61,573 nt of DNA from assembly GCA_035649755.1 (NCBI GenBank), contig DASRIY010000377.1:1-61573 (forward strand). The letters run 5' to 3'. The DNA is from Candidatus Methylomirabilota bacterium (GTDB taxonomy: Bacteria; Methylomirabilota; Methylomirabilia; Rokubacteriales; CSP1-6). Below are positions 1 to 61,573 of the stretch, in pieces. How positions within the stretch are numbered: the stretch's first letter is position 1; each line of letters opens with the position of its first letter. A model generated the notes under the pieces. That model had not been told where the DNA came from. It ran no database searches and worked only from the letters and a program-made list of their open reading frames with translations. The translations under genes were made by a program, and so were the position numbers.

Positions 1-212
1 AGCGACGACTCGAGCAGTGCGCGCGCGCCCCAGGTGCCGGCCATGAGGGTCGCGCCGACGACGAGACCAACGCGCGCGATCCGCCAGACGAACAGGCCGA
101 TCTGCTTGCGCGTGCCCGGCCGCACGTCCGGGCGGCGGAAGCGCCGATCGGCCGGCGCCGCGACGCCTGATGCCGCCGGCGGCAAACCGCGACGCGCGGA
201 GGCGCGGCTCAT
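1..212 (-). CDS. Cell-division protein FtsQ/DivIB-like, N-terminal fragment (gene runs off the window)
   Basis: ATG at 212 overlaps the murC stop (ATGA at 209-212). Translation is MSRASARRGLPPAASG...RKQIGLFVWRIARVGLVVGATLMAG: a basic cytoplasmic tail followed by one TM helix, typical of the FtsQ N-terminus, in the expected dcw position. Not listed in the ORF track because it is truncated. Confidence 0.4.
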   Translation of the reverse strand, partial: MSRASARRGLPPAASGVAAPADRRFRRPDVRPGTRKQIGLFVWRIARVGLVVGATLMAGTWGARALLESS

Positions 213-1591
213 TTCCGCACCTCCTCGGCGCCGAGCGCCCGAAGAATCCGCTCGGGCAACGTGCCGATCGAGCCCGCGCCCAGCGTGACGACCACGTCGC
301 CCGGCCGCGAGAGCCGCCCAATGGCGGAAGCGGCCTGGTCGAAGTCGGCGACGACGTGCAGGCTCTTCACGTCGCGCCGCAACGCCGCGGCGAGCGTGTC
401 GAGAGTAACGCCGGGAATCGGCGGCTCCCCGGCGGCGTAGATGTCGAGCAGCACGACCTCGTCGGCGAGCGCCAGCGCCGGGCCGAACTCGTCGAGCAGG
501 TCACGCGTGCGGCTGAACCGGTGCGGTTGAAACACGGCGACGATCCGCGAGGGCCGGCCGTCGCGCGCCGCGTTGAGCACGGCGGCGATCTCGGTCGGAT
601 GGTGGCCGTAGTCGTCGACCACCGTCACGCCGCCGGCGCTCCCGAGAACCTGGAACCGGCGCTGGACGCCCGAGAACCCGGCCAGAGCCTTCTGGATGGC
701 GGCGAACGGAATTTCGAGGTCGAGCCCCACGCCCACCACCGCCAGCGCGTTGAGCACGTTGTGGCGACCGGGAATCCGGAGCGTCAGCTCGCCCAGCAGG
801 CTCAGACGGTGGAAGACCTCGAAGCGGCTCGTCATGCCCGTCAGGCGCACGCGCCGCGCCACGAGATCGGCGCCCGACTCGAGCCCGTACGTGACGATGC
901 GCTTCTCGATACGCGGGATCAGCCGCTGGATGTTCGGCTCGTCCAGGCAGAGCACGGCCGACCCGTAGAAGGGCACCCGGTTCACGAACGCAACGAACGC
1001 GTCGCGGATGGCGTCGAGGTTTCCGTAGTGATCGAGGTGCTCGGCGTCGATCGTCGTCACCACCGCGATGGTCGGCGCCAGCTTCAGGAACGAGCCGTCC
1101 GACTCGTCGGCCTCGGCGACCAGGAACTCGCCCTGGCCGAGCCGGGCGTTCGAGCCGAGGCTCGTCACCCGCCCGCCCACGACGATCGTCGGGTCGTAAC
1201 GACCCTCGGCGAGCACGGCGCCGACCATCGAGGTCGTCGTCGTCTTGCCGTGAGTGCCGGCGATCGCGATGCCGTACTTGAGCCGCATCAGCTCGGCCAG
1301 CATCTCGGCGCGCGGAATCGCCGGGATCTGCTGCTGGCGGGCGGCCTGGACCTCGACGTTCTCGCGCGAGACGGCCGACGAGTAGACCACGACGTGGGCG
1401 CCCTCGACGTTCGTCGCCGCGTGACCGATGAAGACCTTTGCGCCGAGCTCGGCCAGCCGCTCGACGGCGTCGTTCCGCTTCTGGTCGGAGCCGGTCACGC
1501 GATAGCCGAGGTTCAGGAGGATCTCGGCGATCCCGGACATGCCGCTGCCGCCGATCCCGACGAAGTGGATCTGCTGGTAGCGCTTAAACAT
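209..1591 (-). CDS. murC: UDP-N-acetylmuramate--L-alanine ligase
   Basis: N-terminus MFKRYQQIHFVGIGGSGMSGIAEILLNLGY and the Mur-ligase P-loop GTHGKTTTTSM; dcw cluster context. Confidence 0.95.
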   Translation of the reverse strand: MFKRYQQIHFVGIGGSGMSGIAEILLNLGYRVTGSDQKRNDAVERLAELGAKVFIGHAATNVEGAHVVVYSSAVSRENVEVQAARQQQIPAIPRAEMLAELMRLKYGIAIAGTHGKTTTTSMVGAVLAEGRYDPTIVVGGRVTSLGSNARLGQGEFLVAEADESDGSFLKLAPTIAVVTTIDAEHLDHYGNLDAIRDAFVAFVNRVPFYGSAVLCLDEPNIQRLIPRIEKRIVTYGLESGADLVARRVRLTGMTSRFEVFHRLSLLGELTLRIPGRHNVLNALAVVGVGLDLEIPFAAIQKALAGFSGVQRRFQVLGSAGGVTVVDDYGHHPTEIAAVLNAARDGRPSRIVAVFQPHRFSRTRDLLDEFGPALALADEVVLLDIYAAGEPPIPGVTLDTLAAALRRDVKSLHVVADFDQAASAIGRLSRPGDVVVTLGAGSIGTLPERILRALGAEEVRK

Positions 1592-2681
1592 GGGCGTGCT
1601 GGGAGATGTTCAGGAGCACTCCCGTCGAGAGCATCGTGACCAGCAAGGCCGAGCCGCCGAACGACAGGAAGGGCAAGGGCAGCCCCTTCGTCGGCAGGAG
1701 GCCCGTCACCACACCGAGGTTCATCACGACCTGGGTCGCGATCAGCACGGTGATCCCGAGCGCCAGGTAGCCGCCGAAGGCATCGGGCGCCCTGAGCCCG
1801 ATCCGGAGCCCGCGCCAGATCAGCACGACGAATAGCGCGATGATGGCCATGGCGCCCACGAAGCCCAGCTCCTCGCCGAAGATGGCGAAGATGAAGTCGG
1901 TGTGCGACTCCGGCAGGTAGAAGAGCTTCTGGCGCGAGGCGCCGATGCCCTGGCCGAAGAGCCCGCCGTTGCCGAGCGCCAGCCACGACTGGATGATCTG
2001 GAAGCCGCTGCCACGCGGGTCCGACCAGGGGTCGATGAACGCCACGATGCGCCGCAGCCGATAGGGCGCGGCCCAGATGGCAATCACGAGGGGCGGCAGC
2101 GCCGCGGCCAGGATGAAGCCCAGGTGGCGCGCGCGGCCGCCAGCCAGGAACAGGAGCGCGAACGTCAGCGTGATCAGCGTCAGGCAGTTGCCGAGGTCCG
2201 GCTGCGCGAGGACCAGCGCGGCCAGCAGGCCGGCGATTGCGAGCGGCGGCAAAAGGCCGCGGCGCAGGTCCGCGATCTCCTCGCCCTTCTTCGCGAGGAA
2301 GGCGGCCAGATAGAGCACGAGCGCGAGCTTCGCGAGCTCGGCGGGCTGGAACGACACGGGGCCCAGCCGGATCCAGCGGCGCGTGCCGTTGATCGCCTGG
2401 CCGAGCGGCGAGACCAGCACGAGCACCAGCAGGACGCCTGCGAAGATCAAGAGCGGGACCACGAACCCTTCCAGCCGGCGATAGTCGAGCCGGATCGCCA
2501 TCCACATGCAGCCGGCGCCCAGCAGCGCCCAGAAGACCTGCTTCTTGAGGAAGAAGTAGGGATCGTGAAAGCGATCGGTCGCGACGATCGCGCTGGCGGA
2601 GTAGACCATCACCACCCCCGCCGAGAGGAGCACGATCGCGACGCCGAACAGCCACACATCGGGCGCGAGCTTTCTGGGCAT
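1584..2681 (-). CDS. ftsW: Lipid II flippase / peptidoglycan glycosyltransferase of the SEDS family (FtsW)
   Basis: Polytopic membrane protein with SEDS signatures (FQPAELAKL, LPESHTDFIFA, PTKGLPLPFLSFGGSA). Its last 8 nt overlap the murC start. Confidence 0.9.
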   Translation of the reverse strand: MPRKLAPDVWLFGVAIVLLSAGVVMVYSASAIVATDRFHDPYFFLKKQVFWALLGAGCMWMAIRLDYRRLEGFVVPLLIFAGVLLVLVLVSPLGQAINGTRRWIRLGPVSFQPAELAKLALVLYLAAFLAKKGEEIADLRRGLLPPLAIAGLLAALVLAQPDLGNCLTLITLTFALLFLAGGRARHLGFILAAALPPLVIAIWAAPYRLRRIVAFIDPWSDPRGSGFQIIQSWLALGNGGLFGQGIGASRQKLFYLPESHTDFIFAIFGEELGFVGAMAIIALFVVLIWRGLRIGLRAPDAFGGYLALGITVLIATQVVMNLGVVTGLLPTKGLPLPFLSFGGSALLVTMLSTGVLLNISQHAHV

Positions 2682-4088
2682 TTAGTCGAGGCGCTCCACG
2701 AGTTTCTTGAAGACTTCCCCGCGGTGCTCGAAGTTGTCGAACATGTCGAAGGAGGCGCACGCCGGCGACAGCAGCACGACGTCGCCCGGCAGGGCGAGCG
2801 CGCGCGCCCGGTCGACGGCCTCCTGGAGCGTCCGGCACTGCGTCGCCGGAATCGTCGCGGCGGCGAGCGCGGCGCCGATCTTCGGCGCGTCCTCGCCGAT
2901 GAGGAGCGCGTGGGCCACGCGCCCGCGCGCGGCGTCGGCCAGGGGCTTCCATGCCTGGCCCTTGCCCTTGCCGCCCGCGATGAGCACGATCCGCTCCGAG
3001 AAGCTCTCGAGCGCCCGCAAGGTCGACGCCACGTTGGTGCCCTTCGAGTCGTTGTAGTACGGCACGCCCTTGACCTCGCGGACCCACTCGATCCGGTGCG
3101 CGACGCCCCGGAAGCGCGCGATGGCCGCGCGGATGGTCGCCGGCGCGAGGCCGGTCCAGAGCGCGCACGCCGTCGCGGCCAGGACGTTCTCGACGTTGTG
3201 CTGGCCGCGCAGGAAGATCTCCGACAGGGGACAGATCTCCTCCACGTGGCCGTTGAGCCGCGCGACGATCCAGCCCCCGCGCACGAAGACGCCGTGAGAC
3301 AGCTCGCGCTGCCGGCTGAACCACACGACCGGCGCCTGTGCCCGCGGGCCGAGGGCGCGAGTGGCCTCGTCGTCGGCGTTCAGCACGGCGCAGTCGGATG
3401 GCCCCTGGTTCGCAAAGATGCGGGCCTTCGCGTCGACGTAGGCGGCGAACGTTCCGTGCCGGTCGAGATGATCGGGCGTGATGTTGAGCACCACGGCGAC
3501 GCGCGGCTGGAAGGTCTCGGCGGCCTCGAGCTGGAAGCTCGACACCTCGCAGACGACGAGCCCGTCCGCCGGGAACGACAAGGCGTTCACGCAGAGCGGC
3601 GTCCCGATGTTGCCGGCGACCAGCACCGGTCGCGGCTGCTGCGCCAGCACGGCGCCGATCAGCGCGGTGGTGGTCGTCTTGCCGTTGGTCCCGGTGATCG
3701 CGGTCGTGTCCGCCTCCATCGCCCGCCAGCCGAGCTCGAGCTCGCCGATGATCGGCACCCGGCGCGCGCGAGCCGGCGCGAGCTGGGCGCCGTCGAGCGG
3801 CACACCCGGGCTCACCACGACCAGGTCGGCGCCGGCGAAGGCCGAGGCCACATCGTCGCCGCCGCCGATCAGACGCACACCCAGGTCGGCGAGGCCGGTC
3901 GCCTCGCGGCCGAGCCCGGCGACGGGCTTGGCGTCGAGCCCGGTGACGTCGGCGCCCGCGGTGCGCAAGAGCCGCGCCGCCGCGACCCCGCTCTTGGCGA
4001 GCCCGACCACGGTGACGCGCCGGCCGGCGAGCGAATTCAGATAGGCCTGGCCCCGGGTCACCGTCTCCACCTCCTCGAGCGAGCTCAT
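2682..4088 (-). CDS. murD: UDP-N-acetylmuramoylalanine--D-glutamate ligase
   Basis: Rossmann-like N-terminus VTVVGLAKSGVAAARLL and Mur-ligase P-loop GTNGKTTTTALIG; its stop directly abuts the ftsW ATG. Confidence 0.95.
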   Translation of the reverse strand: MSSLEEVETVTRGQAYLNSLAGRRVTVVGLAKSGVAAARLLRTAGADVTGLDAKPVAGLGREATGLADLGVRLIGGGDDVASAFAGADLVVVSPGVPLDGAQLAPARARRVPIIGELELGWRAMEADTTAITGTNGKTTTTALIGAVLAQQPRPVLVAGNIGTPLCVNALSFPADGLVVCEVSSFQLEAAETFQPRVAVVLNITPDHLDRHGTFAAYVDAKARIFANQGPSDCAVLNADDEATRALGPRAQAPVVWFSRQRELSHGVFVRGGWIVARLNGHVEEICPLSEIFLRGQHNVENVLAATACALWTGLAPATIRAAIARFRGVAHRIEWVREVKGVPYYNDSKGTNVASTLRALESFSERIVLIAGGKGKGQAWKPLADAARGRVAHALLIGEDAPKIGAALAAATIPATQCRTLQEAVDRARALALPGDVVLLSPACASFDMFDNFEHRGEVFKKLVERLD

Positions 4089-4095
4089 GCGCGCC

Positions 4096-5175
4096 TCATC
4101 GGAGCTTGAGGGTCGTGAGCGCCAGAAGGGCGAGGGCGAACGACACGATCCAGAAGCGGACGACGATCTTCGGCTCGGACCAGCCCGAGAGCTCGTAGTG
4201 ATGGTGTAACGGCGCCATCCTGAACACCCGGCGCCCGGTGAGCTTGAAGCTCGCGACCTGGATGATCACCGAGAGGGCCTCGACCACGTAGAGACCGCCG
4301 ATCAGCGGCAGCAGCAACTCGGCCTTCGTGAGCACCGCCAGCGTGCCGATCGCCCCGCCGAGGGCCAGCGAGCCCGCGTCGCCCATGAAGATCTCGGCCG
4401 GATGGCAGTTGAACCATAGAAACCCGATCGCCGCGCCGATCAGCGCCCCGCAGAAAACCGTCAGCTCGCCCGCGCCCCGCACGTTGAGGATCTTGAGATA
4501 GTCGGCGGCGCGGAAGTTGCCCGTGAGGTACGCGATCACCCCGAACGCGGCGCCCGCCATGATGACCGGACCGATCGCCAGCCCGTCGAGCCCGTCGGTC
4601 AGGTTCACCGCGTTCGAGGCCCCGACGATGACCAGCAGCGCGAACGGAATCCAGAGCCAGCCCAGGTTGAAGAGCCAGCCCTTGAAGAAGGGGATCGCCA
4701 GTACCGGGAGCCAGGCGCTGGGCGGCTGCCAGTAGACGAGCTGGAGCACGGCGAGGGCCACCACCACCTGCGCCCCGAACTTCACGCGGCTCGGAAGCCC
4801 CTTGCGGGTGCGCAGCTTGGTCATGTCGTCCCAGACGCCGATGAGCCCGAAGCCGGCGGTCGCCAGGATCACCACCCACACGTAGCGGTTCGAGAGATTC
4901 GCCCAGAGGAGCGTCGTGGCGAGGATGGCCATCAGGATGACGATCCCGCCCATCGTGGGCGTGCCCTTCTTGGTGCGATGCCGCTCGGGCGTGTCCTCGC
5001 GGATCGTCTCGCCGCCGTGTTGGGCCACCCGCAGGCGCCGGATCAGCCAGGGGCCGACCAGCAGCGAGATGATGAACGCCGAGATCAGCGCCATGAAGGA
5101 CCGGAACGTCAGGTAGCGAAAGACGTTGAAGATGATGTGGTCCTTCGCCAGCGGGACGAGGAGGTAATAGAGCAT
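4096..5175 (-). CDS. mraY: Phospho-N-acetylmuramoyl-pentapeptide transferase
   Basis: MLYYLLVPL... N-terminus, NAVNLTDGLDGLA motif and 10-TM profile typical of MraY. Confidence 0.95.
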   Translation of the reverse strand: MLYYLLVPLAKDHIIFNVFRYLTFRSFMALISAFIISLLVGPWLIRRLRVAQHGGETIREDTPERHRTKKGTPTMGGIVILMAILATTLLWANLSNRYVWVVILATAGFGLIGVWDDMTKLRTRKGLPSRVKFGAQVVVALAVLQLVYWQPPSAWLPVLAIPFFKGWLFNLGWLWIPFALLVIVGASNAVNLTDGLDGLAIGPVIMAGAAFGVIAYLTGNFRAADYLKILNVRGAGELTVFCGALIGAAIGFLWFNCHPAEIFMGDAGSLALGGAIGTLAVLTKAELLLPLIGGLYVVEALSVIIQVASFKLTGRRVFRMAPLHHHYELSGWSEPKIVVRFWIVSFALALLALTTLKLR

Positions 5176-5184
5176 CCGCCTCCC

Positions 5185-6576
5185 TCATCGGGCCAGGCGC
5201 GCCACCAGCGCGTCCACGACCCGCTCCATGCGCATGCCCCGCGAGCCCTTCACCAGCACGACGTCTCCGGGGGCCAATCCCTTGAGCAGGTGGGCTACGG
5301 TGTCCTCGAACGTGGTGGAATGGTGGGACGCCGTCATGCCCGCGGCGCGGGCGGCGTCGACCGCCAGCCGGGCCAGCCGCCCCACGCCGACGAACTCGTC
5401 GGCGCCGGCCGCCACCACCGCCCGGCCCATCTCCTGGTGCGCCCCCTCGGCGATCCCGCCGAGCTCCAACATATCTCCCAGGACTACCACGAGACGGCCC
5501 GACCGTGCTGCGGCCCGCCTGGCCGCCGCCGTCTCGAGCGCGGACCGGACCGACACGGGGTTGGCGTTGTACGTGTCGTCGAGAACCCGCACGCCGCCGG
5601 CGTCCCGCCAGATGCAGCGCCCCGCGACCGGCCGCGCCTCGGCGAGACCGCGGGCGATCTCGTCGAGCGACCACCCCAGGACCACGCCCACGCTCGCGGC
5701 AGCGAGGCCGTTCGTCACATTGTGACGCCCGGCGAAGGCCAGCTTCACCGGTACGCGCGTGCCGCCGCTCTCGATCGTGAAGGCGAGCGAGTCGCCGTCC
5801 TCCACGATGTCGCCGATCGCGCGCACGTCGGCGCCGGCCGCGCGGCCGTACGTGATGACGGGCGCCCGGCTGTCGCGCGCCATGCCCACCACGCGCGGAT
5901 CGTCGGCGTTGAGCACCGCGCGGCCGTCCGGCGCGAGGGCGCGCACCAGCGACGCCTTCTCGGCGCGCACGCCGTCGAGCGAGCCGAGGAACTCGGTGTG
6001 CGCGTGCGCGACCGTCGTGACGACTGCGATGGTGGGCCGCGCGAGCGCGGCCAGCGAGGCGATCTCGCCCGGATGCGAGCTGCCGAGCTCGAGAACGATC
6101 GCCTGGTGTTCGGGCGTGAGACGCAGGAGCGTCAGCGGAAGCCCCCACTGGTTATTGAAGCTGCCGCCGGGCTTCAGCACGTTCCAGCGCACGCCCAGCA
6201 CGCCTGCGATGAGCTCTTTGGTCGTGGTCTTACCATTGGAGCCGGTCACCGCGACGACCGGAATGGAGAACCGCGCGCGGTGGAACGCCGCCAGCATGCC
6301 GAGGGCCCGCGTGGTGTCCTCGACGAGGACGAGCGGTACGTTGGCCGGCACGTCGTCGTGGAGCGTGTCCACCACCAGGCACGCGGCGCCGCGCGACGCG
6401 GCCTCGGCGAGGAACGCGTGGCCGTCGAGCCGGTTACCGCGGATAGCGAAGAAGGCCTCGCCGACGCCGAGCGAGCGAGAGTCGACCGACACCCCGCTGA
6501 TGGGAACGCCGAGGTCGCCGGCGACCAGGGCGCCCTGGCTCGCGCGAACGATGTCCTGCACGGTGAATGGCGGCAC
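5185..6576 (-). CDS. murF: UDP-MurNAc-tripeptide--D-Ala-D-Ala ligase
   Basis: GSNGKTTTKELI P-loop and MurF-like N-terminus FTVQDIVRASQGAL. Start placed at GTG 6576, which has AGGAG 5 nt upstream. The longer track ORF (to 6960) is Arg-rich junk overlapping murE. Confidence 0.9.
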   Translation of the reverse strand: MPPFTVQDIVRASQGALVAGDLGVPISGVSVDSRSLGVGEAFFAIRGNRLDGHAFLAEAASRGAACLVVDTLHDDVPANVPLVLVEDTTRALGMLAAFHRARFSIPVVAVTGSNGKTTTKELIAGVLGVRWNVLKPGGSFNNQWGLPLTLLRLTPEHQAIVLELGSSHPGEIASLAALARPTIAVVTTVAHAHTEFLGSLDGVRAEKASLVRALAPDGRAVLNADDPRVVGMARDSRAPVITYGRAAGADVRAIGDIVEDGDSLAFTIESGGTRVPVKLAFAGRHNVTNGLAAASVGVVLGWSLDEIARGLAEARPVAGRCIWRDAGGVRVLDDTYNANPVSVRSALETAAARRAAARSGRLVVVLGDMLELGGIAEGAHQEMGRAVVAAGADEFVGVGRLARLAVDAARAAGMTASHHSTTFEDTVAHLLKGLAPGDVVLVKGSRGMRMERVVDALVARLAR

Positions 6577-6584
6577 GTGCGCTC

Positions 6585-8081
6585 CTAGCTCCTGGCCCTC
6601 GACAAGATCTCTCGCGCGACCTCGCGGTCGTCGAACGGCAGCACCTCGGCGCCGACGATCTGATAGGTCTCGTGACCCTTCCCGGCGATGACGACCGTGT
6701 CGCCGGCCTCGGCCCACCCGAGCGCCCCGCGGATCGCCGCGCCCCGGTCGGCCTCGGCCACGTAGCGGCTCGCCGCCGCGCCGGTCCGGCGGATGCCGGC
6801 CACCACCTCGTCGATGATCGCCTCCGGGCGCTCGGAGCGCGGATTGTCGGAGGTCACCCACACGCGGTCGCCGAGCCGCGCGGCGATCTCGCCCATGATC
6901 GGCCGCTTGGTCCGGTCGCGATCGCCGCCGCAGCCGAAGACGACGCCGAGCCGGCCGCACGTGAGCTTGCGCGCGGTCGTCAGGACTCGCTCGAGGGCAT
7001 CGGGCGTGTGCGCGTAGTCGACGACCACCAGGAACGGCTGGCCGGTCCGCACCTGCTCGAAGCGGCCCGGCACCGTGCCGACCGCCGCGAGAGCCTCGGC
7101 GATGGCGGGCGGCTCGAGTCCCAGCGCGAGCCCGGTCGCCACGGCCCCGAGCAGGTTCATCACGTTGTGCTCACCGATGAGCGGCGACGTGAGCCCCACG
7201 CGCCCGCGCGGCGTCTCGACCGTCATCCGGATCCCGTCGATCGACGAGACGTGCTCGACGGCCCGCACCCGCGCCGCCGGCCCGAGGCCGAAGGGCAGGA
7301 CGGCCACGTCGAGCCCTTGCGCCATGGTCGCGCCGGCTGGATCGTCGGCGTTCACGACCGCTGTGCGAACGGGCTTGGGCGATTCGGCCAGGAGCTCGAA
7401 CAGCCGGCGCTTGGCGAGCCGGTAGTTCTCGAGCGTGCGGTGAAAGTCGAGGTGATCCTGCGTGAGGTTCGTGAACACCGCCACGTCGAACGCGAGGCCG
7501 TCGGCGCGGGCCAGCGAGAGCGCGTGCGACGAGACTTCCATGGCGACCCCGCGCACGCCGCCGTCGCGCATCTGCGCGAGCATCGACTGGAGATCCAGGG
7601 CCTCGGGCGTCGTCTGGCTGGCCGGCCGCGTCTCGTTGCCGAGCACGTACTGGATGGTGCCGATCACGCCGGTGGCGAGGCCTCGCGCGCGCAGCAGGGC
7701 CTCGACCAGATAGGACGTCGTCGTCTTGCCGTTGGTGCCGGTGATGCCGACGAGCGTGAGCTGGCGTGAGGGGTGGGCGTAGAACGCGCCCGCGAGCCGC
7801 GCGAGCGACACGCGGACCGACGGCACCAGCACCTGGGCCACCGACAGCCCGGCGACCGGCTCGCCCTCTGTCACGACGACCGTCGCGCCCCGCCGCACCG
7901 CTTCAGGGATGAAGCGCCGCCCATCCTGCTTGAATCCGGGGACCGCGACGAAACAGCCGCCCGGCTCGACACGGCGCGAGTCGCCGGAGATGGACGAGAC
8001 GGATCGCGGCAGGTCGCCGAGAACTCGCTTCTCGGGAAGCGCCGCGAGCAATTCGCTCATGGCCGTGCCCTGCCCTGCCAT
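6585..8081 (-). CDS. murE: UDP-MurNAc-L-Ala-D-Glu--2,6-diaminopimelate ligase
   Basis: GTNGKTTTSYLV P-loop and a DNPRSE motif near the C-terminus (meso-DAP-type MurE signature). Start is ambiguous: ATG 8081 (GAGGTG upstream, 1 nt after the ftsI stop) or ATG 8060. Confidence 0.9.
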   Translation of the reverse strand: MAGQGTAMSELLAALPEKRVLGDLPRSVSSISGDSRRVEPGGCFVAVPGFKQDGRRFIPEAVRRGATVVVTEGEPVAGLSVAQVLVPSVRVSLARLAGAFYAHPSRQLTLVGITGTNGKTTTSYLVEALLRARGLATGVIGTIQYVLGNETRPASQTTPEALDLQSMLAQMRDGGVRGVAMEVSSHALSLARADGLAFDVAVFTNLTQDHLDFHRTLENYRLAKRRLFELLAESPKPVRTAVVNADDPAGATMAQGLDVAVLPFGLGPAARVRAVEHVSSIDGIRMTVETPRGRVGLTSPLIGEHNVMNLLGAVATGLALGLEPPAIAEALAAVGTVPGRFEQVRTGQPFLVVVDYAHTPDALERVLTTARKLTCGRLGVVFGCGGDRDRTKRPIMGEIAARLGDRVWVTSDNPRSERPEAIIDEVVAGIRRTGAAASRYVAEADRGAAIRGALGWAEAGDTVVIAGKGHETYQIVGAEVLPFDDREVAREILSRARS

Positions 8082-8082
8082 C

Positions 8083-10122
8083 TCACCGCTCACCTCGATT
8101 ACACGATGCCTCGGCGCGGGCGCTCTCGCCATGCCGATCGGCGCGTCGGGCCTCGCACGGCGAGCCGGCCCCGGCCAGCGGCGCCAAAGTCAGGTGGGCG
8201 ACGGCGCCCGGCTCGACGGGCTCCCCGGCCGCCGGACTCTGCCGGACGATGCGTCCCTGCCCCGCCAGCCGGACCTCGACCCCGAGAGGCTCGAGGGCTC
8301 CGAGCGCCTGGCGCAACGTCTTGCCGTTGAGGTCCGGCATGCGCTTCGTGCCGTCGGCATCCGCCGGCTCCGCCGCCGTGCTCACCAGCCTCACGCGGGC
8401 GGCGACCATCTCGGGACCGGTCACGAACTGCAAGGGCTGGGCGTCGCGCGGCGCCACCTCGAGATAGCGCAGGATCTCGCGCCCGATCGCATTGAAGACG
8501 GGCGCGGCCGCCTCGCTGCCCCATTTTTCGTTCTTGGGCTCGTCGAGCATGACGAGCATGGTGAAGCGGGGATCATCGGCCGGCGCGAAGCCCACGAACG
8601 ACAGCACGCCCGGCGCGCGCGAGTAGCGTCCGGTCGCCGGATCGAGCTTCTGCGCCGTGCCGGTCTTGCCTCCCACCGCGTATCCAGGGATCGCCGCGAA
8701 GTGCCCGGTGCCCGACTCCACGACCCGCACCAACAGGCCCGTGAGAGTCCGCGCGGTCTCCGGCGAGATGACCTGGCGCACGGCCCGGGGCTCGAACCGG
8801 CGCGCCTCGCGCCCATCCGGGGCGATCGTGGAGCGCACCAGACGGGGCTGCATCAGCGTGCCGTCGTTGGCGATGGCGCCGAAGGCCGCGACGAGCTGGA
8901 GCGCCGTGACCGAGATCTCCTGGCCGATCGACATCGTCGGCAGCGACAGGAGCGACCAGCGCTGCGGATCGCGCAGCAACCCGCGGCTCTCGCCGGCCAG
9001 CCCCACGCCGGTCGTCGTCCCGAAGCCGAAGGCCTTCATGTAGCGGTGATAGCGCTCGCGGCCGAGCGAGAGCCCCACCTTGATCGAGCCGACGTTCGAC
9101 GAGTTCTGGAGCACCTCGGCGAACGTGAGCCAGCCGTACTTTTTCCAGTCGTGGATCGTCGCGCCGGCGAGGGTGATCGCGCCGTTCTCGCCGTAGATAC
9201 GGTCGTCGGGCTTGACGACGCCTTCCTCGAGCGCCGCGGCCGCCATGATCGCCTTGAAGGTCGAGCCGGGCTCGAAGGGATCGGTCACGGCGCGGTTACG
9301 CCAGTAGTCGGAGGACGGCACGTCGAGGAACGTGTTCGGGTTGAACGTCGGGCGGATCGCCATCGCGAGGATGTCGCCCGTGCGCGGCTCGAGCACGACT
9401 GCCATCGCGGCCTTGGCGTGGGTCCGCCGGTAGGCGGCGTCGATCTCGCGCTCGGCGATGTACTGGATCGCGCTGTCGATCGTCAGCGCCACGCCGTGCC
9501 CGGGCTTGGGCACCTGGAGCAAGTGCGGGGCGGCCACCTCGCGGCCGAGCGCGTCCCGTCCGGCGATCGCCTTGCCGGGCACCCCGGCCAGCTCCGTGTT
9601 GAACGCCCGCTCGACGCCTTCGAGACCACCCTCGGCGCCCTCGAAGCCGACGACGTGCGCGGCCAGCTCGCGGTTCGGATAGAGCCGGAGGGACTCCGGC
9701 AGGAAGCCGAGCCCGGGCTCGCGAAGGGCCCTCACCTGGTCCGCCATCGTGGGCGGGAGCTTGCGGCGCAGCCACACGAAGGGCCGGGCGCTCGTCAAGG
9801 CGGCGTGCACCTCCCGCTCGGGCTGGCCGAGGATGGGCGCCAGGCGGGCGGCGACGCGCACCGGATCGCCGACGCTCCTGGGCTGGACGAACAGCGACTC
9901 GGTCGCGGTCGAGGTGGCGAGCGGGGCGCCGCGGCGATCGAGGATGGGTCCGCGCAGGGCCGGAAGCACGACCGTGCGGGAGTACTGGCGCTCGGCGAGC
10001 GCCGTCAGCTCTCCGTGCTTCACGATCATCAGCCAGCCAAGCCGAGCCGTGAGGCCGCCGAACGCGAGGGCGAGGACCGCCGCCAGCAGCAGCACCCGCG
10101 TGCGGACGGCCGCGTCCCTCAC
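8083..10122 (-). CDS. ftsI: Division-specific class B penicillin-binding protein (FtsI/PBP3-like) with a C-terminal PASTA domain
   Basis: TM anchor (VLLLAAVLALAFGGL), dimerisation domain, transpeptidase motifs STFK, SSN and KTGT, then a PASTA-like tail (MPDLNGKTLRQALGALEPLGVEVRLAGQGRIVRQSP). GTG start at 10122 overlaps the ftsL stop (GTGA). Confidence 0.9.
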   Translation of the reverse strand: MRDAAVRTRVLLLAAVLALAFGGLTARLGWLMIVKHGELTALAERQYSRTVVLPALRGPILDRRGAPLATSTATESLFVQPRSVGDPVRVAARLAPILGQPEREVHAALTSARPFVWLRRKLPPTMADQVRALREPGLGFLPESLRLYPNRELAAHVVGFEGAEGGLEGVERAFNTELAGVPGKAIAGRDALGREVAAPHLLQVPKPGHGVALTIDSAIQYIAEREIDAAYRRTHAKAAMAVVLEPRTGDILAMAIRPTFNPNTFLDVPSSDYWRNRAVTDPFEPGSTFKAIMAAAALEEGVVKPDDRIYGENGAITLAGATIHDWKKYGWLTFAEVLQNSSNVGSIKVGLSLGRERYHRYMKAFGFGTTTGVGLAGESRGLLRDPQRWSLLSLPTMSIGQEISVTALQLVAAFGAIANDGTLMQPRLVRSTIAPDGREARRFEPRAVRQVISPETARTLTGLLVRVVESGTGHFAAIPGYAVGGKTGTAQKLDPATGRYSRAPGVLSFVGFAPADDPRFTMLVMLDEPKNEKWGSEAAAPVFNAIGREILRYLEVAPRDAQPLQFVTGPEMVAARVRLVSTAAEPADADGTKRMPDLNGKTLRQALGALEPLGVEVRLAGQGRIVRQSPAAGEPVEPGAVAHLTLAPLAGAGSPCEARRADRHGESARAEASCNRGER

Positions 10123-10505
10123 TGGGCGGGCGGCCTCGTCACCGGCAGCGAGGCAGCGCGACGGCCGGCCGCGGCCAGGCCCGTCCCGCCGGCCACGTAC
10201 TCCTTCGCCAGGCGGATCTGATCGCGCGCGGCCACCACCAGGCCGATCTGACGCGCCTTGGCCTCGATGCGACTGGGCGACCGGAGCGTGGCCACTTCGA
10301 TCTCGAGCTGGCGGATCCGGTCCTGCGCGCGCGCGCGCTCGCTCCGGAGCGCGTCGAGCCGATACGCCAGATGAACCTGCTCGAGGCGCACGCCGACGAC
10401 GGTGAGGGCGGCGGCCGCCAGCAGCGCCGCGGTGGCCAGGGCCACCACCAGAGAGCGGCGCACACGCCGGTCGGGTTCGCGATGAAGCCGCTGGTCCTTC
10501 TTCAT
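10119..10505 (-). CDS. ftsL: Cell-division protein FtsL-like
   Basis: 128 aa: short basic N-terminus, one TM helix, then a coiled coil (LRSERARAQDRIRQLEIEVATLRSPSRIE). Sits between rsmH and ftsI; ATGA overlap with the rsmH stop. Confidence 0.7.
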   Translation of the reverse strand: MKKDQRLHREPDRRVRRSLVVALATAALLAAAALTVVGVRLEQVHLAYRLDALRSERARAQDRIRQLEIEVATLRSPSRIEAKARQIGLVVAARDQIRLAKEYVAGGTGLAAAGRRAASLPVTRPPAQ

Positions 10506-11467
10506 GAGAGGCGCTCCAGCACGCGCAGCTTCGCGCTCCTGGCGCGAGGGTTGTCTCGCACCTCGTCGTCCGCGGGCTGTCGGGGCGACGGCTCAAGCTC
10601 GGCGAATCCCGCCGGCTCAAGAGCTCGGAACGTTTGCTTCACGATGCGATCTTCGCCCGAATGAAACGCGATGACTCCCAACCGACCACCGGCCGCCAGG
10701 AGCTGGGGCGCCTGAGCCAGGGCCTGGCGGAGAGCCCCGGGCTCGTCGTTGACCGCCATCCGGATGGCCTGGAACGTCTTCGTGGCGACGTGCAGGCGCC
10801 GCGGCCAGGCCGCGCGAGGCACCGCGGCGCGCACCGCCGCGACGAGGTCGCCCGTCCGCTGGAGCGGACGCCGGCGAACGATCACCCGCGCGATCCGGCG
10901 CGCGTGGGGCTCCTCGCCGTATTCGAAGATGAGCCGCGCCAGCTCGGTCTCGGGGAGCCGGTTCAGCAGGACGGCAGCCGGCTCGCCGACCGAGGGGTCC
11001 AGGCGCATGTCGAGGGGCTCATCACCCTGGAACGAGAAGCCCCGGCCGGACTCCTCGAGCTGCCAGGACGACACGCCGAGGTCCAGGAGAATCGAGCGGG
11101 CGCTGTCGATGCCCTCGGCCGCGGCGGCCTCTCGAAGGTCGCGGAAGCTCGAGTGCCCCAGGCGCACCCGATCGCCGAACGGCGCCAAGCGGGCGCGGGC
11201 CCGCGCGAGGGCCTCGCGGTCGACGTCCAGGCCGAGCAGGCGTACCGAGGGCGCGCTGAGGCTCAGGATCGCCTCCGCATGACCGCCCATTCCCACTGTC
11301 CCATCGATCACCCATCCCTCGCCGCGCGGCCGCAGAAGAAACGCGACCTCGTCGACGAGCACCGGAACGTGAACCGTTACACTCCCAGGCTCGACAGCCC
11401 CTCGAACAGCGACGGGAGCTTCTCCTGCCCCGTCCGCTCGTACTCCTCGAACCGGGCGCGGTCCCAC
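10502..11467 (-). CDS. rsmH: 16S rRNA (cytosine1402-N4)-methyltransferase
   Basis: HVPVLVDEV...IDGTVGMGGHAEAIL...DLGVSSWQLE...SGEDRIVK motifs. 5' end uncertain: the nearest upstream in-frame canonical start before the conserved HVPVL is GTG 11467, which overlaps mraZ by 91 nt. GTG 11362 would remove the conserved His. Confidence 0.85.
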   Translation of the reverse strand: MGPRPVRGVRADGAGEAPVAVRGAVEPGSVTVHVPVLVDEVAFLLRPRGEGWVIDGTVGMGGHAEAILSLSAPSVRLLGLDVDREALARARARLAPFGDRVRLGHSSFRDLREAAAAEGIDSARSILLDLGVSSWQLEESGRGFSFQGDEPLDMRLDPSVGEPAAVLLNRLPETELARLIFEYGEEPHARRIARVIVRRRPLQRTGDLVAAVRAAVPRAAWPRRLHVATKTFQAIRMAVNDEPGALRQALAQAPQLLAAGGRLGVIAFHSGEDRIVKQTFRALEPAGFAELEPSPRQPADDEVRDNPRARSAKLRVLERLS

Positions 11468-11820
11468 ACCTCGAATCGCGCCAGCCCGCCGCCCACGAGC
11501 GTGACTTCCTTCCTGGCAAGCCCGGCCTGCTCTCGCGTATCCGGAGGGATCAGGATCCGCCCCGCGGCGTCCAGCGCGACGTCCTTCGCCCGCGAGATGT
11601 AGAGCCGGCTCAGCGCCTGCACGTCGGCGCGGAAGACCGACTGCTCGCGCACCCTCGCCTCGATGCGCTGCCACTCCTCGAGCGGGTGGACCTCGAGGCA
11701 GTGCTCGTTGGGGACGACGACCAGGGCGCCGTCGAACTGGGCGAGGGCGTCCCGGAACTTGGCCGGCACGCTCAGGCGCCCCTTCGGGTCGATCGTGTGC
11801 TGATAGCGCCCCCTAAACAT
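11377..11820 (-). CDS. mraZ: Transcriptional regulator MraZ
   Basis: MFRGRYQHTIDPKGRLSVPAKFR N-terminus; 147 aa with two SpoVT/AbrB-like repeats; first gene of the dcw cluster. Confidence 0.95.
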   Translation of the reverse strand: MFRGRYQHTIDPKGRLSVPAKFRDALAQFDGALVVVPNEHCLEVHPLEEWQRIEARVREQSVFRADVQALSRLYISRAKDVALDAAGRILIPPDTREQAGLARKEVTLVGGGLARFEVWDRARFEEYERTGQEKLPSLFEGLSSLGV

Positions 11821-11844
11821 GGGCTCGCTCGACGAGAGCCATCC

Positions 11845-11869
11845 TCCACTTCATCCCACTTTGCCCCAC
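11845..11869 (-). promoter_or_regulatory. Putative MraZ operator: three direct GTGGG/GTGGA boxes with 10-bp periodicity
   Basis: The minus strand reads GTGGG-gcaaa-GTGGG-atgaa-GTGGA (boxes at 11865-69, 11855-59, 11845-49). It lies immediately downstream of the predicted -10 and 25-50 nt upstream of the mraZ ATG. This matches the published TGGGN-N5 direct-repeat MraZ site. Confidence 0.6.
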
Positions 11870-11879
11870 TTGAGAGATG

Positions 11880-11909
11880 ACATTAGCGTTATCCGGAATA
11901 GCGTGTCAA
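11880..11909 (-). promoter_or_regulatory. Sigma70-like promoter of the dcw operon (Pmra)
   Basis: Minus strand: TTGACA (11909-11904), 18-nt spacer, TAATGT (11885-11880). Located in the only low-GC stretch upstream of mraZ. Confidence 0.45.
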
Positions 11910-11968
11910 GGGTAAAACTGACGATTTTTCAGGGAGATTAGCCCCAGGGGGCCAGCGGGCGACGGGTG

Positions 11969-11992
11969 GTGGGATCTATCCCACTTTGCCCC
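11969..11992 (-). promoter_or_regulatory. Second GTGGG-box element (palindrome plus a duplicated 15-mer)
   Basis: GTGGGAT-ct-ATCCCAC perfect inverted repeat (11969-11984). The 15-mer atcccactttgcccc (11978-11992) is an exact copy of 11853-11867 inside the proximal operator. Confidence 0.4.
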
Positions 11993-12048
11993 CCCGGATG
12001 GTGGATTCCGGGGGTAGCAGAGGGCGACGACGGGGTTGTCTAGCGGAT

Positions 12049-12076
12049 CCCGCCCGGGCGGGCGGGACTCCCCGCC
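12049..12076 (-). terminator. GC-rich palindromes downstream of the pilin-like gene (possible intrinsic terminator, no U-tract)
   Basis: cccgcccgggcggg is a perfect 14-bp palindrome (12049-12062), followed by ggcggg-actc-cccgcc. Lies between the 12158 stop and the mraZ promoter. Confidence 0.25.
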
Positions 12077-12157
12077 GCTGGCCGTCGAGCCTCGCAAGTC
12101 GGCGCCGAGCTGATACCACTCATAGGTATCAAAATGACGATCGACGAGCGCTGGCGA

Positions 12158-12682
12158 TCAGCGATTGCGCAGACGCACACGCGTCGAGAAGACCGTCACC
12201 GGCGCCCGCGGCACGTCGAAGACACTCTCGGTCACAAGCGTGATGACGACACTGCGAACCTCGTGCGGTGTCGTGACGGGCCGGTCGAGCGCGTCGAGAT
12301 ACTCGAGCGCGAAGCTTCGCACGCCGTCGATGATCGGCTGGGCGCCGCCGCCCGCGTCGCGGCGCAGCGTCTTGCCGGCGAGATGCCACGTGATGGTCTC
12401 GCCGGCGCCGGTGACGACACCGTCTCCGTCGAGATCCGAGTGCAGAACGACGCGCGTCGGCTCGGCGAGGGAGATCGCCGCGAACGTCGCGGGGTGCCGG
12501 CCGAGCCCGGCGGCTCTGATCTCGCCGGCGAGACGCTCGAGCGCGACGCGCCCACTCTGCTGCGACTCGGCGCGCGAGGCGCCGATCGTGTAGCCCTGGA
12601 GCCCTTCCTGGAGCACGGTGAGCACGGCGGCCGAGACGACACCGAAGACCGCCGCGGCGACGAGCAGATCGGCGAGATGCAT
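12158..12682 (-). CDS. Minor pilin / pseudopilin-like protein (PilW/GspJ-like) with a degenerate N-terminus
   Basis: N-terminal hydrophobic segment MHLADLLVAAAVFGVVSAAVL resembles the (G)FTLxELLVA prepilin helix but has no leader peptide. The body (RVALERLAGEIRAAG ... LHSDLDGDG ... ITWHLAGKTLRR ... GVRSFALEYLD) looks like PilW/GspJ. Confidence 0.45.
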   Translation of the reverse strand: MHLADLLVAAAVFGVVSAAVLTVLQEGLQGYTIGASRAESQQSGRVALERLAGEIRAAGLGRHPATFAAISLAEPTRVVLHSDLDGDGVVTGAGETITWHLAGKTLRRDAGGGAQPIIDGVRSFALEYLDALDRPVTTPHEVRSVVITLVTESVFDVPRAPVTVFSTRVRLRNR

Positions 12683-12757
12683 GCGAGCAGCGTCGCGGGC
12701 GATCGCACGCGCGTCAATGTCCAGCGTGCGATACGCCGCCGCGCGCGGCTCGCCCGG

Positions 12758-12994
12758 CTACGGCAGGCGCACCACCGTCCAGCCGCGAACCTCGATCTCG
12801 CTGTCTTCCGCCGGACGGCCGCGACGACCGAAGCGCCGGCGCTCCATCGCCGGCGGCGCCTCGTGCCGGCGGCGGCGCTTCACGACGCGCCGGTCGAGGA
12901 TCACCTCGACGTTGCGCTCTTGTCCCAGCAGCACGCGCAGCGAGTCGTAGAGCTCTCGACGCCCTTGCGACACGATGAACAGGAGCCGCTCCAC
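12758..12994 (-). CDS. Small Arg-rich protein, copy 1 of a 4-member family (hIVSR...VEVIxDRR...ERR...GW)
   Basis: GTG 12994 is preceded by GGGAGG with a 4-nt spacer and lies 12 nt after the amidase stop. Sequence VERLLFIVSQGRRELYDSLRVLLGQERNVEVILDRRVVKRRRRHEAPPAMERRRFGRRGRPAEDSEIEVRGWTVVRLP aligns with the ORFs at 25895, 47348 and 56942. Confidence 0.6.
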   Translation of the reverse strand: MERLLFIVSQGRRELYDSLRVLLGQERNVEVILDRRVVKRRRRHEAPPAMERRRFGRRGRPAEDSEIEVRGWTVVRLP

Positions 12995-13005
12995 GGTTCC
13001 TCCCG

Positions 13006-14418
13006 TCAGTCCAGCGTCGGACGATGTTGGGCCCACGGCCGGGCGCGCTCGAAGGCCGCGGAGGCCCTGAGCACTGTGACGTCATCGAAGCGACGGCCGA
13101 CGATCTGCAAACCGATCGGCAGTCCGTCCTTCGTGAAGCCGCACGGCACCGACGCGGCCGGCTGGCCCGTCATGTTGAACGGGTATGTGAACGGAATCCA
13201 GGCGTATGGCTCGACCAGCTTGCCGGCGATCTCCGTCGGGTTATCGAGCCCCACCGGAAACGGCGGGCACGCGATCGTCGGCGTCAGCAGCAGATCGTAC
13301 GTCTCGAAGAGTGTCTTCGGGTGCGACCACCACGCGAGCCGATCGAACCACGCCTGCACGTACTTCGTCGGCGGGTTCTTGAGCGTCTGCTCGATCAGCC
13401 GGTAGAGCCCGGGCTCGATGTCGCCGCGGCGGTCGAGGTACGGCGCCATGCGCGTCGCGATGCCGCCGCAGAAGAGCTCGCCCCACGCCTCGCGCGGCGA
13501 GGGCCAGCGGGGCGACACCTCCTCGAGGCGGCAGCCGAGCTCACGGAAGGCGCGCGACGCCTTCGCGCACGCCGCGCGCACCTCCGGGTCCACTGCGTCG
13601 GCGAACCCGAGATCGTCGGCGTACGCGACGCGCAGCCCTTTGAGGCTCCCGCGCAGCGCCTTCACGTAATCCACGGGCGGGCCGGGCAGCGAGTACTGAT
13701 CGCGCTCGTCGGGGCCGGCGCACACCGTCATCATCAGCGCGGCATCCGCCACCGTTCGGGTGAGCGGGCCAATGTGCGAGAGGCTCCACGCGCCGCTCGT
13801 CGGGTACGTCGGGATGCGCCCGTAGGACGGCTTGTGGCCGAAGATCCCGGTGCACGAGGCCGGGATGCGGATCGAGCCGCCGCCGTCGGTGCCGATGTGG
13901 AGCGGCCCCAGGCCCGCCGCCGCGGCCGCCGACGCGCCGCCGCTGGAGCCGCCCGGCGTGCGCTCGAGGTTCCAGGGATTGCGCGTGATCCCGAAGACCA
14001 GGTTGTGAGTCGCGCCGATCCAGCCGAAGGTCGGTGTGTTGGTCTTGCCGAGCATGATGGCGCCGGCCGCCTTCATGCGCTCGACCATCGGCGCGTCCTC
14101 GGTGGGAACGTTGTCGCGGTAGAACGGCGTGCCGAAGGTCGTCCGCACGCCGCGGGTGATGACGAGGTCCTTCACCGAGAACGGAACACCGTGGAGCGGC
14201 CCGAGCCGCGCGCTGCGCCGCGTGAGCGCGCGCTCGGCGGCCTTCGCCTCGCGCCGCGCTTGCTCGTTGGTCAGCGTCACGAAGGCGTTCAGCTTTGGAT
14301 TGACGTCCTCGATGCGCGCCAGCACCGCGCCGATCACGTCCACCGGCGAGACCTTCTTCTTCCGGATCAGCCCGGCCAGCTCGGTCGCGGACAGCCAGGC
14401 GAGTCGCGTGTCAGGCAT
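13006..14418 (-). CDS. Amidase (amidase-signature family, GatA-like)
   Basis: [15 protein letters not shown] signature and conserved Ser-cisSer-Lys region; 470 aa. Confidence 0.9.
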
Positions 14419-14471
14419 CGGCCATCCTCCGGGGCCTACGGATTCTCATCGGCGGCGGCGCTCGGCGTGGC

Positions 14472-15368
14472 TCAGGTTCCCCGAAGCCGCGGATCGAGCG
14501 TGTCGCGCAGCGCGTCGCCCAGGAGGTTCGAGGCGAAGACCGCGAGGCTGATGGCGACGCCGGGGAAGAGCACGAGGTGCGGCGCCTTCTGGGCGTACTC
14601 GGCGGCCGAGACCGACAGCATGCGGCCCCACGACGGGTACGGCTCGGGCACGCCGAGCCCGAGGTACGACAGGGTCGCCTCGACCAGGATCGCACTGCCG
14701 AGCTGGGCTGTGCACAGCACGATGAACGGCCCGATCGTGTTCGGCAGGATGTGGCGGAACGCGATGCGCAGGTGGCTGATGCCGAGCGAGCGCGCCGCCT
14801 CCACGTACTGCATCTCGCGGATCGACAGGACGCTGGAGCGGATCACCCGGGCCGCCCGCGGAATGATCGGGATCGAGATGGCGATGACGACGTTGTGGAG
14901 CGCCGGGCCCAGCGCGGCCGACATGACGAGCGCCAGCACCAGGAGCGGCAGCCCCTGCAGAATGTCCAGGATCCGCTGGGTCACCAGATCGGTCTTGCCG
15001 CCGACGTAGCCGGACAGCAGACCGATGATGCCGCCGAGCACGGAGCCCAGGAGCGTCGAGGCGACGCCGACCACCAGCGACACACGCGCGCCGTGAACGA
15101 TCCGCGAGTAGATGTCGCGCCCGAGATGATCGGTGCCGAGCCAGTGCTCGACGCTCGGCGCGCCGAGCGTGTAGGCCGCGTCGGTCGCGATCGGATCGTG
15201 GGTCTGTAAGACGTCCGCGAAGACCGCCGTCAGCAGCATCACGAGCATCAGGGCGCCGCCGGCGGCGCCGAGCGGCTTCTTCCTGACGAAGCGCCAGATC
15301 GCCGTGCCGGCGCCGCCGCGCGCGCGGGGGCGCGCCGGGATGGCGATCTCGGCCGGCCTAACGGCCAT
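14472..15368 (-). CDS. ABC transporter permease (DppC/OppC-like)
   Basis: Six-TM BPD_transp_1 profile with N-terminal OppC-type extension; EAA-like loop SIREMQYVEAARSLGIS. Confidence 0.9.
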   Translation of the reverse strand: MAVRPAEIAIPARPRARGGAGTAIWRFVRKKPLGAAGGALMLVMLLTAVFADVLQTHDPIATDAAYTLGAPSVEHWLGTDHLGRDIYSRIVHGARVSLVVGVASTLLGSVLGGIIGLLSGYVGGKTDLVTQRILDILQGLPLLVLALVMSAALGPALHNVVIAISIPIIPRAARVIRSSVLSIREMQYVEAARSLGISHLRIAFRHILPNTIGPFIVLCTAQLGSAILVEATLSYLGLGVPEPYPSWGRMLSVSAAEYAQKAPHLVLFPGVAISLAVFASNLLGDALRDTLDPRLRGT

Positions 15369-16311
15369 AGCGCACCCGGGGATCGAGAACCCCGTACAGC
15401 ATGTCCACCGCCAGGTTGGACAGGATCACGACGATGGCGATGAACATGACGAGGTTCTGGACGACCGGATAGTCGCGCCAGAGGATCGCCTGGACCAGGA
15501 AGCGGGCGACGCCGGGCAGGTTGAAGACGGTCTCGGTGACGACCAGCCCCCCGATCAGGAACGCGAACTCGATGCCGATGACGGTGACCACCGGGAGCAT
15601 CGCGTTCTTGAGCGCGTGACGCCAGATGACGATGCGGCCGCGCTGGCCCTTGGCCCACGCGGTGCGGATGTAGTCCTCGCGCATCACCTCCAGGAGCGAC
15701 GAGCGCGTGATGCGCATGATCAAGGCCGACGAGCGGTAGCCGACGGCAAGCGCCGGCAGCAAGAACTGCACGGCGTGGAGCTTGAAGTTCTCGCCCACCG
15801 GCACGTACGTGAGCGGCGGGATCCACGCGAACCACGTGACCAGCCCGAGGATGATCACCATGCCGAGCCAGAACGACGGCATCGCGAGCCCGGCGAGGCT
15901 GAACACGCGCAGGAGGTAGTCGAGCGCCGTGTCCTGGCGGACCGCGCTGACCACGCCGGTCGGCACGCCGATGACCACCGCGAACAGGATCGAGAGCGCC
16001 GCCAGCTCCAGTGTCACCGGCACCAGCGGCCGGATGATCTCCCAGGCCGGCTGGTCGTACCGGTAGGACTTGCCGAGATCGCCGGTGACGATCTGATGGA
16101 GCCAGTCCAGGTACTGCACCCAGTAGGGCCGGTCGATGCCGAGCTCCTTCATGATCGCCTGCTTCTCGGACGGGCTCACGTACCCCGCAGTCGAGAACAG
16201 GATGTCGACGATGTCGCCCGGCGCCAGGCGCAGGAGCGTGAAGATCACCACCGACATGCCGAGGAGCGTGAGGAGGGCGATGACGAGGCGCTGGACGACG
16301 TAGGTCTTCAC
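15358..16311 (-). CDS. ABC transporter permease (DppB/OppB-like)
   Basis: MKTYVVQRLVIALLTLLGMSVVIF N-terminus and REDYIRTAWAKG EAA loop typical of DppB/OppB. Confidence 0.9.
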   Translation of the reverse strand: MKTYVVQRLVIALLTLLGMSVVIFTLLRLAPGDIVDILFSTAGYVSPSEKQAIMKELGIDRPYWVQYLDWLHQIVTGDLGKSYRYDQPAWEIIRPLVPVTLELAALSILFAVVIGVPTGVVSAVRQDTALDYLLRVFSLAGLAMPSFWLGMVIILGLVTWFAWIPPLTYVPVGENFKLHAVQFLLPALAVGYRSSALIMRITRSSLLEVMREDYIRTAWAKGQRGRIVIWRHALKNAMLPVVTVIGIEFAFLIGGLVVTETVFNLPGVARFLVQAILWRDYPVVQNLVMFIAIVVILSNLAVDMLYGVLDPRVRYGR

Positions 16312-16333
16312 GCGCTCGTCACCGGGCCCGAAG

Positions 16334-17956
16334 CTACTTGTCCGTCCACACTTCCTGCATCCGGCCGAAGTTGTAGATGGACTGGTGCGGAATCATGTTC
16401 TTCACGTGCGGCCACACGGTGAAGTAGTCGATCTTCCAGTCCAGGATCGGCCGCGCCGCGTCCGCCTCGAGCTTCCGCTGGATCGCGACGTTGAGGGCCA
16501 GCCGCTTCTTGGGATCGAGCTCCTGCGACTGGGCGTCGAACATCTTCATGATTTCTTCGTTGCAGTACTGGCTGTAGTTGCGCGGCGAGCCGCAGGCGTA
16601 GTTCTCGTAGTAGTTCGCATCGGGGTCGTCCGGGCCGATCCCGGTCAGGTTGGCCCCGATCTGGTAGTCGCCGCGGGTGGCCATGGCGTGCCACTGCGCG
16701 GTCTCGATCTGCTTGAGGGTGGTGTCGATGCCGATCTGCTTGAGCTCGTTGATGACGAACGAGGCCATGTCGACGTAGACCGGGATGGCGCGGGTCACGA
16801 TCTCGACCTTCAGGGGCTTCTCGACGGCGAAGCCTGCCTCGGCCATGAGCTTGCGCGCGAGGGCTTTCTCGTCGGCCGGCTTGGCGCCATAGCCCGGCAG
16901 CCCGGCCAGGTCCTTCTCGGCAACGCCCCAGAAGCCCCACGGCTTGGGCGGCAGCGCCGCGCCGACCACCGCACCGCCCTGGTGAACGGCCGCGATCAGT
17001 GCCCGCCGGTCGATCGCGTGGCTCACTGCGAGCCGCACCTTGAGGTTGTCGAAGGGCGGCTTCTTGACGTTCATGATGATGTTGTCGCTCACGTTCTGGC
17101 TGTAGGGCGTGATCACGAGCTGCGGCACCGCCTTCTTGAGCTGCTCGGCGGCCGTCTTGGTGGTCTCGCCCGGGAACGACACGTCGAGCTTGCCGGCCTG
17201 AAGGGCCGCCTGGCGCGTGCCGCGCTCGACGATGACGAAGTACTTGAGACCGTCGAGGTACGGGCGGCCTTTGACGAAGTAGTCCGGGTTCTTCACGTAC
17301 TCCACGAACTCGCCCTTGCGCCACTCCTTCACCTTGAAGGGTCCGGTGCCGACGCACGTCGTCCGGTAGTTGGCCGGCGGGACGTGGGCCGCGTAGACCG
17401 GCGTGTAGCCGGAAGCCAGCATGAGCAGCAGCGAGGGCTGCGGCTTCTTAAGCCGGAAGACCGCGGTGAAGGCGTCGGGCGTCTCCACCGCTTCGATGTT
17501 CGCGTACCAGTCCTTGCGCGGGTTGATGCGGAGCTTCGCCGGGGCGTCCGGCGCCTCGCGCAGCATGTCGAACGTGAACTTCACGTCCTTGGATGTGAAC
17601 GGCTGGCCGTCGTGCCACTTGACGTTCTTGCGCAGGAAGAAGACGAGATTCCGGTAATTGTCCTGCCACGACCACTTCTCGGCCAGCTCGCCGATGACTG
17701 TGTCAACGCTCTCGGTTTTCTTCAGCGGGTCGAACAGCACGAGGTTGTTCAGGCACGGCATGGCCGGCCACACGGTCGAGATCGTGGACGTTTCGTGGAT
17801 GGAGAAGCCCTGCGAGAGGTCTTCTCGCAGCATCATGTTGAGGACGCCACCCGATTTCGGCGCCGGAGTAGTCTGACTCGAGACCGGCGCGATCAGCGCG
17901 ACGGTGACGACAGCGGAAACGAGTGCCAGGCACAGCAAGAAGCGAGAACGCGACAT
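16334..17956 (-). CDS. ABC transporter substrate-binding protein, family 5 (peptide/nickel type)
   Basis: Signal peptide MSRSRFLLCLALVSAVVTVALIAPVSS and SBP_bac_5-like body. Start ATG 17956 has GGGAGG 5 nt upstream. Confidence 0.9.
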   Translation of the reverse strand: MSRSRFLLCLALVSAVVTVALIAPVSSQTTPAPKSGGVLNMMLREDLSQGFSIHETSTISTVWPAMPCLNNLVLFDPLKKTESVDTVIGELAEKWSWQDNYRNLVFFLRKNVKWHDGQPFTSKDVKFTFDMLREAPDAPAKLRINPRKDWYANIEAVETPDAFTAVFRLKKPQPSLLLMLASGYTPVYAAHVPPANYRTTCVGTGPFKVKEWRKGEFVEYVKNPDYFVKGRPYLDGLKYFVIVERGTRQAALQAGKLDVSFPGETTKTAAEQLKKAVPQLVITPYSQNVSDNIIMNVKKPPFDNLKVRLAVSHAIDRRALIAAVHQGGAVVGAALPPKPWGFWGVAEKDLAGLPGYGAKPADEKALARKLMAEAGFAVEKPLKVEIVTRAIPVYVDMASFVINELKQIGIDTTLKQIETAQWHAMATRGDYQIGANLTGIGPDDPDANYYENYACGSPRNYSQYCNEEIMKMFDAQSQELDPKKRLALNVAIQRKLEADAARPILDWKIDYFTVWPHVKNMIPHQSIYNFGRMQEVWTDK

Positions 17957-18034
17957 GGACACCTCCCGAACGATATGTGCGAAAGAAAGTTTACGTGAAA
18001 ACGCGAGAAGGGACAAACACGCCCGGTTCCGCCG

Positions 18035-19303
18035 TCAGACGAGTCCCACCGCGAGTCGGATCGCGTGGAGAAGTCCGCCGGCCAGCCCGCCTACGACCGT
18101 GCCGTTCACCCGGATGTACTGCAGATCGTCGCCGGCGTGCTCCTCGATGAGCCGCACCGCGCCGTCGGGCCCGAGCGCCCGCACGCCGTTCTCGATGAAC
18201 CCGGCGATCCGCTCGTGGTAGCGCTCGACCGCTTCCAGCACGCGTGCCTTCGCCCAGCGGTCGAGATCGCCCCGGAGCTGATCGTCGGCAGCCAGGGCGC
18301 GCCGGGCGCGGTCAAGACGCTCCACAATCCAGTCGCGCACCTCCGAGCGCGGCCGCTCGATGTCCGTGAGCACCGTCCGGTGGAGCGCAGCCGCCGCGTC
18401 CTCCAGCACGCCAGTCGCCATCGGCGTGGCCAGGAGATCGCGTTTGGCCGCCTCGACACGCTCGGCCAGTCGCTTGTCGCCGCGAAGCCGCGCCGGCAGC
18501 TCGCTGATCGCGTCGGTGAGCCGCTGGCGCACCGGATGATCGGGCTCCCCGACGATCTGCCGAAGCCCGGCCTGGAGCGCGGTCAGGAAGCGCTCGCGGT
18601 CGATCAATCCGAGCAGGCGCGCCACGCCGATCCAGAGGCGCGGGGCGAGACTCATCCCCTCGCGATAGCGCGCGAGGAGCTCGTCGACGACGTCCCCGGC
18701 GGTCGCACGAAACGCGGGCCGGTCGAGCGCCTCCGCGAGCGAGCCCGCCGCGGCCGTCACGAGCCGCCGATCCCACTCGTTGCGGTGCACGAGCTCCAGC
18801 ATTCCGGCCAGGAGCGGCGCGAGCGGGCGGTCGATCAGGAGATCGCGCAGTCGCGTGATCAGATCGCTCGCGACCTTGGGTGACAGCTCGCTCGCCAGCC
18901 AGCGGGCCAGCTCCCGGGTGGCCATCTCGAGGTCGCGCGACGAGATCGACGTGGCCGCGCGCGCGATCAGCGCCGCGATGTCGATCCGCGCGATCTCCTG
19001 CGCGACGTACTCCTTGGTGAGCACGCGGCTGCCGACCATCGTGCCGACCCGCGCCGCCATCAGCTCCCAGTTGGCGGGGATGAGCGCGGTGTGCGGGATC
19101 GGCAGGCCGAGCGGGCGCCGGAAGATCGCGGTCACCGCGAACCAGTCGGCGAGCCCGCCGACCACCCCGGCCTCGGCGATCGCCAGGATCCATCCGCCCC
19201 ACCAGGTGGCGCGAAATGGAATCATCGCGACGGTCAGCGCGGCGGCCGCGAGCAGCACGCCCAGCGCGAGTCGTCGCGGCTGTCGGCGGCCGGCGTGCGT
19301 CAT
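18035..19303 (-). CDS. DUF445 family membrane-associated protein
   Basis: GGLADWFAVTAIFRRPLGLPIPHTALIP motif and C-terminal RVNGTVVGGLAGGLLH, both characteristic of DUF445 (YjiN-like). Confidence 0.7.
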   Translation of the reverse strand: MTHAGRRQPRRLALGVLLAAAALTVAMIPFRATWWGGWILAIAEAGVVGGLADWFAVTAIFRRPLGLPIPHTALIPANWELMAARVGTMVGSRVLTKEYVAQEIARIDIAALIARAATSISSRDLEMATRELARWLASELSPKVASDLITRLRDLLIDRPLAPLLAGMLELVHRNEWDRRLVTAAAGSLAEALDRPAFRATAGDVVDELLARYREGMSLAPRLWIGVARLLGLIDRERFLTALQAGLRQIVGEPDHPVRQRLTDAISELPARLRGDKRLAERVEAAKRDLLATPMATGVLEDAAAALHRTVLTDIERPRSEVRDWIVERLDRARRALAADDQLRGDLDRWAKARVLEAVERYHERIAGFIENGVRALGPDGAVRLIEEHAGDDLQYIRVNGTVVGGLAGGLLHAIRLAVGLV

Positions 19304-19312
19304 CCGGCGGCC

Positions 19313-21031
19313 CTATCGCGCACCGGCCCGCCGGCGCGCCGGCAGGAGGATCTGGCTGCGCTTGACGTCCCAGACACCGCGCGGCGAGAGACGTGCGACC
19401 GGGAGGAAATCGGCCGCCAGGAAGAAGAGCGTGTAGAGCGGCTCGTGGTGCGGATAGCCGCGCTCGACCAGCAGGCGGCGCAGCTCGTCCTCGCGGGCGG
19501 CGACGTCCTCGAGAGAGCCGGCGGTCATGATGCCGCCGATCGGCAGCGGCAATTCCCACACGACGCGCTCGCCGTCGACCAGGACGATTCCGCCGTGCAG
19601 GTCGAGAAGGCGGTTGACCGCCCGCGCCATCGCCTCGGGACGGCGACCGAGCGCCAGGATGTTGAAGTCGGTGCTGATGGTGGACGCGAAGCCGTCGAGC
19701 CGCTCGGCGAAGCGCGCGACGACGCCGGGCGCGACCCACCGTCCGCGCCGGTCGATCAGGGCGGCGTGGAGATCGCCGGGCGTCAGCGCGCGCTCCTCGA
19801 GCCGGGTGATCACCGCGCTCGACAGGCTGATGACGGGATAGCGCGGGCGCGCGGGAAGCTCGAAGTCGACGGGACGCACCCGCCAGCCCGCGGTCAGCCG
19901 CGCGGCGGGCGACGTGAAGATGCGCCGCCAGGGCGGCTCGGGCACGCGCCCCGAGAGCCGGCCGCCGGCCGCGATCACCTTGCCGCGCGCGATCACGCTG
20001 AGCGGCCGCGGCGCGGAGAGATCTTCGAGCAGGCAGATGTCGGCGTAGCGGCCGGGCGCCACGCCGCCGAGGTCGGCGTCGAGCCCGTAGTAGGTCGCCG
20101 GGTTCAGCGTGGCCATGCGATAGGCGTCGACCGGCGGCACGCCACGCTCGAGCGCCACGCGAATCAGATGGTCGACGAACCCGTGGGTCCGGACGAAGGC
20201 GGGCATCGAGCCGTCGCAGGTCAGCATCAAGCGCGAGGCCAGCGCGGGCGCCGTCTTGAGCGCGTCGAGCAGCCCCGAGAGATCCGGACGCAGGGACGAC
20301 TCGCGCAACATCACCGCGATGCCCTGGCGCGCGCGGTCCAGCACCTCCGGCGCGGTGATCGGCTCGTGATCCGAGGTGAAGCCGGCGGCGGCGATCGCGG
20401 CGATCTTGTCGGCCGAGGCGCCGGCCGTGTGGCCTTCGACCCGCTTGCCGCGCGCGAGGGCGAGGCGTCGCAGGAGCTCGGGATCGCCGCGCCAGGCGTC
20501 GGGCCAGCGCGTCACCTCACCGATCGCGAGCGCCCGCGGATGCGCCAGCGCGCGCGCGAGGGTCCGCGGCTCGAAACGCCGCCACTCTCCGGGCGCGCGG
20601 CTCTGGGCGTGCGGGCGCAGCATCCAGTAGAACCGGAGCGGCGACGCGAGCAACGCGTCGGCCGTCGCCCGGAACGCGGCGAGGCCGCCGAGCTCCCAGA
20701 ACTGCAGCGTGTCGGCGACGACCGTCGTGGTGCCGAGCGGCAGGATGAACCGCGCCAGCGCCGCCGGTGTGCAGAGCGTCGCCGGATGCACGTGCGGGTC
20801 GATGTAGCCGGGCACCAGCACCTGCCCCGCCGCGTCGATGACGCGCGTGCGCGGCCCCACCATGTCGTCGCGCGGGCCCACGTAGGCGATCCGCTCGCCC
20901 TTGATGGCGACGGCGGCCGGGTAGATCTCCCCGGTGTAGACGTTGAGCAGCGATGCGCCGCGCACGTAGAGGTCGGCCGGGGAGGCGCCGCGAGCGACAT
21001 CGGTGAGGCGCCGGCGCTCAGCGATGGTCAC
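19313..21031 (-). CDS. ade: Adenine deaminase-like amidohydrolase
   Basis: 572 aa; metal-binding LVPGYIDPHVHP motif; overall length and layout of adenine deaminase. Confidence 0.7.
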   Translation of the reverse strand: MTIAERRRLTDVARGASPADLYVRGASLLNVYTGEIYPAAVAIKGERIAYVGPRDDMVGPRTRVIDAAGQVLVPGYIDPHVHPATLCTPAALARFILPLGTTTVVADTLQFWELGGLAAFRATADALLASPLRFYWMLRPHAQSRAPGEWRRFEPRTLARALAHPRALAIGEVTRWPDAWRGDPELLRRLALARGKRVEGHTAGASADKIAAIAAAGFTSDHEPITAPEVLDRARQGIAVMLRESSLRPDLSGLLDALKTAPALASRLMLTCDGSMPAFVRTHGFVDHLIRVALERGVPPVDAYRMATLNPATYYGLDADLGGVAPGRYADICLLEDLSAPRPLSVIARGKVIAAGGRLSGRVPEPPWRRIFTSPAARLTAGWRVRPVDFELPARPRYPVISLSSAVITRLEERALTPGDLHAALIDRRGRWVAPGVVARFAERLDGFASTISTDFNILALGRRPEAMARAVNRLLDLHGGIVLVDGERVVWELPLPIGGIMTAGSLEDVAAREDELRRLLVERGYPHHEPLYTLFFLAADFLPVARLSPRGVWDVKRSQILLPARRRAGAR

Positions 21032-21067
21032 AACTGAAGATTACCCCACGCGTGTGAAAATGGCTCG

Positions 21068-21490
21068 ATGAGCCGCGCCATCAGCATCACCAGCACCGTG
21101 CGTGTGCCCGATTCGGCGATCCAGGTTCGGGCCGTGCGCGCCTCCGGCCCGGGCGGGCAGAACGTGAACAAGGTCGCGACCAAGGTCGACCTGCGCGTCG
21201 ATCTCGACGCCGTCGAGGGTCTGTCGGCGGCCGCGCGGGCGCGGCTCCTGGCGCTCTGTCGTCACCGGCTCGACGCCGACGGCCGCCTGATGGTCTCGAG
21301 CCAGGTGACGCGCAATCAGGCGCGCAATCTCGAGGACGCGCGCGAGCGCGTGCGGGCGCTCGTCACGGCGGCCTTGCGCGAGCCCAGGACGCGCACGCCG
21401 TCCGCGCCTTCAGCGGGCGCGCGGGAACGGAGAATCGAGGCGAAGAAGCGCCGCGCCGCGCTCAAGCGCGACCGCCGGACGCTCGACTAG
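21068..21490 (+). CDS. arfB: Alternative ribosome-rescue factor ArfB (peptidyl-tRNA hydrolase, GGQ domain)
   Basis: SGPGGQNVNKVATKVDLR GGQ motif plus a basic C-terminal tail (KKRRAALKRDRR); 140 aa. Confidence 0.9.
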   Translation: MSRAISITSTVRVPDSAIQVRAVRASGPGGQNVNKVATKVDLRVDLDAVEGLSAAARARLLALCRHRLDADGRLMVSSQVTRNQARNLEDARERVRALVTAALREPRTRTPSAPSAGARERRIEAKKRRAALKRDRRTLD

Positions 21491-21502
21491 CGTTGGCGCG
21501 GC

Positions 21503-21766
21503 CTAGCGCTTCGGAGCGCGGCTGGCGCGGTAGGCGGCGGCGCCGGCGCGGACGCCGACCCTGAAGCTGCGGCTCAGGAGCGTCGCCTGGGCCACCGCCT
21601 CGCGCACCCGCGGCTCGGCGCGGCGCATCGCGCGCTCGAGCTGGACGCGCGTGCGCCGCTCGAGCCGCTTCATGCGACGGCGCGCTTGCCCCTGAGCCCG
21701 GTTGGCCTGGGCCTTCAAGGTCTTCAGATGCTTCTGGATCGCGGCCAGCTGCTGCTCGATCGTCAT
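21503..21766 (-). CDS. Hypothetical basic coiled-coil protein
   Basis: 87-aa ORF directly downstream of the oxidoreductase on the same strand, with heptad-like basic sequence. No recognisable family. Confidence 0.3.
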   Translation of the reverse strand: MTIEQQLAAIQKHLKTLKAQANRAQGQARRRMKRLERRTRVQLERAMRRAEPRVREAVAQATLLSRSFRVGVRAGAAAYRASRAPKR

Positions 21767-21798
21767 CGCGGCCCCCTTCCCGTCACGCGATTGCGGGC

Positions 21799-24700
21799 TC
21801 AGAAGCCGAGCGCGCGCACCTCGTCGCGGAAGCGCTGCACGTTCTCGAGCTTGATGTCCTCGTAGCCGCGGATGACGTCCGGCAAGCTCGCCAGCTTCAC
21901 GGCGCGCTCGTAGCTTTCGGGCGACAGACCGACGAGCGCCTTGTCCACGAGGCCGCGATACTCACCGGGAAGCTGCCGCTCCACGCGCCGGACCGCGGCG
22001 AATCCGAACGGGTCGATCCAGGTCCCGCGCAGCGTCTTCATGGCCGCGAGCGTGCGGAAGCACCGCTCGAACCACGTGCCGAGCTTGATCTTCCGCTTGA
22101 GGCCGAGGGCTCGGAAGATGGGCGGGTGCAGGTTGTACTGGAGGGTGACGCCGCCGGGGAACTCGGCCTCGAGCGCCCGCGCGATGTCCGTCTTGAGATG
22201 CAGGCGGGCCACCTCGTACTCGTCCTTGAACGCCATCAGCTTGAAGAGATAGCGCGCGACCGCCTCCGACAGGCGCGTTTCGCCGGGCACCGCCGCCGCC
22301 TCCGCCTCGCGCACGCGCCGGACGAAGCCGACGTACTCACTGGCGTACGCGGCGCTCTGATAGGCGATCAGCTCGGGCACGCGAATCTCCAGGAGCCGCC
22401 TGAGCTCTTCCGTGGCGTCCACGCGATCGACCAGCGCGCGCGCCTCCTTCGACAGCTCCGGCGTGCTCGCCACGGCGCCGAGACGCTGCCGGGTGACCGT
22501 CTGGACCCAGGCCGGGTCGGCGACGAGGAGCCGGCCCGCGCGGAACGCGTGCGTGTTCATTTGCACCGAGACGCCGTTGAGCTTGATCGCGTCCTCGATC
22601 GCGTCGGCGCTCACCGGGATGGCGCCGGCCTGCCAGGCGGCGCCCAGCACGATCATGTTGGCCGCCATGTGGTCGTCGAAGAGCGTCTCGGCCAATCCCA
22701 GCGCGTCGAGATAGACGTTCTCGTCTTTCCGGGTCACGCGGTCGATCGACGTGATGAGCCCGTTCGCCTCGGGAAACTCGACGGTCGTCGACGTCACCAT
22801 GGCGCCGGTCGGCACCTGGCTGGTCGAGACGACCGCGATCGTCCGGTCCGGGCGCGCGTGGTCGAGATTCTGCGGCGTGGTGGCGACGAGCACGTCGAAT
22901 CCGATGTAGCAGTCGGCCGAGCCTGCCGAGACCTTGTTGGAGGACTCGGTGGCGTGCTCGAAGATCTTCAGGTGCGAGACGACCGGTCCGCCCTTCTGGC
23001 TGAGACCGGTCTGATCGAGGCCGCGGACGTGCTTGCCGTCGAGGAGCGCCGCGGTGCCCAGGATCTGGTTCACCGTGACCACGCCGGTGCCGCCGATGCC
23101 CATCATGAAGATGTTGGCGTCCTCGGGCACGTTGAACGGGGGCGCCGGCAACGTCTGGTCGACGATGAAGACGCGGCGCTCCTTCTTCTTGGTCATTCGT
23201 GGCACGACCGTCAGGAACGACGGGCAGTCGCCTTTCAGGCACGAGTAGTCCTTGTTGCACGATGACTGATGGATCTGGGTCTTGCGCCCGAACTCCGTCT
23301 CGACCGGGTGCACCGACAGGCAATTGCTCTTCACGCCGCAGTCGCCGCAGCCCTCGCAGACGGCCTCGTTGATGACCACGCGCATCGCGGGATCGGGCAG
23401 CTTGCCGCGCTTGCGCAGCCGCCGCTTCTCCGCGGCGCACCGCTGGTCGTAGACGAGCGCCGTGACACCCGGGATGTCGCGGAGCACCCGCTGCGCCTCG
23501 TCGAGCCGGTCGCGATGCCACACCTCGACGCCGGGCGCCCACATGGTCGACTTCGGGTACTTGTCGGGCTCGTCGGTCATCACGATGATGCGCTTGACGC
23601 CCTCGGCCGCGATCGACCGCGTCAGCTCGGGCACCGGCATGGCGCCGGCGGCGTCCTGCCCGCCCGTCATGGCGACCGCCGAGTTGTAGAGGATCTTGTA
23701 GGTGATGTTGGCGCTCGACGCGACGGCCTGCCGGATGGCCAGCGAGCCCGAGTGGAAGAACGTGCCGTCACCCAGGTTCTGGAAGAGGTGCTTGGTCTCG
23801 GTGAACGGCGCCATGCCCACCCACTGCGCGCCCTCGCCGCCCATGTGGGTGAGACCCATCGTCTTCCTGTCCATCAGCAGCGCCATCCCGTGGCAGCCGA
23901 TTCCGGCGCTGGCCATGGAGCCCTCAGGCAGCACGGTCGAGCGGTTGTGCGGACAGCCCGAGCAGAAGTACGGCTGGCGCGACAAGGTCAGCGGCGCGGG
24001 CCGCTGGCGCAGCGCCTCCAGGAGCGCCACGCGCGCCGTGATCGAGTCGAGGTGCACGCGGCGCTCGAGACGCGCGGCCACGATGTGGGCGATCCGGTCG
24101 GCGTCGAGCTCGCTGTCGGCCGGCACGAGCGGACGGCCGTTCTCGTCGGACTTGCCGACGACGCGCGGGCGCTCGGCCTGGTTATAGAGGATGTCGCGGA
24201 TGAACATCTCGCAGAACGCGCGCTTCTCCTCGACGACCAGGATCTCCTCGAGACCGCGGGCGAACTCACGAACGGTGCCCGGCTCCATCGGGAACAGCAT
24301 CTCGAGCTTGAGCAAGCGGATGCCGTACTGGCGGAGCGCCGCGTTGTCGAGACCGAGCTCGGTGAGCGCCTCGCGCAGGTCGTAGTACGTCTTGCCGGGT
24401 GCGACGATGCCGAGCCAGGCGTCGGGCGTGGGAATCGTGATGCGGTTGAGCCGGTTGGCGGCCGCGAACATCTTCGCGGCCTCGAGCCGGCCGTAGTGGA
24501 TCTCGCGCTCGGCTTCAAGACCCCAGGGCGGCATCAGCATCGGCGTCTGTCGCGCCTGCCAGGGTCGGCCCTCGTAGACGAAGCCCGGATCGGCGATCAC
24601 GATGCGATCGGGCGCCACCTCGGCAATGGCGATCTCGTCGGCGACATTCGTCACGATCTTGAAGCCCACCCAGAGCCCCGAATAGCGCGACAGCTCGAAG

Positions 24701-25260
24701 CCGAGTCGGCCGAGGTCGAGGATTTCCTGCGTGTTGCCCGGAAAGAGCACGGGGAACAGCGCGTCGTAGAATGCCACCTCTGAGTGCGACGGGATCGTGG
24801 ACGACTTCGAGAGCGGGTCGTCGCCGCCGAGCGCCAGCACGCCTCCGTGACGGCCGACGCCGGCGAAATTGGCGTGCTTGAAGATGTCGCCAGTCCGGTC
24901 CACGCCGGGGCCCTTGCCGTACCACATGCCGAGAACGCCGTCGTATTTCGGCTGCGGGAACAGGTTGGCGAGCTGGCTGCCGTAGACCGCCGTCGCGCCG
25001 AGATCTTCGTTCACCCCCGAGAGGAACACGACGTTGTGCTCACGCAGCAGGCCGGGATTGCGCTCGAGCGTCAGGTCGAGGCCGCCGAGCGGCGAGCCGC
25101 GATAGCCGGAGATGAGCGTGGCGGTGTTGAGCCCGCGGCGCTTGTCGGCCCGGTGCTGATCGAGAGGCAAGCGCACCAGCGCCTGAACGCCCGAAAGGAG
25201 GATCTGTCCTTCTTCCTGGCGATACTTGGCGTCCAGGGTGAATTCGCGCGGCGTCGCCAT
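21799..25260 (-). CDS. Indolepyruvate:ferredoxin oxidoreductase family protein (fused alpha/beta)
   Basis: 1153 aa; TPP-binding region (GDGTFFHSG), 4Fe-4S motif CEGCGDCGVKSNC, and the N-terminal EFTLDAKYRQEEGQILLSGVQALVR typical of fused IOR. Confidence 0.9.
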   Translation of the reverse strand: MATPREFTLDAKYRQEEGQILLSGVQALVRLPLDQHRADKRRGLNTATLISGYRGSPLGGLDLTLERNPGLLREHNVVFLSGVNEDLGATAVYGSQLANLFPQPKYDGVLGMWYGKGPGVDRTGDIFKHANFAGVGRHGGVLALGGDDPLSKSSTIPSHSEVAFYDALFPVLFPGNTQEILDLGRLGFELSRYSGLWVGFKIVTNVADEIAIAEVAPDRIVIADPGFVYEGRPWQARQTPMLMPPWGLEAEREIHYGRLEAAKMFAAANRLNRITIPTPDAWLGIVAPGKTYYDLREALTELGLDNAALRQYGIRLLKLEMLFPMEPGTVREFARGLEEILVVEEKRAFCEMFIRDILYNQAERPRVVGKSDENGRPLVPADSELDADRIAHIVAARLERRVHLDSITARVALLEALRQRPAPLTLSRQPYFCSGCPHNRSTVLPEGSMASAGIGCHGMALLMDRKTMGLTHMGGEGAQWVGMAPFTETKHLFQNLGDGTFFHSGSLAIRQAVASSANITYKILYNSAVAMTGGQDAAGAMPVPELTRSIAAEGVKRIIVMTDEPDKYPKSTMWAPGVEVWHRDRLDEAQRVLRDIPGVTALVYDQRCAAEKRRLRKRGKLPDPAMRVVINEAVCEGCGDCGVKSNCLSVHPVETEFGRKTQIHQSSCNKDYSCLKGDCPSFLTVVPRMTKKKERRVFIVDQTLPAPPFNVPEDANIFMMGIGGTGVVTVNQILGTAALLDGKHVRGLDQTGLSQKGGPVVSHLKIFEHATESSNKVSAGSADCYIGFDVLVATTPQNLDHARPDRTIAVVSTSQVPTGAMVTSTTVEFPEANGLITSIDRVTRKDENVYLDALGLAETLFDDHMAANMIVLGAAWQAGAIPVSADAIEDAIKLNGVSVQMNTHAFRAGRLLVADPAWVQTVTRQRLGAVASTPELSKEARALVDRVDATEELRRLLEIRVPELIAYQSAAYASEYVGFVRRVREAEAAAVPGETRLSEAVARYLFKLMAFKDEYEVARLHLKTDIARALEAEFPGGVTLQYNLHPPIFRALGLKRKIKLGTWFERCFRTLAAMKTLRGTWIDPFGFAAVRRVERQLPGEYRGLVDKALVGLSPESYERAVKLASLPDVIRGYEDIKLENVQRFRDEVRALGF

Positions 25261-25302
25261 GCGGTCTCCTCTCGAGAGTGAACGCTCGAAGGCGCTGGAC
25301 GT

Positions 25303-25331
25303 ATGATACGGGCGCCCCCGGTGGGGCGCAA
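25303..25331 (-). promoter_or_regulatory. Candidate sigma70-like promoter for the oxidoreductase gene
   Basis: Minus strand: TTGCGC (25331-25326), 17-nt spacer, TATCAT (25308-25303). GGAGA SD lies upstream of ATG 25260. Overlaps a GCGCCCC-cggt-GGGGCGC hairpin just after the nuclease stop. Confidence 0.3.
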
Positions 25332-25332
25332 A

Positions 25333-25815
25333 TCAGGGCGTCGGACTCGACGCCGCCCAGAGGCCGCGGCCGGCGGCGCGCGCCTCGCGCTGCAGCTTCA
25401 CGAAGAGAGCCTGGTGCCGGACGTTCGGCGGCACGGTCATGACCTGCGCATAGCCGAGGCGCACGAGCTCGGCGTTCACCATCAGATCGCCGACCCAGAC
25501 GTACGCCAGAAGCCGCCCGTACTGGTCCCGCGCTCGCACGTCCAGCTCGAGCCGCACGTGTCGGCCGCCCACGAGGCGCCGGTTCAGCGCGGTCGCCTCG
25601 CGACCTCCCGGCTCTTCACCCCAGAACGGGTGATGGATCTCGGGCGCATCGATGCCGATGTAGCGAACCTTCTCGACACGCGCGCCGCACTGAACGTGAA
25701 TGGTGTCGCCGTCGACCACGTGTGTGGCGGCGCAGTGGTCCGTCTGCGCCGGCGCCGCCGACGCCAGGACGAGCAAGAGAAGGAGGAGCGGGAGCCACCA
25801 GCGGCGAGGCACCAC
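25333..25815 (-). CDS. Secreted thermonuclease (staphylococcal nuclease/SNase family)
   Basis: Signal peptide WWLPLLLLLLVLASAAPA; VVDGDTIHV...VRYIGIDAPE...GREA motifs of SNase. Confidence 0.85.
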   Translation of the reverse strand: MVPRRWWLPLLLLLLVLASAAPAQTDHCAATHVVDGDTIHVQCGARVEKVRYIGIDAPEIHHPFWGEEPGGREATALNRRLVGGRHVRLELDVRARDQYGRLLAYVWVGDLMVNAELVRLGYAQVMTVPPNVRHQALFVKLQREARAAGRGLWAASSPTP

Positions 25816-25894
25816 GCCGTCACGGTGTCACTCCGGGCGGACGGGTGTCAACAATTGGGTACAGCAGAACGTGCGGAGAGCGCTGGAGTGCGAG

Positions 25895-26155
25895 CTACTC
25901 GACGCGGAACATCGCGTAGCCGAGCGACCGGAGCTGCGTGTCGACGAAGGGCTGATGACGCCGCTCGGCGCCACGCCGCTCGACCTCGCTCTGACCGTTC
26001 GCTACGCGGCGATCACGACCCGATCGGCGATCCAGGAACACCTCGACATTTTCCTCGGCCGCGAACTGCCGCTCCAGGTATTCGCACAGGCTTGCCTGGT
26101 CGCGCGCGACGATGAAATAGTGCCGAGTGATGACCGCCACACGACTATATTCCAC
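25895..26155 (-). CDS. Small Arg-rich protein, copy 2 of the family
   Basis: ...HYFIVARDQASLCEYLERQFAAEENVEVFLDRRSGRDRRVANGQSEVERRGAERR...LRSLGYAMFRVE. Lies 15 nt downstream of the NYN gene stop. Start uncertain (GTG 26155 or GTG 26140). Confidence 0.55.
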   Translation of the reverse strand: MEYSRVAVITRHYFIVARDQASLCEYLERQFAAEENVEVFLDRRSGRDRRVANGQSEVERRGAERRHQPFVDTQLRSLGYAMFRVE

Positions 26156-26170
26156 GATCCCCCGCGCAGG

Positions 26171-26755
26171 TCAAGGTCGGCGGAGCCGTCCGAGCGCTCG
26201 TTTTTCCCGCCTGGCTTTCTTGGAAAGCCGGCGGGGGTTCCCCCGCTTCTCCCGGGGGTTTTCCGGAAGGTCAAGATCCCGGTCCTTGGTCCAAATCTCA
26301 GCCGGATCGGACGGGTTGTCCGCGGGGCCAGAGCCACGCCGCTCCTTGCTCAGGCCACCCTCGGACCAAACCGGCCTCGAGGACCCCGCTACAACATCCA
26401 GAAACTGCTCAGCGGTGAGAGCCGCCGCCCCGGCTCGGCGGGCGGCGTCCTGGATCCGGCGGTCGGAGCTGACGACGACCGCCCCGCTCTGCCACTGGCG
26501 CGCCAGGCGAATGAGCTCGTCGTCGGCCGTGTGGGGCGGGCGGGAGAAGATCGTCCGGATCCGCCCATGCGACGGGCCGCCGCCGGCCACCCGCGCCCCG
26601 TCGAAGACCACCGTGAACTCGTCGCGCGGGTCGCGGTGAGCGCGCGCCAGCAGGTGAAGGAGCGCCCGCCGTCCGGCCTCGAGGCTTTCGGCCTCGCGGG
26701 CCCGAAGATCCGGCTCGCGCCGGATGACGTTGTAGCCGTCGATGAGCCAGCGCAC
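26171..26755 (-). CDS. NYN-domain RNase-like protein (YacP/Rae1 family) with a basic C-terminal tail
   Basis: MRWLIDGYNVI...FTVVFDG...VVSSDRRIQDAARRAGA pattern of the YacP NYN domain; the tail is rich in K/R (KRGNPRRLSKKARREKR). Confidence 0.8.
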   Translation of the reverse strand: MRWLIDGYNVIRREPDLRAREAESLEAGRRALLHLLARAHRDPRDEFTVVFDGARVAGGGPSHGRIRTIFSRPPHTADDELIRLARQWQSGAVVVSSDRRIQDAARRAGAAALTAEQFLDVVAGSSRPVWSEGGLSKERRGSGPADNPSDPAEIWTKDRDLDLPENPREKRGNPRRLSKKARREKRALGRLRRP

Positions 26756-26796
26756 GGCCTCAGTATCCCCCGCCCCACCGGCCGGAAAGGCGATTC

Positions 26797-27975
26797 GTGG
26801 ACGAACCGGCGCTGACCCTCATCGGGGGCCAGCCGCTCACGGCGGACGTCGCGCGGCGGCTCCCCCAGGGTGTGGTGGTCAGGTTGATGGTCGACCAGCC
26901 GGCCGTCCGGCCCGTCGACGTCGGCGACGTCGTCGAGGTCCTCCCCGGCGACGGCGCCCGCCGCGGCGACACCGTGCTCTTCGCCCACGACGGCCGGTGC
27001 GAGCTCGCACGCCTCATCCGGCGCGCCGGCTCCAGCGTCGACATCGCGGTGGGCCCCGAGGGGCGGCGCATCTCGCTTTCGGCCGGCGCCGTGCTCGGCG
27101 TCGCGAGCGCGCTCGAGCAGGGCGATCTGCTCTTCGATCTCTCGCGCGGGCGCTGGCGCGCGGCCGGCCGGATGGCGGCGGCCTTCCCGGCCGGGATGGG
27201 CCCGCTGCTGGGATTTATGGCGCGGCTCGAGCGACTGCGCCGGCCGTTCTTTCCTCCGCTCTTCATGGGCGGCGAGCAGCAGATTCTAGATCGGCTGACG
27301 GAGGCCTACGACGTGGAGGCGGAGATCATCGGCCGTGAGACCGCGCTCCTGCCGGAGGAGCAAGCCCTGCTTGAGCGTTACCTGAGGCGCGGCAGCCGAC
27401 TCCTCGATGTGGGCTGCGGCGCGGGCCGCGAGGCGGTGGGGTTCACGCGGGCCGGGCTCTCCGTAGTGGGGATCGACGTGGCGCCGGCCATGATCGACCG
27501 GGCCCGCGAGCGGGCGCAAGCCGCGGGGCTCGCGATCGAATTCGTGGTCGGTGAGCCCCTGACCTGGCCGGCGCCCGGCGCGCCGTTCGACGCGATCTAC
27601 TTCAGTCCCGGGATCTATTCGCACATCCCCGGTCGTGCCCGACGCGTGCGAACGCTGGCTCGGCTGCGCGGCCTTCTGGCCCGCGGCGGGCTGATCGTCC
27701 TCGGGCCGATCCTGTCGCCGCCGCTCCCGCGCCTCTCGCGCACCCGGCTGGTCGATGCGCTGCGCCGCGTCGGCCGGGCCGTCGGCGTCCGGCGGCTCGC
27801 CGAGCCGGGCGACCATTACTATCGCGGCCACGCGCTCGAGCGCACACCTGTGTCGTATCGCTACGTCCACCGTTTCCGTGACGGCGCTGAAGCCGAGGCC
27901 GAGCTGGCCGACGCGGGCCTGCGGGTGACCGATCGCCTCGACGAGACCTGCTGGATCGCGCGCCCGGCTATCTGA
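26797..27975 (+). CDS. Two-domain protein: N-terminal S24/LexA-like beta-barrel-like region plus class I SAM-dependent methyltransferase
   Basis: GTG 26797 with GGAAAGG upstream. The C-terminal half has motif I LLDVGCGAGREA and post-I VVGIDVAP. The N-terminal ~110 aa (GDVVEV...GDTVLFAHDGRCELARLIRRAG) resembles the peptidase encoded at 32301-32756 but lacks the GxSM motif. Confidence 0.7.
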   Translation: MDEPALTLIGGQPLTADVARRLPQGVVVRLMVDQPAVRPVDVGDVVEVLPGDGARRGDTVLFAHDGRCELARLIRRAGSSVDIAVGPEGRRISLSAGAVLGVASALEQGDLLFDLSRGRWRAAGRMAAAFPAGMGPLLGFMARLERLRRPFFPPLFMGGEQQILDRLTEAYDVEAEIIGRETALLPEEQALLERYLRRGSRLLDVGCGAGREAVGFTRAGLSVVGIDVAPAMIDRARERAQAAGLAIEFVVGEPLTWPAPGAPFDAIYFSPGIYSHIPGRARRVRTLARLRGLLARGGLIVLGPILSPPLPRLSRTRLVDALRRVGRAVGVRRLAEPGDHYYRGHALERTPVSYRYVHRFRDGAEAEAELADAGLRVTDRLDETCWIARPAI

Positions 27976-29110
27976 GCTGTCGCACCATTCGCCAGCAGAC
28001 GCGGACCGGATGCAATGCGCGATAGACGGGAACCTGCCACGGCGCATCGATCGAATAGTGAAGCCTGAGCCAGGTGGCCGACGGAAAGAAGGTCCACGCA
28101 AGCACGCGCAGCACGTCGACGCCGCGGTCCATCAGGAGCGTCTGCGCCGGATAGATGCGCGCCTCGCTGAGCGAGGCGCCGAGGCTCGGCGGCCATGACG
28201 AGTCGATGCAGGCAACGACGGCCGCCCGGCGCAGCCGGCCCAGCGTGATGCGGTCGGCGAGGCCGGCTGGCAGCGGGGTTCCGAACGAGGCGCTGACGAC
28301 GCCGAGCGTCCAGTCGAGGAGAGCGCCGATGCGCCAGCGCCGGGCTTCATCCACGATGCGGCTCCAGTCGAGCTCGCGAGCGTGCCCGCGAATCAGCGCG
28401 TCGATGTCCGCATACCAGAGGACACGGGCGAAGTCGGAGCCGAGCGTGAGGTGCAAGACCAGGTGCAGCAGCGTGTCCTCGGGGCAGAGCGCCAGGCTGC
28501 GCCCCTCGGCCAGAGCGAGCGGGCGCGCCCGGCTCCAGAGCCCCTCGTGGTCGACGCGCACGACGCCGTCGAAGCGGAGATAGCGCGCGATGTCCCAGTG
28601 AAGATCGAGGAGAACTCCGTCGCGGACCAGCTCGGCGAAGCACCGCGATTCCCCGAGGCGCTCGGCCTCAGGCCCAGGCGTCCGATAGCCGAGCCGGGCG
28701 AGCACCGCGATCGCGCGAAGTCGATCAGCGGGTCGCACCAGCAGGTCGATGTCGGCCATCGGCCGCAATCCCGGCTCGGGATAGACGGTGTGCGCGAGCA
28801 CGATGCCCTTGAGGGTGATGGTCTCGATCCCGGCCTCACGCAAGGCACTCGTGGCCTCACCCCAGCGCGCGGCGAGCGCGGCGCCGCGCGCCCAGAGGCT
28901 TTGCGCGCCGGCCGTCAGTCGTCGCTGCGCTTGGGATGGCAGATGGCGAAGCAGATCGAGCCGGCGGAGGTTCCAGTGAACGAGAGGGACAACGCCCTCG
29001 CCATGAGCGCGGTCGACGAGGAGGCTCCAGTCGACGGGACCGGCGGCGATCTCGGCAAGCCGGCGATCGGCGCTCGTGTCGGGCGCGGCCCGAGCGCCCA
29101 GGAGGAGCAC
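27968..29110 (-). CDS. Nucleotidyltransferase family protein (NTP_transf_5 / PF14907-like)
   Basis: Typical layout: ...IAAGPVDWSLLVDRAHGEGVVPLVHWNL...TLKGIVLAHTVYPEPGLRPMADIDLLVRP...LDLHWDI. Start set at GTG 29110 (AGGAGG 5 nt upstream). The track ORF extending to 29431 overlaps the precursor and the rSAM 3' end. Confidence 0.7.
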   Translation of the reverse strand: MLLLGARAAPDTSADRRLAEIAAGPVDWSLLVDRAHGEGVVPLVHWNLRRLDLLRHLPSQAQRRLTAGAQSLWARGAALAARWGEATSALREAGIETITLKGIVLAHTVYPEPGLRPMADIDLLVRPADRLRAIAVLARLGYRTPGPEAERLGESRCFAELVRDGVLLDLHWDIARYLRFDGVVRVDHEGLWSRARPLALAEGRSLALCPEDTLLHLVLHLTLGSDFARVLWYADIDALIRGHARELDWSRIVDEARRWRIGALLDWTLGVVSASFGTPLPAGLADRITLGRLRRAAVVACIDSSWPPSLGASLSEARIYPAQTLLMDRGVDVLRVLAWTFFPSATWLRLHYSIDAPWQVPVYRALHPVRVCWRMVRQLR

Positions 29111-29148
29111 GCAGGCCTCCTGATCGGGCGCCAGCGGCGTCGACGGGT

Positions 29149-29310
29149 CTAGGAGGTCGAGCTGGTTCGCGACCCTTTCCCCATCGAGGTACGCTGGGCG
29201 GCGCTGCAGGTGCCGGTGGTCGCGCGGCAGCAGGTGGTCGTGTCGGCCCCGAAGATGCTGCTGGGCTCCAGCGTCGGTTTCTCGTACGGGCGCTTCTCCT
29301 GGGTGGCCAC
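29149..29310 (-). CDS. Putative RiPP precursor peptide (53 aa)
   Basis: GTG 29310 lies 6 nt after an AAGGAG that sits in the last codons of the rSAM gene. GC3-rich codons throughout. Peptide: M/V-ATQEKRPYEKPTLEPSSIFGADTTTCCRATTGTCSAAQRTSMGKGSRTSSTS. It appears in the track only as the tail of a 387-aa spurious ORF (29149..30312). Confidence 0.6.
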   Translation of the reverse strand: MATQEKRPYEKPTLEPSSIFGADTTTCCRATTGTCSAAQRTSMGKGSRTSSTS

Positions 29311-29312
29311 CC

Positions 29313-30446
29313 TCAACTCCTTTCGGCGGTGCGAATCTGGTAGAGGCGTCGATTGGCGCCGGCGACGGTCCTCGCCCGCTCGTGGCAGCGCTTCCAGTCG
29401 CCGTCGGCGCGGTCGAGCAGGTTGTCGCCATGACAGCGGTTGCAGAAGCCGACCAGCTCGCACGACGCGCATTCCGGCAGATCGGCGTAGCGCTGGACCG
29501 AGAGCAAATCGCGAATCGCGGGCGGCGGCGAGGTCCAGAGCTCGCGGAACGGTGTCTGGCGGACGTTGCCGATCGGCACCCGGAACGCGATGCACGGGTA
29601 GACGTTGCCGTACGGGTCGATGCAGCAGCCGTTGGTCGCCGGGCCGCAGGTCCCGCGCTGGAGGGCGACGTCCTCGGGCCGGCCTTCCTGCGGATCGAGC
29701 TGCTCGCTCCATCGGGAATCGCGCATGTACTGGAACAGCTCGTCGGCGTCGAGCTGGTACTCCTGGGGTACGTGGCCGTCGCGGGGCACGGTACCGTCGA
29801 TTCGCGGGCTCACCTCGCAGCTGTAGGTGTGGGTGAAGACGCCGAGGTCCTTGCCCAGCCGGTCGAGCGCGGCGAGCCCGGCGAGGTTCGGCTTCATCAC
29901 GACCGTCTTGAGGTAGACCCGCACGCCGTGGCGCTGCAGGCGCTCGATCGCCGCCATGAGACGCCGGAAGGATCCCGGCACCCGCGTGATCGCGTCGTGC
30001 ACCTCCGGGTCCGCCGAGAAGATCGAGAGCTCCACCGTCAACGGCTCGAGCGCGGCCAGGCGCTCCACCTTCGCCTCGGTGAGGCCGATGCCGTTGGTGA
30101 AGACGCGGTAGGCAAAGCCGCGGCGACGCGCGTGCTCGGCGATGTCGAAGAAATCGGGCCGCACCATGACCTCGCCGCCCGACAGCGTCAGGTAGAGCCC
30201 GCCCATGTCGGCCAGCTCGTCGAGCACATGACGGATCTCGTCGAGCGTCAGCTCGCGGCGGCGCACCTCCCGCTCGCGCCCGTGCTCGACGACGCAGTAG
30301 CAGTGCACGCACTGCTCGTTGCAGCGATAGGTCAGCTCGAGGTGGACGTTGAGCGGCGTGCGGTTGCGGTCCGCCTTGGCGCTGATGAGCGCCAGGAGCG
30401 ACTGGTCGCCGAGGCCGGCGTTCTGGGCGCAGCCTTCGAAGATCAT
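29313..30446 (-). CDS. Radical SAM enzyme with C-terminal SPASM domain (peptide maturase type)
   Basis: CNEQCVHC (CX3CX2C) near the N-terminus. SPASM cysteines: CGPATNGCCIDPYGNVYPC ... CASCELVGFCNRC. ATG 30446 overlaps the PqqD stop (ATGA). Confidence 0.9.
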   Translation of the reverse strand: MIFEGCAQNAGLGDQSLLALISAKADRNRTPLNVHLELTYRCNEQCVHCYCVVEHGREREVRRRELTLDEIRHVLDELADMGGLYLTLSGGEVMVRPDFFDIAEHARRRGFAYRVFTNGIGLTEAKVERLAALEPLTVELSIFSADPEVHDAITRVPGSFRRLMAAIERLQRHGVRVYLKTVVMKPNLAGLAALDRLGKDLGVFTHTYSCEVSPRIDGTVPRDGHVPQEYQLDADELFQYMRDSRWSEQLDPQEGRPEDVALQRGTCGPATNGCCIDPYGNVYPCIAFRVPIGNVRQTPFRELWTSPPPAIRDLLSVQRYADLPECASCELVGFCNRCHGDNLLDRADGDWKRCHERARTVAGANRRLYQIRTAERS

Positions 30447-30754
30447 CGGCTCTCTCCCTTGCGCCGGCGCTCGACGGAGACCAGCTTCGCGTCGGCGAGC
30501 CGCTCGATGAACTCCACCGTATCGGCGCGGATGGTCGCCTCGGGCGCCGCGAACTCGCCCGCCACCACGCCCACGATGTCGTCTACGCTGCGCGCGCCGT
30601 CGCACAGCTCCCAGATCCGCGCGCCGACGCTGTTGAGAGGATAGAGCAATCCGCTCTTGACGTCCACGACGAGCGCCTCCGTGTCGAGCGTCCGCCACGG
30701 CATCGACCGGCGACGCGGAAACGCCTCAGCCCAGTCCATCTCAGTCCAGTCCAT
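30443..30754 (-). CDS. PqqD-family protein (RiPP recognition element)
   Basis: ~100 aa with ...VVDVKSGLLYPLNSVGARIWELCDGARSVDDIVGVVAGEFAAPEATIRADTVEFIERLADAKLV, the classic PqqD/RRE pattern. Alternative ATG at 30739. Confidence 0.8.
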   Translation of the reverse strand: MDWTEMDWAEAFPRRRSMPWRTLDTEALVVDVKSGLLYPLNSVGARIWELCDGARSVDDIVGVVAGEFAAPEATIRADTVEFIERLADAKLVSVERRRKGESR

Positions 30755-31613
30755 CGAGGTACTCCCAGAGCTCGGCGCGCGGGGCGAAGGCCAGCTCGTA
30801 CGCCGGCGTCCGCTCGGCCAGCGCCGCGAGCGCGCCCAGGAGCTCTGCGGCGACGCGCGGGTCGCGCTTGGGCAGCATGACCTCCGGGAAGGCGCGGGCG
30901 ACCGTCTCGGCCGGCGAGAGACGCCGATGCGAGAAGCGCTCGGCCTTGCGGAGAAAGCAGAGACCTCCCAGCGGCGCGCGCCGGTTGGCGCGGGCCATCC
31001 CGGGTCCGCCCGAGCCGTAGAACGGCGTGGCGTGCGCACTGTAGGCGCGCGGCCCCGGCCGCAGCGCGATCGTCTCGTCGTTGAGGACCGGGCGAATGCC
31101 GGCCAGCTGCGCGATGGTGGTTTTGCCGCTCCCGGACGGTCCCGAGAACACCCAGGCGCGCCCGCGCACCACAACGGCCGAGGCGTGGAGCAGGACTCCG
31201 CCGGCCCGCGCGAGGAGGAACCCGCACAGCATGCGAAACAGGTCGGGGTTGAGCGCCGGGCCCGGGCCCACCCTGAAGCGCACGCGGCGGCCGGCCAGGT
31301 CGCCGGTGGCGCGCGAGGGATGGCTGGCGAGCGAGAAGTGGCCGTTACACCACGTCGCGAGCGGACGGGCCACGCGTCCCCGGCGGTAGCGCTCGGTTGC
31401 GGCCACCGCGACGGTGACCGTCGGCACCCGCCGCGAGACGAACGGCGCGAAGCGCTCGGCGACCCACGCCCGATCGGGCGCGGCGAGGCCCGTCACGCGA
31501 AAGACGAATCCGGCGACCTCGATGCAAGGCGCGCCCTCAGCCAACGACCGTAATCCATAGGCGCGGCTCGGCCGGCGGGGCCCCAGCCCCGCGACGGCCT
31601 GCAGCGCGCACAT
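30741..31613 (-). CDS. HPr kinase/phosphorylase-related kinase (HprK C-terminal-like, P-loop present)
   Basis: LLHASAVVVRGRAWVFSGPSGSGKTTIA...LNDETIAL is HprK-like. Alternative TTG start at 31544 would give an 8-nt overlap with the upstream gene instead of 77 nt. Confidence 0.7.
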   Translation of the reverse strand: MCALQAVAGLGPRRPSRAYGLRSLAEGAPCIEVAGFVFRVTGLAAPDRAWVAERFAPFVSRRVPTVTVAVAATERYRRGRVARPLATWCNGHFSLASHPSRATGDLAGRRVRFRVGPGPALNPDLFRMLCGFLLARAGGVLLHASAVVVRGRAWVFSGPSGSGKTTIAQLAGIRPVLNDETIALRPGPRAYSAHATPFYGSGGPGMARANRRAPLGGLCFLRKAERFSHRRLSPAETVARAFPEVMLPKRDPRVAAELLGALAALAERTPAYELAFAPRAELWEYLDGLD

Positions 31614-32316
31614 CCGCAGCTCTAGCCGCTCGCCGTGCTGAGCGCCGCGGCCGGCCTGCGGGCGCCGAGACGATCAGGCTTGCCAGCTCCAGGGTGCGTA
31701 CGACCGCTTCGCGGCGGCGGTCGGCCTGCCACACGGCCGGAAGCATGGTGGCGAGGGCACGCGCGCCCCCGGCCGCCGTCTTGAACGAGACGTCGCCGGA
31801 AGCGATCAGGGCGCTGCGAGCCCGGCCCCGAGCGGGCAACGGCGTAGCGGGATCGACGAACGGCGTGAGACGCATGGTCGTCCCGTCTGATCGCGGCGTG
31901 GCCGCGACGTAACCCGCTGGAGCGCGAAGCAACAGCGTGTCGCGCTCCAGAAGCCACAGCGCCGAGAGCGTGCGCATCATGTTGGCCACGCCGAAGCCGC
32001 CGGCAATCCGCACCGCCGCACGGCCGCGACGCACGTCGACCGTCGCGCGGTAGTAGCCGGTCGTCACCAGGAGGCTCCGGCCGTGTCGGCGCACGCGCGG
32101 GGTATCGTCGACGGTCTCCTCGTCCGCCGGCGCGCCGGCGCGACGCCGGAAATTGTCGTCGTAGGTGATCGAGACCGTCACGTCAGGACGCCGAGTGGTC
32201 AGGAATTCGGGGCGATCTCGGGCCCAGAACCCGGGCTTGGGATTACGGGACACGAGGCGGAACGCGATGCCTGCGATGTCGACGGTGTCGGCGTAGGAGC
32301 TCAGGCGCGCCGCCAT
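31537..32316 (-). CDS. HprK-related paralogue lacking a Walker A motif (pseudokinase-like)
   Basis: Its N-terminus MAARLSSYADTVDIAGIAFRLVS parallels EGAPCIEVAGFVFRVTG of the downstream kinase. The equivalent of the P-loop region reads LLLRAPAGYVAATPRSDG. ATG 32316 overlaps the peptidase gene by 16 nt. Confidence 0.5.
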   Translation of the reverse strand: MAARLSSYADTVDIAGIAFRLVSRNPKPGFWARDRPEFLTTRRPDVTVSITYDDNFRRRAGAPADEETVDDTPRVRRHGRSLLVTTGYYRATVDVRRGRAAVRIAGGFGVANMMRTLSALWLLERDTLLLRAPAGYVAATPRSDGTTMRLTPFVDPATPLPARGRARSALIASGDVSFKTAAGGARALATMLPAVWQADRRREAVVRTLELASLIVSAPAGRPRRSARRAARAADVRAAGRRGAGAPPAEPRLWITVVG

Positions 32317-32756
32317 GCGCGCCGGCGTGCCGATGCCAGCGCCGCGCCCCCGAGCGAAAGCGCCGCCTTGACGGCGGCCTGGGCGCGACGCGCCGGTCCC
32401 GTCAGGTCGACCACCGCGCCATCGCGCTCGAGGGCCGTCACGACCCCGAGGACCTGAGCGGGCCGCACGTGCTCCGGCCCCGCGCCGCGGTGATCGGCTC
32501 GGGTCATCAGGAGGGCGCCCCGGCGGCCGATCATGCGATGACAGACGACAGTCCCCTCGCACTCGTACGCGAGCAGGTCGCCGAAGCGGACGCGAGCGGC
32601 AGGGGCCACGAGGATCCGCGAGCCGCTCGCCAGCAGCGGCCGCATGCTCCTGCCGCGCACCGGAAGCCAGGTCGGCTCGCCGGAGTCGATCCGCTCGCGG
32701 ACGACCTCGGTGACCAGCGGGCGCCACACGGCAGAGACGAGCGCCATCAGCGTCAT
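32301..32756 (-). CDS. S26/S24-family serine peptidase-like protein (Sec11/SipW-like Ser-His signature)
   Basis: 151 aa; VRGRSMRPLL (GxSMxP nucleophile motif) and VVCHRMIGRRG (resembles the IVHRV motif of ER/archaeal-type signal peptidases). First gene of the operon. Confidence 0.55.
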   Translation of the reverse strand: MTLMALVSAVWRPLVTEVVRERIDSGEPTWLPVRGRSMRPLLASGSRILVAPAARVRFGDLLAYECEGTVVCHRMIGRRGALLMTRADHRGAGPEHVRPAQVLGVVTALERDGAVVDLTGPARRAQAAVKAALSLGGAALASARRRAWRRA

Positions 32757-32783
32757 CCTACTATCTATAGCTACGCATCCGCT
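32757..32783. promoter_or_regulatory. 27-bp AT-rich divergent intergenic region with a palindromic -10-like core
   Basis: CCTACTATCTATAGCTACGCATCCGCT. On the minus strand TATAGA lies 7 nt upstream of the peptidase ATG (leaderless geometry). On the plus strand TATAGC lies 12 nt upstream of the GGT ATG. Confidence 0.35.
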
Positions 32784-34412
32784 ATGATCGCCCGCATGAC
32801 TGTCCCCACCCGCTGGGCGGAGTGCCGGGCCAGCGGCGGACTCGTCGCCGCGCCGCACGCGCTGGCCGCCGAGGCCGGCGCGGCGATCCTCAGGCGCGGC
32901 GGCAATGCTGTCGATGCCGCGATCGCCGCCGGTGCCACGATCGCGGTCGTCTACCCGCACATGAACGGCGTGGGCGGCGACAGCTTCTGGCTGATCTACG
33001 ACGGCCCGAACCGGGCCCTCCGCGGGCTGAACGCGGCGGGCCGCGCGGCGGCGACGGTCGACCTGGAGACCTATCGGGCGCGCTTCGGCACCGCCATCCC
33101 GCCGCGCGGCGGCGCGGCCGCGCTGACCGTCCCCGGCGTCGTCTCCGGCTGGTGGGAAGCTCATGCCCTGAGCCGCGACACCCTGGGCTCGCGGATCGGC
33201 TGGAGCGCGCTTCTCGAGGACGCGATCACCCGCGCCCGTGACGGCTTTCCACCCTCGCCCGGGCAGCGCCGCGAGACAGCCGACGCCGACGATCTCTTCG
33301 GCGCCACCGCGCCGGCCGATCTGCGCCCGGCGCTCTGGCGCATCTTCGATCCCGCGCTGCTGGCGCGCGAGCGTTTCGTGCAGGCCGACCTCGGCGCGAC
33401 GCTCGAGGAAATCGCGCGGGGCGGCGTCGAGTCGTTCTACCGCGGCGCGCTCGGCAGGCGAATCGCGGTGGCCGCCGCCGCCGCCGGCAGCCCGCTGACT
33501 TTCGAGGATCTGGCCGCGCACCGGGCGGAATGGGTGGAGCCCTTGCGCGTTCGCTACCGGAACGGGGAGGCGGCGAGCCTGCCCCCGCCGACGCAGGGCT
33601 TCGCCGCCCTGGCGATCCTGTCACTGCTCGAGGGCTTCGACATCGGCGCGCTTCCCGAGGCTGACTACGTTCATCTGGTGGTCGAGGCGACGAAGGTTGC
33701 CTTCGAGGACCGCGACCGCTATCTGACCGACCCGACGTTCGAGCGGGTCCCGGTCGAGCATTGCCTGGACCCGGCTCATCTGGCCGAGGGCCGCCGCCGC
33801 ATCTCTCGGCGCGCGGCGCAGCAAGCGCGCGGCGCGGCGCTCGAGGGCGACACGATCGCCATCGTGGCGGCGGACGCGGCCGGCAACGCGGTGTCGGTCA
33901 TCCAGAGCCTCTACTGGGAATTCGGTTCCGGCGTGATCGCCGGCGACACCGGGATCCTCCTGCAGAATCGCGGCGCGTTCTTCTCGCTCGATCCGGCGCA
34001 TCCCAACCGGCTGGCACCGCGCAAGCAGACCGCGCACACGCTGATCCCGTCGATGTACCTGGTGAACGGCTGCCCGCATCTGGTTTACGGCACGATGGGC
34101 GGCGAGGGTCAGCCGCAGACGCAGGCGACGCTGGTCACGCGCAGCCTCGACCGCGGGCTCGGGCCACAGGCGGCCGTCGAGGCGCCGCGCTGGCTCTACG
34201 GGCGCACCTGGGGCGATGAGACGCGGGCGCTCAGGCTCGAGTCGCGCTTCGACAGCGACGTGCGCGAGTCGCTCCGCGCGCGCGGCCACGACGTCGAGAT
34301 CGTCGAGGACTGGAGCGATCTCATGGGCCACGCCCAGCTCATCCGCATCGATCCGGACGGCCTCCGCGGCGGCTCCGACCCGCGGGCCGACGGAGCCGCG
34401 CTCGGCTCTTGA
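32784..34412 (+). CDS. ggt: Gamma-glutamyltransferase family protein
   Basis: GGNAVDAAIAAGATIAVVYPHMNGVGGDSFWLIYD N-terminal motif; Thr nucleophile region GDTIAIVAADAAGNAVSVIQS; GTMGGEGQPQ. Confidence 0.9.
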   Translation: MIARMTVPTRWAECRASGGLVAAPHALAAEAGAAILRRGGNAVDAAIAAGATIAVVYPHMNGVGGDSFWLIYDGPNRALRGLNAAGRAAATVDLETYRARFGTAIPPRGGAAALTVPGVVSGWWEAHALSRDTLGSRIGWSALLEDAITRARDGFPPSPGQRRETADADDLFGATAPADLRPALWRIFDPALLARERFVQADLGATLEEIARGGVESFYRGALGRRIAVAAAAAGSPLTFEDLAAHRAEWVEPLRVRYRNGEAASLPPPTQGFAALAILSLLEGFDIGALPEADYVHLVVEATKVAFEDRDRYLTDPTFERVPVEHCLDPAHLAEGRRRISRRAAQQARGAALEGDTIAIVAADAAGNAVSVIQSLYWEFGSGVIAGDTGILLQNRGAFFSLDPAHPNRLAPRKQTAHTLIPSMYLVNGCPHLVYGTMGGEGQPQTQATLVTRSLDRGLGPQAAVEAPRWLYGRTWGDETRALRLESRFDSDVRESLRARGHDVEIVEDWSDLMGHAQLIRIDPDGLRGGSDPRADGAALGS

Positions 34413-34428
34413 CGCCGGGCGCCCCGCG

Positions 34429-34935
34429 ATGACCGGCGAAAGGTTCTCCGCGCGTTCCGTGCGCTTTCCAGCCGCCTACGGTGCGCCGGGAGGACCGGAG
34501 AGCCTCCTTCCGTGGAGCCACGTCGAGGAGCGCATGCGGCGGGCGTCGAACTACTGGCTCGTGACCGTCGGCCCGAACGCGCGACCGCACGCGCGTCCTG
34601 TCGACGGCGTCTGGGTCGACGGCGCACTCTGCTTCGGCGGCTCACCGGAGACGCGCTGGGTCCGCAACGTGATGGCGAACCCGTCGATCTCCGTGCACCT
34701 GTCGAGCGAGACCGAGGCGATCATCCTCGAGGGCACGGCCGAATTCGTCGGCGACCCGGCACACCCGCTCGCCGCACCGGCCATGGCGGCCTCCAGGGCG
34801 AAATATCCTCAGTACTATTCCGGCCCCGACGCTTCGTTTCGCCCGTTCTGGGCGCTCCGCCCCGCGACGGCGTTCGCGTGGACCCTGGAAGGCTTCCCGC
34901 GAGGCGCCACGCGCTGGCGCTTCCCCGGGCGCTAG
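34429..34935 (+). CDS. Pyridoxamine 5'-phosphate oxidase-like FMN-binding protein
   Basis: 168 aa; NYWLVTVGPNARPHARPVDGVWVDGALCFGG and SVHLSSETEAIILEGTAEFV fit the split-barrel PNPOx-like fold. Confidence 0.6.
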   Translation: MTGERFSARSVRFPAAYGAPGGPESLLPWSHVEERMRRASNYWLVTVGPNARPHARPVDGVWVDGALCFGGSPETRWVRNVMANPSISVHLSSETEAIILEGTAEFVGDPAHPLAAPAMAASRAKYPQYYSGPDASFRPFWALRPATAFAWTLEGFPRGATRWRFPGR

Positions 34936-36155
34936 CTCAGGGGGATCTCGCGCTCGAAGACCGTGAAGGGCGAGCGGCGCGCCGCGTCGAGCGCTTTCTT
35001 GATGTCGGCCTCGCCCCGGCCGGCCCCTTGCTGCAGCAGGGTCTCGAAGAATCCGACGTAGAACGCCTCGGGCTCGACGACGACGGCCAGGCGCGCGCGC
35101 ATCCCCGGGCCCGGCACTTTCACGCGGAACGTGAGGACCGCACTCCGTCCTGGATGGAGACGCGTGTCGAAGATCTCACGCGAGAGATCCAGGGCCACCT
35201 GGCGCCCGACAATTTTTTCTTGCCGGCTTCCTTCGATCGCCAGCCCGGTCTCGTCCACCAGCTCGCCGCGCAAGACGACGCGCGGCGTGACGTACGTCGG
35301 AAACGCGTGACCGATCCGCGTGCTGGTGACTCGCAGCGTGACGACCGCGATCTCGCCGGGGCGGTAGCGGGCCGCCCCCGGCTTCGCGGTGATCGTGAGT
35401 CCCGAGCGCACCATGTCGGCGTCGTGTATGCCGCGCCACCGGTGCCGCCGCTCCGGCATGTGGCAGTCCTGGCACTGCACGCCCTCGCGGGCGAAGCGGC
35501 TCCCCCGCCACTCGTTGTACGTGTTCTCGAGGAGCTTGCCGTTCAGGGCGAAGCCGTCGGCTGCGAACTGATGACAACCGGCGCAGAACTCGGCCTTCAT
35601 GAACGCCGGCGTGCGCGTGACGCCGTTGTGAGGCAGGGTCTCCCGCGGGGCGGCGCTCGCGAGCGACCCGTCGCGGCGCGGCGGGCCGAAGCGCTGGTGG
35701 CCGCGCACGTGGCAGGCGGCGCACGGCACGCCCTTGCCGCGAAGCGCCGCGTCGTAATCGGGGTTGGGGCGCGTTTCCCCGTCCCTCACGATGAGCGGCG
35801 CCTGCTCGGCGAGCGGGCCGTGACACACGAGACATCCGATCGCCGATTGCGGGTCGCTCTGGAGCATCTCGACCAGCTGACCCTCGATGCCCGGGCCGGT
35901 CGCCGCCGCGTGGGTGCTCTCGCGCCAGTCGGCGTATTGCGCCGGATGGCAGCTCCCGCACGCCTCCGGGTTCAGCGAGGCCTCGAGCGGTGAGTAGCGC
36001 GCGGGCGGCGGGCCCTGCGGCGCCAGCGGCAGACGCCAGTGGCTCCGGAGAAAGTCCTGGATGCCGTCGGCGCCGAGAGCGGCGCCGCCGACCAGTGCCG
36101 CCGCAGCCGCCGCCGCGCACGCGGCGCGAAGTCGCGTTCGCATCGACCGGAGCAT
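34932..36155 (-). CDS. Periplasmic pentaheme c-type cytochrome
   Basis: Signal peptide; five CXXCH motifs (CGSCH, CLVCH, CAACH, CAGCH, CQDCH) in the first ~250 aa; heme-free C-terminal ~150 aa. Confidence 0.8.
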   Translation of the reverse strand: MLRSMRTRLRAACAAAAAAALVGGAALGADGIQDFLRSHWRLPLAPQGPPPARYSPLEASLNPEACGSCHPAQYADWRESTHAAATGPGIEGQLVEMLQSDPQSAIGCLVCHGPLAEQAPLIVRDGETRPNPDYDAALRGKGVPCAACHVRGHQRFGPPRRDGSLASAAPRETLPHNGVTRTPAFMKAEFCAGCHQFAADGFALNGKLLENTYNEWRGSRFAREGVQCQDCHMPERRHRWRGIHDADMVRSGLTITAKPGAARYRPGEIAVVTLRVTSTRIGHAFPTYVTPRVVLRGELVDETGLAIEGSRQEKIVGRQVALDLSREIFDTRLHPGRSAVLTFRVKVPGPGMRARLAVVVEPEAFYVGFFETLLQQGAGRGEADIKKALDAARRSPFTVFEREIPLS

Positions 36156-36218
36156 GATAGCGTGCGGACTGCGGTACAGTATGGGCGGAAGTCAATCTGA
36201 CCGCTTCCGGAGAGGTTC

Positions 36219-38771
36219 GTGGATCCGTATCGCCTGCCCCGGCTTGCGCGACCGACTCGCTACGACCTGCGACTCGAACCCGACCTCGCGACGCTCAGCT
36301 TCGCGGGCGAGGAAACCGTGACCCTCGAGATCACCGAGCCGACCGCGGAGATCGTCATGAACGCGATCGAGCTCAAGATCGACGAGGCGACCATCACGAG
36401 CGAGCGGGGCGACGCGCACCGCGGCGTCGCGACGCTCGACGAGGCGGCCGAGCGCTGCCGCGTCGTCTTCCCGTCGCCCTTGGCGCCGGGCACGTGGCGA
36501 TTGCGCCTGGCCTTCAGAGGAATCCTGAACGACAAGCTCCGGGGCTTCTACCGGTCGAGCTACAAGGACTCGAGCGGCGAGATGCGGCTCATGGCCGCCA
36601 CGCAGTTCGAGGCGACCGACGCCCGCCGCGCGTTTCCGTGCTGGGATGAGCCGGAGTTCAAGGCCGTCTTCGCGGTGACGCTCGTGATCGACCCGAAGCT
36701 CACCGCCGTCTCGAACACCGCCATCAGGGGCGAGCGGGTCGCGGGCGGACGCAAGACTGTCACCTTCGCCGACTCGATGAAGATGTCGACGTACCTGGTG
36801 GCCTTCATCGTGGGCGAGCTGGAAGCGACCGAGGCGATCCCGGTGGGGCCGGCGGCAGTGCGCGTCTGGTGCGTGCCGGGCAAGCGGAGGCTCGCCGCCT
36901 TCGGTCACGAGATCGGGGTCGCCTCGCTCCGCTTCTTCGAGGGCTACTACGGCCTGCCGTACCCGGGCGACAAGCTCGATCTCCTGGCGATCCCGGACTT
37001 CGCCGCTGGGGCGATGGAGAACCTCGGCGCGATCACCTTCCGCGAGACCGCGCTCCTGGTCGACGAGCGCGCCGCCTCGCATGCCGAGCTCGAGCGCGTC
37101 GCCGACGTCGTCGCCCACGAGAACGCTCACATGTGGTTCGGCGACCTCGTCACGATGACCTGGTGGAACGGCATCTGGCTCAACGAGGCGTTCGCCACGT
37201 TCATGGAGATCCTCGCGGTCGACGCCTGGAAGCCCGAGTGGCAGCGCTGGACGACGTTCGGCGTCTCGCGCGCGGCGGCCCTCTCGGTCGACGGGCTCCA
37301 TTCGACACGCCCGATCGAGTTCCACGTCGAGGCGCCGCGCGATGCCGACGCGATGTTCGACGTGCTGACCTATGAGAAGGGCGCGTCGGTGCTGCGCATG
37401 CTCGAGCAATACCTGGGCGCCTCCGTCTTCCGCGACGGCGTCCGCGAGTACCTCCGCCGTCACGCGTACGCCAACGCCGATACCGGCGATCTCTGGGCGG
37501 CGCTCGGACGCGCGGCGCGCCAGCCGATTCCCGAGGTGATGGACGGCTGGATCTTCCGGCCGGGCTATCCGCTGGTGAGCGCCCGGCTCGACGGCCACCA
37601 GCTCGTCCTGACCCAGCAGCGCTTCACGTATCTGCCGGAGCCCTTGCCCGGATCGACGCCGACACCGCGGGACCAGGCCTGGCAGGTTCCCGTCCAGGTG
37701 CGGGTCACCGCCGGCGGACGCTCCTCGGTCGAGCGCCGCATGCTCGGCGCCTCCGAGAGCCGGTTCGACCTGCCGGAGCGGGCGGGCGCCGTGCTCGTCA
37801 ACGAAGGCGGCCACGGTTTCTATCGCGTGCGCTACAGCGGCGATCTGCTCGAGCGTCTCCTCGGCAGCTTGCCCGATCTCGCCCCCATCGAGCGGTTCAA
37901 TCTGGTGAACGACGCGTGGGCGGTGACCGTCGCGGGGCTCATGGGGCTCGGCGACTATCTCGAGCTGACCACCCGCTTCCGCGGTGAGCGCGATCGGAAC
38001 GTGTGGTCGATCCTGCTCGCCTCGTTCGGGACGCTCAACCGCCTCATCGATCCCGCGCACCGGCCGCGGCTGGCCGCGCTGGTCCGCGACCGCGTGGCGC
38101 CCGTCTTCGGCGAGCTGGGCTGGACGCCGCGGTCCGGCGAGGACGAGCTGACCCGCCAGCTCCGGGGCGATCTCGTTCGCGTCATGGGCGTGCTCGGCGA
38201 CGATCGCGCGGTGCAGGCCAAGGCGGCCGAGCTGTACCGGTCGGCGGCCGACCTCGATCCAAACATTCTGCCGGCCGTCATCGGCGTGCTCGCCCACGCG
38301 GGCGACGGCGCCCGCTACGACGAGTTCCTGGCGAAGTTCCGCTCGGCGTCGACGCCGCAAGAAGAGCAGCGCTATCTCTACGCTCTCACCGCCTTTCAGC
38401 GGCCCGCGCTTCTGTCGCAAACGCTCGCGCGGACGATCAACGGCGAGTTCCGCACCCAGGACGCGCCGTTCGTGGCGCGCTCGCTCTTGATGTCGGTCTA
38501 CGGGCGCGAGGCCGCCTGGGAATTCGTCAAGACTAACTGGGAGACGATGGAGCGACAGTATCCGAAGGCGGGGCTCCGGCGGCTGGCCGAAGGCGTGACC
38601 GGCCTCGTCACGCCCGAGCTCGAGCGCGACGTGCACGCTTTCTTCCAGGCGCGGCGGCCGCAGTTCGGGGGCAAGACGCTCGAGCAATACCTGGAGCAGC
38701 TGCGCATCGCGGTGCGGCTGCGCGAGCGCGAAGCCGGGGGGCTCGGAACCTACCTCGCGCGGTTCGCCTGA
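36219..38771 (+). CDS. pepN: Aminopeptidase N (M1 family)
   Basis: GAMEN exopeptidase motif (AAGAMENLGAITF) and HENAHMWFG...WLNEAF zinc site; 850 aa. Confidence 0.95.
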   Translation: MDPYRLPRLARPTRYDLRLEPDLATLSFAGEETVTLEITEPTAEIVMNAIELKIDEATITSERGDAHRGVATLDEAAERCRVVFPSPLAPGTWRLRLAFRGILNDKLRGFYRSSYKDSSGEMRLMAATQFEATDARRAFPCWDEPEFKAVFAVTLVIDPKLTAVSNTAIRGERVAGGRKTVTFADSMKMSTYLVAFIVGELEATEAIPVGPAAVRVWCVPGKRRLAAFGHEIGVASLRFFEGYYGLPYPGDKLDLLAIPDFAAGAMENLGAITFRETALLVDERAASHAELERVADVVAHENAHMWFGDLVTMTWWNGIWLNEAFATFMEILAVDAWKPEWQRWTTFGVSRAAALSVDGLHSTRPIEFHVEAPRDADAMFDVLTYEKGASVLRMLEQYLGASVFRDGVREYLRRHAYANADTGDLWAALGRAARQPIPEVMDGWIFRPGYPLVSARLDGHQLVLTQQRFTYLPEPLPGSTPTPRDQAWQVPVQVRVTAGGRSSVERRMLGASESRFDLPERAGAVLVNEGGHGFYRVRYSGDLLERLLGSLPDLAPIERFNLVNDAWAVTVAGLMGLGDYLELTTRFRGERDRNVWSILLASFGTLNRLIDPAHRPRLAALVRDRVAPVFGELGWTPRSGEDELTRQLRGDLVRVMGVLGDDRAVQAKAAELYRSAADLDPNILPAVIGVLAHAGDGARYDEFLAKFRSASTPQEEQRYLYALTAFQRPALLSQTLARTINGEFRTQDAPFVARSLLMSVYGREAAWEFVKTNWETMERQYPKAGLRRLAEGVTGLVTPELERDVHAFFQARRPQFGGKTLEQYLEQLRIAVRLREREAGGLGTYLARFA

Positions 38772-38779
38772 GGAGCGGG

Positions 38780-39168
38780 ATGCGATCGATCATCAGGGCG
38801 ACGACGGTGGTGGCGCTGGCCGGCCTGGCCGGCGGCACGGCGACGGCGTGGGGCCAGCACGGCCACAGCGGAAGCCACGAAGAGGGGCATCGGGCCGCGC
38901 AGGCGTGCGCGACCGAGTTCGAGCAGGTCGTAGGCGCCGGCCGGGGGTTCGGCATGGCGTTCGCAGCCGATCAGAACGGCTACCCGGGCCCGATGCACGT
39001 GCTGGAGCTGAAGGACCGCCTCAAGCTCAGCGCCGAGCAGGAAGGGAAGATGCAGCCGCGCGGCGCGACGTACGGCTGGTCCATCTGCTCACGCACCTCA
39101 AGGCTCGCGATCTCCTGACCGAGGAGCAGCGCCGGATCTACCACGAGGCGCGCTGGAGCGGCCGCTAG
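38780..39168 (+). pseudogene. Spy/CpxP-like (LTxxQ) periplasmic protein, reading frame broken around 39050-39070
   Basis: Frame A (from 38780) gives the signal peptide and HVLELKDRLKLSAEQEGKM, then runs into nonsense. The frame of ORF 38848 gives VRLVHLLTHLKARDLLTEEQRRIYHEARW and ends at 39168. Both halves carry LxxxEQ motifs of the family. Confidence 0.5.
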
Positions 39169-39175
39169 TCGACGG

Positions 39176-39565
39176 CTACAGCCGAAGATCGACGATCAGT
39201 CGTCCTGCCATCACGCCCAGGACGCACACGGTCAGACACAAGGCCGTCGTCGCCAGGACGTTGATCCACGCCTGACTCCACGCGCCGGTCTGCATCAGGC
39301 GGACGGTCTCGTAGCTGAACGAGGAGTACGTCGTGAGGCCGCCCATGATGCCGACCGTCAGGAACAGCCGCGTCGATTCCGGGATGAGCTGGGACGTGGT
39401 GGCGACTTCCTGGATGAGTCCGATCAGGAATGAGCCGACGACGTTGACGATGAAGGTCCCGTAGGGAAAGTCGGCGCCGAGCCATCGCAACGCGAGTCCC
39501 CCGACCAGGTAACGAAGGCCCGAGCCGATCGCGCCGCCCAGACACACCAGCATGAGCCGCCCCAC
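39176..39565 (-). CDS. crcB: Fluoride ion channel CrcB/FluC
   Basis: 129 aa, 4 TM; LGGAIGSGLRY and GGLTTYSSF motifs. Confidence 0.9.
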   Translation of the reverse strand: MGRLMLVCLGGAIGSGLRYLVGGLALRWLGADFPYGTFIVNVVGSFLIGLIQEVATTSQLIPESTRLFLTVGIMGGLTTYSSFSYETVRLMQTGAWSQAWINVLATTALCLTVCVLGVMAGRLIVDLRL

Positions 39566-39583
39566 CCGGTCTGCGCCCCCGCC

Positions 39584-40234
39584 TCAGGTGATGTCGATCG
39601 GCTCGTCGACGAATACCGTGTACGTGCGCGGCCGCCCGCGCTCGGCGTCGGCCGGATTCACGTACATGATCGACGTCCGGCCGCGGATCTCGCGCGGGAG
39701 AATCGCCACGCGGATGAAGCTCGTGTCCTCGGCCTTCGACGCGACGGCCAGAACGGGCTCGCGCCCGCTCTCGAACCACGCGCCGCCTGGCGTGACGCGC
39801 CGAGCGGGCGCGTCGCCCACGGTCACCTCGAGCGCGCCGGCGATGAGACAGCGGATGCCGCCACCCCGGTGGCGGTGCGGGAGCGCCACCCCGCCCAGCG
39901 CGAAGTCGACCCGGTCGGCGCGTATCAGGTATTCCGCGCGCGGGTCGAGGTCGATCGGATGCTCGAGGAGCACCTTCGCGTCGCCGCCCGCCGGCGCCGT
40001 GCCCCGGATCAGCTCGTAGCGCAGCAGGGCCGCGCCGGCGTCCCCCGCGGCCACTTCGCATGCGCCTGCGCCGTGCCAGGCCTGCCCCTCGACAACTCGC
40101 GCGTCGCCCGCGCCGCTCGCCACCGAGATGGCGCTGCGTCGCGCGTAGAGGACGCGGTTGAGCGCGGGAAGCCGCAGGCGACCGGCCGCGGGCAGTCGGT
40201 CCTCGCACAGGCGCAGTGTGTAGTCTCCGGACAT
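39584..40234 (-). CDS. Cupin-domain protein
   Basis: 216 aa with a beta-rich double-barrel-like pattern; ALPHRHRGGGIRCLIAGALEV resembles a cupin motif. Lies 18 nt upstream of crcB on the same strand. Confidence 0.45.
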   Translation of the reverse strand: MSGDYTLRLCEDRLPAAGRLRLPALNRVLYARRSAISVASGAGDARVVEGQAWHGAGACEVAAGDAGAALLRYELIRGTAPAGGDAKVLLEHPIDLDPRAEYLIRADRVDFALGGVALPHRHRGGGIRCLIAGALEVTVGDAPARRVTPGGAWFESGREPVLAVASKAEDTSFIRVAILPREIRGRTSIMYVNPADAERGRPRTYTVFVDEPIDIT

Positions 40235-40284
40235 GGCCGGGCGTCATTGTACGCCGCGCGGGCTCCGTGATACGTTGCGGAACG

Positions 40285-42246
40285 ATGAGAGCCGTCGCAG
40301 TCGGGCTCCTGGTTGCGAGCATGTGGCTCGCCGCCCCTCGCAGCATCGCCGCGTATTCGATCCAGGAATCGATCCTCCGCGTCAAACCTGCGGCCGTACT
40401 GATCACCACCGAGGTGCGCGCGGACGTGACGCTCAACTGCGGGCGCGGGCCGGTCGCCGTGACCCCGCCGCCGTTCGTCGAGACGGGCACGGGCTGGTTC
40501 GTGGACGGACGCGGGTTCATCATCACCAACGCGCACGTGGTCGATCCGGCGTACCGGCTGCCGGCCTGGGTCACGCACGAGCTCAAGAAGAAGGCGATCG
40601 ACGAGGCGTGCGTGGTTCCGGTGCTGACCGCCCGCGGCATCATGCGCGGGCAGCGGCCGGACCTCGAGGAGGAGATCCGCCGGGCCGCCAGTACGCAGGC
40701 GCTCGCCACCGCCAAGGTCGAGGCCCAGCCCCAGATCACCGCCATGCTGTCCAACGGCACGAAGCTCCGGGCGGACGTGAAGAAGTTCAGCCCGCTGCTC
40801 CTGCTCGACAACGCCGGCAAGCCCCTGCCCGATTCCGGCCGCGACCTGGCGCTCCTGCGCGTGGCCGACGGCGTCTATCCCGCCATCGGCCTGTCGCGGC
40901 GCGATCCCCAGATCGGCGATCCGGTGCACATCCTGGGTTTCCCGGGCGTCGTGCTCTCGCACGAGCTCCTCAACCAGAGCTCCACGCTTGACGCCTCGGC
41001 CACGAACGGCACCGTGTCCGGCATCAAGTTCGACGCGATCGGGCAAGAGCTCGTGCAGACCGACGCGTCGGCCTCGCACGGCAACAGCGGCGGACCGGGT
41101 GTCAACAACGACGCCGAGCTCGTGGGCGTGATGGTGGCGGTGACGCTCTCGCCGTCGGGCGGCTCGATCGTGCAGGGGTTCAACTTCCTGATCCCGGCCA
41201 AGGACGTCGCCAAGTTCCTGGACGGCACGGAGGTTACGAAGCCCGGCGACAGCAAGTTCAATCCGGTGTGGGCGGCCGGCATCGAGCTCTTCCTCGGCGG
41301 CCGCTACAAGGCGGCCGTCGCCAAGCTCGAAGACGCGAACAAGCTGGTGCCGAACCTGGTCGACGTCAAGCGCACCCTCGACGAGGCCAACCGGATGGTG
41401 AAGAATCCGCCGCCCCGGCCCTTCCCGTGGGCGTGGGCGACCCTCGGCGTGACCGTGCTGAGCGGCGGCGCCTACGGCGGCATGTGGGGCAAGCGCTGGT
41501 GGAAGAACCGCTTCCGGGTCACGCCGACGCAGGTGATCACGTTCATCGAGCGGGGGCTCAACCCGGCGCTGCTCGACGTGCGCACGAAGGCCGAGTTCGA
41601 GACGAGCCCCTTGAAGCTGCCGGGCTCGATGCGCTACGAGCCCGAGACGGCCGAGCAGACGCCGCTCAACCTCGAGCCCGCGCAGCTCATCGTCGCCTAT
41701 TGCACGAGCCCGGAGGAGCAGCAGAGCGCCCGGATCGTGCATCTCCTTCGTCAGCGCGGCTTCAAGAACGTGCGCATCCTCAAGGGCGGTCTCGGCGGCT
41801 GGACCAACGCGCGCCTGCCGGTCGAGGCGAAGTCGGCCCTGCCGTCGGTCGGGCTCGAGCTCTACAAGAACCTCTCGCTCGGCGACATCGAGCGGCGGCG
41901 CTTCAAGCCGGGCGACTACATCTTCAAGGAAGGCGACGACCCGCGCGACGAGGCGTTCGTCATCCATTCGGGCACGGTCGAGATTCGCCGGAACCTCAAC
42001 GGCGCCGAGCGGGTGGTGAACCGGATCGGCGAGGGCGAGCCGCTCGGGGAGATGGCGCTCTTTCGCGGGGTCGCGCGGCGCTCGGCAGCGGCGGTGGCGG
42101 CCGACGACGTCGAGCTGCTCGTCATCAAGGAGGAGCGGCTCGAGTGGCTCGTCCTGAACCGACCGCGGCTCGCGCTCGAGCTGCTCAAGCGCCTGTCGAA
42201 CCTCGTCGTCGCGACCGATCAGGAGCGGGCGCAGCCGGTCAGATGA
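40285..42246 (+). CDS. Multidomain protein: periplasmic trypsin-like serine protease, TM helix, rhodanese domain, cyclic-nucleotide-binding domain
   Basis: Signal peptide; GTGWFVDGRGFIITNAHVV (His), DLALLRV (Asp), ASHGNSGGPG (Ser); TM WAWATLGVTVLSGGAYGGMWG; rhodanese LIVAYCTSPEE...LKGGLGGW; cNMP-binding FKPGDYIFKEGD...GEMALFRGVARRSAAAVA. Confidence 0.8.
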   Translation: MRAVAVGLLVASMWLAAPRSIAAYSIQESILRVKPAAVLITTEVRADVTLNCGRGPVAVTPPPFVETGTGWFVDGRGFIITNAHVVDPAYRLPAWVTHELKKKAIDEACVVPVLTARGIMRGQRPDLEEEIRRAASTQALATAKVEAQPQITAMLSNGTKLRADVKKFSPLLLLDNAGKPLPDSGRDLALLRVADGVYPAIGLSRRDPQIGDPVHILGFPGVVLSHELLNQSSTLDASATNGTVSGIKFDAIGQELVQTDASASHGNSGGPGVNNDAELVGVMVAVTLSPSGGSIVQGFNFLIPAKDVAKFLDGTEVTKPGDSKFNPVWAAGIELFLGGRYKAAVAKLEDANKLVPNLVDVKRTLDEANRMVKNPPPRPFPWAWATLGVTVLSGGAYGGMWGKRWWKNRFRVTPTQVITFIERGLNPALLDVRTKAEFETSPLKLPGSMRYEPETAEQTPLNLEPAQLIVAYCTSPEEQQSARIVHLLRQRGFKNVRILKGGLGGWTNARLPVEAKSALPSVGLELYKNLSLGDIERRRFKPGDYIFKEGDDPRDEAFVIHSGTVEIRRNLNGAERVVNRIGEGEPLGEMALFRGVARRSAAAVAADDVELLVIKEERLEWLVLNRPRLALELLKRLSNLVVATDQERAQPVR

Positions 42247-43462
42247 CGCCGCGCTCGGCGAGCCGTGCCAGCGCCTCGCGCGAGAGTCCCAGCCGTCCGC
42301 CGTAGATCTCCTCGTTGTGCTCTCCGGGCCGCGCCGGCCCGGCGGCGTCGATCCGCCCGGGCGTCAGCGTGAGCCGCGGGACCACGCCCGGCATCGCGAG
42401 CCGGCCGAGCAGCGGGAGCGCGACCGAGACGATGTTCTCGCGGGCTCGCACGTGGGCGTCCTCGAAGAGATCGCGCACGCTCGCCACCAGCGAGGACGGC
42501 ACCTCGGCCGCCTCGAGCGCCGCGAGCGCGTCGGACGCGTCGCGCGCCGCCACCCAGCCGGCGACCAGCTCGTCCACCAGCGCGCGGTGCGCCAGGCGCG
42601 CCGGCGTCGTCGTCATGCGCGGATCGCCCGCGAGGTCGGTCCGCTCCATCGCCTGCAGAAGCCGCGCGAACATCCGGTCGTTCGTGCACGCGATAGCGAT
42701 CCAGCGGCCGTCGCGCGTGAGGAAGTGGTTGTGGGGCACCGCGCTCTCCGTGCCCGATCCGATCCGCTCGCGCACGTGGCCGGTACCGCCGTACACCGCG
42801 ATGGCGTCGTCGAGCACGCGCAGGACCGGCTCGTAAAGGGCCAGATCGACGACCTGGCCCTCGCCGGAGCGCTCGGCGTGGCGAAGCGCGACGAGGGCGC
42901 CGACCGCGCCGAAGACGCCGGCCAGATAGTCGGGCACCGTCGGCGTTCCCGGCGACACCGGCGGGCGATCCGGGTAGCCTGAGAGGTACGCGAGGCCGCC
43001 CACCGCGGCGGCGATGCGTCCAAAGCCGGGACGCTCCCGGCTCGGCCCGGTCTGACCGAACGCCGAGATCCTGACCATGACGAGCGAGCGGCGAATCGCC
43101 GAGAGCGCTTCCCATCCGAGGTTCCAGCGCTCGAGCGTTCCGGGCCTGAAGTTCTCGGTCAGCACGTGCGACTCGGAGACGAGGCGGCGGATGAGCGCCT
43201 GGCCTTCCGGGTCTCGCAGGTTGCAGGTGATCGACTTCTTGTTGCGCGACTCGACGAACCACCAGTAGGAGCCGCCCGCATCCGGGCCGGCGGCGCGGCC
43301 CAGGCGCCGCAGATCGTCGCCGACGCGCGGCTGCTCCACCTTGATCACCTCGGCGCCGAACTCGCCGAGCAGCGTCGCGCAGACCGGCGCCGCCAGATAG
43401 GTGGCGAGGTCGAGGACGCGAACGGAGTCGAGGGCGCGGCGGGGCTCGGGCACGGCGATCAT
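42239..43462 (-). CDS. CoA-transferase family III (CaiB/BaiF-like)
   Basis: VRVLDLATYLAAPVCATLLGEFGAEVIKVEQP N-terminal signature; start ATG 43462. Confidence 0.9.
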   Translation of the reverse strand: MIAVPEPRRALDSVRVLDLATYLAAPVCATLLGEFGAEVIKVEQPRVGDDLRRLGRAAGPDAGGSYWWFVESRNKKSITCNLRDPEGQALIRRLVSESHVLTENFRPGTLERWNLGWEALSAIRRSLVMVRISAFGQTGPSRERPGFGRIAAAVGGLAYLSGYPDRPPVSPGTPTVPDYLAGVFGAVGALVALRHAERSGEGQVVDLALYEPVLRVLDDAIAVYGGTGHVRERIGSGTESAVPHNHFLTRDGRWIAIACTNDRMFARLLQAMERTDLAGDPRMTTTPARLAHRALVDELVAGWVAARDASDALAALEAAEVPSSLVASVRDLFEDAHVRARENIVSVALPLLGRLAMPGVVPRLTLTPGRIDAAGPARPGEHNEEIYGGRLGLSREALARLAERGVI

Positions 43463-43505
43463 CTTACCCGCCCGTGCTACGATTCGGCGGCCCGAGAGGC
43501 AACCG

Positions 43506-44480
43506 ATGAAGGCGATGCTGGCGCGCGCGTGGGGTGAGCCGTCGACGCTGGAATACGCCGAGGCGCCCACGCCCCGGCCGAATGCCGGCGAGGTGATCAT
43601 CGAGGTCCGGGCGATCGGCTGCAACTTCCCCGACATTCTCATCGTCCAGGGGAAGTACCAGCATCGCCCCGAGTTCCCGTTCAGCCCGGGCTGCGAGGTG
43701 GCCGGCATCGTCTGCGGCGTCGGCTCCGGCGTGACCCAGGTCGGCCTCGGCGAGCGCGTCTTCGCGACGATGGCCTGGGGCGGCTACGCCGAGGTGGTCG
43801 CGGTCGACCAGCGCCACGTCTACGCCCTGCCCGACTTCATGACCTTCGAGGAGGGTGCGGTGTTCGCGCTCGCATACCAGACGGCCTGGTGCAGCCTCGT
43901 CCACCGCGCGGCGCTCCGGCGGGGCGAGACGCTCCTGGTACACGCCGCGGCGGGTGGAACCGGACTCGCCGCGATCCAGCTCGGCCGCGCGCTGGGCGCC
44001 CGGATCATCGCCACCGCGGGATCGTCGGCGAAGCTCGAGGTCGCGCGCGCCAACGGCGCCGACGTCTGCATCGACTACCGGAGCGAGGCGTGGGTGGAGC
44101 GGGTCCGGCGCGAGACGCGCGGGGCGGGCGCCGATGTCGTGTTCGATCCGGTCGGCGGTGATGTCTTCGACGGCTCGACCTCGTGCATCGCCTTCGAGGG
44201 GCGACTGCTGGTGATCGGCTTTGCCGGCGGTCGCATCGCCGAGGCCGCCACCAATCGCGTGCTCCTGAAGAACTTCAGCGTTCTCGGCGTGCACTGGGGA
44301 CTCTATCGGCAGCGCGACGCGGCGATGGTGCGGCGCTGGATGGTCGAGCTCCTGAAGCTTGCCGAGACGCGCCAGGTGAAGCCGGTCATCTGGCGATCCT
44401 TCCGGCTCGCGCAGGCGGCGGACGCCCTGACCTCGATCGCCGCGCGCGAGAGCTACGGCAAGGTCGTGCTCGTCCCGTGA
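43506..44480 (+). CDS. NADPH:quinone oxidoreductase (MDR/zinc-type ADH superfamily)
   Basis: MKAMLARAWGEP...VIIEVRAIGCNFPDILIVQGKYQ and HAAAGGTGLAAIQLGRALGA nucleotide-binding motif. Confidence 0.9.
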   Translation: MKAMLARAWGEPSTLEYAEAPTPRPNAGEVIIEVRAIGCNFPDILIVQGKYQHRPEFPFSPGCEVAGIVCGVGSGVTQVGLGERVFATMAWGGYAEVVAVDQRHVYALPDFMTFEEGAVFALAYQTAWCSLVHRAALRRGETLLVHAAAGGTGLAAIQLGRALGARIIATAGSSAKLEVARANGADVCIDYRSEAWVERVRRETRGAGADVVFDPVGGDVFDGSTSCIAFEGRLLVIGFAGGRIAEAATNRVLLKNFSVLGVHWGLYRQRDAAMVRRWMVELLKLAETRQVKPVIWRSFRLAQAADALTSIAARESYGKVVLVP

Positions 44481-44908
44481 TCAAGCTGCTCGTCAAGCGC
44501 CTCGACCCGTCGATGCCGTTGCCCGCGTACGCGCGCCCAGGCGACGCCGGACTCGATCTCCACGCCGCGCACGACATCACGCTCGAGCCCGGCGCGCGCG
44601 CCCTCGTGGGCACCGGCCTCGCGGTCGCGATTCCCTTCGGATTCGCGGGGCTCGTGCTGCCACGCTCCGGCCTCGCCCGGGCGCAGGGCGTGACGGTGTT
44701 GAACGCCCCGGGCCTGGTCGACGCCGGCTATCGAGGCGAGCTGAAGGTTCTGCTGGTGAACCACGGCGGCGAGCCGGTCACGCTGCGCCGCGGCGAGCGC
44801 GTGGCCCAGCTGGTCATCCAGCGCGTCGAGAGCGCCGAGCTGATCGAGGTCGCGGAGCTGCCGCCGAGCGAGCGCGGCGAGGGCGGGTTCGGCTCGACGG
44901 GCGCCTGA
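44477..44908 (+). CDS. dut: dUTP diphosphatase
   Basis: PAYARPGDAGLDL, PRSGLA, GLVDAGYRGE and RGEGGFGSTG motifs. GTG 44477 overlaps the upstream stop (GTGA). Confidence 0.95.
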   Translation: MIKLLVKRLDPSMPLPAYARPGDAGLDLHAAHDITLEPGARALVGTGLAVAIPFGFAGLVLPRSGLARAQGVTVLNAPGLVDAGYRGELKVLLVNHGGEPVTLRRGERVAQLVIQRVESAELIEVAELPPSERGEGGFGSTGA

Positions 44909-44920
44909 TCGCGCCGCCGC

Positions 44921-45121
44921 TCAGTACCCGCCGCCCGAGGACGTCTCGCAGCGCGTTCCGCGCCACGTTCCGCCCGAGCGCTCGCAATCCTTCTGGGCAG
45001 TCGCCCCCGAGCCCGGCGCCGAGGCCACGGATTCCGCGCACCCGGCGACGCTCGCCATCAAGAGCAGGGATCCGATGATCGTTCGCAGCGTGGTTGCATC
45101 GCGCCTCACTTCAATTCTCAT
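44921..45121 (-). CDS. Small lipoprotein (66 aa)
   Basis: Lipobox LLLMASVAGC; its ATG overlaps the stop of the CHASE2 cyclase gene (ATGA at 45118-45121). Confidence 0.4.
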   Translation of the reverse strand: MRIEVRRDATTLRTIIGSLLLMASVAGCAESVASAPGSGATAQKDCERSGGTWRGTRCETSSGGGY

Positions 45122-47256
45122 GGTTCTCGCCCTCCCGACCGCGCCACGTAGTCGGCGACGGCTGCTGCCGACTCGGCGTCCAGCGTCGCGAACTGGACCC
45201 CGGCCGCGTCGCCCCGCCTTGAAACAATCGTGGCGTCCGCCAGGATCCGGCGCGGCAGGTCACCGCCCTCGACGCGAACCTGGACCTTGGTCCCGGTCTC
45301 CCAGTCCGGGGGCACGCCGGTCAGCCCCAGTCCGCCCTCGCTGATGTCCACGGCGCGCGCGCGACAGACGCGCCCGTCGCCCGCGGTGAGCGTCGCGGCC
45401 GCGGCGAGCGCCGCCCGCTGATGCTTGCGCACGCTGGCCGGCACGACGCCGTAGATCTTCACCGGCTGCGTCTTGCCCTTGACCGTGACGTCGCCGAGCT
45501 CGCGCGTGGGGAACCTTCCCTTCACCAGCTCGTAGGTGTACTCGCTGATGATGATCGGTGCGCCGTAGTCCTTCGTGGCCGACTCGAGCCGCGAGCCGAG
45601 ATTCACGTGGTCGCCGAGCGCGGTGTACTCGAAGCGCTGGCGGGAGCCGAGAGTGCCCACCAGCATCTCGCCGGTGTTGATGCCCACGCCGATACGAATG
45701 TGGGCGCCGAGACGCGCCTGCCACTTCGCAGAGACCACGAGCGCCCGCTCCTGGAACTCGAGGCCGGTGCGGATCGCGTTCAGCGCGTGCTCGGGATCGT
45801 CGAAGGGCGCGTTGTAGAGCGCCATGATGCCGTCGCCCATGTACTTGTCGACCGAGCCCCGGTGCTTGAACACGATCTGCGTCATCTCGGTCAGGTACTC
45901 GCCGAGCAGCTCCTCGACCTGCTCTGGCTGCAGACGCTCTGAGATCGACGTGAAGCCGCGGATGTCGGAGAAGAGCACCGTGGCCACGCGGCGGCGCGGG
46001 CCGAGTCTCTCGACGTCCCGAGTCCGCACCAGCGCGCGGAGCACGTCGGGCGAGAAGAACGGCGAGAGCCGCCGCTTGTAGAGCTGGGCTGACACGAAGT
46101 TCTCGACGACGGTCGCGCCGTAGCCCAGGAGCAGCCCGACCGTGCACCCGACCCCGCGCAGCCAGAAGTCGCCGTACCGGAAGCCGACGTAGGCGGCCAG
46201 GCCGCTCACGACCAGGACGGCGAGCGTGATCACCAGCGCGCGGAATGCCTGCAGGCGCACCACCAGGAGCGATCCGACCAGCGCGAAGACGATGGCGAGC
46301 GCGGTCGACACCGCCCTCGGTACGGCTCGAATCGAGTCACCCCTGATGAACGTCTCGAGCGCGTTGGCGTGGATCTCGACGCCCGGCATGGTGCCGGCGC
46401 CAGCGAACGCCGTCGGGAAGACGTCGTGCTGGACTTCGCTCGTCGCGCCGATCAGCACGATCTTGCCGCGGAACAGCCCCTTGATCTCCTTGAAGTCGTC
46501 CGTCACCACGCGGTAGTACGGCACCCACTGAAACGTCCGGGGCCTGCCGCGGAAGTTGATGAGGACATCCCGCGCGTCGGGAAGCGGCTTCACCGGCAGG
46601 CCGGCCTTCTGCGCCTGCTGGTGCAGCCGCGCGTCGAGGGTGAGCCACCATTCGTAACCCTTCTGGGGGTCGGGCACCGCGATCCGAACGGGGACGCGCC
46701 GGACGTGGCCATCCGGATCGGGAATCAGGTTGATCGGGGCAACGGCCGCGGCGCCTTTTCTGAGAACTGGTAGGGGCAGATTCGACACCTCGCGCTCGAC
46801 GCCGGTCACCCTGCCACCCTGAGCGATCAGCGGCTGATCGTCCTGCGCGCCGGCGGCCACGAGCACGACGTTGCCGGCGCGCGCGATCGCGGCGCCGAGG
46901 GCCTCGTCGTCCTTGGGCCCGAACATCGAGGGGCTATCGAAGATGACGTCGACCCCGATGGCGATCGGCCCGTCGGCGCTGATCCGGTCGATGAGCTCGC
47001 CGTGCAAAGCGCGCGGGAATGGCCACGGGAGGTTGAGCTCCTGGAAGGTCGACTCGTCGATGCTGACGATGACGATGGGCGCGGTCGGCGGGCGGGCACC
47101 GCGCAGCTCGAAGAGCTGGTCGAGCCACAGATGCTCCCACCGCTCGAAGGAGCCGGTGAGCGCCAGCGCCGCGACACAGAGGGCCGCGCCGATACCGCAG
47201 AGGAGCCGGCGAGTGTGGCCCAGCAGTCGGGCCCCGATGCGCCCCATCTCCGCCAC
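45118..47256 (-). CDS. CHASE2 sensor, class III adenylate/guanylate cyclase, C-terminal PilZ domain
   Basis: CHASE2 region (LWLDQLFELRG...IVIVSIDESTF...GVDVIFDSPS) followed by 3 TM helices; cyclase core ATVLFSDIRGFTSISE...GDGIMALYNAP...GINTGEMLVGTLGS; PilZ motifs RKHQR and DISEGG. Confidence 0.85.
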   Translation of the reverse strand: MAEMGRIGARLLGHTRRLLCGIGAALCVAALALTGSFERWEHLWLDQLFELRGARPPTAPIVIVSIDESTFQELNLPWPFPRALHGELIDRISADGPIAIGVDVIFDSPSMFGPKDDEALGAAIARAGNVVLVAAGAQDDQPLIAQGGRVTGVEREVSNLPLPVLRKGAAAVAPINLIPDPDGHVRRVPVRIAVPDPQKGYEWWLTLDARLHQQAQKAGLPVKPLPDARDVLINFRGRPRTFQWVPYYRVVTDDFKEIKGLFRGKIVLIGATSEVQHDVFPTAFAGAGTMPGVEIHANALETFIRGDSIRAVPRAVSTALAIVFALVGSLLVVRLQAFRALVITLAVLVVSGLAAYVGFRYGDFWLRGVGCTVGLLLGYGATVVENFVSAQLYKRRLSPFFSPDVLRALVRTRDVERLGPRRRVATVLFSDIRGFTSISERLQPEQVEELLGEYLTEMTQIVFKHRGSVDKYMGDGIMALYNAPFDDPEHALNAIRTGLEFQERALVVSAKWQARLGAHIRIGVGINTGEMLVGTLGSRQRFEYTALGDHVNLGSRLESATKDYGAPIIISEYTYELVKGRFPTRELGDVTVKGKTQPVKIYGVVPASVRKHQRAALAAAATLTAGDGRVCRARAVDISEGGLGLTGVPPDWETGTKVQVRVEGGDLPRRILADATIVSRRGDAAGVQFATLDAESAAAVADYVARSGGREP

Positions 47257-47305
47257 TGTATGCTAGGCCCGTCGCCCTAGCTAATGCGATTCGCACCGTG
47301 CGCGC

Positions 47306-47334
47306 TTGACGCTCGCAGCGGGCGACGATAGGAT
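47306..47334 (+). promoter_or_regulatory. Candidate sigma70-like promoter for the small Arg-rich gene
   Basis: TTGACG (47306-47311), 17-nt spacer, TAGGAT (47329-47334). The ATG at 47348 is only 13 nt downstream and has no SD, so the transcript would be nearly leaderless. Confidence 0.4.
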
Positions 47335-47347
47335 TTTTGTACGCCCC

Positions 47348-47641
47348 ATGGCCCAGCTGGTCTTCATCGTCTCTCGCCACCGTCCCAGGCTTCGCGACTA
47401 CCTCCAGCGCGAGTTCGCCGGCAACGCCGAGGTCACCGTGATCGTCGACCGCCGGCTCGGCGAGCGGCGGCTCGACAGGGGGTCACGCAGTCCGGATCGG
47501 CGAAGCGCCAGCCGCCGTCAGGAGCAGACCGACGAGCGGCTGCGCTCGATGGGCTGGGCGATCGTGTGGCGGGACGACGCCACTACGGTCTGCGTCCCGA
47601 GCGAGGCGGCGGCGATGGCGCCGGGAGCCGGTCCCGACTAG
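47348..47641 (+). CDS. Small Arg-rich protein, copy 3 of the family
   Basis: MAQLVFIVSRHRPRLRDYLQREFAGNAEVTVIVDRRLGERRLDRGSRSPDRRSASRRQEQTDERLRSMGWAIVWRD... Confidence 0.6.
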   Translation: MAQLVFIVSRHRPRLRDYLQREFAGNAEVTVIVDRRLGERRLDRGSRSPDRRSASRRQEQTDERLRSMGWAIVWRDDATTVCVPSEAAAMAPGAGPD

Positions 47642-47645
47642 GCGC

Positions 47646-48269
47646 TCAGTGCGTGCGGTAGCCCACGAGCCCCGCCGAAAGCGTACGGCGATCGACTCGT
47701 GAGAGGTTCCGGATCATCGCGGCGGTGAGAAGCCGGGTGTGCGAAACGCCCACCAGGTGCTCTGGGATCCACCACAGGTCGTCCTCGGAGATCATCCAGC
47801 CCGGGTGCCTCCGGTCGAAGCGCCCGAGATCGACGGGCTCGGAATAGGCGCGCAGGGTCCGTTCGCCGCGCAGGTTCATGTAGCCTTCGAAGTAGCTCAT
47901 CACCAGCTCGCGCACCGTGCGGTACACGGGCTCGCGAAACCGGAGACCCGAGAAGTTCGACTTCGCGATCGCGCCCCAGTGCCCCCGCAGCCGGTAGACG
48001 GCGATCACGTGATCGGTGTCCTGCACGGCCTCCAGGTCGAGGAGCAGCGGCGGAAATCCGAGGGCGCGCAGCACCGCCGCCGCGAAGACGGCCCCCTCGA
48101 GACAGTGCGCGGTGCCCTCGCGCAGCACGCGTCGCGGGGACCACGCGGTCGTGGCGACGTGATACGGCATCGCCTCGAGCGCCTTCTGGATCCCGACCGG
48201 AGACCGGAGGGCACGAAGGGCGCGCCACTCCCGCGGGGTGAAGCCGAAGCGGCAAGTCGCCGCCGTCAC
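47646..48269 (-). CDS. Hypothetical protein with a transglutaminase/papain-like Cys-His pattern
   Basis: GTAHCLEGAVFAAAVLRALG (Cys on a helix N-terminus) followed by DTDHVIAVY. ATGA overlap with the upstream binding-protein gene. Assignment is tentative. Confidence 0.35.
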   Translation of the reverse strand: MTAATCRFGFTPREWRALRALRSPVGIQKALEAMPYHVATTAWSPRRVLREGTAHCLEGAVFAAAVLRALGFPPLLLDLEAVQDTDHVIAVYRLRGHWGAIAKSNFSGLRFREPVYRTVRELVMSYFEGYMNLRGERTLRAYSEPVDLGRFDRRHPGWMISEDDLWWIPEHLVGVSHTRLLTAAMIRNLSRVDRRTLSAGLVGYRTH

Positions 48270-49105
48270 TGCGGGCGGCCGACGTCTTCCTCTTTCGTGC
48301 CGGCGACCGGCACGAACAGGGGCTGGCCGTACTTGTCGACGCCGAACGTCTTGATGACTCGCTGGATGTCGGCCGACACCATGAAGTCGGCGAACGCCTT
48401 CCCGCCCGCCGTGTTCACCTTGGGGCCGTTGGCCGGATTGACCTCCATCACCGAGTAGAGGTTGAGGAGCGGCCGGTCGCCCTCGAGCAGGATCGGCAGT
48501 CGCACCCGCTTCTGGAACGCCAGGTAGGTGCCGCGGTCGGTCAGCGTATACGCCTTGCGGTCGTCGGCGATCCCGAGAGTCGCGCCCATCCCCTGCCCAG
48601 ACTCGATGTACCAGCCGGTCTGCGGCTCGACGCCGGCGAGCTTCCAGAGCTCCTTTTCCAGGTTGTGGGTGCCGGAGTTGTCGCCGCGGGAGACGAAGCG
48701 GGAGCCGGTCGACGCGATGGCCTTCATCGCGTCCGCCGCCTTCGTCATGCGCTTGATCCTCGCCGGGTCCTCGGCGGGCCCGATGATGACGAAGTCGTTG
48801 TACATGACGAGGCGCCGGTTGAGCATCTTGCCGTCCGCGATGTATTTCTTCTCGAGCGCGGGCGCATGGGCCAGGACGACGTCGGCTTCGCCCCGTCCGG
48901 CCAGCGCCAGGGCCTGGCCGGTGCCGATGGCGATCGTCTTGACGCTATAGCCGGTCTGGCGCTCGAACAGCGGCACCAGCACGTCGAGCAGGCCCGAGTC
49001 CTGGGTACTCGTCGTGGTCGACAGGATTACCGGCGGCCGCTGCGCCGCGGCGGACAGCGGCAGGATCGCGAGCAGGAGCGCGATCAGCAGCGCGTGACGT
49101 CGCAT
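48266..49105 (-). CDS. Periplasmic oxyanion-binding protein, TupA/PBP_like_2 family (tungstate/phosphate-type)
   Basis: Signal peptide; ILSTTTSTQDSGLLDVLVPLFERQTGYSVKTIAIGTGQALALAGRGEADVVLAHAP closely follows the TupA N-terminal lobe pattern. Confidence 0.75.
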   Translation of the reverse strand: MRRHALLIALLLAILPLSAAAQRPPVILSTTTSTQDSGLLDVLVPLFERQTGYSVKTIAIGTGQALALAGRGEADVVLAHAPALEKKYIADGKMLNRRLVMYNDFVIIGPAEDPARIKRMTKAADAMKAIASTGSRFVSRGDNSGTHNLEKELWKLAGVEPQTGWYIESGQGMGATLGIADDRKAYTLTDRGTYLAFQKRVRLPILLEGDRPLLNLYSVMEVNPANGPKVNTAGGKAFADFMVSADIQRVIKTFGVDKYGQPLFVPVAGTKEEDVGRPQ

Positions 49106-49133
49106 TACAACTGTGTCCTTTCGGCCGCGGGCC

Positions 49134-50720
49134 TCAGTACGACCAGGAGACCATCATCGTGTAGACGTTGCGAGTGTACTGGAACACCGCGAGGTTCGAC
49201 AGGTTGATCGTCGACTGGTACTCGAACGCGAGCGTGAAGCTCCAGGGCAGCGGCAGCTCGGCCCGCACGATGTTGACGAACTCCTGGTCCATCCGCCGAA
49301 CGGTGCCCGGCGCGGTCGTGGGCAGGATGCTGTTCGGGTTCTGGTAGTTGCGCAGATGGACGTCGAGGTCGTATCGGAGCCGGATCGCGTACCACGGCAG
49401 CGTGTACTGTCCGCCGGCGATGAACCGGTTACCCACGTACTCCCAATCGCTTCCAATGGTGTCGTCCCAGTCGAGCTGGTAGCCCACCTTCACGTAGTGC
49501 CGGTCCTCCGAGAATCGAAAGACCTGCGTCCCGCCGATCATCCAGTTGCTGCCGTCCCGGTTCTCCGCGGGCAGCGTGTTGACGTCGATGAACTGGTTGA
49601 ACTTCTTGTACTGATACCGGGCGAAGATCTGCGTCAGGTACCGATCGCTCGGAACGAGGCTGGCGTAGGCGCTCCCGGTGTGCCGCTGGATGAACCACCG
49701 CTGGTCGAGCCACAACACGTCGAACGTGTACTGCCCGCCGAGCAGAAGCGGCATGTTGTCGATCGCGGTGCGGTACGAGGCGCCGAGGCTCCCGAGCTGA
49801 CTCATGATGTTGAACTGCGGCAGGTCGTTGTTATACGTGCCGAAGAACGAATAGCCGATCGTCGCTTCCCACTGATCCGTCCGGAGCCACGCGTAGTCCC
49901 CCCGCAGCCCGGCCAGCTCGCCGGTCGACGTGTGCTTCACGTGCCGGAGCGCCTCGGTCAGGGGCTCGCTCGGGTTGGCGTCGGGGATGACCGGGACGTT
50001 GTCGTCGTAGAAAAAGCCCAGCTTGAGCTCGGCGGACAGCCGCCGCTGGCCCTGGCGCGCCGACACCATGGAGTCGCGGAGCCGCTCGGCCGGTCCGGTG
50101 AACGCCGAGGCCGGCGCCGCCCGGATCGCCTGGTCGATCTCGGCGGTCGCCTGCCCGGGCAGGCCGAGGGCGCCGAGGGCGAGCCCGGAGTAAAACTTCG
50201 TCAACTGCTGGAGGTCGGCGCTGCTGGTGCGGCCGGCGTTGAACGCGTCGAGCGCGCCGCGATAGTCCTTCTTGCGATAGCGCAGGTAGCCCACGTAGTA
50301 GCCGATGCCGTCGAGCGTCGGCTGGGCCTTGAACGCTTCCTCGAGCAAGGGCTGCGCCTTGTCGTACTGCTGCTGCGCGAAGTACGCGAGCCCGAGCTGG
50401 AAGGCGATCGACGGATCGTTCTTCGAGCGCATTCGCGCCTTCTCGAGGAACGGCGCGGCTTCTGCGGCCTGGTTCTTGGCCATGAGCACGACGCCCATAT
50501 AGTAGTTAGCCTCGACGTGGTCCGGTTCCGTCTGGATCGCCTTCTCGAGGTTGGCCAGCGCCTCGTCGTACCGGTTTTCCGAAAACTCGAGCACCGCCTG
50601 CGCGACGTAGACGTCGGCCTCGGTGGTCTGCGCGGCCGCGCGCTCACCGAGAACGAGCGGCGCCGTCAGCGCGACGACGAGGAGGAGGAGACGCGCCTGG
50701 CGCCGAGAGAACCGGGACAT
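49134..50720 (-). CDS. Outer-membrane protein: N-terminal TPR repeats plus C-terminal beta-barrel
   Basis: Signal peptide; ~200 aa of TPR-like repeats (YDEALANLEKAIQTEPDHVEANYYMGVV...); then alternating-hydrophobic beta strands ending in the aromatic C-terminus ...YTMMVSWSY. Confidence 0.7.
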   Translation of the reverse strand: MSRFSRRQARLLLLVVALTAPLVLGERAAAQTTEADVYVAQAVLEFSENRYDEALANLEKAIQTEPDHVEANYYMGVVLMAKNQAAEAAPFLEKARMRSKNDPSIAFQLGLAYFAQQQYDKAQPLLEEAFKAQPTLDGIGYYVGYLRYRKKDYRGALDAFNAGRTSSADLQQLTKFYSGLALGALGLPGQATAEIDQAIRAAPASAFTGPAERLRDSMVSARQGQRRLSAELKLGFFYDDNVPVIPDANPSEPLTEALRHVKHTSTGELAGLRGDYAWLRTDQWEATIGYSFFGTYNNDLPQFNIMSQLGSLGASYRTAIDNMPLLLGGQYTFDVLWLDQRWFIQRHTGSAYASLVPSDRYLTQIFARYQYKKFNQFIDVNTLPAENRDGSNWMIGGTQVFRFSEDRHYVKVGYQLDWDDTIGSDWEYVGNRFIAGGQYTLPWYAIRLRYDLDVHLRNYQNPNSILPTTAPGTVRRMDQEFVNIVRAELPLPWSFTLAFEYQSTINLSNLAVFQYTRNVYTMMVSWSY

Positions 50721-50792
50721 TCCGGAATGTCGCCCGAGTCGCAGGTACGTAGGGCCTCCTCTTGACAGTCAATCACAATGACGCGATGATCC

Positions 50793-51875
50793 GTGTCTAC
50801 TCTCTTGCGTGCGAGGCGTCCTCTGATGGGTGGATGGCAACGATCGAGTCTGGTGGGGCTCGTTCTCGCCATGTACCTGTTGCCCGCGCCAGCATTCGCG
50901 CAAACCACGAAGGCCGGTGTGGTCACAACGCTCGAAGGGAACGTCACGGCCGTGCGTGCCGTGATGCCGCAGCCCGTTCTCCTCAAGTTCCGGGACGACG
51001 TGTTCCTGCAGGATCGCGTCGTCACCGGCGACCAGTCGTTCGCCCGGCTCCTGCTCGGCGGCAAGGCTGTCATCAGCATTCGCGAGCGTTCAGCGGTTAC
51101 CATCACCGAGGTGCCCGGGCGCTCCACCGTCGAGATCGAATCCGGCAAGATCGCTCTGAGCGTCGCGCGCGACCGTATGGTCCCGGGCGAAGTCATCGAC
51201 ATCAAGACGCCGAACGCGGTTGCGGGCGTCCGCGGTACGGTTGTGGTCGCCCAGGTGACGTATCGCCAGGGTCCCGGCGGCGTTCGGGAACCCATCAGCG
51301 ACCTCTGGGTCATGCGGGGCCTCGTCGAGGCCACCCACATCAACCCCGCGGGCGTGCCGCTGAGTCCTGCGGTGTCGCTGGCCGCACAGGAGTCGTTCAG
51401 GGCCGATCCGACAACGGCGACAAAGGGCTCGTTCACGCTGGAGCAGATCGGCACGATCGTTGAGGGGCTCCAGCCTCACCGGTACGGGGATCCCGGCACG
51501 GCCAGTCAGGGCCCTGCCCGCCTCGAAGCGGTCAATGGTGCGATGTCGCTACTCACCAGCTTGACCGGTCGGCAATTGGTCACTGGAGTTCCGAAGGACA
51601 TCACGACCCCGGCCGACACGACGCCCAAGCAGTCCGTTACCGAGGTGATGGATAGCACGTCATCGCCGACCGCGCTGCGCACCACCTCATTCCAGCCGAC
51701 GTCCAGCATCGTCACGCCCCAAAGCGTGGTCGTGCCTGCCAGCGTCGTGCCTCCCAGCGTCGTGCCTCCCAGCGTCGTGCCTCCCAGCGGTCCGCCCGAT
51801 GTCTCGCGCGATTGCGATGTCCGACGGCCACCCGGCTCGCGCGACTATGGCCTTCGGGATCGAGGCCGACGATGA
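50793..51875 (+). CDS. FecR-domain protein with a Pro/Val/Ser repeat tail
   Basis: Signal peptide; FecR-like core (GVVTTLEGNVTAVRA...FRDDVFLQDRVVTGDQSFARLLLGGKAVISIRERSAV...GVRGTVVV); C-terminal VVPASVVPPSVVPPSVVPPS. Confidence 0.7.
   Translation: MSTLLRARRPLMGGWQRSSLVGLVLAMYLLPAPAFAQTTKAGVVTTLEGNVTAVRAVMPQPVLLKFRDDVFLQDRVVTGDQSFARLLLGGKAVISIRERSAVTITEVPGRSTVEIESGKIALSVARDRMVPGEVIDIKTPNAVAGVRGTVVVAQVTYRQGPGGVREPISDLWVMRGLVEATHINPAGVPLSPAVSLAAQESFRADPTTATKGSFTLEQIGTIVEGLQPHRYGDPGTASQGPARLEAVNGAMSLLTSLTGRQLVTGVPKDITTPADTTPKQSVTEVMDSTSSPTALRTTSFQPTSSIVTPQSVVVPASVVPPSVVPPSVVPPSGPPDVSRDCDVRRPPGSRDYGLRDRGRR
51729..51788 (+). repeat. Four tandem 15-bp repeats (gtcgtgcctSccagc) inside the FecR-like gene
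   Basis: Units at 51729-43, 51744-58, 51759-73 and 51774-88. Units 2-4 are identical and unit 1 differs by one base. They encode (VVP[AP]S)x4. Confidence 0.9.
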
Positions 51876-51976
51876 GCCCAGCCACCACCTAGAGTCCCTT
51901 CGCATAGAGCCCATTCGCAATCGCTCCCACCGACCAGGCATCGAGAGGTCGCTCGAAGCCCTTCGAGGAGGAATAC

Positions 51977-53275
51977 ATGAGCGGGACTGCGCCATCACAT
52001 AGCCGACGCGCCTTCATCACGACGGGCGGCCGCGCGCTCGCCGGCATCGCGGGCATCCTCGCGGCCGGCCGCGCGCCGGCCAGCTGGGCCGCGCGCGAGC
52101 TGAGCCTCTTGACCGCCGTGAACTACGCGCCGGCCTCGGACGTGAAGCTCGACGAGCTGGGCAAGCGGTTCACGAAGGCCTCCGGCGTCACCGTGCGGAT
52201 CGATCACATCCAGAGCGTGCAGATGCCGGCCAAGCTCTCCGCCGAGATCATGAGCAAGTCGGGCCACGACATCATGAGCCTCGAGATGCACTATCCGTGG
52301 CTCTTCCAGCCCGGACTGGTGGACGTCTCCGACATCTGCAACGACCTGGCGAAGAAGCACGGCGACTGGTACACGTTCGCCAAGGAGCACGCGCTGGTCA
52401 AGGGGCAGTGGCTCGGCGTGCCGTTCATGTACACCTCGTTCCCGGGCAGCCATCGCATCGATCTGTTCGAGAAGGTCAACGAGCGCGAGCCCGACACGTG
52501 GGAAGACCTGCTCCGCGCCGGACGCAAGCTGAAGAAGCTCGGCCACCCGGTGGGCTTCGCCATCAGCCAGACCACCGACTCGGTGTCGACGCTCTACTCG
52601 ATCCTCTGGTGCTACGGCGCCAAGGACGTGGCCGAGGACGGCAAGACCATCTCCATCAACTCAAAGCAGACCGAGGCCGCCATCGACTACGTGCTGGCGC
52701 TCTACAACGACGCGATGGATCCGGCGATCCTCTCGTGGGACAACGCCGGCAACAACCAGTGGCTGAACTCGGGCAAGGGCTCGTGGATCCACAACCCGAT
52801 CAGCCACTACGTCGTCGCCAAGCAGGAGAAGCTCCCCGTCGCCGAGCTCACGGGCTTTCACGCCTCGCCCGCGGGACCGGCCGGGCGCCACACCGTCGGC
52901 GTGCCGCGCAGCCTCGGCATCTGGAAGTTCAGCAAGAACATCGACGTCGCCCGCGACTTCCTGAAGTGGTTCTTCGAGCCCGCGCAGTACCACGAGTGGA
53001 TCGTGTCGGGCGACAGCTACAACCATCCCACCTGGAAGGACATGGAAAACCACCCGGTGTGGGACCTGGACAAGAAGTACAAGCCCCTCAAGGGCATGGC
53101 GCGCTACTCGCATCTGTACGGCTGGCCCGCGCCGCCCGACGAGAAGATCCAGCTCATCACCAACAGCTACATCATTCCCAACATGTTCGCGCGCGTGGTC
53201 ACGGGCGCCTCGAAGCCCAAGGAGGCGATGCTCTGGGCCGAGACGGAGATCAAGCGGGCCTTCGAACGCGGCTAG
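51977..53275 (+). CDS. ABC-type substrate-binding protein (family 1) with Tat signal
   Basis: SRRAFITTGGRALAGIAGILAAGRAPASWA twin-arginine leader; SBP_bac_1-like body. Confidence 0.8.
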   Translation: MSGTAPSHSRRAFITTGGRALAGIAGILAAGRAPASWAARELSLLTAVNYAPASDVKLDELGKRFTKASGVTVRIDHIQSVQMPAKLSAEIMSKSGHDIMSLEMHYPWLFQPGLVDVSDICNDLAKKHGDWYTFAKEHALVKGQWLGVPFMYTSFPGSHRIDLFEKVNEREPDTWEDLLRAGRKLKKLGHPVGFAISQTTDSVSTLYSILWCYGAKDVAEDGKTISINSKQTEAAIDYVLALYNDAMDPAILSWDNAGNNQWLNSGKGSWIHNPISHYVVAKQEKLPVAELTGFHASPAGPAGRHTVGVPRSLGIWKFSKNIDVARDFLKWFFEPAQYHEWIVSGDSYNHPTWKDMENHPVWDLDKKYKPLKGMARYSHLYGWPAPPDEKIQLITNSYIIPNMFARVVTGASKPKEAMLWAETEIKRAFERG

Positions 53276-53298
53276 TGCCTGGACACACGGTGGGCGAC

Positions 53299-54438
53299 AT
53301 GCCGATCTCGCGATCGGCTGTCGCCCCCGCTCTCACCCGCCGCGATGCGCTGCGGGGCCTCGGTGGGCTCGGGCTCTTCGCGCTGACCGGCGGGGCCGGA
53401 ACCCTGCTGAGCGCCTGCGCCTCGGGGCAGTCCAGCGCGGAGGTGCTCGCCGACCCTGAAAGTGCGGCGCTGGTCGACAGCACCATTGCCGTCGACATGC
53501 ACTCTCATGCCGCCGGCGCCAGCGGGCGTCCCAAGCCCACCTACGATCTGGCGGAGCGTATTCGTACCGGGCGCATGACGGCCGTGTGCCTGGAGCACTC
53601 GGCCGACGGTCCGGTGATCAAGCGCGAGCCCGACAACCGCATCCGCACCGTCCGTCAGGCGGAGCCCGGCGAGCTCTGGCGCCACACCCAGCGCCGGCTC
53701 GCGTGGTTCGACGACCTGGTCCGGGACCAGGGATTGCGCCGTGTGCTGCGCCCGGGAGACCTCGAAGCGGCGCACCGGGACAGGGCGCCGGCGATCGTGC
53801 AGGCCATCGAGGGCTGCCAGTTCATGGAAGGCAAGCTGGAGCGCATCGCCGAGGTGTACCGGCGCGGCGTGCGGCACCTGCAGCTGGTGCATTTCTTCCG
53901 GAGCGATCTGGGCGACAACCAGACCGAGCCGGCGGACCAGGGCGGCCTCACGCCGTTCGGCCGCGACACCATCGTCGAATGCAACCGGGTGGGTGTCGTG
54001 ATCGACGTGGCGCATGCCACCATGAAGTTCGTCGAGGCGGCGGCGAAGGTCAGCAAGACGCCGCTGATCCTGTCCCACACCAGCGTGGCCCAGGGGCAGC
54101 CCGCCCAATTCTCGCGGCGCATCTCGCCCGAGCATGCCAAGCTGGTGGCGAGCACGGGCGGCGTCGTGGGCGTGTGGGCCAGCCCCACGCTGCAGAGGTC
54201 GCTCACCGACTATGTCGACGCCGTCGCCCGCGCCGTCGATGCGGCGGGCGCGGAGCACGTGGGATTCGGCACCGACAACTCCGGCTTCGGCGCCACGCCG
54301 GCCGTATGGGATGACTACCGGGACTACCCGTTGATCGTGCGCCTGATGCTCAAGCGCGGCTTCTCGCCCGACGAGATCCGCGAGATAGCGGGCGGCAACT
54401 ATCTGCGCGTATTCAACCTGTCGGTCAGGATGGCCTAG
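53299..54438 (+). CDS. Membrane dipeptidase family (peptidase M19) with Tat/lipoprotein-like leader
   Basis: TRRDALRGLGGLGLFALTGGAGTLLSAC leader; VDMHSH, RHLQLVHFFRSDLGD, VIDVAHA, ILSHTS and GFGTD metal-site motifs of M19. Confidence 0.85.
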   Translation: MPISRSAVAPALTRRDALRGLGGLGLFALTGGAGTLLSACASGQSSAEVLADPESAALVDSTIAVDMHSHAAGASGRPKPTYDLAERIRTGRMTAVCLEHSADGPVIKREPDNRIRTVRQAEPGELWRHTQRRLAWFDDLVRDQGLRRVLRPGDLEAAHRDRAPAIVQAIEGCQFMEGKLERIAEVYRRGVRHLQLVHFFRSDLGDNQTEPADQGGLTPFGRDTIVECNRVGVVIDVAHATMKFVEAAAKVSKTPLILSHTSVAQGQPAQFSRRISPEHAKLVASTGGVVGVWASPTLQRSLTDYVDAVARAVDAAGAEHVGFGTDNSGFGATPAVWDDYRDYPLIVRLMLKRGFSPDEIREIAGGNYLRVFNLSVRMA

Positions 54439-54440
54439 TC

Positions 54441-54704
54441 ATGCGGCCCTGGCTCTGGCTCCTCGTCCCGCTGATCGCGGCCTGCGGGGTCACGGTCAAG
54501 GACAAGGGCAGCGACGTCAACGTCAGCGGCGTCATGCTGCTCTACACCGACTGGATCCCGCCGGCCGACGCCAAGTGGGAGAAGGATTCGCTCGAGTGCG
54601 ACTACCAGGCGCGCGACGCCGTGCCCAGCCTCATCCGCATGCCCGGGCGGCGGCAGCTGATCGCCGAGCGGTGCCTCATGGAAAGAGGCTACGTCAGGCG
54701 CTGA
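54441..54704 (+). CDS. Small lipoprotein (87 aa)
   Basis: Lipobox LVPLIAAC; starts 3 nt after the dipeptidase stop. Confidence 0.45.
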   Translation: MRPWLWLLVPLIAACGVTVKDKGSDVNVSGVMLLYTDWIPPADAKWEKDSLECDYQARDAVPSLIRMPGRRQLIAERCLMERGYVRR

Positions 54705-54726
54705 TCGTCCCTTCCCGGAGCGGGGG

Positions 54727-55368
54727 TCATCTCAGGCTGAAGTTCAGGAGCTCGCGCGACGCGCGTCCGCCCGTTTTCAGCGGATACTCGTCCTTCACCA
54801 TGTGATGCACGAACGGCGCGTACCAGAGCGTGAGCACCCAGGCATTGGTCAGTGCATTGGTGCAGACGACGCGAATGGTCGCGAACGTGCCGGCGGGCAC
54901 GGTGACAGTGTCGCGCCCTTCGGCCGCACATCGTCGCTCGACGCTCTCGGTCTCCTGCTCGATCGGCCGTTTCTCGACATACTTCATGCTCCAGGATTGG
55001 CCGACCCGCAGCGGGAAGGCGACGACTCGCCAGGCGGACGGCGAGATCTCGCGTGCGATCTTGCCGTCCAGGGCTTCCCGGGTGAAGCCGAGATTGTCCA
55101 CGCGATAGAAGATTTCACGGGGGCCCGCCGTCACGACGTAATGCGGCAGGCCCGAAAGATTCTCCACGCGCTCGACACGCCACGCGAACGTCCCGCTTCC
55201 CGACGAGCCGTTGTAGCGATACGCCCACACGTCCCCGAGCTTCCATACGGGCTGGGCGACAGGCTCGGTGAAATCCCCGATCGGAGCGGCCTGCTTCCCT
55301 ACGCAGCCGGCCAGGAGGAGAAGAACAAGGGCACCACCAAGAGCGTGACTCGGTGATCGCCTGACCAT
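54727..55368 (-). CDS. Hypothetical lipoprotein
   Basis: Lipobox LLLLAGC, beta-rich body, no recognisable family. Confidence 0.5.
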   Translation of the reverse strand: MVRRSPSHALGGALVLLLLAGCVGKQAAPIGDFTEPVAQPVWKLGDVWAYRYNGSSGSGTFAWRVERVENLSGLPHYVVTAGPREIFYRVDNLGFTREALDGKIAREISPSAWRVVAFPLRVGQSWSMKYVEKRPIEQETESVERRCAAEGRDTVTVPAGTFATIRVVCTNALTNAWVLTLWYAPFVHHMVKDEYPLKTGGRASRELLNFSLR

Positions 55369-55431
55369 GCGATTGAGCCACGGGCTCGACCGTCGTCGAG
55401 CCCGCGTAGCCCCGCCTCTACCCAGCTTCGG

Positions 55432-56700
55432 CTAGCCGATCGACGCGTACACCCCGCGTTCGAGCTGTCCGTACAGCTTCAGCACCCGCGGGTCGGCGAA
55501 CGGAAGGATCTGCGTCATGATCAGTCCCGTCACGCGCTTGACGGGATCGATCCAGTAATACGTGTTGTACAGCCCGCCCCAGCTCACCGCGCCCGCGCTG
55601 CGGCCGTTCGGACCGGGTTGCAGATTCAGCATGTAGCCGAGGCCCCAGCGCAGCTGCTGGCCCGGGAACAGGTCAACGTCGTACGAGAGGTTCTTCATCT
55701 CGGACTTCAACACCCCACACGGAATGTTTCCGGTGTGGTTCTGGTACATCAGAGCGACGGTCTCGGGCTTCAGGATGCGCGCGCCGTTGACGCTACCGCC
55801 CCTCAACAGCATCTGCACGAACGTGAGATAGTCGCGGGCCGTCGAGTAGAGCGGACCGCCGGCGGAGAAGAACTCGGCCTTGACCGGCACGGCCTCGAGC
55901 GGCTGGAGCGCCAGCGAGTCGTCGGGCTGGCGCGTGTGCAGCCGCGCCTGACGCGCGCGCTGCTCCGACGACATCACGTACCCACTGTCCTTCATCCCAA
56001 GCGGACCGAAGATCTTGTCCCGGAAGTAGTCCTCGAGCGGCTGGCCGCTGGCGCGCTCGATCAGGAGGCCCGTCCACTCGATGTTGATGCCGTACAGCCA
56101 CCGATCGCCCGGATCGAAGGCAAGCGGCGTACGGAGCGCGGCCACCTTGCCGGTCGCTCGGTGCGGCATCTGCATGATCTTGGCGTAACGCCCGGTGTTC
56201 GCGTCCCAGGTGTCGTACGTGAAGCCGGCCGTGTGCGTGAGGAGGTGCTTCAGCGTGATCGGCCGCTTCGCCGCACGCAGCTTCGGCTGGCCGGAGGCAT
56301 CGAACCCTTCCAGTACCTGGGGCGCGCTCAGGGCGGCATCGATGTTCGGCACCGGATCGTCGAGCTTCAGCTTGCCCTGCTCGACGAGCTGCATCGCGGC
56401 CACGGTGGCGATCGCCTTCGTCATTGACGCGATGCGGAACACGGTGTCGGGCGTCATCGAGGCGGCACCGGCCTCGAGCGCGCGCGGGCCGATCGCGCCT
56501 TCGTACAGCACACCCTTCTCGGTCGCCGCCATTGCGACGACGCCCGGAACCTCCTTTGCGTCGACCGCCTGCTTTAGAATAGGATCGATGCGGGACTTCG
56601 CCGAGTTCTCCTGCGCGTGCAGACGTCCCACGCGGAACGACGCGGCGGCACCGACGGCCAAGGCCCCCTTTAACACGTCGCGACGGCTGGTCTGCCTCAT
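55432..56700 (-). CDS. Serine hydrolase, beta-lactamase/esterase (class C-like) family, Tat signal
   Basis: MRQTSRRDVLKGALAVGAAASF Tat leader; FRIASMTKAI (SxxK). Start ATG 56700. Confidence 0.85.
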   Translation of the reverse strand: MRQTSRRDVLKGALAVGAAASFRVGRLHAQENSAKSRIDPILKQAVDAKEVPGVVAMAATEKGVLYEGAIGPRALEAGAASMTPDTVFRIASMTKAIATVAAMQLVEQGKLKLDDPVPNIDAALSAPQVLEGFDASGQPKLRAAKRPITLKHLLTHTAGFTYDTWDANTGRYAKIMQMPHRATGKVAALRTPLAFDPGDRWLYGINIEWTGLLIERASGQPLEDYFRDKIFGPLGMKDSGYVMSSEQRARQARLHTRQPDDSLALQPLEAVPVKAEFFSAGGPLYSTARDYLTFVQMLLRGGSVNGARILKPETVALMYQNHTGNIPCGVLKSEMKNLSYDVDLFPGQQLRWGLGYMLNLQPGPNGRSAGAVSWGGLYNTYYWIDPVKRVTGLIMTQILPFADPRVLKLYGQLERGVYASIG

Positions 56701-56941
56701 GGGTTCGCCCTCCGGGTGCGGTTGGACCGCGTGAAAGGTCTGGTCGTCGATGCTAAGCGATCCGGGATTCGAAGGAAAGTGCGCTTGGGGGGTGTACAAA
56801 CTACAATCCGGGGAGTAAGTTCTACTCGGCTCCCCGTGCGGCGGCCCGGTCTAGTCGGGATACGTCGCCGCGCCGCGGTCCTGCGCGGCGGGCCTCGTAA
56901 TCAGGGGTTGGCATTCGCGTTGCTGCAGAAGGAGCACCGTC

Positions 56942-58312
56942 GTGGCTGATCAAACCAGGCGCCTCTGCATCGTCTCTCGCGATCGACTCGACGGCCGGGA
57001 TTTCCTCGCGGCCGTCCAGGCATCGGTGCAGCCGGAAGACTACCTGGAAGTCATCGTCGACCGGCGTCGCGGCGAGCCATCGAGCCAGTGGCATGGCGCC
57101 AACGATCGGCGCAAGCGGCCTCACGTGGATCTCGCGCTGCTAGAAAGCGGCGTCGCGATCGTTCCAGCGGCGACTCCGGCAGACGAGAGACGACGCGAGC
57201 CTGCTTCCCGCGGGCCTTCTCCCAGAGACCGGACCAGCGGCCAACGCTTCGAGGACCGCCTGGTCGACGGAGAGATTTCACAGGAGGACTGGTCCGCGTC
57301 GCCAGCGCGCGACCCATTCTCGCAGCGGGCTCCATCGCGGTTCGCGTCGCGAGTCGTGACGGCGCCCGATGACTACCGGCCGGAGCCCTATGAGAGCAGT
57401 CTTGACGATGACACGGAGCGGCTCAAAGCGATCCGAGGCTTCAGCCAGCGCTTGAGGCAGGAGAAGCACCCCTCTCGGTCGCGGCTACCGTGGATCATCG
57501 CCGTGCTGGCGATCGCCGTCGCCCTGGTCGCCGCGCTGATCGCGCTGTCCCCGCTGGGAAATTCGCTCAAGCAGGCCTTCAAGCAAAGCCTCGCGGCTCG
57601 CCGCTCGTCGGAGACGTCTCGCACCGCATCCGAGGCATCTCGCACCGCTTCGGAAACACCACGCGCTTCGTCGGAGACGCCGCGCGCTTCGTCGTCTCGT
57701 GTCCCGTCGGCAACACCTCGCGCCACTGAGCCCGCCGCCGGTGGCGAGCCCTCGCCCGTGCCGTCGCGTGACACGAACGCCACGTCTCCACGAGACAACC
57801 GCGAACTGCCCGCCGCCAATAGCGCTCCGGCCGCCGGCCGCAGAGCTGGGTCGAGTGTGAACGAGCCCAGCGCCGAGAGCGCCCCGGCGGCGCCGCAGAC
57901 CTCGGATGGAACGACGTCTGGTCGCCGACCGAGACCGAGTGTGAGCGAGCCCGCACCGAGACGTGCGGCTCTGCCACCGGCGCCGGAGCCCGTGGTGCCG
58001 CCGTCGGAGTCCACGGGGAGGTTGATGACGTCGCCACGATTCCCCGACTTGCCTCGCGTCGATGTGAGCCGGGAGCCCGGCGGGATCTATTCGGCGAGAA
58101 TCGTCGACCCCGCAGGTCGGCCCCTGACCGACGCCGACGTCCTGCTGCTCGCGCGCATGTCGGACGGCACGGTCGAGAACGTCATGATGCAGTTCTCGCC
58201 GGATCGCGGGATCTATCGCGGTGCGCTGCCAGCAACCCGTTCGTCGATCGTCTATCTCAGGCTTCGCGTGATCACCGGCAACAAGCGCATCGAAATTCCG
58301 GTGGAACCATAG
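56942..58312 (+). CDS. Membrane-anchored protein: N-terminal copy 4 of the small Arg-rich domain, disordered linker, TM helix, Ser/Thr/Pro/Arg repeats, C-terminal beta-sandwich-like domain
   Basis: GTG start. RRLCIVSRDRLDGRDFLAAVQASVQPEDYLEVIVDRRRGE...NDRRKRPHVDLALLESGVAIV aligns with the three small ORFs. TM helix PWIIAVLAIAVALVAALIAL. The C-terminal ~90 aa (GIYSARIVDPAGRPLTDADVLLLARMSDGTVENV...YRGALP...LRLRV) is reminiscent of YtkA/FixH-type Ig-like domains. Confidence 0.6.
   Translation: MADQTRRLCIVSRDRLDGRDFLAAVQASVQPEDYLEVIVDRRRGEPSSQWHGANDRRKRPHVDLALLESGVAIVPAATPADERRREPASRGPSPRDRTSGQRFEDRLVDGEISQEDWSASPARDPFSQRAPSRFASRVVTAPDDYRPEPYESSLDDDTERLKAIRGFSQRLRQEKHPSRSRLPWIIAVLAIAVALVAALIALSPLGNSLKQAFKQSLAARRSSETSRTASEASRTASETPRASSETPRASSSRVPSATPRATEPAAGGEPSPVPSRDTNATSPRDNRELPAANSAPAAGRRAGSSVNEPSAESAPAAPQTSDGTTSGRRPRPSVSEPAPRRAALPPAPEPVVPPSESTGRLMTSPRFPDLPRVDVSREPGGIYSARIVDPAGRPLTDADVLLLARMSDGTVENVMMQFSPDRGIYRGALPATRSSIVYLRLRVITGNKRIEIPVEP
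57605..57724 (+). repeat. Degenerate 18-21-bp tandem repeats encoding S-E-[TA]-[SP]-R-[TA]-A units
   Basis: SSETSRTA / SEASRTA / SETPRA / SSETPRA / SSSRVPSATPRA read directly from the sequence. Confidence 0.6.
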
Positions 58313-58351
58313 CGGCCGAATCCCCGGCCGGTCGTTCGTCGTCCAATCAAT

Positions 58352-59116
58352 ATGGACTCCCCAGAGAGTCTCTCGATCCTGCAGCAATATAGCCTGCTGA
58401 TCTTGCCCGCCCTCGTTGTGGCGGAGCAGTTCGGGATCCCCCTGCCCGCGGTGCCGGCCCTGCTAGGCGTCGGGGCACTCGCAGCGAGCGGCCAGGTCAG
58501 CATTCCGATGGTGCTGGGTGTGATCGCGGCGGCGGCATTCACCGTAGACCTGACCTGGTACGAGCTGGGCCGCCGCCGTGGCGCTGCGGTACTCGCCAAG
58601 ATCTGCCAGATGTCACTGCGGCCGGACTCAAGCGTCGGCAGGACGGAGCGTATTTTCGCAAGGTACGGCGCCGGGTTCATTCTCGTCGCCAAGTTCGTCC
58701 CGGGGCTCAGCACCATCGTGCCACCACTCGCGGGCATCGCCGGGATCGGTCGGGCCCGGTTCGCCATCTACGAGGTCGGCGGCGTGCTGCTCTGGGCCGG
58801 CACCTGGGTGGGGCTCGGCTACTACCTCAGCGATGCGGTCTCCTCGATCGCCCTTGCCGCCACCAGGCTCGGTCGTCTGATGGCTGTCATAATCGTCGCG
58901 GCAATCGCCGCCTACGTTATCGTCCGATACGTGCGCCGGCGTGTTCGCCTGCGCGCATTCCGGCCGGTGCCGTCCGTAGCCGAGCGTCTGGAGGGAACGC
59001 CGTACGCCGTCCCCGCTAGTGGGCCGGATGCGATCGGACGCGATGGCGACCAGGAGGGGCACGGCGAATCCCGAGGAGACACGCGGGTCACCGCAGTCGC
59101 TCGACGCGCCGCCTGA
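58352..59116 (+). CDS. DedA family membrane protein
   Basis: VVAEQFGIPLPAVPALLGVGALA...YELGRRRG...RYGAGFILVAKFVPGLSTIVPPLAGI, the SNARE-associated/DedA pattern. Confidence 0.85.
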   Translation: MDSPESLSILQQYSLLILPALVVAEQFGIPLPAVPALLGVGALAASGQVSIPMVLGVIAAAAFTVDLTWYELGRRRGAAVLAKICQMSLRPDSSVGRTERIFARYGAGFILVAKFVPGLSTIVPPLAGIAGIGRARFAIYEVGGVLLWAGTWVGLGYYLSDAVSSIALAATRLGRLMAVIIVAAIAAYVIVRYVRRRVRLRAFRPVPSVAERLEGTPYAVPASGPDAIGRDGDQEGHGESRGDTRVTAVARRAA

Positions 59117-59159
59117 GCGATCAGGCCACGCCCGCCAACACAATCCGGCATCACTCCGG

Positions 59160-59733
59160 TTACCGCGGGAAGCCGCCAGCCTCCATGACGCGCGTCGCCT
59201 GAACGAAGTGGTTCTGCTCGTGCACGACGATGATGCGGCAGGCGTCCAACAGCCTGTACGTGATGATGCGCGCCACCGGCGACGTGATCGTGATCGCCTC
59301 GAGATCAAGTCCACGGCTCGCTTCCATGAGGCGCAGCAGTCGTTCCTGCTGCGCGAGAAAGGTCGTCATGACGGCGGGATCGATGTGGCTGCTCGAAGGG
59401 TAGAAGGCCGGCCGTGCCTTCACCTTGCGTCCCGAGTCGGGGCGGAGTGCGTCGATGATCAGCCCGCCAAAAACGCCGGGTAGCAATGGCACCCGCTCCC
59501 AGAGTCGACGGCGCCGGCCGGCCTGCCAGAATTTCCTCGAAGATAGGCTCGAACGGTCGATTCGAGACGATCAGGTGGTCGAAGCACTGCCCGATGCTCC
59601 ACTCGTTCTCACCCGGCTTCCAGTTCACCTGCTTGCCGGAAAGCCGGCCGAATACCCGCTTCGTCTCCGCGGCAACGAGGGAAGCTTCCGCCAGGATGGT
59701 CGCGAGGTCACTGTCCCGGAGGTCGTAGTTCAT
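59160..59733 (-). pseudogene. DinB-family protein split by a frameshift near 59490-59520
   Basis: The N-terminal part (ORF 59305..59733: ...NWKPGENEWSIGQCFDHLIVSNRPFEPIFEEILAG) and the C-terminal part (ORF 59160..59492: PLLPGVFGGLIIDALRP...IIVVHEQNHFVQATRVME) are consecutive pieces of one DinB_2-like protein in different frames. The junction is in a ggccggccggcgccg run. Confidence 0.55.
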
Positions 59734-59783
59734 ACTCTTGGTTAGATGTCCGAATGATCGCGCAGGACTCGGAGGGACCAGTC

Positions 59784-60158
59784 ATGCCTACCGTCAACGT
59801 CCGCTACATGGTCGACGACGTCGACGCAGCCGTGGCCTTCTATACGGCTCAGCTCGGCTTCAAGCTCATTTCCAAGACGCTTCCGGCCTTCGCCGACGTC
59901 GCCCTTGGCGACTTGCGGCTGCTGCTGAGCGGGCCGGCCAGCTCGGCCGGGCGACCGATGCCCGACGGGCGCCGGCCTGCCCCGGGCGGCTGGAACCGCA
60001 TTCACCTCATCGTCGAAGACCTCCCGTCCCAGGTGGAGCAACTCCGCAACGCTGGGGTACGTTTCCGTAGCGACATCATCACGGGACCGGGCGGGGCACA
60101 GATCGTGCTCGACGACCCGTCCGGCAATCCGATCGAGTTGTTCCAGCCTCGGAAGTAG
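59784..60158 (+). CDS. VOC family protein (glyoxalase/bleomycin-resistance fold)
   Basis: VRYMVDDVDAAVAFYTAQLGF...IHLIVEDL...GPGGAQIVLDDPSGNPIELFQP. Confidence 0.8.
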   Translation: MPTVNVRYMVDDVDAAVAFYTAQLGFKLISKTLPAFADVALGDLRLLLSGPASSAGRPMPDGRRPAPGGWNRIHLIVEDLPSQVEQLRNAGVRFRSDIITGPGGAQIVLDDPSGNPIELFQPRK

Positions 60159-60326
60159 AGCGCCCGGCCACTGCGCGCCCGCCGAGGCCGCGGTAGGAAA
60201 AGACTGGCTCAGCGGGGTAGCGAGCGCGGCGACCAGCGCACGCCCTTCTCGCCGCATCGATCCGGTGAAGCGCTGCCACTGTCAAGAAATTCGCACCAGT
60301 CCGCTCAGTCGCAGTAGATTAACGGG

Positions 60327-61151
60327 GTGGCGTGTATTCTTAGTCTGTCTACGCCCCACGTTTTGATCCAGGTCACCGACCGTCGTCTCACCTGGCCCGA
60401 CGGACAGGTGTTCAACGACTACACCAACAAGGTGACCATCTTCAATGGGCGCATGGCGGTCTCCTACGCCGGATTGTCCAAAGTCCTTGGGCAGAAGACC
60501 GACGAGTGGCTCGCTCAGACATTAGCCAATCCGACGATCCGAACCCTGGCGGATGCGGTGTATACGCTCAAGGATCGGGCGACCGCCGCGTTCCGCGACT
60601 GGGCGCGGCCGGCCGAAGAAAAGGCGCGTCACCATCTCATGTTCGGCGCCATCGCCTGGGCGCGTCCGCCGGGCCGAAAAAGTTCGCGGGTATTCTTCTG
60701 CTTCGTATCGAACTGCCATGACGAACACGGAGTACTGCAGGCTGACGCGCGTGCTGACTTTCGCGTGCACCACAGAATCCTCGAGCCGGGGGATTTTCAC
60801 GGTTTTTCCAATATTGGAGCAGCGCTCTCGATTGAAGAACGTCACCGCCTCAAAGAGAGGACGCGCAGGGCGACGACGCTCGATGACCTCACCGCCGGTC
60901 TCGTAGAGGCGGTTCGAGAAGTGGCAGCGCGAGACGGTACCGTGAGCAAGAACGTTCTGGCGGTGACAATCCCACGGGCCGTGGTAGAGCGAGAATGGCG
61001 CGACGTGATGCTGCTGGCCGGCCCTCCTCTGACACTCGACGCGCTAGGTTCCGTATACTTCCCGGAGAACTCGCAGGCCCCGATTCAGTACCGCCCACAC
61101 TTTGTCTATGCTGGAAGCGGGGTATCTGGCGCCCAGGCGGGGCCGCTGTGA
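60327..61151 (+). CDS. Hypothetical protein, lower GC than its surroundings, with a possible Ntn-hydrolase/proteasome-beta-like N-terminal pattern
   Basis: GTG start. MACILSLSTPHVLIQVTDRRLT...NKVTIFNGRMAVSYAGLS... My hand count of its first 100 nt gives 57 G+C, versus 73 in the first 100 nt of the window. Confidence 0.45.
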   Translation: MACILSLSTPHVLIQVTDRRLTWPDGQVFNDYTNKVTIFNGRMAVSYAGLSKVLGQKTDEWLAQTLANPTIRTLADAVYTLKDRATAAFRDWARPAEEKARHHLMFGAIAWARPPGRKSSRVFFCFVSNCHDEHGVLQADARADFRVHHRILEPGDFHGFSNIGAALSIEERHRLKERTRRATTLDDLTAGLVEAVREVAARDGTVSKNVLAVTIPRAVVEREWRDVMLLAGPPLTLDALGSVYFPENSQAPIQYRPHFVYAGSGVSGAQAGPL

Positions 61152-61202
61152 CGCGACCCGAATCGAAAGCGAGCAGTGAGGCCCCTGGACGCGAGCCAGC
61201 CG

Positions 61203-61573
61203 CTACTCCGCCAGCCACACCGTGTCGAGCTGATTGTTGAGGTAGTGGCTGGGCGTTATTGTCCAGCCACGCACGCTGGATCTGTGCGGCACGATACGGT
61301 GCCATTGGAGTGTGGAGATGTAGTGTGCCTGCTCGTCGAGGAGACGCCGTTCGAAGGCGCGAATGTATCGTCGGCGTTGCGCCGGATCAACCGTCCGACT
61401 CTGGCGCACATAGAGGTCGTCTAACACGGGATCGGTGTACCCGCCGTAGTTGGCGTCGCTTCGGCCGCGCGATTGGAACTTGTAGAGGTCCAGGTCGGGG
61501 TCGACCACGTAGCCGCACTGAAAGTCGGTGCTGAGCTCGAAGTTCCCGGTACGCAGGTCCTTGAAGTACTGGC
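61203..61573 (-). CDS. ABC substrate-binding protein family 5, C-terminal part (gene continues beyond the window)
   Basis: The frame is open from 61571 with no stop: QYFKDLRTGNFELSTDFQCGYVVDPDLDLYKF...DPVLDDLYVRQSRTVDPAQRRRYIRAFERRLLDEQAHYI, the typical SBP_bac_5 C-terminus. Confidence 0.75.
   Translation of the reverse strand, partial: QYFKDLRTGNFELSTDFQCGYVVDPDLDLYKFQSRGRSDANYGGYTDPVLDDLYVRQSRTVDPAQRRRYIRAFERRLLDEQAHYISTLQWHRIVPHRSSVRGWTITPSHYLNNQLDTVWLAE

Follow-up and report, generated by a model that had tools for sequence, protein, structure and literature searches.

A predicted membrane-spanning protein of soil Rokubacteria joins an Arg-rich double-DRR module to a divergent YtkA-like domain

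YtkA-like domains, as found in CtaK and YcnJ, are extracytoplasmic, membrane-anchored domains of copper trafficking (PMC13344008). CleD, in turn, binds c-di-GMP through the motif DRR-x11-[RK]RxxD (PMC7382256). Rokubacteria are abundant, uncultured soil bacteria whose genomes contain up to about 30 copies of an unnamed domain without a solved structure. We analyzed a stretch of 61,573 nucleotides from one such genome (the window), in which a single gene appears to join a copy of this domain, here called the ‘double-DRR’ module, to a transmembrane (TM) helix and a domain that can be compared with the YtkA-like family. The main parts of the gene are as follows:

56942..58312, + strand: whole gene, 456 amino acids plus stop (from the open reading frame list), encoding a predicted single-pass N-in/C-out membrane protein
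56928..56934, + strand: Shine-Dalgarno-like GAAGGAG, 7 nt 5' of the GTG (read directly from the sequence)
56942..57169, + strand: predicted cytoplasmic double-DRR module, aa 1-76 (reciprocal profiles, hhalign and shuffle control)
57170..57400, + strand: predicted cytoplasmic low-complexity linker, aa 77-153, rich in R, S, P, A, D and E
57401..57487, + strand: acidic cluster (D155-D156-D157) and amphipathic juxtamembrane helix (ERL-x-AIR-x-F..R), aa 154-182
57488..57550, + strand: single TM helix, aa 183-203, with PWIIAVLAIAVALVAALIAL at aa 183-202
57551..58027, + strand: predicted extracytoplasmic linker, aa 204-362, rich in S, A, P, R and T
58028..58309, + strand: predicted extracytoplasmic Ig-like beta-sandwich, aa 363-456, divergent YtkA-like

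The start codon is GTG, and the N-termini of the homologues in alignment A1, which holds the 456-aa protein and 19 homologues at 34-67% identity, begin at the same M/V-A-D-Q. Full-length homologues number 62, with 34-98% identity to the 456-aa protein; all are annotated ‘hypothetical’, and every genome record with a name among them is a Rokubacteria MAG. The same order of module, TM helix and C-domain recurs in several genera (L040-L042). By sequence comparison, 56942-58312 is a real gene, kept in soil Rokubacteria (Methylomirabilota). Conservation is concentrated in the domains, with a mean identity of 77% in the C-domain (the best-conserved part of the protein), 70% in the module, 57% in the juxtamembrane helix and 56% in the TM helix, while three spacer stretches average 27-36% with large variation in length. 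Nothing specific emerged when the whole protein, its N-module and C-domain, and the small copies were scanned against Pfam and NCBIfam, noise from TM and low-complexity segments being all that was matched, and no domain-specific Pfam family is on record for the 62 full-length homologues. One of the 62 has a single PF07382 entry on record, and the label ‘FtsN’ that one source attaches to a homologue is probably due to low-complexity sequence. A promoter and terminator scan produced no useful match.

The low-complexity stretch expected after the module is present as the aa 77-153 linker, which has 27% mean pairwise identity and ranges from 26 to 169 aa among homologues. It leads into the juxtamembrane segment, where D155, D156, D157 and I164 are invariant in A1 and whose helix motif also occurs in the partner subfamily (ERARFENILSFRRR). 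The one TM helix of the original prediction was found as well, with a Kyte-Doolittle value of 3.03 over 19 residues; it is the only such segment in the protein, and P183 and W184 are invariant in A1. The outer linker (32% mean identity, 88-180 aa among homologues) holds the degenerate SE[TA][SP]R[TA]A repeats that had been noticed at the outset:

57608..57691, + strand: four heptads, SETSRTA, SEASRTA, SETPRAS and SETPRAS, aa 223-250, within the outer linker (regular-expression search)

A degenerate tail extends the heptads to 57724, and TRF picks out 57650-57694 as a repeat with a period of 21 nt (2.1 copies). These heptads are absent (gapped) in all 19 A1 homologues. An N-in/C-out (type II) topology, with the module inside and the Ig-like domain outside, is supported computationally because the charge bias across the TM helix (a mean over 62 homologues of 5.0 K+R among the 15 residues preceding the helix and 1.9 among the 15 following it) is accompanied by a single TM helix and by the lack of an N-terminal signal peptide in the 456-aa protein. 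This agrees with the topology claimed earlier.

Residues 1 to about 80 had been said to align with a family of small Arg-rich proteins. Three free-standing paralogues of the family in the window were used in the homology test:

12758..13036, - strand: copy 1
25895..26155, - strand: copy 2
47348..47641, + strand: copy 3

Among 55,868 six-frame genome open reading frames, a profile built from full-length homologues only recovered copy 2 (E 2.3e-5), copy 3 (E 1.1e-3) and other paralogues, and a profile made without TM-fused members recovered aa 6-76 of the 456-aa protein (E 2.3e-5), so that the two directions agree at E about 2e-5 each way. Profile-profile comparison of the TM-fused module with the small family using hhalign gave 97.8% probability (E 9e-13), and in the shuffle control the real N-terminus scored 32.4 bits versus 13.1 for the best of 2,000 composition-preserving shuffles. 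The alignment is thus borne out, and, on these profile comparisons, aa 1-76 is homologous to the free-standing small Arg-rich proteins. The family comprises about 3,500 clusters at 50% identity, with up to 32 copies per genome and about 20 in the source genome, and has no match in Pfam or NCBIfam; the representatives surveyed for architecture are the best 150 of these ~3,500 clusters.

The module is predicted to run in the order beta1 (7-12), alpha1 (19-28), beta2 (35-40), a disordered Arg loop (41-59), alpha2 (60-69) and beta3 (71-75). Its AlphaFold2 model is of moderate confidence (pLDDT 67.9, below 50 in the loop), and Foldseek found no fold match for it in the PDB (best E 1.3). The one hit of the module profile among PDB sequences, a weak match to a bacterial SEFIR domain (E 0.26) confined to alpha1-beta2, was taken for a generic beta-alpha-beta likeness and rejected as homology. 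Two triads characterize the family:

57059..57067, + strand: first family-wide triad, D40-R41-R42, at the end of beta2 (alignment A3)
57104..57130, + strand: second triad, D55-R56-R57, followed by K-R-P-H-V-D capping alpha2 (alignment A3)

R41, R42, R56 and R57 are invariant and D40 is at least 90% conserved in alignment A3, whose rows include both TM-fused and free-standing modules. The motif DRR-x8-40-[DE]RR occurs in 144 of 148 family representatives and in 60 of the 62 TM-fused proteins, and [DE]RR-x-x-P-x-[VIL]-[DE] in 59 of 62 TM-fused members and 63 of 148 representatives. The extra Arg pairs of the loop (G-E-R-R and E-R-R-x-x-D) are missing from the TM-fused subfamily, which has GEPS and x-W-x there; RRxxD is found in one of 62 TM-fused proteins versus 95 of 148 representatives. 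With half of the small proteins' Arg loop lost in this way, the missing pairs mark, in the alignments, a subfamily difference that is compatible with family membership. The indispensable part would be the two Asp-Arg-Arg triads only, not the whole Arg loop.

The beta-rich C-terminal domain of about 90 residues in the original prediction corresponds to aa 363-456, which AlphaFold2 models as an all-beta sandwich (pLDDT 84.2, pTM 0.74) with eight strand segments by DSSP. Foldseek returned only generic Ig-like sandwiches (E 0.01-0.1, TM 0.5-0.6), with DUF4426, CBM56, CrdA, P19/FetP and MG domains as neighbours. Since these matches are generic, with E values of at least 0.01, the family of the domain is not assignable by fold alone. 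The resemblance to YtkA/FixH domains proposed earlier holds through intermediates and not as a direct Pfam match. The C-domain of the 456-aa protein itself has no Pfam match even at E<=10, its profile reached a best E of 1.7 among PDB sequences, and direct hhalign comparison with canonical Met-rich YtkA gave 1-16% probability; two sub-threshold YtkA matches (E 0.0014 and 0.028) belong to same-architecture C-domains of other genera. Seven small secreted Rokubacterial proteins (the bridge group) provide the connection. By hhalign they match A2, the C-domain alignment used for profile comparison, at 98.9% (E 3e-17) and canonical Met-rich YtkA at 95.9%; the five of the seven scanned with Pfam hit PF13115 at 38-54 bits (cut-off 25.9), with FixH second. 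In addition, one region (G016:C31) was found by both profiles in independent genome searches. These comparisons support aa 363-456 as a divergent YtkA-like domain, linked through intermediate sequences only. The C-domain is present in 49 of the 251 genomes of the phylum, in which small secreted versions of it also occur. Its most conserved motif is:

58154..58180, + strand: R-M-S-D-G-T-V-E-N, aa 405-413, top-conserved motif of the outer domain (invariant columns in A2)

In the alignments, the counterpart of RMSDGTVEN is RMADGMSVV in the bridge group and, in canonical YtkA, the Met-rich loop SMTMPGMAPM. This loop, a putative Cu site, is not kept, its place being taken by RM-x-DGTVEN; Met is conserved only at M406 and M416, and the outer domain has no conserved His or Cys. 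The link to copper is therefore weak, and the YtkA/CtaK family would gain a divergent branch without the Met-rich loop.

Judged from this domain layout, the protein probably serves to pass signals, or to anchor partners, across the membrane. The reading that we prefer, at a probability of about 0.5, is that of a membrane-tethered signalling or adaptor protein with a ToxR/CadC-like architecture, in which the module would be the cytoplasmic effector. The module is read as an effector because it stands C-terminal to sensor domains in other proteins, namely to GAF in P0145 and to GAF-MshEN in P0151. A further protein of the same genome (C282) consists of a Zn-ribbon, a class III cyclase, AAA_16 and TPR_MalT followed by the module (cyclase-STAND-TPR type), and other genera also have module-bearing six-frame open frames of about 1,070-1,500 aa, perhaps of the same architecture. 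In known cyclase-ATPase-TPR proteins, e.g. those of the mycobacterial Rv0386 type, a LuxR HTH holds the position that the module occupies here. The earlier comparison with a one-component transmembrane signalling protein thus stands as an analogy of architecture, with the module in the output position of the GAF, GAF-MshEN and cyclase-STAND-TPR proteins. Taken together, the TM fusion and the soluble fusions point to a signalling effector role for the module. The TM fusion had also been called the best handle on the function of the small proteins. It does place the module on the predicted cytoplasmic side and would show that membrane tethering is tolerated, but the soluble fusions say more, and half of the small proteins' Arg loop is gone from the TM-fused subfamily.

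Gene context in relatives favours the same signalling/adaptor reading. On contigs L045 and L046, both annotated, a module+TM paralogue on the same strand comes after the gene and precedes a MASE1-HisKA-HATPase_c kinase, the gaps in the series being 29-126 nt; L001-L005 show the tandem paralogue too, and L001 the kinase. The conservation of the domains against variable spacers and the homology of the outer domain to YtkA-like domains argue in the same direction. However, the effector role is deduced from domain order, for a module whose model has a pLDDT of 68 and no fold match, and in the fusions with receiver domains (P0090 and P0177) the module is N-terminal to REC, which is unusual for an output domain. 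The gene's own clade has neither a conserved operon partner nor an adjacent kinase, and the weak copper link, with the Met-rich loop gone, also counts against the reading. A disordered outer spacer of 88-180 aa is more typical of envelope-spanning tethers (FtsN, RodZ and TonB) than of a ToxR-like sensor. Within the clade, the upstream neighbourhood is syntenic (FecR, SBP, M19, a lipoprotein and a 220-aa lipoprotein) and the downstream genes vary. A DedA/VTT gene 39 nt downstream was considered as a partner and set aside, as it is not a conserved neighbour.

If the protein acts as such an adaptor, the YtkA-like domain would be its extracytoplasmic binding end and might take a metal, or a partner in the envelope or periplasm, as its ligand. 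The cytoplasmic effector end would be the DRR module, with nucleic acid, a guanine nucleotide and protein as candidate partners. Coupling would alter the availability of the module at the membrane, by altered clustering, localisation, partner capture or proteolytic release, because floppy spacers cannot transmit a rigid conformational change. A bolder proposal, which we consider improbable, is that the double-DRR module is an unrecognised effector binding nucleic acid or a guanine nucleotide and that the present protein, with the tandem partner and the MASE1 kinase of its relatives, forms a new membrane-tethered one-component class reporting the state of the periplasm to the cytoplasm via a remodelled YtkA-type metal or ligand site. 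Both ends are small and separately foldable (76 and 94 aa), and are suited to binding assays and NMR.

Signals could also travel the other way. As an inside-out receptor comparable to LapD, membrane-localised PilZ proteins and CleD Arg-rich (ARR) receptors, the protein would bind a cytoplasmic guanine-type messenger such as c-di-GMP through its Asp-Arg-Arg triads and change the action of the outer domain. Chemically, an Asp beside paired Arg residues within a disordered loop, which could become folded upon binding, is what the CleD peptide uses (PMC7382256), and DRR-x8-35-[RK]RxxD occurs in 95 of the 148 family representatives. The genome, with 7 GGDEF and 5 PilZ domains, makes c-di-GMP, and like PilZ the family occurs in many copies and in fusions with signalling domains. 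In contrast, the strict Cle motif is present in one of 148 representatives and in no TM-fused protein, and even the loose RRxxD half-motif is limited to one of the 62, x-W-x replacing ERR. Set against 7 GGDEF domains, about 20 modules would give an unusual number of receptors per cyclase, and a GAF-MshEN-module protein would oddly carry a third ligand sensor without an output domain. Allosteric coupling is also unlikely with disordered spacers on both sides of the membrane, and we regard this receptor as an unlikely explanation.

The high conservation of the outer domain (77% mean identity) raises a different question, whether the protein is mainly a periplasmic factor of the YtkA/CtaK type, acting on metal, cell wall or outer membrane as an envelope tether or membrane-anchored chaperone. 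It would sit on a long spacer as in CtaK, FtsN and RodZ, and the module would only position or regulate it. Homology to YtkA-like membrane-anchored copper-trafficking factors (PMC13344008), Foldseek neighbours that include the periplasmic Cu/Fe-binding CrdA and P19/FetP, secreted small versions of the domain in the same phylum and long Ser/Pro/Ala-rich periplasmic spacers typical of tethers are all consistent with this. The replacement of the Met-rich loop by RM-x-DGTVEN and the lack of a conserved His or Cys argue against it, and no cytochrome-oxidase or copper genes adjoin the gene in any context examined. Furthermore, the module (70%) and the juxtamembrane helix (57%) are nearly as conserved as the outer domain, which argues that the inner part is not a mere anchor. 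A primarily periplasmic function is therefore distinctly doubtful.

The original prediction also mentioned an anti-sigma-like architecture. On such a reading, the module would keep a soluble protein at the membrane, such as a response regulator, a sigma factor or a free-standing DRR paralogue, until an outside signal or proteolysis releases it. The layout of an N-in binding domain, a TM helix and an outer domain is that of an anti-sigma factor, many soluble paralogues are available as possible partners, and the tandem arrangement with a second TM-anchored module protein in relatives suggests possible module-module contacts. Yet Pfam and NCBIfam detect no anti-sigma domain, the families listed within 6-7 kb in five related contigs include no sigma factor, and none was noted among the examined neighbours of the source gene. 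The anti-sigma comparison was not upheld, and sequestration in general seems quite improbable. The probability that the frame is an annotation artefact, concealing two genes or standing open by chance in GC-rich DNA, is close to negligible: although both linkers are low-complexity with weaker GC3 periodicity than the domains and spurious long open reading frames are common at 68-70% GC, the module, TM helix and C-domain share one frame in more than 60 homologues (62) from several genera despite many in-frame indels, which indicates a single gene because the whole architecture stays in frame through large changes in linker length, the C-domain is covered by open frames of 360-550 aa in other genomes, and a strong Shine-Dalgarno-like sequence precedes the annotated GTG whereas none precedes any in-frame internal start from aa 60 to 240.

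In comparison with known systems, the protein combines features of several. Anti-sigma factors of the zf-HC2/RskA type differ in having an N-terminal anti-sigma domain, and none of the contexts examined here has an adjacent ECF sigma gene. With the ARR of Caulobacter CleD and the c-di-GMP-sequestering peptides derived from it, the module shares a flexible Arg-rich stretch that starts with D-R-R and continues with further Arg pairs and Asp; DRR-x11-[RK]RxxD is found in 0 of 62 proteins here and 1 of 148 in the wider family, and the loop lies inside a small alpha/beta domain whereas that of CleD is appended to a receiver domain. RodZ and FtsN also start with a small cytoplasmic N-domain and a basic juxtamembrane stretch, cross the membrane with one TM helix, and end in a small beta-rich C-terminal domain after a long periplasmic spacer rich in Pro and Ser, but there is no sequence or domain relationship, as XRE HTH, SPOR and RodZ_C are all missing here. 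ToxR, CadC and TcpP likewise consist of a small N-terminal cytoplasmic effector, a length-tolerant disordered linker, one N-in TM helix and a C-terminal periplasmic sensor. In place of their OmpR/PhoB-type winged helix, the present protein has a predicted beta-alpha-beta-loop-alpha-beta module without a Trans_reg_C or other Pfam match, and it differs further in the 88-180 aa of disordered spacer between membrane and outer domain. YtkA-like proteins (PF13115; B. subtilis CtaK and the C-terminal domain of YcnJ) and FixH (PF05751) have a comparable extracytoplasmic membrane-anchored Ig-like sandwich. In contrast to the YtkA-like family, the domain described here has no direct Pfam match, has RM-x-DGTVEN where that family has MxMPGMxPM, and is attached to an N-terminal TM helix and a large cytoplasmic part instead of a lipid anchor or a CopCD transporter, yet it keeps the family pattern xGxPLxxAxVxLxxxM...GxYxGxL.

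The protein analysed here and the putative ribosome-binding site before it are encoded at:

56928-56934, plus strand, Shine-Dalgarno-like GAAGGAG, 7 nt before the start codon
56942-58312, plus strand, target ORF, 456 aa, GTG start

Searching 5.8 billion proteins yielded 62 homologues at 34-98% identity, nearly all full-length; those with names are 'hypothetical' throughout, and no domain-specific Pfam family is recorded for any of the 62. Six records in the species-genome collection match, the named ones all being Rokubacteria/Rokuibacteriota MAGs, and the source genome is itself a MAG (4.55 Mb, 86% complete, 492 contigs). An alignment of 20 diverse members and one of all 62 revealed five conserved or defined blocks with variable stretches between them.

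Segments of the target protein, with mean pairwise identity and length range in the 62 homologues
aa 1-76, N-module, 70%, 66-77 aa
aa 77-153, inner linker, 27%, 26-169 aa
aa 154-182, acidic cluster and juxtamembrane helix, 57%, 23-30 aa
aa 183-203, TM helix, 56%, 17-21 aa
aa 204-222, post-TM stretch, 36%, 9-19 aa
aa 223-362, outer linker, 32%, 88-180 aa
aa 363-456, C-domain, 77%, 94-101 aa

Invariant positions in the juxtamembrane block are D155-D157 and I164; those in the TM block are P183 and W184. Because the reading frame stays intact across homologues despite in-frame length changes, and Shine-Dalgarno-like sequences precede none of the in-frame internal starts from aa 60 to 240, the ORF is a single gene and not two divided by an internal start. 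Hydropathy scanning finds one hydrophobic segment (aa 184-203, KD 3.03) and none at the N-terminus, and the 182 charged N-terminal residues contain no export signal. Among the 62 homologues, the 15 residues flanking the helix carry on average 5.0 Lys and Arg on the N side versus 1.9 on the C side. These features predict an N-in/C-out topology, in agreement with the original prediction of a cytoplasmic Arg-rich module and an Ig-like domain outside.

Residues 1 to about 80 had also been aligned with small free-standing Arg-rich proteins, three of which are encoded in the window:

12758-13036, minus strand, free-standing module copy 1
25895-26155, minus strand, free-standing module copy 2
47348-47641, plus strand, free-standing module copy 3

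Profile searches in both directions bear out this homology. The first profile, an HMM trained solely on N-termini of full-length target homologues, was run against all 55,868 six-frame ORFs from the genome. Its matches include a TM-anchored paralogue on contig C420 (E 2.7e-18), C72 (1.6e-6), copy 2 (2.3e-5), a 1,163-aa protein on contig C282 at its C-terminus (8.5e-4) and copy 3 (1.1e-3). The reverse profile, made from 15 module copies with TM-fused members excluded, picks up target residues 6-76 (E 2.3e-5), and hhalign of the N-module against the small proteins gives 97.8% probability (E 9e-13). Arg-richness is ruled out as the cause of the match, since the true N-terminus scores 32.4 bits versus a maximum of 13.1 in 2,000 shuffles. 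Profile iteration yields about 20 module copies in the MAG. When TM-fused and free-standing modules are aligned together, only R41, R42, R56 and R57 never vary and D40 hardly does, the conserved residues forming two D-R-R triads. Three features set the TM-fused subfamily apart from the small proteins: a 3-residue insertion in helix 1, a shorter loop, and GEPS and x-W50-x in place of GERR and ERR.

This DRR module is an unnamed domain, with no match in Pfam or NCBIfam scans. Its AlphaFold2 model, from the mixed alignment (pLDDT 67.9), has the order beta1 (7-12), alpha1 (19-28), beta2 (35-40), loop (41-59), alpha2 (60-69) and beta3 (71-75), with both triads held in the low-confidence loop. Foldseek of the model found no match in the PDB (best E 1.3), and the module profile matched PDB sequences only in a weak SEFIR hit limited to alpha1-beta2 (E 0.26). 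Against 1.84 billion cluster representatives the profile has 3,525 matches at E<=1e-3 and 1,164 at E<=1e-10. We took the best 150 of the 3,525 for architecture analysis, 148 of them newly returned and the other two from the TM-fused family; among the 148, 74 are <=100 aa and 19 are >200 aa. Partners identified with Pfam in these best 150 matches include receiver domains (P0090, P0177), GAF (P0145), GAF with MshEN (P0151), zinc ribbons and coiled coils; other architectures are TM pairs, the TM plus Ig family, and tandem arrays of two or three modules. Such arrays occur in metagenome proteins P0063, P0064-P0067, P0069 and P0111, some with a terminal Cys4 zinc ribbon, and suggest that the working form of the module may be a dimer or higher oligomer. 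The family is phylum-wide: 114 of 151 sampled genomes have the module, as do 48 of 54 genera, and a single genome can carry as many as 32 copies. A divergent back-to-back pair of module ORFs lies on contig C467 (3156-3738) of the source genome, at 3202-3738 (plus) and 3156-3461 (minus).

In sensor-containing fusions the module is C-terminal, the usual seat of output domains. One example in the source genome is:

C282:1719-5207, minus strand, cyclase-module protein of about 1,160 aa

Its Pfam domains run from a Zn-ribbon through a class III nucleotidyl cyclase, AAA_16 and TPR_MalT to the DRR module at the extreme C-terminus, a place normally held by a LuxR HTH in cyclase-ATPase-TPR proteins. 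Module-bearing six-frame open frames of ~1,070-1,500 aa recur across many genera of the phylum and may share this architecture.

The CleD c-di-GMP-binding ARR motif is DRR-x11-[RK]RxxD (PMC7382256). Its strict form occurs in 1 of 148 family representatives and 0 of 62 TM-fused proteins, and a relaxed spacer (x8-35) in 95 of 148 and 1 of 62, respectively; the genome has 7 GGDEF and 5 PilZ domains versus about 20 modules. The motif thus gives no support to Cle-type c-di-GMP binding by the target. Asp-Arg-Arg is a plausible candidate base-reading unit, and guanine-type ligands are conceivable; that the whole protein is an inside-out nucleotide receptor seems unlikely.

At the other end, the C-domain model from its own alignment is more confident (pLDDT 84.2, pTM 0.74), with eight DSSP strand segments. 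Its best, weak Foldseek matches in the PDB are Ig-like sandwiches (E 0.01-0.1, TM 0.5-0.6), including DUF4426 PA0388, CBM56, copper/silver-binding CrdA, complement MG domains and P19/FetP. The 'YtkA/FixH-type' label given earlier holds at the superfamily level through intermediate sequences; the Pfam scan did not recognise the domain, and direct hhalign to canonical Met-rich YtkA domains was not significant. A genome search with the C-domain alignment matched a region (G016:C31) that PF13115 (YtkA) matched independently, from a group of secreted 130-150-aa Rokubacterial proteins. The five members that were scanned reach 38-54 bits against PF13115 (cut-off 25.9), FixH coming second, and seven align with the C-domain at 98.9% (E 3e-17) and with canonical YtkA at 95.9%; this group bridges the two. 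Members with the motif RMADGM were seen in other Rokubacteria genomes (L033, L035-L038, L043, L044). The same module-TM-spacer-C-domain architecture recurs in other genera (L040-L042). C-domains of this architecture from other genera match YtkA below threshold. Bacillus subtilis YtkA, renamed CtaK, is a lipoprotein anchored in the membrane and has been implicated in CuA assembly (PMC13344008). The most conserved motif of the target C-domain, RM-x-DGTVEN, aligns with the Met-rich loop of canonical members, suggesting a retained site with altered chemistry, which makes a copper role uncertain.

Flanking the target in the window are:

55432-56799, minus strand, beta-lactamase-family gene (PF00144) with Tat signal, between the target and the conserved divergent gene for a 213-aa lipoprotein
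58352-59116, plus strand, DedA/VTT-domain gene, starting 39 nt after the target stop

Relatives in the window's clade (L009, L047) share upstream FecR, SBP_bac_1, peptidase M19, a small lipoprotein and a divergent 211-220-aa protein, and differ downstream of the target, which looks monocistronic there. The PF00144 gene, missing at that place in both, looks like a local insertion. Any co-transcription with the DedA/VTT gene would be a local accident, since three genes, two on the opposite strand, intervene in L047. The same GTDB genus has a more distant clade (L001-L005, L045, L046), where a tandem module plus TM paralogue follows the orthologue in L001-L005. The order in L045 and L046 is DUF6600, Meth_synt_2 (minus strand), orthologue, 250-274-aa module plus TM paralogue and MASE1-HisKA-HATPase_c kinase, the last three sharing a strand and separated by 29-126 nt; L001 has the kinase too. 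Orthologue, paralogue and kinase probably form a three-gene operon in this sister clade:

L045:7001-10896, orthologue, paralogue and MASE1 kinase
L046:7001-10885, the same three genes
L001:6001-9911, the same three genes

A module plus zinc-ribbon gene lies ~1.5 kb beyond the kinase on the other strand. A partner-type paralogue lies on contig C420 of the source genome, at 33% identity across 270 aa.

We propose that the DRR module would be the cytoplasmic effector, with the YtkA-like domain as the end that binds outside the cytoplasm. Since the two spacers are both disordered and vary in length, the ends would be coupled by tethering, clustering, capture or release, not by rigid transmission. 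That the protein is simply an anchored chaperone or tether is improbable, and anti-sigma-like sequestration is very unlikely. The closest architecture is that of ToxR/CadC-type regulators, while RodZ and FtsN resemble the target in layout only.
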